From: Chiloscyllium plagiosum | Lineage: Eukaryota | DNA length: 20,000 bases | Assembly: GCF_004010195.1 (NCBI RefSeq) | Contig: NC_057719.1 | Span: forward strand, 9,911,791-9,931,790 | Reading direction: 5' to 3' | Shown here: piece after piece, positions 1 through 20,000 of the stretch | Layout: every line of letters starts with the position of its first letter | How positions within the stretch are numbered: the stretch's first letter is position 1 | The notes under the pieces: generated by a model | What the model was told of the DNA's origin: nothing | What the model saw: only the letters and a program-made list of their open reading frames with translations | The model's database searches: none | Position numbers and translations under genes: made by a program

Positions 1-37
1 TGATGTAGGTTTGCTTGCTGAGCTGGAAGGTTCATTT

Positions 38-77
38 CCAGACATTTCGTCACCATACTAGGTAACATCTTCAGTGG
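38..77 (-). ncRNA. Minimal type I hammerhead ribozyme motif (family A, left arm)
   Basis: Minus strand reads CCA-CUGAAGA-U-GUUACC(UAGUAU)GGUGAC-GAAA-UGUC-UGG: both core boxes intact, 6-bp stem II, stem I CCA/UGG, GUC triplet. Confidence 0.85.
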
Positions 78-252
78 GCCTCCAGGTGAAGCACTGCTAC
101 TGATTCCTACTTTCTATTTATATATCCCATCTACCACCCCCTGAGAAGAAGAACAGAAAATGATATCACCACAGGAAATGAAATCACCAACCCAAAGAAA
201 CCCAAAAATACAAACAGAAAGCAGGAATCAGTAGCAGTGCTTTGTCTGAGGC

Positions 253-292
253 CTGCTGAAGATGTTACCTAGCATGGTGACGAAACGTCTGG
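253..292 (+). ncRNA. Minimal type I hammerhead ribozyme motif (family A, right arm)
   Basis: CUGAAGA (256-262), U, GUUACC(UAGCAU)GGUGAC (264-281), GAAA (282-285), CGUC, UGG. Helix III is the palindrome ACGU. The 5' strand of stem I is mutated (CUG instead of CCA). Confidence 0.8.
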
Positions 293-303
293 AAATGAAC
301 CTT

Positions 304-396
304 TTTAGATTAGATTTTAGATTAGATTAGATTACAGTGTGGAAACCTCTGGCGCTGTGAGGCAGCAGTGCTAACCACTGTGCCACCGTGCCGCCA
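304..396 (-). mobile_element. Internally deleted HE1-type SINE
   Basis: The tRNA-like head (minus strand ggcggcacggtggcacagtggttagcactgctgcctcacagcgccagag) is joined directly to the LINE-like tail and (AATCT)n. TSD AACCTT at 298-303 and 397-402. Confidence 0.85.
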
Positions 397-509
397 AACC
401 TTCTAGCTCAGTGAGCAAACCTACATCCAGAACATCAACCTGAGCTACAAATCTTCTCAAAACTGAGGTGTAACAAGTGTTTTGTATGAGTTCAAAAGAT
501 TTCTGTGCT

Positions 510-802
510 CACAGAATCCCTACAGTATGGAAACAGACCATTCAGCCCATTGAGTCCATTCTGACCCGGTGAAGAGCATCCCATCTTGTCCCTGCACTTC
601 CCTGGACACCATGAGTAATTTAGCATGGCCAATCCACCCTGGCCTGTACATCTTTGAACTGTGGGAGGAAACCAGAGCAACCCCACGCAGTCATGGGGAG
701 AATGTGTAAACTCCACACAGACAGTCGCCTGAGGCTGGAATCAAATCCAGGTCCCTGGCGCTGTGAGGTAGCTGTGCTAACCATTGAGCCACAGTACCAT
801 GC
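510..802 (-). mobile_element. HE1-type V-SINE
   Basis: tRNA-derived head, V-domain-like core (tgtgtggagtttacacattctcccc...ggtttcctcccacag) and CR1-like tail. Confidence 0.9.
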
Positions 803-804
803 TT

Positions 805-998
805 TTGTACGCTATGCCTCTATTAGTAAAGCTGAGGATGCTATCGCTTTATTAACTGCTCTCTCCAACAGTCCTGCTGCCTTCAATGATCTGTGTACAT
901 ACACACAGTGGTTTCTCTGCTCCTGCACCCCTTTTCAAATTGTGCCCTCTAATTTATATTGTCTTTTAATGTTGTTTTGACCAAAGTGCATCACCTCA
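805..998 (-). mobile_element. Degenerate CR1-type LINE ORF2 fragment
   Basis: Minus strand translates as EVMHFGQNNIKRQYKLEGTI*KGVQEQR..VYVHRSLK, the post-RT region of CR1 ORF2, with a stop. Confidence 0.75.
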
Positions 999-1396
999 GG
1001 TGAACTAGGAACAAATTAAGCACCTGTGCATTTTTCAACAGGCTAAAGATGCGATACAAATGATGGCAGTTATTCATTTATCAAGACAAAAGGCAGAGTT
1101 GGATAAATTCTGGATAAGCTAGGGTGTGAAAAGTTATTGGTATAGGCGTGGGTATGCAGTAATCAAATTACCAGTGATCTTGGTAAATAGCATGGATTCA
1201 AGGGACCAAATGGATGACTCCTGCTCGGAATTACAAATAGATAAGGACCGCTGTCAATGTTACATTTCACAAAAGTGGCATTCATTCAACAGCTGCACAG
1301 TAATGTTATTATAACCAATTTGAAAGGGAAACAAAGAGGTTTCTCTAGATTTTATTCAGATGGCCTGATGTGGCAGTTTAAAAGCTTCTAATCAAC

Positions 1397-1497
1397 CTTC
1401 TCAGAGATGTTATTACATACATCTAGAGATCAGTGGGCACATGAACCCAACCTTCCTGCTCCAGAGGTAGAGACATTACTACTATGCCACAAGAGCC
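1397..1497 (-). mobile_element. tRNA-derived SINE head fragment
   Basis: Minus strand has an A-box-like tggcatagtag and a B-box-like ggttcatgtgccc with tRNA spacing. No intact cloverleaf. Confidence 0.55.
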
Positions 1498-1590
1498 CAT
1501 GATTTGGAGACACCTGGGTTGGACTGGGGTGTACAAAGTTAAAAAAAATCACACAACACCAGGTTATAGTCCAACGGGTTCATTTGGAAG

Positions 1591-1625
1591 CACTAGCTTT
1601 CAGAGCGCTGCTCCTTCATCAGATG
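1591..1625 (-). ncRNA. Minimal type I hammerhead ribozyme motif (family C, left arm)
   Basis: CAU-CUGAUGA-A-GGAGC(AGC)GCUCU-GAAA-GCUA-GUG. Core intact, helix III palindrome AGCU, CUA triplet, G-U pairs at two positions. Confidence 0.85.
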
Positions 1626-1636
1626 GTTGTGACAAT

Positions 1637-1671
1637 CACCTGACGAAGGAGCGGCGCTCCAAAAGCTAGTG
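1637..1671 (+). ncRNA. Minimal hammerhead motif with a core mutation (family C, right arm)
   Basis: CAC-CUGACGA-A-GGAGC(GGC)GCUCC-AAAA-GCUA-GUG. Stems are perfect, but GAAA is mutated to AAAA. Confidence 0.75.
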
Positions 1672-1797
1672 CTTCCAAATGAACCCATTGGACTATAACC
1701 TGGTGTTGTGTCATTTTTAACAAGAGCCCATGTTGAGGTTAACACTCCATTCACCAGCTTCAGCTGACACTGTGTGGACTACTGTAATTCATATAAA

Positions 1798-2084
1798 GTC
1801 ATAGAATCTCTAGAGTGTAGAAACAGGCCATTTGGCCCAAGTTCACACCAACCCTCCGAAGAGTAACCCACCCAGGCCCATTCCCCCACCCTATCATTCT
1901 ACACCCTATGACTAATGCACCCAACCTACAAATCCCTGGAGGAAACCAGAGCACCCGGAGGAAAACCACGCGGAAACAGGGAGAACGTGTAAACTCCACA
2001 CAGACAGTCACCCGAGGTGGAATTGAACCCAGGTCTCTGGGGCTGTGATGCAGCAATGCTAACCACTGAGCCACCACACTGCCC
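1798..2084 (-). mobile_element. HE1-type V-SINE
   Basis: Head with A/B boxes, conserved core and LINE-like tail ending attctatgac. Confidence 0.9.
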
Positions 2085-2129
2085 AGTGATGCTATGAGGA
2101 CTGGAGCTCTTGGGGTCAAACTTGTAGAC

Positions 2130-2495
2130 AATAGCCTATTTCAAAAGTCCTTAATTGACAATAAATATTTTACTGATGAGGGAGTAAAGAGTTATGGGGA
2201 CAGGCAACAAAAACACCATTAAGGCCACAATCAGGTCAGCCATGACCTTTTTGAATCGTGTGGCAGGTTTAAGTGGATGAATGGTCTACTCTTATCTTCT
2301 AACTCATTTGTTGGGTAGTGTTGTAGAATAGAGCGACCTAGGGGTTCAGGTACATAATTTGTGGAAGTTTGCATCGTAGGTAGACAGGATGGTTAAGATG
2401 ATGTCAGGCACGCTTGCCTTTATTGCTCAGACCTTTGCATATGAGTTGTGATGTCATGTTGAGGTTGTACAGGACATTGGTGAGGCCTCTTCTGG
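2130..2495 (+). mobile_element. Degenerate CR1-type LINE fragments (3' UTR piece and ORF2 piece)
   Basis: 2130-2300 resembles the LINE 3' UTRs elsewhere in the window. 2325-2495 resembles the RDLGVQVH...RLYRTLVRPLL segment seen in the 6142-6759 ORF and its flank. Confidence 0.65.
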
Positions 2496-2954
2496 TGAGT
2501 AAGAAGAATAACACATTGAGTGGCAGTCTCTAGCAGTGTCCTGAAGGGCCAGTGGTTTTGTTAACAATTGTCCAAGATTAATGGCCCCTGTACCAAGTGC
2601 TGAGGTGAACTGCTGAAGGAAGTTGGAAAGGGGACCTCAAAGAGGAGGTCGGTTTGCATACACAAGGGATCCAACACTCGTTTAGGCCACAATCGTCACA
2701 CAAGAGCCTTTGCCAGTTGGCACATTTCTGGGTGGGAGATGGTAATGCTTTATGTGCATGCTGCCCACCTTATTGGACCCATACATGTCAGCTTTCCAGC
2801 CTGCAAAACAGGTATCACCAAACATCAGCATTAAAAAAAACATTTGGGCAATTAAAAAGGGGAAGATGCACTTTGCTAAAACTGGGACTGTGATCCTTCC
2901 TATCAAAGAATATTTTATATATACACATATCTAAAACAGTCACTATTCAGTTCC

Positions 2955-3053
2955 TTGTCGAGAGTGTGATGCTGGAAAAGCACAGCAGGTCAGACAGCAT
3001 CCGAGGAGCGGAAGAATCAATATTTCGGGCAAAAGCCTTTCATCAGAGCTTGG
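2955..3053 (-). mobile_element. Single-arm copy of hammerhead mini-element family B
   Basis: Homologous to 6794-6969 and 10298-10469. Minus strand at about 3016-3046 reads CUGAUGA-A-AGGC(UUUU)GCCC-GAAA-UAUU-GA. Possible 9-bp TSD TTCAGTTCC (2946-2954 and 3054-3062). Confidence 0.8.
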
Positions 3054-3300
3054 TTCAGTTCCAGCCTTAGGTGACTATCTGTGTGGAGTTTACACTTTCT
3101 CCTATAGTTTGCTCCATTTTCCTCCCACCGTCCAAGATGTGCAGGCTTGGTGGATTGGCTGTGCTAAATTGCTCATAGTGTCCAAGGATACCTAAACTAG
3201 GTGGATTAGCCATAGTAAATGCAGAGTAACACAGATAGGTTGTATCTGGTTGGGATGGTCAGTATGGGCTGAATGGCCTGCTTCCACAAATGGGATTCTA
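3054..3300 (+). mobile_element. 5'-truncated HE1-type V-SINE
   Basis: Starts at the B box. Core tgtgtggagtttacactt..., tail gggctgaatggcctgcttcc...gggattcta. Confidence 0.8.
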
Positions 3301-3605
3301 AGTAGCTGAACTGATTGATTCTGCCACAATTAGATATAAAAGCAAAAGTACTTCTACCTGCAATTTTAAACTTATTCAAGTGAGTGGAAGCACAGCTGCC
3401 TTCATATAATCTCTTCAACTATGCACTTTACACATTCTAGAGACCTGGTTTTGAGTGGAAGAGTACTGATCGACACAAAGAAACTGAAAATGAGGTAAGA
3501 TGGAGCAGAGAACAAGGCTAAAGTAAGGAATATTTGCCAAATGTTTGCCCATTCATATCAGCTATGAAAATCTCCGTATTCCCTCTCAAATTGCCTTTCC
3601 ACCTT

Positions 3606-3734
3606 AAAAGAGTCACATCAGATTCAAACTGTGAACTGTGTTTCTTTCCCCATAGATGCTTCCAGATCTGCTGAGTTTTCCCAGCATGTTCTGTTTTTAT
3701 TTCAGATCTCCAGCATCTGCAGGTTTTCAATTTT
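3606..3734 (+). mobile_element. Old repeat family E (related to family B, decayed hammerhead at the 5' end)
   Basis: gatgcttccagatctgctg...ccagca...gatctccagcatctgcag matches the family B arm. It is preceded by a GAGTC...GATTC stem remnant. Confidence 0.6.
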
Positions 3735-3769
3735 AGAGTAATCCAGAGATCCAAGTGAATATATCTGGG

Positions 3770-4098
3770 AACACAAGCTCAAATCTCACCAGGTTGGAAG
3801 AGTGTAATTTAAATTTGATTTGAAAATTGGGATTATGCAGCTATTCTCTACAATGGTGACCATCAGAGTGATCAGTAATTGTGGTGAAAACCCATCTGCT
3901 TCATAAATGTCTGTTTTAGAGAAGGGCATCTGCTACCATTACTGGATGACCTTGTCTACAAGTGATTTTAAAACCGCAGAAATGTGGTTGGCCGTTAACT
4001 ACACACTGCAGCAACCTTGAAAACCATTCAGTCAAAAGCAATTAAATATGGGCAAGAAGCACTGGCGATGCCTGTGTCTTGTGAAAGAATAAAGAAAA
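3770..4098 (+). mobile_element. Degenerate SINE-like element with a LINE-derived tail
   Basis: B-box-like ctcaaatctcacc at the start. The 3' end (gcaattaaatatgggcaag...gaataaagaaaa) resembles the tail of the LINE at 9221-9735. Confidence 0.5.
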
Positions 4099-4184
4099 TG
4101 TTAGATATAACTGAGTAAAAAGTCACCAGTGTGGAATTGACACTGCTGCCCTCTTACTAACTCACCACAACTCTTGTTGCTTTC

Positions 4185-4372
4185 CTTATCCATTCAAGGA
4201 TGTGAATGTTACTGGCTAGATCACCACATATTGCCATACCCTAATTGCCCTTGTGATGATTAGCTACCTTCTTCAGCTGCTGGAGTGCCTGGATTACAGG
4301 ATGAGCCACAGTGTTGTTAAGAAAGGAGTTCCAGATGTTGATTCAGCAACAGTGAATGAATACCAGTTTGTT
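4185..4372 (-). mobile_element. 3' end of a second (non-HER1, L2/Crack-like) LINE family
   Basis: Reverse-complement similarity to 9540-9735. Confidence 0.6.
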
Positions 4373-4375
4373 TCT

Positions 4376-4474
4376 AAATCAGAAACAGAAATTGCTGGAG
4401 AGACTCAGTAGGTCTCACAGAATCGGTAGAGAAAGCACAGCAAATAATTTGAGTCCAGCAACTCTCCTTCAGAA
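4376..4474 (-). mobile_element. Family E repeat with a decayed hammerhead
   Basis: Minus strand reads tt-CTGAAGG-A-GAGTT(GCTG)GACTC-AAAT... followed by the family E body. Confidence 0.6.
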
Positions 4475-6054
4475 TGTTCAGCATCTATTATACAATGACA
4501 CACAGGTCCCATTGCACCTCTCCCTTTCCCAATCTATCACCATTCAGATAATAATCTGTCTTCCTACTTTTTGCCAGCAAAGTGGACAACCTCACATTTA
4601 TCAATGTTTTACGTCATCTGCCATATGTTTATCCACTCACATACTGGAGACCTACAGCCAACCTACATTCAACTATGGTTTTATATTCAAGCACGTGTTC
4701 AGTTCATTTGTTCTCCATTGTGAGCATTGTTGATACAGTTATCTATTACCCTATTTGGAGTTACTTACAGTAGGATCTGCTTGGCCTTCTCCTTAGATAT
4801 CTCTGGCATTTTCCCTAAGGAATATGGATTTAATCTCCATCTCCAGCTAAGCAACGTCTGACCTTTGAGATTTCTTCATTTGACTATGAGTGCCAAAGGA
4901 TTCCAGAATACAAAGTGTCCATACAAAGATCCCTCAAAATACCAAGATACAAAATTGACCCAAGATGATTAATTTCACCTTCAAACGAAAAACAAAATGT
5001 CAACGCAAAGACATAGAAGGACCAGGGACCAGCAGTCTCAAAGAATATTAAGTGCAATCTCGTTTCACTTCCTCAGAAATGTTAGAGAAGAAAACAATGA
5101 AAGTAAACAGTTGTAGAATGATTATTACCCATTTCTATTGTGTCCTTTCCTTAAAAAAAAATTATTAATCTGCTCAGCTTAACCTATATAGATGAGAGGC
5201 TATCACTTGGTAAAGCAACATGCAATTTAATTACATTTCACAGCTCCAAAAAGCAGCGCACGCTATCTTTGAACGTGAAATTGCTAATTTAAAGTACCCT
5301 TACAGCAAATCATGGGTGGCTTAATGTAAGATATAATGAAGTTGCAATGTGTATATCTGCTGAAACAAAACAAATTGCAAAACAAATCCCTATTTTTAAT
5401 TACCCAAAATGGCAGAGAATGTGAAAAGTATTGAACACAGAACCAAATGCTTTGGCATCACTGAAATGCTTTTGAAGGGACATCACTGTTAAAATATAGA
5501 GGATGTTTTTTTAATTATGGAATCTTTGGAATTTTCCAGCCTTGAGATGCTCAGTTTTCAAGCATGGTCAAGACTAAGGTTAGTACATATTGGATTCTCA
5601 GGACATCATGGGAAATGTTGGGATAGGGAATTTGATCTGGATATAACTGAATGTCAAAGCAGACTCTATTGGCTATACCGTCAATTACTACTCCTGTTTC
5701 TTACATTTTTAATTTTCATAAACTTACAGCTATCAACCCATTTTTATACTTCACTCTCTTGTTTGTGGAATCTAATCTATGCCATCAATTTAGAATGTAT
5801 CACGAACAGGTGAAGGGAGCGAAAAATGCAGAACAACAATACACGACTTCTGGCTCTGCAAAGAATGGGCCATTCTCTCCAATCGTGATTAACATTTATT
5901 GTGAACAACTACTTACTGTTAACCATTTTATTGTTAACAAACCTTTTGCAAAAAGGGCAAAATTTGTTTGGGAAAGTGTTCTGAAGTTACATCCCCAGGC
6001 CTTCAACAACTGTCACCAGTTACAGGTACATTGGATAAATAGTCAATAGTAAGA

Positions 6055-7008
6055 GTCAGTCATAGAGTCATAGAGATGTACAGCATGGAAACAGACCCTT
6101 CAGTCCAACATGTCCATGCCGATCAGATATCCCAACCCAATCTAGTCCCACCTGCCAGCACCCAGCACATATCCCTCCAAACCTTTCCTATTCATATACT
6201 CATCCAAATGCCTTTTAAATGTTGCAATTGTACCAGCCTCCACCACTTCCTCTGGCAGCTCATTCCATACCTGTACCACCCTCTGTGTGAAAAAGTTGCC
6301 CCTTAGGTCTCTTTTATATCTTTCCCCTCTCACCCTAAACCTATGCCCTCTAGTTCTGGACTCCCCCATCCCAGGGAAAAGACTTTGTCTATTTACCCTA
6401 TCCATGCTCCTCATAATTTTATAAACCTCTATAAGGTCACCCCTCAGCCTCCAATGCTCCAGGAAAAACAGCCCCAGCCTGTTCAGCCTCTCCCCATAGT
6501 TCAAATCCTCCAACCCTGGCAACATCCTTGTAAATCTTTTCCGAACCCTTTCAAGTTTCTCAACATCTTTCTGATAGGAAGGAGACCAGAACTGCACACA
6601 ATATTCCAACAGTGGCCTAACCAATGTCCTGTATGGCCGCAACATGACCTCCCAACTCATGTACTCAATACTCTGACTAATAAAAGAAAGCATACCAAAC
6701 GCCTTCTTCACTATCCTACCTACCTGTGACTCCACTTTCAAAGACCTGTTAACCTGCACGCCAAGATCTCTTTGTTCAGCAACACTCTATAGGCAAAAGT
6801 GAGGACTGCAGATGCTGGAAACCACAGTTTAGATCATTATGTTGCTGGAAAAGCACAGCAGGTCAGGCAGCATCCGAGGAGCAGGATAATCGACGTTCCG
6901 GGCAAAAGCCCGATTCCTGATGAAGGGCTTTTGCCCAAAATGTCGATTTTCCTGCTCCTCAGATGCAATCAACACTCTATAGGACCTTACCATTAAGTGT
7001 ATAAGTAC
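6055..7008 (-). mobile_element. CR1/HER1-type LINE, 5'-truncated and relatively young, interrupted at 6794-6969
   Basis: Open 205-aa ORF (6142-6759) with LVRPLLEYCVQFWSP, RLRGDLIEVYKI, RTRGH and FFTQRVVQVWNELP motifs. (CTCTATGA)n 3' tail near 6060-6075. Confidence 0.95.
6794..6969. mobile_element. Palindromic hammerhead mini-element (family B)
   Basis: Perfect 14-bp TSD CAACACTCTATAGG (6780-6793 and 6970-6983). Inverted arms at about 6870-6911 and 6925-6966. Plus strand reads CUGAUGA(6917-6923)-A-GGGC(UUUU)GCCC-AAAA-UGUC-GA. Confidence 0.9.
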
Positions 7009-7719
7009 TGCGGAGTCCCTTCTTTTTATGTAAAAATATTCTTAGTTCTCCATTGTAAGTTGACCTCTGACATTTGGACCAACATCCTTAATTTTTCACA
7101 TACTTTGTACTGGTTTTGGCAGGAATAGCCTTTCTCCCCCGCCTCACAATTGCTCCTTTTTGAAATTGTCATCTGAAATAGATCACTGGACAGCTCTCCT
7201 GGCTGAATTCAGCACCATGACCAGCGACCACCAAGGCTTCATCATTATCGGCAGTTCCCAAAACCCGGTTGAATTTAAACTCCTTGGGAATGTAGCTCAG
7301 GCATTAGTTAACTAACAATTTGGTTTTGAAAACTCAGCTTTTACATGCGTATATATTAGTTGGGTCATACAATAATACATGAAATAATTAGATGAAGTCC
7401 TCATGTTGAACATAGCAGTGGCGAAGAAAAGGTTGAACTCTCTGAAAGTTATCTTTATTTTAAATTAATGAGTATGGTGTCGATGCAAAGCGATAGTACA
7501 CACTTTTCACTGTATTTTACATTGAATACGTGTGACAATAAATAATTCAATGAATTCGAATGGATCACCTGAGGAAATTGTCCAGCAATAATCCATTGTA
7601 ACTTCAATACACAGAGCAGAAATAAAGAGGATCTGCATTTATACAGCACCTTTCACAACACTGGTTGCTTGATGCCTACAATATGCATATTAATGCATAA
7701 AACAGGTGAGATGCTGATC

Positions 7720-8680
7720 ATTCAGCCCCTTCTCAAATTGCTCCCCCCTCCCCAGCCCGCGCAGTTCTGGACACATCCACGAGTGGAATAATTCTTTCCA
7801 GGTTCACCTCATCAAGATTATTCACCACTGACTCTTCTAAACTCCAGTGGAATTACAGCCCAGCCAGTCCACCCTATCCTCATAAGGTAACTCCCTTGCT
7901 CCAAGTACTAATCGAGTAAATTTCCTCTGAACTGCATGTGACACATTTACATACTGCTTTAGATAACCAGACCAAAACTACACAGAGTACTCATGATGTG
8001 GTCTCTCTTATATCCTATATAACTGAAGCATTTCACATCCTTTGTTTTCTGTTCAATTCCCCTCATAAGAAAGCAAGGCATCCCATTAGACTGCTTGATT
8101 ACATTCTGTACCTTTATATTAACATTTTCTGATATGGAGCACCTAAATCCCTCTGCACCTCGGTTTTCCACAGTTCATCTCTGTTTTCCCCAGCTGCCAG
8201 ATCTTTGACCACTAACTCAACCTACCTTCTTCATCAAGTACTTTCCTACCTGAGTGGCACAGTGGCTAAGTGGTTAGCACTATTGCCTCAAAGCACCAGG
8301 GACCTGGGTTCGATTCCAGCCTTGGGCAACTGTCTGTGTGGTGTCTGCATGTTCTCCCCGTGCCTGTGTGGGTTTCCTCTGCGTGCTCCAGTTTCCTCCC
8401 ACAGTCACAAAGATGTGCAGGCCATGTCAAGTTGCCCACAGTGTTCAGGTGCATTAGTCAGGGGTAAATGTAGAGTAATAAGGGAGGGGAATGGGTCTGG
8501 GTGGGATACCCCTTGGAGGGTCAGTATGGACTTGTTGGGCAGAAGAGACTGTTTCCGCACTGTAGTGATTCTACCTAGCTTTGTGTCATCTGGAAATCTC
8601 ACTACTGAGCTTTAATGCCCCTCAGCTAATTCATCAATGGGATTTGTTAAAAATCTGTGGCCTCAGCATAGACCTTTGCT
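7720..8680 (-). mobile_element. Old fragmented CR1-type LINE, interrupted by HE1 at 8252-8570
   Basis: Minus strand shows RFPDDTKLG (degenerate FADDTKLG RT motif) near 8575-8600, plus downstream ORF2-like remnants. Confidence 0.7.
8252..8570 (+). mobile_element. HE1-type V-SINE, near full length
   Basis: A box tggctaagtgg, B box ggttcgattcc, core and tail. TSD CTACCT (8246-8251 and 8571-8576). Confidence 0.92.
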
Positions 8681-8764
8681 GCATGATAGGACACACAGGA
8701 CAAACTTGTGGAGAACAAGCTCCACTTAACCTCAATGTAAGAATGACTTGATAATCTGCTATGG

Positions 8765-9166
8765 GATGTTGTCTGAGGAATAATTGGCCTGAACACCAGG
8801 GAGTACTCCATTACTATTCTTTAAAGTTGTACCGCATGGTCTTTATTTTCGCCTGCCTGAGATGGTAGCTGTCTCCGCTGAAAGATGCAGAAAGTATAGA
8901 GGGGATGTCAGAGGCGAGTTCCTTACGCAGAGAGTTGTGAGAGCATGGAATATGTTGCCAGCAGCAGTTGTGGAAGCGAGGTCATTGGGGATATTTAAGA
9001 GACTGCTGGACATGCATATGGTCAGAGAAATTTGAGGGTTCGTACATTAGGTTTACCTTACATGAGGATCAATGGTCGGCACAACATCGTGGGCTGAAGA
9101 GCCTGTTCTGTGCTGTACTGTTCTATGTTACCTTCAACAGTCCAGCACTCCATCAGCACTGCACTC
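8765..9166 (-). mobile_element. Ancient DeuSINE/SacSINE1-like fragment split by a CR1 3' end
   Basis: 8765-8889 (ttggcctgaacaccagggagtactcc...gaaagatgc) continues at 9130-9166 (accttcaacagtccagcactccatcagcactgcact). It resembles my recollection of the shark SacSINE1 consensus and has not been verified by search. Confidence 0.45.
8890..9128 (+). mobile_element. CR1-type LINE 3' end
   Basis: FLTQRVVRAWNMLP motif followed by a 3' UTR ending gcctgttctgtgctgtactgttctatgtt. Confidence 0.85.
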
Positions 9167-9220
9167 ACATGTTAGCAAAACCGCTAACTGAATCCCAACG
9201 CCTACTCTCCATCTACCTTC

Positions 9221-9735
9221 AGGAGTGTGATGGAATTCTCTCCACCTGCCTGGGTGGGTCTAGCTCCAATAACACTCAAGAATCTTGACACCATCCAGAA
9301 CAAAGCAGCCCACACTTGATTGGCACCGCATCCATATGCATCCATTCCCTGAACCACTGGTGCTCAGTAGCAGCAGTGTGTACCATCTACAAGATGGACT
9401 GCAGAAAGTCATCAAAGCTTCTTAGTCAGTGCCTTCCAAACCCCATGACCACTTCCATTGAGAGGAACAAGGGCAGAAATGCTTGGGAACATCAGCACCC
9501 GCCAATTCCCCTCCAAGCCACTCGCCATTTTGACTTGGAAATATACCACTGCTCCATCACTGTTGCTGGGTTAAAGTCCTGGAACATACTCATGAACAAC
9601 ATTGTGTGTGCATACCTACATGGCATAGACTGAAGTGGTTCAAAAAGGCAGCTCACCATCACCTTCTCAAGAACAACTAGGGACGGGCAATAAATACTAG
9701 CTCAGTCAGCGACATCCATATCCCAACAGCGAGTG
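9221..9735 (+). mobile_element. 3' part of the second LINE family (L2/Crack-like)
   Basis: Translates as SVMEFSPPAWVGLAPITLKNLDTIQNKAA / IHSLNHWCSVAAVCTIYKM, a LINE ORF2 C-terminus. Further copies at about 4185, 18400 and 18670. Confidence 0.75.
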
Positions 9736-10297
9736 ATAATAATTAATTCTACAGAATGTTTTAACTTGCAACATATCTACCCTGCCACAAGATGGCAAAC
9801 TTGACCAGCTTGAAACTGAGAAGGTCAATATGATATTTTGTATTGTTGTCAAGTATACTCTCATTTTGAAAACAATATTGAAGCAACAAAGTGGAAAGTG
9901 AACAATCTTGAAGACACCATAATTCTTGTTCTGGCTGAATAGAAGGACAAAATGTCAGACTGAGCCCCAGTGAGATCTGACTCAACATTTTTTTTTCGCT
10001 GCATCGTTCCTTCAGCTGTTTATTTTTCTCCTTTCAATGATGTGGCTATTCAGCAGTGATCCTCAGACAAGGCACCAAAAACTATCAAACAATATGATTG
10101 AACTTGAATAAAGAAATCCTAATTATGGATCACCTTGATAACTGGAGATTGTAACACTGCAACTACTAGCCCATGAAATTAGAGTCACCGAGTCCGACAG
10201 GACAGAGACAGGCCCTTTGGCCCCAACTGGTCCATGCTGACCAAAATGTCCATTCACACTAACCCCACTTCCCTGCACTTGGCCCATATCCTTCTAA

Positions 10298-10469
10298 GAC
10301 GAGAGTGGGGCACTGGAAAAGCACAGCAGGTTAGGCAGCATCCGAGGAGCAGGAAAATCGACGTTTTGGGCAAAAGCCCTTCAGCTCCTCGGATGCTGCC
10401 TGACCTGTTGTGCTTTTCCAGCACCACACTCTCGACTCTGATCTCCAGCATCTGCAGTCCTCACTTTCT
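10298..10469. mobile_element. Palindromic mini-element family B with the centre deleted
   Basis: Perfect 14-bp TSD CCATATCCTTCTAA (10284-10297 and 10470-10483). Inverted arms at about 10300-10350 and 10384-10434. Hammerhead stem II and ACGUC remain, but the CUGAUGA box is truncated. Confidence 0.9.
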
Positions 10470-10510
10470 CCATATCCTTCTAAATCTTTCCTGTCCGTAT
10501 TTTTGTCCAA

Positions 10511-10857
10511 ATGCTTTTTGAATGGTGTTAATGTACCCACCTCAACCACTTCCGCTGGTAGCTCATCCCATTTGCAAACCTGCCCCCCAGGTTCCCTTTT
10601 ATTCTTTCCCCTCTCACCTTAAACTGATGCCCTCTAGTCCTCGATTCCCCAACCCTGGGAAAAAGATTGAGTGATGCTTTTTGAATGGTGTTAATGTACC
10701 CACCTCAACCACTTTCGCTGGTAGCTCATCCCATTTGCAAAGCACCTTCTGTGTAAAAAAAGGCTGCCCCCCAGGTTCCCTTTTATTCTTTCCCCTCTCA
10801 CCTTAAACTGATGCCCTCTAGTCCTCGATTCCCCAACCCTGGGAAAAAGATTGAGTG
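10511..10857 (+). repeat. Tandem duplication (10511-10673, 163 bp; 10674-10857, 184 bp)
   Basis: The copies are identical apart from one substitution (ttccgc/tttcgc) and a net 21-bp deletion in the first copy. Confidence 0.95.
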
Positions 10858-11019
10858 CATTCACTCTATCTGTGCCTCTCAGGATCTAATACACCTGAGA
10901 TCCTCCCTCAGTCTCCTACGCTCTAAAGAAAAAAGTCCCAATGTGTCCAGCCTCTCCCTGTAACTCAGTTCCTTAAGTCCTGACAACGTCCCTGTGAAAT
11001 TCTTCATCACCTTAATGCC

Positions 11020-11510
11020 ATATGACCATCAGAAATGTGAACAGGAGTAGGCCATGTGGTCCCTTCAGCCCGCTTCACTATTCAATAAAACATGGCTGAT
11101 CCAATATTCCTCACATCTGCGTTCCTGCCATAACTCTTGATTGCTCGACAGACCAAGAATCTATCTCAGCCTTTCATATACGCAATGACTTTGATCACAT
11201 GCTTTCTGTGGCAAGGAATTCTAAAGACTTGCAAACCTCAGAGAGAATAAACTCCTCCTCATCTCAGTCTTAATTGACCCCCCTCCTTTTAAGATGGGCC
11301 TATGCCATCTGGTCCCAGACTCTCCCACGAGGGGAAACATTCCCTCGATATCTACCCTGTCAAGCCCGTTACGATTCCTGGATGTTTCAATAAACCTTCT
11401 CTCATCTTCGCAATTCTAATCAGTAGAGTCCAACCTGTTTAACCTTTGCTCATAAGACAATCCCTCCATACCGTGGATCATCCTAGTGAACCTTCTCTGA
11501 ACTACCTCCA
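11020..11510 (-). mobile_element. Old CR1-type LINE 3' fragment
   Basis: Reverse-complement similarity to 14455-15130 and 15716-16150. Confidence 0.8.
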
Positions 11511-11552
11511 ACCTGAGGTCGTCGATTTGTTTGCCGAGCTTATGCATTTTTC

Positions 11553-11594
11553 TGCAGACATTTCATCACCTTACTAGGTGACATCGTCAGTGCA
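11553..11594 (-). ncRNA. Minimal type I hammerhead ribozyme motif (family D, left arm)
   Basis: UGCA-CUGACGA-U-GUCACC(UAGUAA)GGUGAU-GAAA-UGUC-UGCA. Core intact, 4-bp stem I. Confidence 0.85.
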
Positions 11595-11679
11595 TCTTTG
11601 ATAAGATGTTGGTGGTCTGGCCTCCCCAGTATCACGTGTCTCTGTTTGTCGGTACTTCCCGTTCTGTGTCTGCGTGGTT

Positions 11680-11839
11680 TTATATGGTTTTGAGTTCAGT
11701 GGGTTCATCGATTGAGTTTGAGTTGGAATGCCAGGCTTCAAGGAATTGTCTGGTGTGTCTCTGTGTTGCCTGTACTAGGATTGGTTACATTGTCCCAGTT
11801 GAATCCGTGTCCTTTGTTGTCTATGTGGTTGGAAATGAG
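11680..11839 (-). pseudogene. Penelope-type GIY-YIG endonuclease C-terminal remnant (frameshifted)
   Basis: Manual translation gives LISNHIDNKGHGFNWDNVT, a 1-nt insertion, then ILVQATQRHTRQFLEAWHSNSNSIDEPTELKTI. This matches the H...GH.F.W....IL......R.FLEAWHS...SIN pattern of Penelope/Poseidon ORFs. Confidence 0.85.
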
Positions 11840-11871
11840 AATGTACTGGTCCACCAACACGTTATCGAAGA

Positions 11872-11913
11872 TGCACTGATGATGTCACCTAGCGAGGCAA
11901 CAAAACATCTGCA
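11872..11913 (+). ncRNA. Decayed hammerhead motif (family D, right arm)
   Basis: UGCA-CUGAUGA-U-GUCACC(UAGCGA)GGCAAC-AAAA-CAUC-UGCA. GAAA is mutated to AAAA and stem II has mismatches. Confidence 0.7.
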
Positions 11914-12175
11914 GAAAAACACACCAGGTCAACGACTCTATGACCTCATCCACAACCCCAGCTACAAATCCTCTCAAAATCTCCTAAATACTCCAACCTG
12001 TTGACTTTCACTCAATGGGTTTGGTTTTGGGGAAGAAGAATTAATAACAAAGCCTAGTGAAGAAGGCCTTCTTATCTTCTCCAATTGGCTTTTTCACTCA
12101 AGCTGAGTCTGGCTGTGCTCTGACGTCTTTCTGGGTCCACAGAATGATGGAGCGGGGTGGGTGGCCACTCATGGT

Positions 12176-12890
12176 GTCATAGAGTCAAATAGTGTGGAAT
12201 CAGACCCTTCGGTCTAACCAGTCCATGCCAATCACGTTCCCAAAGTAAACTAGTCCCGCCTGCCTGCACCTGGCCCATATCCCTCCAAACCTTTCCTCTT
12301 CAAATGTTCTGTCCAAATATCTTTTAAACATTTCAAGTGTAACTGCACCCACATCCACCACTTCCTCTGAAAGTTCATTCCACACAAGAGCCACTCAGTG
12401 TAAAAAACATTGCCCTTCATGTCCTTTTCAAATCTTCCTCTTCTCACCTGAAAAATACGCCTGCTAGTTTTGAACGCCCCCCACCCTAAGAAAAAGATCC
12501 GTCATTCACCTTATCTATGCTTCCCCATAATTTCATAAGCCTCTATAAGTTACCCCTCAACCTCCCGTATTCCAGCCTTTCCAGTCTACTTTTATATCCC
12601 AAACCTTCCATTCCCCGCAACATCCTGGTAAATCTTTTCAGAACGCTCTTCCTGTTTAATAATATCCTTCCTACAGCAGGGTGACCAGAACTGCACACAG
12701 TACTCCAGAAGAGGCCTCACCAATGTGCTGTACAACCTCAACATGCCATTCCAACTGCTATACTCAAAGGTCCTGAACTTAAAGCTACGAAGGCAAGTGC
12801 ACTAAACACCTTCTTAACCACCCTGCCTACCCACGGCGCAAGTTCAAAGAGTTATGCACCTGAACCCCTAGGTCTGTCTGTTCTACAGGA
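12176..12890 (-). mobile_element. CR1/HER1-type LINE 3' fragment
   Basis: Colinear with 6055-6790 (VWNELSEEVVDVG, KGLEGYGPGAGRRD), frameshifted. Confidence 0.9.
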
Positions 12891-13036
12891 CCTTTACAAA
12901 GTGCCCTACTCATGTGTTCGTTCCCCTTGAGAATTTGGATTCAAGAATGCGGCCAAACACCTTTTTACAAGTTATAACCTGTCAGGCTATGAAATCCTTG
13001 ATCATAACAAGTCTCTGTTTGGGTGTATATTTTAAA

Positions 13037-13350
13037 GGTGGCACAATGGCTCAGTGGTTAGCACTGCTGTCTCACAGCACCAGGAACAAAGGTTCAATTC
13101 CAGACTCAGGCTTCTGTGGGGAGTTTGCACGTTCTCCCTGTGTCTGCGTAGGTTTCCACCAGTTTCCTCCCACAATCCAAAGATGTGCAGGTTAGGTGAA
13201 TTGGCCAAGGTAAATTGCCCATAGTGTTCAGGGATATGTAGGTTAGGATAATAGGGGAGGGGAATGGGTCTGGGTAGGGTACTCTTCGGATGGGTCAGTC
13301 TGGACTTGTTGGGCTGAAGGGTCTGGTTCCACAGTGTAGGACTTCTATGA
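13037..13350 (+). mobile_element. HE1-type V-SINE
   Basis: A box tggctcagtgg, B box ggttcaattcc, core, tail ending ttctatga. Confidence 0.92.
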
Positions 13351-14449
13351 CGTGAAAGAAAACAGACATTTAAAATATCATGCTGTACTGAAGTGCCATT
13401 TGTGAATATGCCCCCGAAAGCTCCCTTAACCAGCAGAGATGGAACCCAGTTCAGGGAAAAGGGCAACTGAGGAGCAAAAATGAACATTTTTACTGTCGCT
13501 TGTTTACCAGGCAAGGGAACTAAACTGAAAATTCCATCACTTTCTTAACACTGCACTTCCAGTAATTATATACGGAAAATGGATCTGCAATTATCCTGCA
13601 CTAATTTGCAATGAGAGTTACGTTACTGTGAATCCCACACGGTGCAGGCTAGTTGGATAATATTCGAAACAGAGCTGTAAGTGCAAGGTCTTTCAGATGC
13701 ATTTTGACTGCGGTTCAATAAAGAATTAACGGCAGGTTACATTATTAATTCACACTGCCCTGAGTCAACTGTTATATAATAGAGGCCACCAAGTTAAATG
13801 TCAGTATGAGGGACAAGGCAAAAATCTGCTACATCATGTCAAGGAGATGCAATTTCATATATATAATCTGCCATGTAGCTGAAGGCAAAAGATCACATTC
13901 AAACTGGAAGATTCTTCGATTGCTTTGGTGGGTCCTTCTAATTACACACACAAATAAAATCCACAGATAATACCCTGCAGCGAGCAGCTGCCTCAGAATG
14001 ATGTGAAGTCATCTCACTAGAATACACATTGCTTGACTGGCTCTGCTCAGTAATATACTGGCTGCCTTTCTTATCAGTGTTTGATCACAGAACGTTGCCT
14101 GTATATGTCACGCAGCAGAGATTATTGCCCGAAAGCCATCGTAAAGCACAGGCTTAAGGGTGACCACAGCACAGTAAAATTCTATTCCTTAACCCTTGTA
14201 ACATCAGCAGAGCTGTCAATATTGCAGGGAGCCAAGGTGAGATATCACCAGCCGCTTGTCGTAAACATGAGGATGCAGCCTAGTACCAGAATCGCAAACG
14301 TAGGTCCAAGTGACAAACAGGAAATAAATCATCGTGGCTACTGGGTATTGGAATTTGCCAGGATGGCAATGACAGTGGAGAGCGTGTGAGAATGAGAAGA
14401 GACTGATGACATTTTGGGTCAATCGCAGAAGGGCTACTCTTTGGGAACA

Positions 14450-15130
14450 TATTCTAGCATTGGAGGCAGTCCAGAGCAGGTTCACTGGGCTGATACCAGG
14501 TATGGAGGGATTGTCTCATGAGGAGATGCTGAGTAGATTGGGCCTGTACCCATTGGAGTGTCTGAAAATGAGAGGTGACTTGGTTGAAACACACAAAGCT
14601 CTTAAAGGATAGTTTCTTCCTCTTGTGAGAGACTTTAGGAAGAGAGGGGCATAATCTCAGAATAATAGATTGTCCATTTAAGACAGAGATGAGGAGGAAT
14701 GTCTTCTCTCAGAGGGGAGTGAATCCAAGGATTCTTTACCACATAGAGCTGTCAAGGCAGGGTCATTATGTATATTCATTATGCATATGAGGTAGACAGA
14801 TTTTTAATCAGTAGGAAAGTTGAGTTGAGGTTGATTAGAGTCAAGAATGTGGTGCTGGACAAGCACAGCAGGTCAAGCAGCATTCAAGGAGCAGGCAAAT
14901 CAACATTTCGGGCATAAACCCTTCATCAGGAATTCCAAAACTTTAATTCTCCTGCTTCTTAGATGCTTCCTGACCTGCTATGCTTTTCCAGCACCACACT
15001 CCCGACTCTGATTTCCAGCATCTGCAGTCCTCACTTTCTCCTCCGTGAGGTTGATCAGATCAGTCATGATCTCATTGAATGGAGGGGCTGACTTGATGGG
15101 CTGAATGGCCTGCTTCTGTTCGTATGTCTC
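14450..15130 (+). mobile_element. Old CR1-type LINE 3' fragment interrupted by family B
   Basis: ALEAVQSRFTGLIPGMEGLSHEEMLSRLGLYPLE..MRGDLVETHK, followed by a 3' UTR. Confidence 0.88.
14836..15045. mobile_element. Palindromic hammerhead mini-element (family B)
   Basis: TSD TGAGGTTGAT (14826-14835 and 15046-15055), extendable to 14 bp with one mismatch. Minus strand at about 14899-14932 reads UUC-CUGAUGA-A-GGGU(UUAU)GCCC-GAAA-UGUU-GA. The right arm lacks the core. Confidence 0.9.
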
Positions 15131-15268
15131 ATGATTTGAAACCAAAACTGGCAAGTAACAGGAGCTGGTCTTGTATACTTCAAAATAGAAGCCCAAACAA
15201 CCAGGGCAGACATTGTTTACCGATTATTTCTATTTTTGATCTCTGGGATGACCTATCGTCAGGGATAT

Positions 15269-15635
15269 TGTGAAGAAAGTTTATGGACTTGAATTGTTCA
15301 CTCTGTTTCCCACTCCACAGATGCTGCCTAATGTGGTGTGTGGTTGCAGAATTTTTTGTTTCTATTTCAAATTCCTGAGATCCGCAATATTTTAATTCTG
15401 GGACATTTAAAATCTCCAACCTTCTACCCTCGAAATGACCTTCCCTTTTCCTTCTTTCCTCCCTCCTGCCACTCATTCTTCCAGGATTTAAAAAAAACAA
15501 AATCGCTGGACAGCGATTAAATCTCTAACGTTTTCCAGTTCTCAAGAAAGGTCATTAACATGAAATGTTAACTCTGGATCTCCCTCCCATAGATTCTGCC
15601 AGACCTTACCAGCTACGTATTTCCAGCATTTTCTC
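15269..15635 (+). mobile_element. Two decayed family E repeats (about 15269-15395 and 15538-15635)
   Basis: The second copy begins GTT-CTCAAGA-AAGGTCATTAACAT-GAAA-TGTT-AAC (hammerhead scaffold, stem I GTT/AAC). Both continue with the actctg...agatgctgcc-type body. Confidence 0.55.
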
Positions 15636-15715
15636 CGGAAAGTGACAAACTGAGTCCAACTTCAAGGTCTGAAGAAGTTACCAAAATATAACCCGTTCCA
15701 AATGGGTTCAAGATA

Positions 15716-16875
15716 CAGGATGGGTTGTCTTCTGAGGATAGGTTCTGTGGGTAGGGCGTGTCCTTTTGGAACATTGAAAGACGAGAGGAGTCCTCATTGA
15801 AACATACAAGATATTCGGGGATTTGAAAGGGTAGATATGGAGAGGTTGTTTCCCTTGTGGGAGAGTCTAGGAGCATAGGCATATTACAAGAATAAGAGGT
15901 GCCCACTTAAGACAGAGATAAGAGGAATTTCTTCTCTCAAAGAGCAGACAATCTGTGGAATTCTTTACCACAGTGAGCCATAGAAGCTAGGACATTTAGT
16001 ATTTTCAAGGCTGAGACAGACAGAACTTTATTCAGTAAGGGAATCAAAGGTTATGGGGAAAAGAAAAGTGGAGCTGAGGATTATCACATTGGCCATTTCT
16101 CATTGAATGGGGGACTAGGCTCGATGGACTGAATGGTCTACTTCTGCTCCGACACCCGATGCTTAATTTCAGAGAATGTGGAATGCCTGATGACAGGGAG
16201 CCATTAAAGAAGGAAACCTGATGAACACGTAGGACGAATGCATATTTTGGAGGTATAGCTGATTTCCCCACCTTTTCCATCTTGGGACCTGTTAAATGGC
16301 CATGGGACAATCGCTACTCCATCTGTCTCAAGCAGTTCCACCTGTAATAGAAATCTAGTGGCACAGTAGGTAACGTTTCTGTCTCTGAGCCAGGAGCTCG
16401 GTTTCAAATCCCACTCCAAGACTTGATGACCAAAGAAGGTGGGTCATCATAAGGAACCGGAATAGGCCCCCTGGACTTCCTCCACCATTCAATAGGATCA
16501 TGGCTGATCTTACACTCCTCAGATCTACTTTCCTGCCCTTTCCCCAGAACCATCGATTCCCCATGACATGACATAAGAGCCTGAGTATCACCCAAAGGTA
16601 AATCCTTCCATTACACAGAGTGGTAAAGAATTCCACAGATTGTCTGCTCTTTGAGAGAAGAAATTCCTCTTATCTCTGCCTTAAGTGGGCACCTCTTATT
16701 CTTGTAATATGCCTATGCTCCTAGACTCTCCCACAAGAGAAACAACCTCTCCATATCTACCCTTTCAAATCCCCGAATATCTTGTATGTTTCAATGAGGA
16801 CTCCTCTCGTCTTTCAATGTTCCAAAAGGACACGCCCTACCCACAGTACCTATCCTCAGAAGACAACCCATCCTG
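15716..16875. repeat. Inverted repeat with 256-bp arms (15716-15971 and 16620-16875) within two facing CR1-type LINE 3' relics (15716-16150 on +, 16450-16875 on -)
   Basis: I count 3 mismatches in 256 bp by eye, with a 648-bp spacer. The ORF track gives near-identical peptides on opposite strands. Confidence 0.95.
16355..16425 (+). mobile_element. tRNA-derived SINE head fragment
   Basis: A-box-like tggcacagtagg and B-box-like gtttcaaatccc. Confidence 0.5.
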
Positions 16876-17064
16876 ACTCAGCTACGTGATAGAAAAAATG
16901 GGAGTCTCTTCAATCATTACCTGCAGATTCAGGCTGTTACTGAATGTTTGCACAGCAGCTTGGACTCCTTGGGCAGGAAGGAGCAGTTGGCTGGACATCG
17001 ACTGTGAATTAGATTGGTGACAATAGCATGGGGCCAAATCTCCAATTAAGCGGTGCCAATTTAA

Positions 17065-17315
17065 TCCTGAGATGAGGAGGAATTTCTTCTCTCAAAGGAC
17101 TATGAGTCTTTGGAAGTCCTTGTCACAGAGAGCTGTGGGGGAAGCATCCTTGTGAATACTTAAGGCTGAGATAGATGATTAGTCAGGGAATCGGGGATTA
17201 TGGGGAAAGGGCAGGAACATGGATGGGAGGAGTGTTGGATCAGCCATGGTCCGATTGAATGTTGGAGCAGGCTTGGAGGGCTGAATGGATTACTCCTGTT
17301 CCTATTTCTTACTGT
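17065..17315 (+). mobile_element. Old CR1-type LINE 3' end
   Basis: gagatgaggaggaatttcttctctca...gggctgaatggattactcctgttcct, homologous to the other LINE tails. Confidence 0.8.
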
Positions 17316-17777
17316 CTTACAGTCTCCAGTTAGGTTAGGAAGGGATTCAAGATTTATGAGCTTGTCTGAGTTACGGTGGAGAGGGCAGTGCTGGGAGTTG
17401 GACCTGCCTCAGAGAATCCAACAAGGAGGAGTAGAACAAGGTTGTTTCTACACAGGAAAATCAACTGAATGCCTCTGATGCTAAATTTCTATCACTGATT
17501 CTAGGCACACACTGGTGGGTCATTAAACCCAACATTGAAGGAGGAAAATATCCAGAACAGCCTCCGGTTTCTTCCCAACATCTCCAAAAGACAGCTCTGT
17601 CAGTTTGGCTGAGTCACCTGGCCTCCTGGCTGCCCATCTGGGCAAACAGGGGTCTCCTGCTGCACACAGTGAAAGTGGACAACCAGGCTGTCAGTGGGAT
17701 CTCCAGATGATCAACGGAGGCTGGAGTGACATAGGAAGATTGGCTGTGGATTCGGAGATAATGGGGAAAACACAGTT

Positions 17778-18087
17778 CTAGATTAGATTAGATTCCCTAC
17801 AGTATGGAAACAGGCCCTTTGACCCAACAAGTCCGCACCAACCCTCTGAAGAGCAATCCACCATACATTTACTAATGCACCTGACACTACGGGCAATTTA
17901 GCATGGTCAACTCACCTGACGGCACATCTTTGGATTATGGTAGGAAACCGGAGAACCCAAAGGAAACCCACGCAGACACGGGGAGAATGTGCAAACTCCA
18001 CACAGACAGTCATCCAAGGTGGGAATCGAACCCAGGCCCCTGGCACTGTGAGGCTGCAGTGCTAACCACTGAGCCACCGTGCCGCCC
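17778..18087 (-). mobile_element. HE1-type V-SINE, full length
   Basis: Head gggcggcacggtggctcagtggttagc, B box ggttcgattcc, (AATCT)n tail. Confidence 0.93.
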
Positions 18088-18399
18088 CTAGGTCTGGGAA
18101 CTATGAAGCCCAGGTCTCAGGCTGGACTAGGAAGAGGGAGTGGAAAGATAGGGTGAGAGGATGAGATAACAGGGAATAGGAGGAAGATTACGTGGGACAT
18201 AAACACTGGCACAGACCCCTTTGGATTGAATGGCCTGTTTCTGGGCTACAAATTCCATAAATAGCCCACTGATCATTAGATAATCCCCTTTTTTCCCACC
18301 TCCCATTGCATGTATACATATCGTTCTCCCTTCCCAACTTGCAGACTGTGAATGTCACCAAAAGCAGAAGAGTTATTTCAAAATTAAGAAAAGTTACAA

Positions 18400-19002
18400 G
18401 ATTTTTTATTCATCCTTGCAATGTGGGCATCAATTCATTGTCCATTCCCAATTGTCCTCATGAAGGTGGTGGTGAGCTGCCTTCTTGAACTGCTGCAGTC
18501 CATGTGCTGCAGGGAGACCCACAACATTGTTAGGGAAAGAGTTCCAGGATTTTGAGGGTTTGGAGAGAAACATGCAGGTGGGTGGTGTTCCTATGTATCT
18601 GCTGATCTTGTCCTTCAAGATGGGAGAGCTTGGAGGTCAATAGTGTGTTGTTATTACTGGCATTATTAGCACTGTACCCACATCCATAAAGATCTATTCC
18701 CTCCACCAGTAATACTCAGTAGCAGCAGTGCACCAACTATAAGATGCACTGCAGAAATTCACCAAGGATCCTTACTCAACACCTTCTGTACCTACAGCCA
18801 TTGAGAGGGAAAAGGGCAGCAAATACGTAGGAGCACCACTACCTGCAAGTTGCCCTTCCAAGTCACTCACTATCCTGACTTGGAAATATATCACTGTTCC
18901 TTCAGGGTCGCTCGGTTAAAATCCTGGAATTCCCTCCCTAATGGCATTGTGGGTCAACCCACAGCAGATGAACTGCAATGGTTCAAGAGGCAGCTCATCA
19001 CC
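18400..19002. mobile_element. Two fragments of the second LINE family in opposite orientation (about 18400-18625 on -, 18670-19002 on +)
   Basis: KSWNSFPNNVVG and KSWNSLPNGIVG translations, homologous to 9330-9735. Confidence 0.75.
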
Positions 19003-19318
19003 TGTTGTGAAGGGATAGGTGTGTACTGTACCTTTAAGAGAGACTGGAAGCTGGCACGGACTTAGAGAGGCACAAAGACTGCTGAACAAATTTAAAATAT
19101 TACATTTGACTGTGAACCCAATAGTGCAGATGAATTGTCATGATACAAAAACAAATTCAAATTCGGCCAGTTTAAATTATGTCCCAGATACCAAAATCCA
19201 ATCAAATTTGATTTTAGCATTTTGACAACATCAAACCAATGAAATGATCCAATATTTTGGGGGTATAAAACCAGATATTTTGAAAAGTTAGGGGAAGAAC
19301 TGCCAAGAAAACCAACAA
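19003..19318 (+). mobile_element. Possible truncated LTR (U3-like)
   Basis: Begins with TGT where the LINE homology breaks. CCAAT at 19118, 19198, 19236 and 19249, TATAAAA at 19264. Cut by a CR1 segment at about 19319. Confidence 0.4.
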
Positions 19319-20000
19319 GTTTGGAGACATGGTTAGAGCAGGGACAGGAATGGTTGTTGCAGGTTCCAGGATTTAGATGTTTTAGTAAGAACAGAGAAGA
19401 TGGTAAAAGAGGGGGAGGCATGGCATTGTTGGTCAAGGACAGTATTACAGTTGCAGAAAGGATATTTGGGGACTCGTCAATTGAGGTAGTATGGGCTGAA
19501 GTTAGAAACAGGAAAGGAGAGGTCACCCTGTTGGGAGTGTTTTATAGGCCTCCGAATAGTTCCAGAGATCTAGAGGAAAGGATAGCAAAGATGATTGTCG
19601 ATAGAAGTGAGAGAGACAGGGTAGTTGTCATGGGGGACTTCAACTTTCCAAATATTGACTGGAAACACTATAGTACGTGTTTTTGTCCAGTGTGTGCAGG
19701 AGGGCTTCCTGACACAGTATGTAGACCAACAGGGGTGAGGCCACATTAGATTTGGTACTGGGTAATGAGCCCAGCCAGGTGTTAGACTTGGACGTAAGTG
19801 AGCAATTTGGTGATCGCGATCACAATTCTGTTATGTTTACTTTAGTGATAGAAAGGGATAGGTGCATACCACTGGGCAAGAGTTACAGCTGGGGGAAAGG
19901 CAATTACGATGCAATTAGGCAAGATTTAGGAAGCATAGGATGGGGAAGGAAACTGCAGGGGATGGGCACATTAGAACTGTGGAGCTAATTCAAGGAAAAG
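19319..20000 (+). mobile_element. CR1-type LINE ORF2 apurinic-like endonuclease region, disrupted, running off the window
   Basis: ETWL, RGGGMALLVK, YRPPN, VVMGDFNFPNIDW, LDLVLGNEP and DHNSV motifs, with deletion or frameshifts near 19675-19750. Confidence 0.95.

Follow-up and report, generated by a model that had tools for sequence, protein, structure and literature searches.

Short inverted insertions with minimal hammerhead ribozymes in a shark genome and their probable origin from Penelope-like elements

Seven insertions of four families (A to D), six with a hammerhead ribozyme core and one with part of it, lie in the window, the whole stretch of 20,000 nucleotides from Chiloscyllium plagiosum that was analyzed here. 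They are very probably products of retrotransposition by Penelope-like elements (PLEs), with families A and D representing 3' ends of autonomous elements and families B and C passengers. The kind of element is already published (Cervera and de la Pena 2014; Li, Clavereau and Pollet 2026).

Insertions in the window

An earlier note, made from the sequence alone, had placed the same seven insertions. All were found again, and the boundaries, set via target-site duplications read in the flanking sequence, fell within 0-12 nt of the previous ones. Its statement that all insertions except the one at 2955-3053 are inverted repeats was borne out by inverted-repeat pairs in six of the seven, the copy at 2956-3053 being a single arm. 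The hammerheads are outward-facing, as described, and read from the centre outwards; the stem sequences that had been listed are correct. Among the core-bearing copies, five hammerheads are intact, four carry inactivating changes and one is partial.

The family A insertion (1-466, right end approximate) consists of an inverted PLE copy at 1-123 and a direct copy from 124 to about 466, both 5'-truncated and recovered as inverted-repeat pairs. Its left arm ends at window base 1-2, and the right end is uncertain because a clear duplication was not found there; positions 304-396 are an unrelated later insertion. According to the descriptor given below, the inverted copy has an intact minimal hammerhead at 36-78 (-), with helix I CCA/UGG and stem II GUUACC/GGUGAC. 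The minimal hammerhead of the direct copy, at 252-294 (+), retains both core boxes, has a wobble-paired helix I and reads ACGU at positions 15.1-16.1. A tail is present on the right arm only (428-466, +) and resembles the 3' end that follows the hammerhead of L092, a related genomic copy. Family D is represented by an insertion at 11516-11990, flanked by a 10-nt duplication (11506-11515 / 11991-12000) and likewise forming an inverted-repeat pair, in which a direct 5'-truncated PLE copy (11516-11851, -) meets an inverted copy (11851-11990, +). The direct copy contains an intact minimal hammerhead at 11552-11594 (-), with helix I UGCA/UGCA and stem II GUCACC/GGUGAU, and, at 11683-11851 (-), a remnant of the C-terminus of a PLE endonuclease domain with a frame break (tblastn, ORF amino acids 403-458, E 4e-10). 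The hammerhead of the inverted copy (11872-11914, +) has a decayed 3' half.

The palindromic insertion of family C (1502-1721) is flanked by an 11-nt duplication (1491-1501 / 1722-1732), read both by eye and by script, and an inverted-repeat search gave arms of 87 nt with 91% complementarity. Arm 1 has an intact minimal hammerhead at 1590-1626 (-), with helix I CAU/GUG, stem II GGAGC/GCUCU and AGCU at 15.1-16.1; in arm 2 (1636-1672, +), G12 is changed to A at a CpG site, and among 28 genome copies the arm 2 hammerhead shows TTTT in 8 and TTTC in 18. The tail of 36 nt belongs to arm 1 only (1502-1537, -) and is conserved in 28/28 aligned copies.

Four copies belong to family B. The single-arm copy (2956-3053, -) has a 9-nt duplication (2947-2955 / 3054-3062) and a hammerhead at 3015-3050 (-) with G10.1 changed to A. 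The palindromic copy at 6794-6969, between duplications of 14 nt (6780-6793 / 6970-6983), has the tail on its left arm, a short right arm and a hammerhead at 6913-6948 (+) with G12 changed to A. The next palindromic copy, at 10298-10471, is flanked by 12 nt (10286-10297 / 10472-10483), ends in a tail at 10437-10471 and has partly lost its CUGAUGA box. The last (14840-15046) has a 13-nt duplication with one mismatch (14827-14839 / 15047-15059), a tail at 15007-15046 and an intact minimal hammerhead at 14898-14933 (-), with stem II GGGU/GCCC.

The hammerhead motif and its covariation

The motif was sought with a structural descriptor: CTGANGA, one unpaired nucleotide, stem II of at least 4 bp, GAAA, NN, UH, and a helix I with at least 2 of 3 pairs. 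Five intact minimal hammerheads were found in the window (+256, -74, -1622, -11590 and -14929) and none in any of 500 sequences simulated from it with a first-order Markov model; a looser fixed pattern gave 4 matches vs 0.71 expected. Four further copies carry disabling changes (G12 to A at +1640 and +6917, G10.1 to A at -3046, a decayed 3' half at +11876). The Rfam hammerhead models, by which the earlier note had proposed to check the motif, gave no match in the window, neither at the gathering score nor at E up to 10; the motif has no helix III and would escape that check.

The core boxes follow the type I order (CUGANGA...GAAA...UH), with no stable helix III. The unpaired nucleotide between A9 and 10.1 is U in A and D and A in B and C; it was required by the descriptors behind the later instance counts, and when both registers were tried on 11 intact PLE-end hammerheads, the bulged register was paired in 11/11. 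Across the fetched loci, 65 intact instances were collected. The tetranucleotide at 15.1-16.1 is palindromic, being ACGT in 10/11 B and 9/11 A instances and AGCT in 28/29 C instances (one or the other in 47/51 instances of the three families). In family D it reads ATGT or ACAT, which is what decay of ACGT at its CpG would produce.

The claimed covariation of stems I and II between families was borne out. In 56 distinct intact instances, all from outside the window, helix I was paired in 145/168 cells, vs 90.2 +/- 6.1 (maximum 109) with shuffled partners, and three to six standard pair types occurred at each of the stem II positions 10.2 to 10.4. Pairing was demanded by the search for stem II and not for helix I, and the independent covariation events are few because the 56 rows stem from only about 4-6 families.

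The core in family C is kept only marginally better than the remainder of the family (divergence at non-CpG sites 1.8% vs 5.3%; permutation p 0.047). In family B, both boxes are intact in only 6/33 copies and a GCUGA variant of the first box is common to 13, in a sample obtained with a query that has this deletion as well. These few intact and many variant copies suggest that cleavage is not needed for spread, as in vitro for the PLE PAc, which uses uncleaved RNA (PMC11167929). When the C palindrome is folded as RNA, the predicted structure has -152 kcal/mol and the entire hammerhead is paired with its own antisense; a transcript of the palindrome is thus predicted to enclose the ribozyme in an approximately 80-bp hairpin.

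Relation to Penelope-like elements

From their sequence, families A and D were confirmed as 5'-truncated 3' ends of autonomous PLEs with a frame for reverse transcriptase (RT) and GIY-YIG. L092 has an open frame of 503 codons, in which RVT_1 scores 29.7 bits vs a cut-off of 29.6 and the GIY-YIG match is weak (17.2 bits, E 0.0065, under the 22.6 cut-off). The C-terminus of this frame aligns to window positions 11851-11683 (-) and 129-269 (+), the latter, in family A, being matched by ORF amino acids 458-503 (tblastn). Among 19 fetched PLE 3' ends, an A-type arm lies about 330 nt past the endonuclease query in 17 and an intact hammerhead is present in 11; the endonuclease peptide gave at least 30,898 first-look candidates. 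In family D, the genome copies stop sharply at the 3' end and are 5'-truncated to graded extents, forming a ladder. The layout of A and D runs from the end of the RT-GIY-YIG frame to the helix-III-less hammerhead, a body of about 60 nt and an optional tail of 35-40 nt.

Families B and C have the same order of hammerhead, body and tail without a frame, in units of about 122-135 nt. Their abundance, which had been claimed together with the lack of a coding remnant, is at least 1,358 (B) and 5,748 (C) first-look candidates; these counts are lower bounds and not copy numbers, and the copy sets used here are top-scoring matches, not random samples. A coding frame was looked for in both families and none was found. 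Similarity to the PLE ORF was seen at 2 of 36 loci taken with 1.5-kb flanks, neither match adjoining the element, and was absent from five 1.2-kb stretches upstream of C. The 3' regions of B and C could not be aligned with those of A and D. The longer copies of family C have a non-coding leader of up to 524 nt and form linear 5'-truncation ladders; a poly(A) or short-repeat 3' end was found in none of the B and C copies. As for elements with RT and GIY-YIG that share the arms, which the earlier note had envisaged, the L092 frame gives a direct link for A and D, and no partner was found for B and C: a B- or C-type end was present in 0 of 31 PLE 3' ends, a weak result because these are the closest relatives of the D-type endonuclease and form a small sample biased towards them.

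The palindrome is one of three insertion forms and not the unit itself, since B and C occur as monomers, inverted dimers and head-to-tail dimers. Monomers are common, with an inverted partner in only 4/39 top single-arm matches. Head-to-tail junctions were counted in 14 cases for C and 29 for B vs 0 in reversed-pattern controls, and at one locus, L113, two 122-nt units form a clean tandem dimer; the sampled copies are mostly dispersed monomers or inverted dimers, not arrays. Target-site duplications of B and C vary from 7 to 19 nt. They reach at least 8 nt in 23/28 C copies (median 12.5; mismatched-flank control 14/544) and in 19/31 B copies (control 7/601). A one-sided tail of 35-40 nt was seen in all four families. 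The 5' truncation, inverted and tandem partial copies, one-end tail and variable duplications of B and C correspond to the published signature of PLE insertion (Craig et al. 2021, PMC8557442; Frangieh et al. 2024, PMC11167929). This supports the reading of B and C as non-autonomous passengers copied in trans by PLE enzymes, in agreement with the mobilization by PLE machinery proposed before; the three forms, the longer C copies and the many B copies with no intact core are refinements of that proposal.

With regard to how palindromes arise, the two arms mirror each other in subfamily markers. For the loop-II marker GTC, 10/12 copies are mirrored, and the reverse case occurs in none of 16 (Fisher p 5e-6). 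Seven copies have a 2-nt indel in both arms, 6 are discordant for it and 15 lack it (p 0.011); the length of the junction at the palindrome centre varies among copies. The mirrored markers indicate that each insertion probably builds its palindrome anew from a template of one arm; conversion between arms could be an alternative source of them.

The following course of events may be envisaged. The template RNA would begin a few nucleotides upstream of the hammerhead. The PLE protein would bind the region downstream of the hammerhead and cut the target with a stagger, as shown in vitro for another PLE, and the staggered cut would leave the 7-19-nt duplications. Reverse transcription would start from either of two internal sites, as also shown in vitro for another PLE, which would give ends with or without the tail. 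For PAc, two RT start sites were reported, with the tail as the sequence that separates them, and both target strands were found to be cleaved and extended (Frangieh et al. 2024, PMC11167929). If one cut strand primes alone, a monomer would result; priming by both strands, or snap-back of the cDNA, would bring two 5' ends together and give a head-to-head palindrome whose hammerheads face outwards and whose tail is confined to one arm, the expected product being the same for either route in these data. Priming within the downstream unit of a tandem template would yield a head-to-tail dimer. Helix III is possible only between two copies, via the palindromic ACGU or AGCU, so tandem transcripts could allow the hammerhead to act; a palindrome transcript would keep it locked within the predicted hairpin. 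On this reading, most copies are dead on arrival and are in decay, most rapidly at CpG sites.

Alternative explanations and known systems

Families B and C might instead be miniature retrozymes: hammerheads acting as dimers would cut the tandem transcripts, the resulting unit (about 122-135 nt) would be circularized, and a PLE RT would copy the circle. This is an unlikely variant that alters the template step of the above model and does not replace it. The head-to-tail junctions (absent from the controls), the tandem dimer at L113 and the palindromic tetranucleotide at 15.1-16.1 would fit such a cycle, as would the few nucleotides before the C hammerhead, which resemble the end of the C tail, and the PLE dependence proposed for animal retrozymes (PMC7229834; bioRxiv 10.64898/2026.07.22.740005). 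However, arrays are not the prevailing form in the sampled copies, the core and both sides of the cleavage site stay in one piece, and the truncation ladders of C are linear, extending up to 524 nt upstream. The motif is also of the minimal type, with no match to the Rfam models, rather than the canonical type I of described retrozymes, and PAc works from uncleaved RNA in vitro. It is very improbable that B and C were mobilized by a LINE of CR1 or L2 type, with the hammerhead as an inherited relic: variable duplications and 5' truncation are LINE features too, and none of the 31 PLE 3' ends shares that of B or C, but the 3' end has neither poly(A) nor a short repeat, and inverted or tandem dimers with a one-sided tail of 35-40 nt are reported as PLE-specific (PMC8557442, PMC11167929). 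Moreover, the hammerhead lies about 55-100 nt from the end, a distance similar in magnitude to the roughly 85-92 nt that separate cut site and RT start in PAc.

Least probable of all is that the palindromes are heritable units, either DNA elements of foldback or MITE-like type or hairpin retroposons that are copied as a whole. Their arms are long and near-perfect, and with the C palindrome as query 40/40 scored genome matches were full length with the same asymmetry, a result that is partly a selection effect of that query. Against this, the duplications are not of fixed length, the inverted repeats do not reach both ends owing to the one-sided tail, so that the termini are not mutual inverted repeats, and the same arm also occurs as monomers and in tandem dimers. 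Mirrored subfamily markers would need parallel mutations if the palindromes were copied whole, and the arms of A and D run into an RT frame.

PLE retrotransposition thus remains the preferred reading, and it places the insertions close to several known systems. The architecture described for PLEs comprises pseudo-LTRs, an inverted 5'-truncated copy and a tail of 30-40 bp at one end (Craig et al. 2021, PMC8557442). The head-to-head form with a one-arm tail in all four families and the head-to-tail forms of B and C correspond to it; unlike PLEs, B and C insertions measure only about 100-220 bp and have no coding sequence. Animal non-LTR retrozymes (Cervera and de la Pena 2020, PMC7229834), which have been proposed to be non-autonomous PLE derivatives (Li, Clavereau and Pollet 2026, 10.64898/2026.07.22.740005), are similarly non-coding, hammerhead-bearing, co-existing with PLEs and partly tandem. 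Their units of 170-400 nt are arranged in tandem arrays and bear canonical type I hammerheads, and their circRNAs are demonstrated (PMC7229834), whereas B and C have shorter units with minimal hammerheads and are mostly dispersed or inverted. The SINE-like Sm-alpha and Sj-alpha of schistosomes are also short, abundant and non-autonomous, with a hammerhead near the 5' end; in contrast to B and C, they carry canonical hammerheads behind a promoter, and the cited passages on them mention no palindromic or tailed insertion forms (PMC6765202). Cleavage of minimal hammerheads as dimers has been reported (Lunse, Weinberg and Breaker 2017, as cited in PMC6765202).

A close match is given by the minimal hammerheads in pseudo-LTRs of metazoan PLEs (Cervera and de la Pena 2014, PMC4209133). 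These share the core, the unpaired nucleotide between 9 and 10.1, the G at 10.1, the short helix I, the lack of helix III and the palindromic 15.1-16.1, and they likewise occur as many covarying families per genome, mostly dispersed and away from full PLEs. The families described here come from another genome, and stem II of B and C has only 4-5 bp compared with the typical 7-8 bp. Motif pairs 100-700 bp apart on opposite strands had already been noted in the same study (PMC4209133).

Hammerhead motifs and element limits in the window

Each CTGANGA of the window was listed with its context, and the window was then scanned with a structural descriptor consisting of CTGANGA, one unpaired nucleotide, a stem II of at least 4 bp, GAAA, NN, UH and a helix I with at least 2/3 pairs. 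Five sites pass, at +256 and -74 (family A), -1622 (C), -11590 (D) and -14929 (B). When the window was simulated 500 times with a first-order Markov model, no match was obtained, and a chance origin of the motifs is rejected; a looser fixed pattern gave four matches against 0.71 expected. Disabling changes are present in four more copies, at +1640 and +6917 (both G12 to A), at -3046 (G10.1 to A) and at +11876, and part of the first box is gone from the copy at 10298-10471. Hence, the earlier description of six insertions with a hammerhead and a seventh with a partial core was borne out, as was the claim that all but one are inverted repeats; in these six of the seven insertions, the hammerheads point outwards from the centre. 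The Rfam search proposed in the earlier note returned no hammerhead family in the window, either at the gathering score or at E up to 10, and gave only sub-threshold microRNA-like matches on the hairpins. The motif has no helix III, and the silence of Rfam is read as a limit of the models for such motifs rather than as counter-evidence.

The limits of the elements were set by flanking duplications read from the sequence. The family C element occupies 1502-1721 with an 11-nt duplication, and the four family B elements occupy 2956-3053 (9 nt), 6794-6969 (14 nt), 10298-10471 (12 nt) and 14840-15046 (13 nt, one mismatch). Family D lies at 11516-11990 with a 10-nt duplication, and family A, from base 1-2 to about 466, has no clear one. 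When duplications of at least 8 nt were counted in genome copies, with one mismatch permitted from 9 nt and mismatched flanks as control, they were found in 23/28 C copies (median 12.5; control 14/544) and in 19/31 B copies (control 7/601). The script overlooked two window copies whose duplications are legible by eye. Overall, the duplication lengths range from 7 to 19 nt.

Coding ends, non-coding families and their abundance

Genome copies of family D share a sharp 3' end, and homology upstream drops stepwise, which is the pattern of 5' truncation. Frames upstream of D-type copies yield reverse-transcriptase-like and endonuclease-like peptides. Pfam gave no match on short decayed peptides from D-type copies, and domains surfaced only with the longer frame of L092, a related A-type copy of a Penelope-like element (PLE). 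In this 503-codon open frame, itself broken upstream, RVT_1 scores 29.7 bits against a cut-off of 29.6, and GIY-YIG matches weakly, below its cut-off (17.2 bits, E 0.0065); the C-terminus of the frame matches window 11851-11683 (-) and 129-269 (+). Among 19 other PLE 3' ends fetched, the A-type arm is present in 17, and in 11 an intact hammerhead follows about 330 nt past the endonuclease query. By these similarities, A and D are ends of autonomous PLEs, and the link of the hammerhead insertions to PLEs is direct for these two families. In L092 (reverse strand), it was also observed that the open frame extends into the hammerhead, with the stop codon in loop II, and that the first box reads TTGATGA.

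The layout of B and C is that of A and D, namely a hammerhead, a body of about 55-65 nt and an optional tail of 35-40 nt. Similarity to PLE open reading frames was found in only 2/36 loci (1.5-kb flanks), in neither case adjoining the element; five 1.2-kb stretches taken from upstream of C monomers show no such similarity. B and C are non-coding, in agreement with the earlier claim that they carry no coding remnant. In the proposed search for elements with reverse transcriptase and GIY-YIG endonuclease ending in the same arms, PLE 3' ends with the A-type arm were found; among 31 PLE 3' ends, no autonomous partner of B or C was found. A leader of at least 70 nt is common to 10/16 C monomers, and upstream homology between C monomers extends over as much as 524 nt; the 5' ends vary, and no frame in this stretch is convincing. 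The conserved leader (L114-L129 and L130-L134, fetched C loci) has TATAAA about 50 nt before C3, so that a start site would fall near the 5' end of the short C copies; the longest copies have a CA-rich stretch further upstream.

The window's assembly (3.56 Gb in 101,977 contigs) was searched for further members. First-look candidate counts, which are lower bounds and not copy numbers, were at least 5,748 for the C palindrome, at least 2,415 for one C arm, at least 1,358 for B, at least 2,137 for D and at least 30,898 for the PLE endonuclease peptide. Two more intact minimal hammerheads with other stems (GAGU.../...GCUU and AGGUC/GACCU) were seen in the fetched loci at L006:90-131 (+) and L007:3037-3077 (+); therefore, the genome has families beyond the four of the window.

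State of the ribozyme and proposed origin of the palindromes

Outside the window, 65 intact hammerhead instances were collected, 56 of them distinct. Pairs were counted by a script on parsed motifs, because a MAFFT alignment of 39 hammerhead segments placed the family C GAAA box one column off register. Helix I, which was not part of the search, is paired in 145/168 cells against 90.2 ± 6.1 with shuffled partners, and pair types vary between families in both helix I and stem II; the covariation of the stems noted earlier is thereby upheld. The 15.1-16.1 tetranucleotide is ACGT or AGCT in 47/51 A, B and C instances. Since it is palindromic, helix III is possible only between two copies, as has been reported for PLE hammerheads (PMC4209133). 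In family C, arm 1 has two valid boxes in 22/28 copies and arm 2 in 17/28, and both arms have them in 13/28. Divergence in C is 16.7% at CpG sites and 5.0% at others; essential core sites diverge by 1.8% against 5.3% at other non-CpG sites, a marginally better keeping of the core (permutation p 0.047). In family B, both boxes are intact in only 6/33 copies and the first box is GCUGA in 13/33, in a sample drawn with a query bearing the same defect. The scarcity of intact B cores fits with cleavage not being needed for spread, and hammerhead mutants of a lizard PLE still insert (Frangieh et al. 2024, PMC11167929). As RNA, the C palindrome is predicted to form a hairpin of about 80 bp (-152 kcal/mol) in which the hammerhead is wholly paired to its antisense.

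Craig et al. 2021 (PMC8557442) give as features of PLE insertions 5' truncation, partial tandems, a neighbouring inverted copy truncated at its 5' end and a tail of 30-40 bp, often on one side only; the B and C insertions have these features. An extra 35-40 nt is found at the outer end of one arm in every family (A-D). Only 4/39 non-self top matches to a single C arm have an inverted partner, and therefore monomers are common. There are 14 cases in C and 29 in B of a tail followed by a hammerhead in the same orientation, with none in reversed-pattern controls; in one fetched locus, L113, two 122-nt units form a clean head-to-tail dimer. In genome-wide pattern matches, many B and C monomers follow the tail of another copy at a distance of 10-50 nt, separated from it by unrelated DNA, a placement that fits the reported habit of PLEs of inserting beside earlier copies. 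An origin as DDE, MITE or foldback elements is rejected on the variable duplications, the monomers and the tandem dimer.

Subfamily markers are mirrored in the two arms of C. In 28 copies, the loop-II variant GTC is present in both arms of 10, in arm 1 only of 2, in arm 2 only of none and in neither arm of 16 (p 5e-6). For a 2-nt indel, the counts are 7 copies with it in both arms, 6 with it in one arm only and 15 with it in neither (p 0.011). The length of the palindrome centre differs from copy to copy. The mirrored markers and the variable centre would demand parallel mutations in the two arms if the palindrome were copied as a unit, and it is simpler to suppose that each insertion makes both arms anew from one-arm templates. 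Conversion between the arms may also be the source of the mirrored markers. If the arms are made anew, either snap-back synthesis or priming on each of the two target strands could form them. The lizard PLE protein cuts and extends both target strands, and the tail of that element is the stretch between two reverse transcriptase start sites (PMC11167929). The mirrored markers and one-sided tails lend genomic support to this in-vitro two-strand priming from two start sites.

Relation to known elements and hairpin matches

Minimal hammerheads in PLE pseudo-LTRs were reported in 2014, together with thousands of dispersed motifs and opposite-strand pairs 100-700 bp apart (PMC4209133). Retrozymes of animals, for which a dependence on PLEs has been proposed, have also been described (PMC7229834; bioRxiv 10.64898/2026.07.22.740005), and the latter source sampled one cartilaginous fish. 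No paper on the present families was found in a literature search on hammerhead ribozymes and shark retrotransposons. The initial observation is thus confirmed and its first reading supported, and the known picture of PLE hammerheads is unchanged. In a reading that is rather unlikely, the B and C units of about 122-135 nt, each headed by a hammerhead, would be freed when tandem copies cleave as dimers, and PLE enzymes priming both target strands would then copy them. If this were true, B and C would be the smallest retrozyme-like elements known, and two-sided target-primed reverse transcription would have its direct in-vivo record in the thousands of genomic palindromes, whose perfect hairpins could also feed small-RNA pathways. 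In annotation, it is advisable to mask these very abundant short palindromes as derived from PLEs and not to call them ribozyme genes, MITEs or microRNA precursors.

The B hairpin at window 10315-10419 gave sub-threshold Rfam microRNA matches on both strands (mir-1791, mir-671, MIR528 and others). The mir-1791 match (40.5 bits, E 1.7e-5, gathering score 75) reflects sequence in common and not shape alone. A hairpin repeat of this kind may be the source of the mir-1791 family, or repeats like it may be miscalled as microRNAs; nothing relevant on miR-1791 was found in the literature.

Further inverted repeat pairs, 360-1,100 bp apart, are found in the window at about 15717-15815 (+)/16775-16874 (-), 16620-16669/17077-17126 and 18483-18553/18918-18988. 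A hammerhead core with a paired stem II is absent from these pairs, and they are probably other transposable elements. A tRNA-like SINE segment of the GGCGCTGTGAGGCAGC...GCTAACCACTG type is present in three window copies, at about 347-393, 753-798 and 2035-2080, one of which sits within the later insertion interrupting family A in its right arm.

Follow-up and report, generated by a model that had tools for sequence, protein, structure and literature searches.

What produced the palindrome at positions 1489-1732, and does the pair of hammerhead ribozyme motifs that it carries, one on each strand, serve any purpose? The locus lies in a window of 20,000 nt of the Chiloscyllium plagiosum contig NC_057719.1; palindrome coordinates are positions in this window, and positions relative to the ribozyme count the first C of CAC as 0. 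A sequence-only reading had described a near-perfect hairpin that might silence itself, act as a folding switch or feed ADAR or Dicer. We hold with high confidence that the palindrome consists of two short, 5'-truncated pseudo-LTR (pLTR) copies of an endonuclease-bearing Penelope-like element (PLE), joined head to head, likely made in one insertion and likely inert now, and that its form would follow from priming within the leader of the element's RNA.

The insert measures 218 bp and is bounded by an exact 13-bp direct repeat, ACAAGAGCCCATG, as the earlier reading had it (Table 1). The last 4 nt of this target duplication (TSD), CATG, are also the end of the tail, and its first 2 nt, AC, the end of an arm; because of this microhomology, by which 6 bp of the 13 overlap the element, 7 bp of the TSD are unambiguous. 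What is left of the duplication belongs to the end of a dispersed repeat of greater age. Two arms of 87 nt each (1544-1630 and 1632-1718) are 91% complementary, with eight mismatches and a spacer of 1 nt, which bears out the description of a hairpin with almost no loop. Folded as RNA, the palindrome reaches -151.1 kcal/mol (z -19.3), equalled by none of 200 shuffles. Each arm begins at -5, a single G separating the two; the left arm (minus strand) extends to +125 and the right arm to about +85. The 36-bp extension that had been called unique is indeed present, at 1502-1537, but it is the tail of the PLE family to which the arms belong.

Table 1. Features of the palindrome and its immediate surroundings, in window coordinates.
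Feature	Positions	Strand	Basis
Older dispersed repeat, with the element inserted into its end	1386..1498	+	107-115 nt alignment at 69-81% identity, with several of 20 paralogous loci picked by pattern for the repeat's end
TSD, left copy; last 4 nt also match the tail end	1489..1501	+	Exact direct repeat
PLE tail; at its end lies the ATG (1500-1498) with which the family's 886-aa ORF starts	1498..1537	-	Family comparison
Left arm: pLTR copy with tail, beginning 5 nt ahead of the ribozyme	1538..1630	-	
Left poly(A)-signal position, mutated to AATGAA	1579..1584	-	
Left minimal type I hammerhead with unaltered core boxes; C11.1U (1602), stem I wobble (1623)	1591..1625	-	Motif as described in the available part of PMC4209133
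Centre G: extra G before A(-5) (likely a copied cap) or the left arm's templated base	1631..1631		
Right arm: pLTR copy without tail, beginning 5 nt ahead of the ribozyme; last 2 nt common to the TSD	1632..1721	+	
Right minimal hammerhead; G12A (1661), U7C (1644); predicted inactive	1637..1671	+	Role of G12 from the available part of PMC6155905
Right poly(A)-signal position, same AATGAA as the left	1678..1683	+	
TSD, right copy	1720..1732	+	Exact direct repeat

The two back-to-back hammerheads, one sense copy per strand, were likewise recovered. Each arm shows the layout CAC, CUGAnGA, A, GGAGC, a 3-nt loop, GCUCC, GAAA, GCUA and GUG, and the window contains two occurrences of the motif where 0.13 would be expected. 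The core boxes, stems I and II and palindromic loop 3 of the minimal type I hammerhead are found in the family and in the left arm, whose stem II contains one wobble; the right arm departs from this description at G12, the general base of hammerhead catalysis according to PMC6155905. An Rfam search at E values up to 1 found no hammerhead, its only matches being weak miRNA ones (mir-875 at E 0.5, far below its cut-off), and single-arm folds were no better than shuffles, as expected of a minimal motif. Each arm is indeed damaged differently (C11.1U on the left, G12A on the right); the lesions are mostly transitions, and both damaging ones fall on the same CpG. They are decay, of the CpG type found in other copies of the family, across which arm-to-arm concordance at CpG-type sites is nil (kappa about 0).

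Searching the organism's own genome with the element returned 5,748 candidates, of which 40 were scored and 30 fetched; all 30 of these best matches are near-full-length palindromes, most with short duplications of their own. The 35-nt ribozyme has 1,563 exact matches and a 38-mer taken from the arm has 21,758, against 0 for reversed controls, and the element is 7.9% diverged from a consensus built on these 30 loci. Many family copies extend upstream into a common 3' UTR, and one copy, L049, continues into a cysteine linker and an endonuclease-like frame. Walking outward along family copies yielded a 3.5-kb consensus with a single 886-aa ORF starting at the tail-end ATG and encoding a reverse transcriptase (RT) that contains YIDD, then a CX4CxxC linker and a domain of GIY-YIG type whose boxes are separated by two cysteines among other residues. 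One ORF thus combines RT with, at the C terminus, a GIY-YIG endonuclease that has CCHH, the endonuclease being assigned by eye from motifs in L049 and the consensus. A natural copy (L085) matches Pfam RVT_1 at E 2e-10, while Pfam gave no GIY-YIG match on the endonuclease fragments and a PDB sequence search no solved-structure match for the family. Five copies (L096, L100, L270, L285 and L287) carry 3' UTR, pLTR and tail immediately ahead of the ORF, the partial tandem of a pseudo-LTR element. The window arms match both consensus pLTRs at 88-89%, and the window copy has an inverted 5'-truncated copy and a 30-40 nt tail at one end. By its predicted protein, the parent is an endonuclease-bearing Penelope-like retrotransposon, of Neptune or Nematis type according to the linker description in PMC8557442, which defines this pair of clades by a CX2-5CxxC linker between RT and endonuclease.

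Further copies and other repeats came to light. About 7 kb before the window, L092 carries another one-tailed palindrome of the same PLE family at 1918-2168, and at L121, L134 and L261-L262 nested or repeated palindromes occur, with family copies inserted into or beside other copies. Within the window, three further head-to-head hairpins (10297-10437, 14834-15012 and 6870-6966) belong to a second family of repeats, whose hammerhead-like motif is related to the one above and which is likely another PLE; this second hairpin family makes up most of the listing in one sample behind the junction variability reported below. A third family, at 27-303 and 11536-11930, forms inverted head-to-head pairs with longer spacers and CTGAAGA or CTGACGA core boxes. 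The open frames at 6142-6786 (minus strand) and 19243-19749 (plus strand) resemble fragments of CR1-type LINEs, and no host exon was identified in the window from its mechanical ORF list.

How the family inserts was read from samples anchored on exact patterns, in which young copies on contigs C1-C3 are over-represented. Ninety loci selected on an exact 38-mer resolved into 89 distinct events, comprising 48 head-to-head pairs and 41 single copies. Eight pairs were unclassifiable; among the other 40, one tail was present in 38 and none in 2, and no pair had two (p 7e-10 against one half). In a second sample of 90 loci, anchored on the tail, 4 lacked the anchor, 15 continued into the ORF, 28 had no partner and 43 had one. 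These partners were without tail in 39 cases, with tail in 2 and unclear in 2, that is, 39 of the 41 classifiable partners were tail-less. An inverted arm is also frequent in long endonuclease-bearing copies. TSDs of 10-16 bp flank 32 of 38 pairs, and TSD and element overlap by a mean of 1.8 nt per end against 0.37 by chance, a difference that the TSD search itself may inflate.

The 5' ends of the arms are far from evenly spread. Pooling 38 one-tailed pairs, the 41 singles and the tail-anchored sample gave 231 ends, 127 of which fall at -10 to +15 and 4 at -36 to -11, with peaks at -5 and 0; a sharp wall thus stands 5-10 nt ahead of the ribozyme. Where the templated C before A(-5) is missing, G occupies its place in 67 of the first 100 matches listed, by hand count, compared with 31 of 100 before A(-3). 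Among fetched loci (30 each, less long copies with point changes, 6 and 3 respectively), G precedes A(-5) in 22 of 24 and A(-3) in 11 of 27 (p 1.5e-4). The extra G of palindromes could derive from the opposite arm, and support from single copies alone is weaker (8 of 10 against 4 of 12, p 0.04). According to the available parts of the papers concerned, a cap that has been copied leaves an untemplated G in L1 and SVA (PMC4859970), and PLE transcripts start within the pLTR (PMC6765202, PMC2377424). We infer from these ends that capped family RNA starts at A(-5); the RNA reads themselves showed no 5' end directly.

Ribozyme-cut RNA was rejected as the main template, most arms running past the cut site. 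A small second cluster of arm 5' ends at +29 to +35, near the predicted cut site (12 ends against 6 and 1 in the flanking bins, p 0.007, post hoc), could reflect rare copying of cleaved RNA. Hammerhead cleavage is described as dispensable for insertion in vitro in PMC11167929.

At its other end, family RNA appears to stop early. A poly(A) signal occupies +41 to +46 in 188 of 208 family arms (ATTAAA in 153, AATAAA in 35), the two common hexamers being swapped by a subfamily A/T difference. One poly(A) RNA run, of which about 2 in 100 was read, placed 513 reads on 1300-1630, 421 of them only 90-95% alike; a second run (X22) placed none. Family reads end in poly(A) at 1564 (76 reads) and 1567 (61 reads), that is, at +61 and +58, 12-15 nt past the ATTAAA/AATAAA site; they may derive from host genes using PLE-derived poly(A) sites. 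The family's poly(A) site precedes both sites at which the arms place the start of reverse transcription.

These observations suggest the following course of events. A protein of the element would make a staggered cut about 10-14 bp wide, and each DNA end would prime reverse transcription inside the RNA leader, helped by 1-4 nt of microhomology, at one of two sites, the tail end (+125) and about +85 to +90. Synthesis of both cDNAs would proceed to the capped 5' end of the RNA, at A(-5), and run off it; one of the two would likely copy the cap as an extra G, and end-joining would then unite the cDNA 3' ends. The palindrome would be a by-product of priming geometry, made anew at each insertion. 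Two arms that halt at the -5 wall would be expected to give just the junction type of the window copy. Because the poly(A) site precedes both RT start sites, the reads suggest that an RNA of unit length could be primed in its 5' leader alone.

Agreement between the arms raises another possibility. In 76 one-tailed pairs, including 30 query-biased loci, the arms are concordant at subfamily sites (kappa 0.6-0.8); in 44 unbiased pairs, rare variants are common to both arms in 7 cases (permutation mean 1.6, p 0.0005), and the window copy has two such variants in both arms. Fold-back self-priming, in which one cDNA (or the antisense template described in the available part of PMC3846280) loops back and copies itself into a second arm, would produce this likeness. 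We nonetheless find it unlikely. In 20 of 38 pairs it is the tail-less arm that extends further 5', and there it could not have been copied from the tailed arm, which does so in 10 of 38 and contains sequence absent from its partner; because either arm can reach further 5', neither was copied from the other. Subfamily alleles also differ between the two arms in some pairs, in 6 of 70 at site 42 and in 8 of 43 at an indel, and shared variants are expected as well from one donor RNA or later gene conversion. The concordance is compatible with double priming on a single donor or a single active subfamily, with mixing of templates, or conversion, now and then.

Priming of the leader at two sites has also to be weighed against amplification of the whole palindrome as a non-autonomous unit, SINE- or retrozyme-like, transcribed and re-inserted entire by PLE proteins. 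This would account for 29 other loci, many of them sharing its centre, that match nearly all of the 218 bp at 86-89%, and for 103 exact matches to the junction type of the window copy. Yet the centres and junctions of palindromes vary widely in unbiased samples, and among 30 loci with the window copy's junction the tail lies on the right in 16 and on the left in 10 (4 unscored), both subfamily haplotypes being present, which a single master would not give; a shared junction is in any case expected where both arms end at the -5 wall. With junctions that vary and a tail on either side, a fixed unit, whether retrozyme or palindromic SINE, is a more doubtful explanation than fold-back.

The functional reading of the hairpin fares worst. 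A read-through transcript would, as had been predicted, form long dsRNA, of about 87 bp, and a few reads in the one poly(A) run come from other palindromic family copies (4 opposite-strand joints). Under forced folding, however, the ribozyme lies 50-53 kcal/mol above the hairpin on either strand, a gap that makes a folding switch implausible. In the available part of PMC4209133, minimal PLE hammerheads have no activity as monomers and low activity as dimers and need a same-sense partner, so the antisense twin cannot serve as the ribozyme's dimer partner. Self-silencing as a function is not supported either, the geometry being the family's commonest insertion form and the lesions decay. The reads carry family alleles at the private sites of the window copy, in nearly all cases, with a depth of 0-2 on the unique flank, and A>G sites at the locus are also present in DNA contigs; in this one poly(A) run we found no read evidence for expression or editing of the window copy. 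A selected regulatory RNA, whether a switch with a sequestering antisense arm or a substrate for ADAR or Dicer, is therefore very improbable given this energy gap, the G12A and C11.1U lesions with CpG-type decay like that of other copies, and the near-empty unique flank; sequestration of the ribozyme would occur on read-through, but nothing points to selection for it.

As to age, in two runs of a second organism (B) a 147-nt contig, differing at 4 places, spans the join of flank and tail, and the insertion, being common to both, predates the split from organism B. No empty orthologous site was found in the two organisms compared, organism B having the insertion and the contig of organism C stopping at 1415, ahead of the site.

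Part of this picture is already in print, as far as the available parts of the cited papers go: the inverted pLTR, the one-sided tail, the TSD and the minimal hammerheads. The first three together are published PLE architecture (PMC3846280, PMC8557442). Pen2a of Adineta and the endonuclease-positive PLE units of the same papers share with the present family a head-to-head inverted 5'-truncated copy, a one-ended tail of 30-40 nt that runs into the ORF start and a TSD near 10 bp; here, in contrast, both copies are only about 90-130 nt long, and this minimal form accounts for about half of the sampled insertions. The minimal hammerheads of PLE pLTRs in PMC4209133 have the same CUGAnGA, extra base before stem II, G10.1-C11.1 pair, GAAA and palindromic AGCU in place of stem III. 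That paper also describes dual hammerhead motifs on opposite strands in Schistosoma, 100-700 bp apart, whereas those of the palindrome are about 12 nt apart and predicted from sequence.

The closest mechanistic counterpart is Poseidon_Ac (PAc) of Anolis, for which PMC11167929, in the part available, reports in vitro nicking and extension of both target strands and two RT start sites that bound the tail, and predicts a dimer. Two internal start sites bounding the tail, cutting and extension of both strands and an uncleaved RNA template are what we propose here as well. Unlike PAc, this family has the CX4CxxC linker of the Neptune or Nematis type, and its ATG lies at the end of the tail and not inside the ribozyme. 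Priming without target homology was reported for PAc, whereas short microhomology is seen here at both ends (mean 1.8 nt, possibly inflated). Twin priming of L1 (PMC4859970) likewise uses two primers per insertion, leading to inversion, and leaves an extra G at full-length 5' ends; in the PLE family both arms duplicate the same stretch, and priming would take place near the RNA 5' end, not at a poly(A) tail. Among titles and the opening parts of abstracts, a scope outside which most subscription papers fall, we found no account of PLEs in terms of twin priming, strong-stop products or a cap-derived G. The same literature contained no description of a shark PLE hammerhead, which may nevertheless have been described before, Repbase and Dfam entries lying outside this scope. 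Nor did it mention the rule of one tail per pair, the G that resembles a copied cap or the model of leader priming, all of which may also have precedents.

A broader view of the replication cycle can be offered tentatively, and we rate it as possible, though on balance doubtful. PLE replication would be retrovirus-like but target-primed: RNA capped from -5 and polyadenylated about 60 nt past the ribozyme would serve as template, and each cut strand would make a 'strong-stop' cDNA from a different fixed site in the leader. A jump to the 3' repeat would then give long copies and partial tandems, while end-joining without a jump would give palindromes. If this is true, the thousands of palindromes in the genome would preserve the PLE replication cycle as a fossil map.

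The single copy in the window matters little in itself; it is the family's copies that bear on the way in which the inverted repeats and the one-sided tail of PLEs arise. The near-strict one-tail rule, the sharp 5' wall with its extra G and the use of a poly(A) site upstream of the RT starts yield predictions that an in vitro PLE system and cap mapping could test. Present in thousands, hairpins of this kind could also give rise to dsRNA in the Chiloscyllium plagiosum genome.

What the first reader, a model, noticed from the sequence alone, without database searches (positions are those of the whole stretch)
6780..15059. Family B: three independent insertions with about 14-bp TSDs, one fixed end and one variable end
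Seen: TSDs are CAACACTCTATAGG (14), CCATATCCTTCTAA (14) and TGAGGTTGAT[t/c]AGA (10-14). Each copy has one complete end (...ccagcatctgcagtcctcacttt) while the other arm stops at a different point, and the centre is deleted differently each time. Inference: this asymmetry does not fit cut-and-paste MITEs. It suggests target-primed reverse transcription from a defined 3' end, with the inverted arm created at each insertion by fold-back or a second priming event. At 14833-14839 the target overlaps the element's own gatcaga, which hints at microhomology-guided joining.
Basis: partly seen in the sequence, partly recalled or inferred. Interest (0 to 1): 0.72.

Follow-up and report, generated by a model that had tools for sequence, protein, structure and literature searches.

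The report
Shark Penelope-element mirror-image end insertions
The three short mirror-image insertions are stubs of a Penelope-like jumping gene in a shark-type genome, laid down in a pattern already described for this class, so they are real but mostly ordinary.

Summary
The insertions and their target-site duplications (TSDs) are real: 14, 14 and 10 exact bases, the last 13 of 14. The 'variable end' is mostly wrong. The short arms of copies 2 and 3 and of an unlisted fourth copy (2957) stop at the same base, 31-35 nt before the complete end; only copy 1 differs. The arms sit head to head, and their inner ends carry a minimal hammerhead-ribozyme motif. Two inverted terminal repeats, a 30-40-nt 'tail' on one end only and a TSD are the published anatomy of Penelope-like element (PLE) insertions. 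The tail is explained in vitro by two reverse-transcription start sites. Two other window families share the anatomy. More than 114,000 contigs align in each of three related organisms. Retrotransposition by target priming is therefore well supported and a MITE is unlikely. Fold-back versus two primings stays open, and no coding gene was linked to family B. The scan has reported this pattern before on other pieces of this genome. Verdict: new member of a known kind.

The parts
6780..6793 (+). Copy 1 left TSD (14 nt)
6794..6911 (-). Copy 1 arm with tail (complete end outward at 6794); second subfamily with a 3-nt longer variant segment; inner end cut inside hammerhead stem II
6912..6966 (+). 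Copy 1 short arm: starts 5 nt before the hammerhead core (6917; G of GAAA mutated), stops about 40 nt before the usual short site, then 3 unmatched bases
6970..6983 (+). Copy 1 right TSD
10284..10297 (+). Copy 2 left TSD (14 nt)
10298..10383 (-). Copy 2 tail-less arm; outer end at the shared short site; inner end cut inside the hammerhead core
10384..10469 (+). Copy 2 arm with tail (tail 10437-10469; the element's next two letters coincide with the start of the TSD)
10470..10483 (+). Copy 2 right TSD
14826..14839 (+). Copy 3 left TSD (14 nt, one mismatch); last 7 nt resemble the element's continuation into the tail
14840..14936 (-). Copy 3 tail-less arm; outer end at the shared short site; hammerhead core CTGATGA..GAAA intact at 14929, downstream palindrome mutated
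14937..15045 (+). Copy 3 arm with tail, starting inside stem II; about 3-4 unmatched bases before the TSD
15046..15059 (+). Copy 3 right TSD
2957..3046 (-). Fourth family-B copy (solo tail-less arm ending at the shared short site; hammerhead core at 3046); no convincing TSD
1489..1732 (.). Family C: unrelated sequence, same anatomy (13-nt TSD at 1489/1720, head-to-head arms 1544-1630/1632-1718, about 42-nt tail on the left only, hammerhead cores at 1622 and 1640)
11506..12000 (.). Family D: same anatomy (TSD 10 nt exact at 11506/11991, arms 11514-11615/11851-11948, about 40-nt tail on the right only) with a frameshifted coding remnant at 11683-11869 (-) whose nearest named cluster is GIY-YIG (lead only)

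Best explanation
Family B copies are 5'-truncated insertions of the terminal module (pseudo-LTR with minimal type I hammerhead, plus tail) of an endonuclease-bearing Penelope-like retrotransposon. Shown: head-to-head arms with the element's 3' ends outward, one end at the tail terminus, the other usually at a second site 31-35 nt inside it, a 13-14-nt TSD and a copy-specific centre. Inferred: the element's RT-GIY-YIG protein nicks the two target strands 13-14 nt apart; the 3' ends prime reverse transcription at the element's two preferred start sites; the two truncated products are joined at whatever point each had reached near the hammerhead; gap filling makes the TSD. Each copy is thus built at insertion. 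About 0.9 for PLE origin; within that, about even between two primings and one priming followed by fold-back or strand switching.
For: The hammerhead descriptor gives 8 matches in the window against a mean of 0.6 (maximum 3) in 200 shuffles; 7 of the 8 lie in the four mirror families. Loose-end consensus letters from contigs spell the intact core, the bulged base, a G-C first pair of stem II and the CG palindrome, the features listed for PLE min-HHRs. Three of 4 short arms share one end. The tail end is the largest loose-end pile shown: 2289, 2821 and 3046 contigs in X1, X10 and X15. Piles near the short site exist: 479 at 10313 in X10, 492 and 588 at 10427 in X1 and X15, 601 at 10430 in X1. 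Literature: inverted pLTR, 31-bp tail at one end and 8-10-bp TSD, mostly head to head, in rotifer PLEs; a 30-40-bp tail at only one end; two RT start sites bounding the tail, both target strands cut and extended, predicted dimer; opposite-strand min-HHR pairs 100-700 bp apart in schistosome. Families C and D repeat the anatomy. In copy 2's fold the short site lies in a loop region closed by a long-range stem, though the fold is not significant (z -1.70, 13 of 200 shuffles as good).
Against: No RT or GIY-YIG gene was linked to family B. Searches with its one open frame returned a single hit, an unrelated host gene model. Pfam found 0 families in 3 coding remnants of families D and A, and the Atlas GIY-YIG rows (0.85, 0.78) are leads only. 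Copy 1's short arm ends at neither site. Arms within a copy are not more alike than arms between copies. The TSDs (13-14) are longer than the 8-10 bp reported in rotifer. No window copy keeps a fully intact ribozyme. One search shows only 18 of 1575 loose-end rows and 15 of 638 joint rows, counts contigs rather than copies, and did not measure TSDs.
Confidence: 0.85

Rival explanations
1. A fixed palindromic non-autonomous master (two arms already joined at the centre) is copied by PLE machinery, and the centres are lost afterwards because long palindromes are unstable.
For: Copy 1's sense arm and copy 3's antisense arm reach about the same inner point, 5-7 nt upstream of the hammerhead core, and copy 3's centre holds an 8-nt palindrome. 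No window copy goes further upstream. Family C's arms meet with a 1-nt gap.
Against: At the inner end, 1153, 1269 and 1298 contigs run on into sequence unlike the stretch rather than into a mirror arm, and head-to-tail and tail-to-tail joints also occur. Family D has unequal arms around a coding remnant. A sense RNA of a head-to-head palindrome has only one sense arm to prime from (inference).
Confidence: 0.08
2. DNA-transposon MITE with terminal inverted repeats and later deletions.
For: Copies are short, non-coding, inverted and TSD-flanked, and very numerous.
Against: The two ends differ by a 31-35-nt tail in a reproducible way, so they are not equal transposase-binding ends. The tail is on the left in copy 1 and family C and on the right in copies 2, 3 and family D. 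TSDs of 13-14 nt exceed those of most cut-and-paste superfamilies (recalled). The hammerhead motif and the many arms without a mirror are unexplained.
Confidence: 0.03
3. A non-LTR retrozyme: a small hammerhead RNA that is self-cleaved, circularised and reinserted by PLE enzymes.
For: Type I hammerhead; head-to-tail joints (10471 back to 10384) in 7, 7 and 11 contigs. Animal retrozymes derive from PLE pLTRs and occur in one sampled cartilaginous fish.
Against: The window copies are inverted pairs or solo arms, not tandem arrays. Their inner ends lie at or upstream of the ribozyme core or well downstream of it, not at the predicted cut site.
Confidence: 0.04

Closest known systems
Insertion units of EN+ Penelope-like elements with inverted pLTR and tail (Arkhipova et al. 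2013, PMC3846280; Craig et al. 2021, PMC8557442)
   Same: Head-to-head inverted terminal repeats, a 30-40-nt tail at one end only, TSD, 5' truncation, palindromes or overlap at the inverted junction.
   Different: Here both arms are only 55-120 nt with no coding body; TSD 13-14 nt against 8-10 bp in rotifer; very high abundance.
Poseidon PAc of Anolis carolinensis (Frangieh et al. 2024, PMC11167929)
   Same: Two preferred 3' ends bounding a tail; hammerhead upstream in the pLTR; little or no target homology needed at the start site.
   Different: The main text I read does not treat inverted insertions or TSD length; family B has no demonstrated ORF and its clade is undetermined; the three targets here are not obviously AT-rich.
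Minimal hammerheads (min-HHR) of metazoan PLEs (Cervera and de la Pena 2014, PMC4209133)
   Same: Core boxes, one unpaired base before stem II, G-C first pair, palindromic positions 15.2-16.2, solo and opposite-strand pairs.
   Different: Stem II is 4 bp, against 7-8 in schistosome; 'shark' does not occur in that paper's main text; activity untested.
L1 twin priming (recalled, not read here)
   Same: Both target nicks prime cDNA, giving an inversion inside a TSD.
   Different: In L1 the two pieces come from non-overlapping parts of one RNA; here both arms copy the same segment, which needs two templates, re-use of one, or copying of the first cDNA.
Animal non-LTR retrozymes (bioRxiv 10.64898/2026.07.22.740005)
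   Same: Non-coding, pLTR-derived, type I hammerhead.
   Different: Defined as tandem arrays with a hammerhead per unit; the window copies are inverted or solo.

Membership tests
EN+ Penelope-like element | Telomerase-like RT plus GIY-YIG endonuclease ORF joined to this terminal repeat | tested here: inconclusive
   No ORF in the copies; two protein searches gave one unrelated gene model; no genome and no loci. Neighbour family D has a GIY-YIG-like remnant, lead only.
EN+ Penelope-like element | Inverted truncated pLTR next to the insertion, head to head | tested here: met
   3 of 3 listed copies; families C and D.
EN+ Penelope-like element | 30-40-nt tail at one end only | tested here: met
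   31-35 nt in copies 2 and 3; about 42 and 40 nt in families C and D. Copy 1 has the tail but a shorter second arm.
EN+ Penelope-like element | Target-site duplication | tested here: met
   14, 14 and 13 of 14; target single in host paralogues for 2 of 3 copies.
EN+ Penelope-like element | Minimal type I hammerhead in the pLTR | tested here: met
   Motif at 6917, 14929, 3046; intact letters in the contig consensus. Rfam lists no hammerhead among its 13 matches.
min-HHR ribozyme | Self-cleavage as a dimer | not testable with these tools
   Needs an in vitro assay.
MITE (TIR DNA transposon) | Two equal terminal inverted repeats reaching both ends | tested here: not met
   0 of 3 copies; ends differ by the tail.
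MITE (TIR DNA transposon) | Short TSD of fixed length or sequence | tested here: inconclusive
   Length near-constant at 14 in three copies, sequences unrelated; genome-wide lengths not measured.
Non-LTR retrozyme | Tandem units each with a complete hammerhead | tested here: not met
   No tandem unit of this family in the window; a few head-to-tail joints exist elsewhere.

The most novel reading that the evidence does not exclude
These stubs record a two-ended priming reaction: a dimeric PLE protein leaves 13-14-nt 3' overhangs and primes one cDNA from each, at the tail site and at the tail-less site, on two separate RNA templates that begin just upstream of the hammerhead. Some copies should then be chimeras with arms from different subfamilies. 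With two subfamilies that differ in a diagnostic segment and well over 100,000 aligning contigs per run, this genome would let the open question of how PLE inverted repeats form (fold-back on an antisense template versus two primings) be settled by counting.
Probability: 0.4. Interest if true: 0.55.

Novelty: new member of a known kind. Interest (0 to 1): 0.27.

Why it matters
The copies themselves are dead, abundant repeats of a described kind. Their value is as a dataset. How PLEs make inverted repeats and tails is still called undefined, and here the two ends, the stagger and the centre can be read from very many insertions. They should be annotated as PLE ends rather than MITEs or microRNA hairpins (Rfam microRNA matches are all below threshold).

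Tried and rejected
No own genome was available, so TSDs and breakpoints could not be tabulated per copy. Pattern scans found 0 loci in genome contigs, viral contigs and metagenome contigs. Rfam gave 13 matches, all below gathering scores, none a hammerhead; the microRNA matches reflect the palindrome. Pfam: 0 families in 3 short remnants. The protein search with family D's 43-aa piece found no candidate. Family B's open frame hit only one gene model in both protein searches, so the idea that it is a PLE ORF start is unproven; the second subfamily has a stop in that frame (seen in the sequence of copy 1). Single-strand folds of 7 pieces were not better than shuffles (z -0.03 to -1.70). RNA: no RNA holder of note was listed, and 0 of 8,328,510 reads of run X22 (about 6% of the run) were laid, which the tool calls no test. 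A 9-nt repeat around the fourth copy was rejected as a TSD because its right copy lies inside a SINE-like sequence (SINE identity recalled). Orthologous empty sites could not be told from paralogous ones, because the flanks are repeats; joints skipping 10298-10501 appear in 1, 7 and 5 contigs. The arm-within-copy test was negative and has little power. Paper searches for this family's motifs found 0 papers. Searches for shark PLE mirror insertions or for twin priming in PLEs listed none on that subject by title or abstract start; subscription papers and Repbase are outside the library.
Full report
Setting. No genome is held for the window. The window is about 34-50% GC and packed with interspersed repeats. 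It looks like cartilaginous-fish DNA: the only protein hit to a family-B arm is a gene model that its source names as from a bamboo shark. My labels LINE and SINE for the host repeats are recalled and come from no call.

Observation. The three TSDs are at the stated places: 14 nt exact (6780/6970), 14 nt exact (10284/10470), and 10 nt exact extending to 13 of 14 (14826/15046). Only 10 of 5000 random zone pairs in this window reach 14 nt, real repeats included. For copies 2 and 3, the host sequence with the element and one TSD copy removed aligns with no gap at the target to two paralogous host repeats each, so the target was single before insertion. For copy 1 and family C this test was inconclusive. 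Each copy is a head-to-head inverted pair with a different centre.

The main correction. With all seven arms aligned in one orientation, the short arms of copy 2 (10298), copy 3 (14840) and a fourth, solo copy (2957) end at the same base, 31-35 nt before the complete end (the register is also visible, family D1). Only copy 1's right arm stops elsewhere. Copy 3 looked variable only because its TSD ends in letters that match the element's continuation. That overlap is real (7 of 7 in the right TSD copy) and could have helped priming, but the other two junctions at that base have 0 and 1 nt. At the tail ends the element's next letters overlap the target by about 4 nt (copy 1), 2 nt (copy 2) and 0-1 nt (copy 3), read.

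Hammerhead. The inner part of each arm carries CTGATGA, one unpaired base, a 4-bp stem II and GAAAC-GTC. A descriptor finds 8 such motifs in the window against a mean of 0.6 and a maximum of 3 in 200 dinucleotide shuffles; 7 of the 8 belong to four mirror-image families. The window's B copies are all damaged, but the loose-end consensus of other genomic copies spells the intact motif. These are the features given for PLE minimal hammerheads (PMC4209133, passages and section 5). Rfam did not detect them.

Other copies. I laid three DNA contig sets (organisms A, B, C; 3 of 24 listed runs) and one RNA run on 10170-10570 at 85% likeness. 114,355, 117,067 and 125,662 contigs aligned; this is not a copy number. 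The largest loose-end pile shown is the tail end (2289, 2821, 3046 contigs). Piles near the short site appear too (479 in X10; 492 and 588 for a second subfamily, to which copy 1 belongs, in X1 and X15; 601 in X1). At the inner end 1153, 1269 and 1298 contigs continue about 6 nt past the hammerhead core and then disagree, so many arms have no adjacent mirror. Head-to-tail and opposite-strand joints also occur. Limits: 18 of 1575 loose-end rows and 15 of 638 joint rows were shown, some counts were dropped for X1 and X15, and TSDs could not be read. The RNA run gave no test.

Neighbours. Family C (1489-1732) has a 13-nt TSD, head-to-head arms and a tail of about 42 nt on one side. Family D (11506-12000) has a TSD of at least 10 nt, a tail of about 40 nt on one side, and a frameshifted coding remnant. 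For both pieces of that remnant the nearest Atlas cluster with a family is GIY-YIG, at 0.85 and 0.78, which the tool calls a lead only; Pfam gave nothing. Family A (1 to about 460) is a fourth mirror family, cut by the window edge.

What is known. PMC3846280 (passages and Discussion) describes an inverted pLTR, a 31-bp tail on one of the inverted pLTRs, 8-10-bp TSDs and mostly head-to-head arrangement, and proposes self-priming on an antisense template. PMC8557442 (passages) gives the same scheme and calls the cycle undefined. PMC11167929 (parts 1-2 of 4: abstract, main text, start of Methods) shows in vitro that both target strands are cut and extended, that reverse transcription starts at two sites bounding the tail, and that target homology is not needed; a dimer is predicted. 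PMC8969392 and PMC9033089 (passages) repeat the general scheme. The retrozyme preprint (part 1 of 5 and passages) covers tandem forms. I read no supplements; they may hold shark hammerhead or PLE consensus sequences. Seven searches listed no paper on this shark family.

Mechanism. In copies 2 and 3 the top strand continues from the left TSD into antisense element sequence at the short site, and the bottom strand continues from the right TSD into antisense sequence at the tail end. That is the geometry expected if both 3' ends of a 14-nt staggered cut primed cDNA on sense RNA, with the two products joined near the hammerhead (inference). One priming followed by fold-back gives the same picture. 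Copy 1's second arm stops before the subfamily-diagnostic segment, so it is uninformative.

Against the reading. No ORF is tied to family B; copy 1 has an unexplained short end; TSDs are longer than the rotifer values; the shared inner limit keeps a palindromic-master model alive at low odds.

Earlier scan notes. A look-up by sequence found nothing. Look-ups by words and place, made after my reading was recorded, returned several notes on other pieces of this genome with the same conclusion. They are unchecked AI notes and are not counted as support.

Verdict. Real, well explained by known PLE biology, new member of a known kind; interest 0.27. The residual value is a countable test of how PLE inverted repeats form.

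Noticed in passing
window 1489-1732: Family C: second hammerhead mirror insertion, 13-nt TSD, tail on the left only, arms 91% complementary with a 1-nt gap.
   Followed up: yes
window 11506-12000: Family D: hammerhead mirror insertion around a frameshifted GIY-YIG-like coding remnant, tail on the right only.
   Followed up: partly
window 1-460: Family A: hammerhead mirror insertion cut by the window edge; its right arm is interrupted at about 303-396 by a short SINE-like fragment (label recalled).
   Followed up: partly
window 15716-15986 and 16605-16875: A 271-nt inverted repeat, 97% complementary, 618 nt apart, inside LINE-like sequence; far more alike than other repeat copies, suggesting a recent inverted duplication or gene conversion.
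   Followed up: no
window 10511-10857: Near-identical local duplications (68 nt at 99%, 94 nt at 100%; spacings 163 and 184) in the host repeat just right of copy 2; could be a recent duplication or an assembly artefact.
   Followed up: no
window 3655-3722: An older relative of family B's 3' end and tail, without the hammerhead part; weaker look-alikes near 15313-15350 and 4390-4430.
   Followed up: partly
P0001 residues 285-311: A bamboo-shark gene model (PDZ domains) ends in sequence translated from a family-B arm: exonisation or a gene-prediction error.
   Followed up: no
joints to 10471: Contigs join the short end of one arm to the tail end of another on the opposite strand (10, 21 and 12 contigs in X1 at three positions; similar in X10 and X15), a tail-to-tail arrangement not seen in the window.
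   Followed up: no
window about 19300-20000: Purine-rich stretch that resembles the endonuclease region of a CR1-type LINE (recalled, not tested).
   Followed up: no
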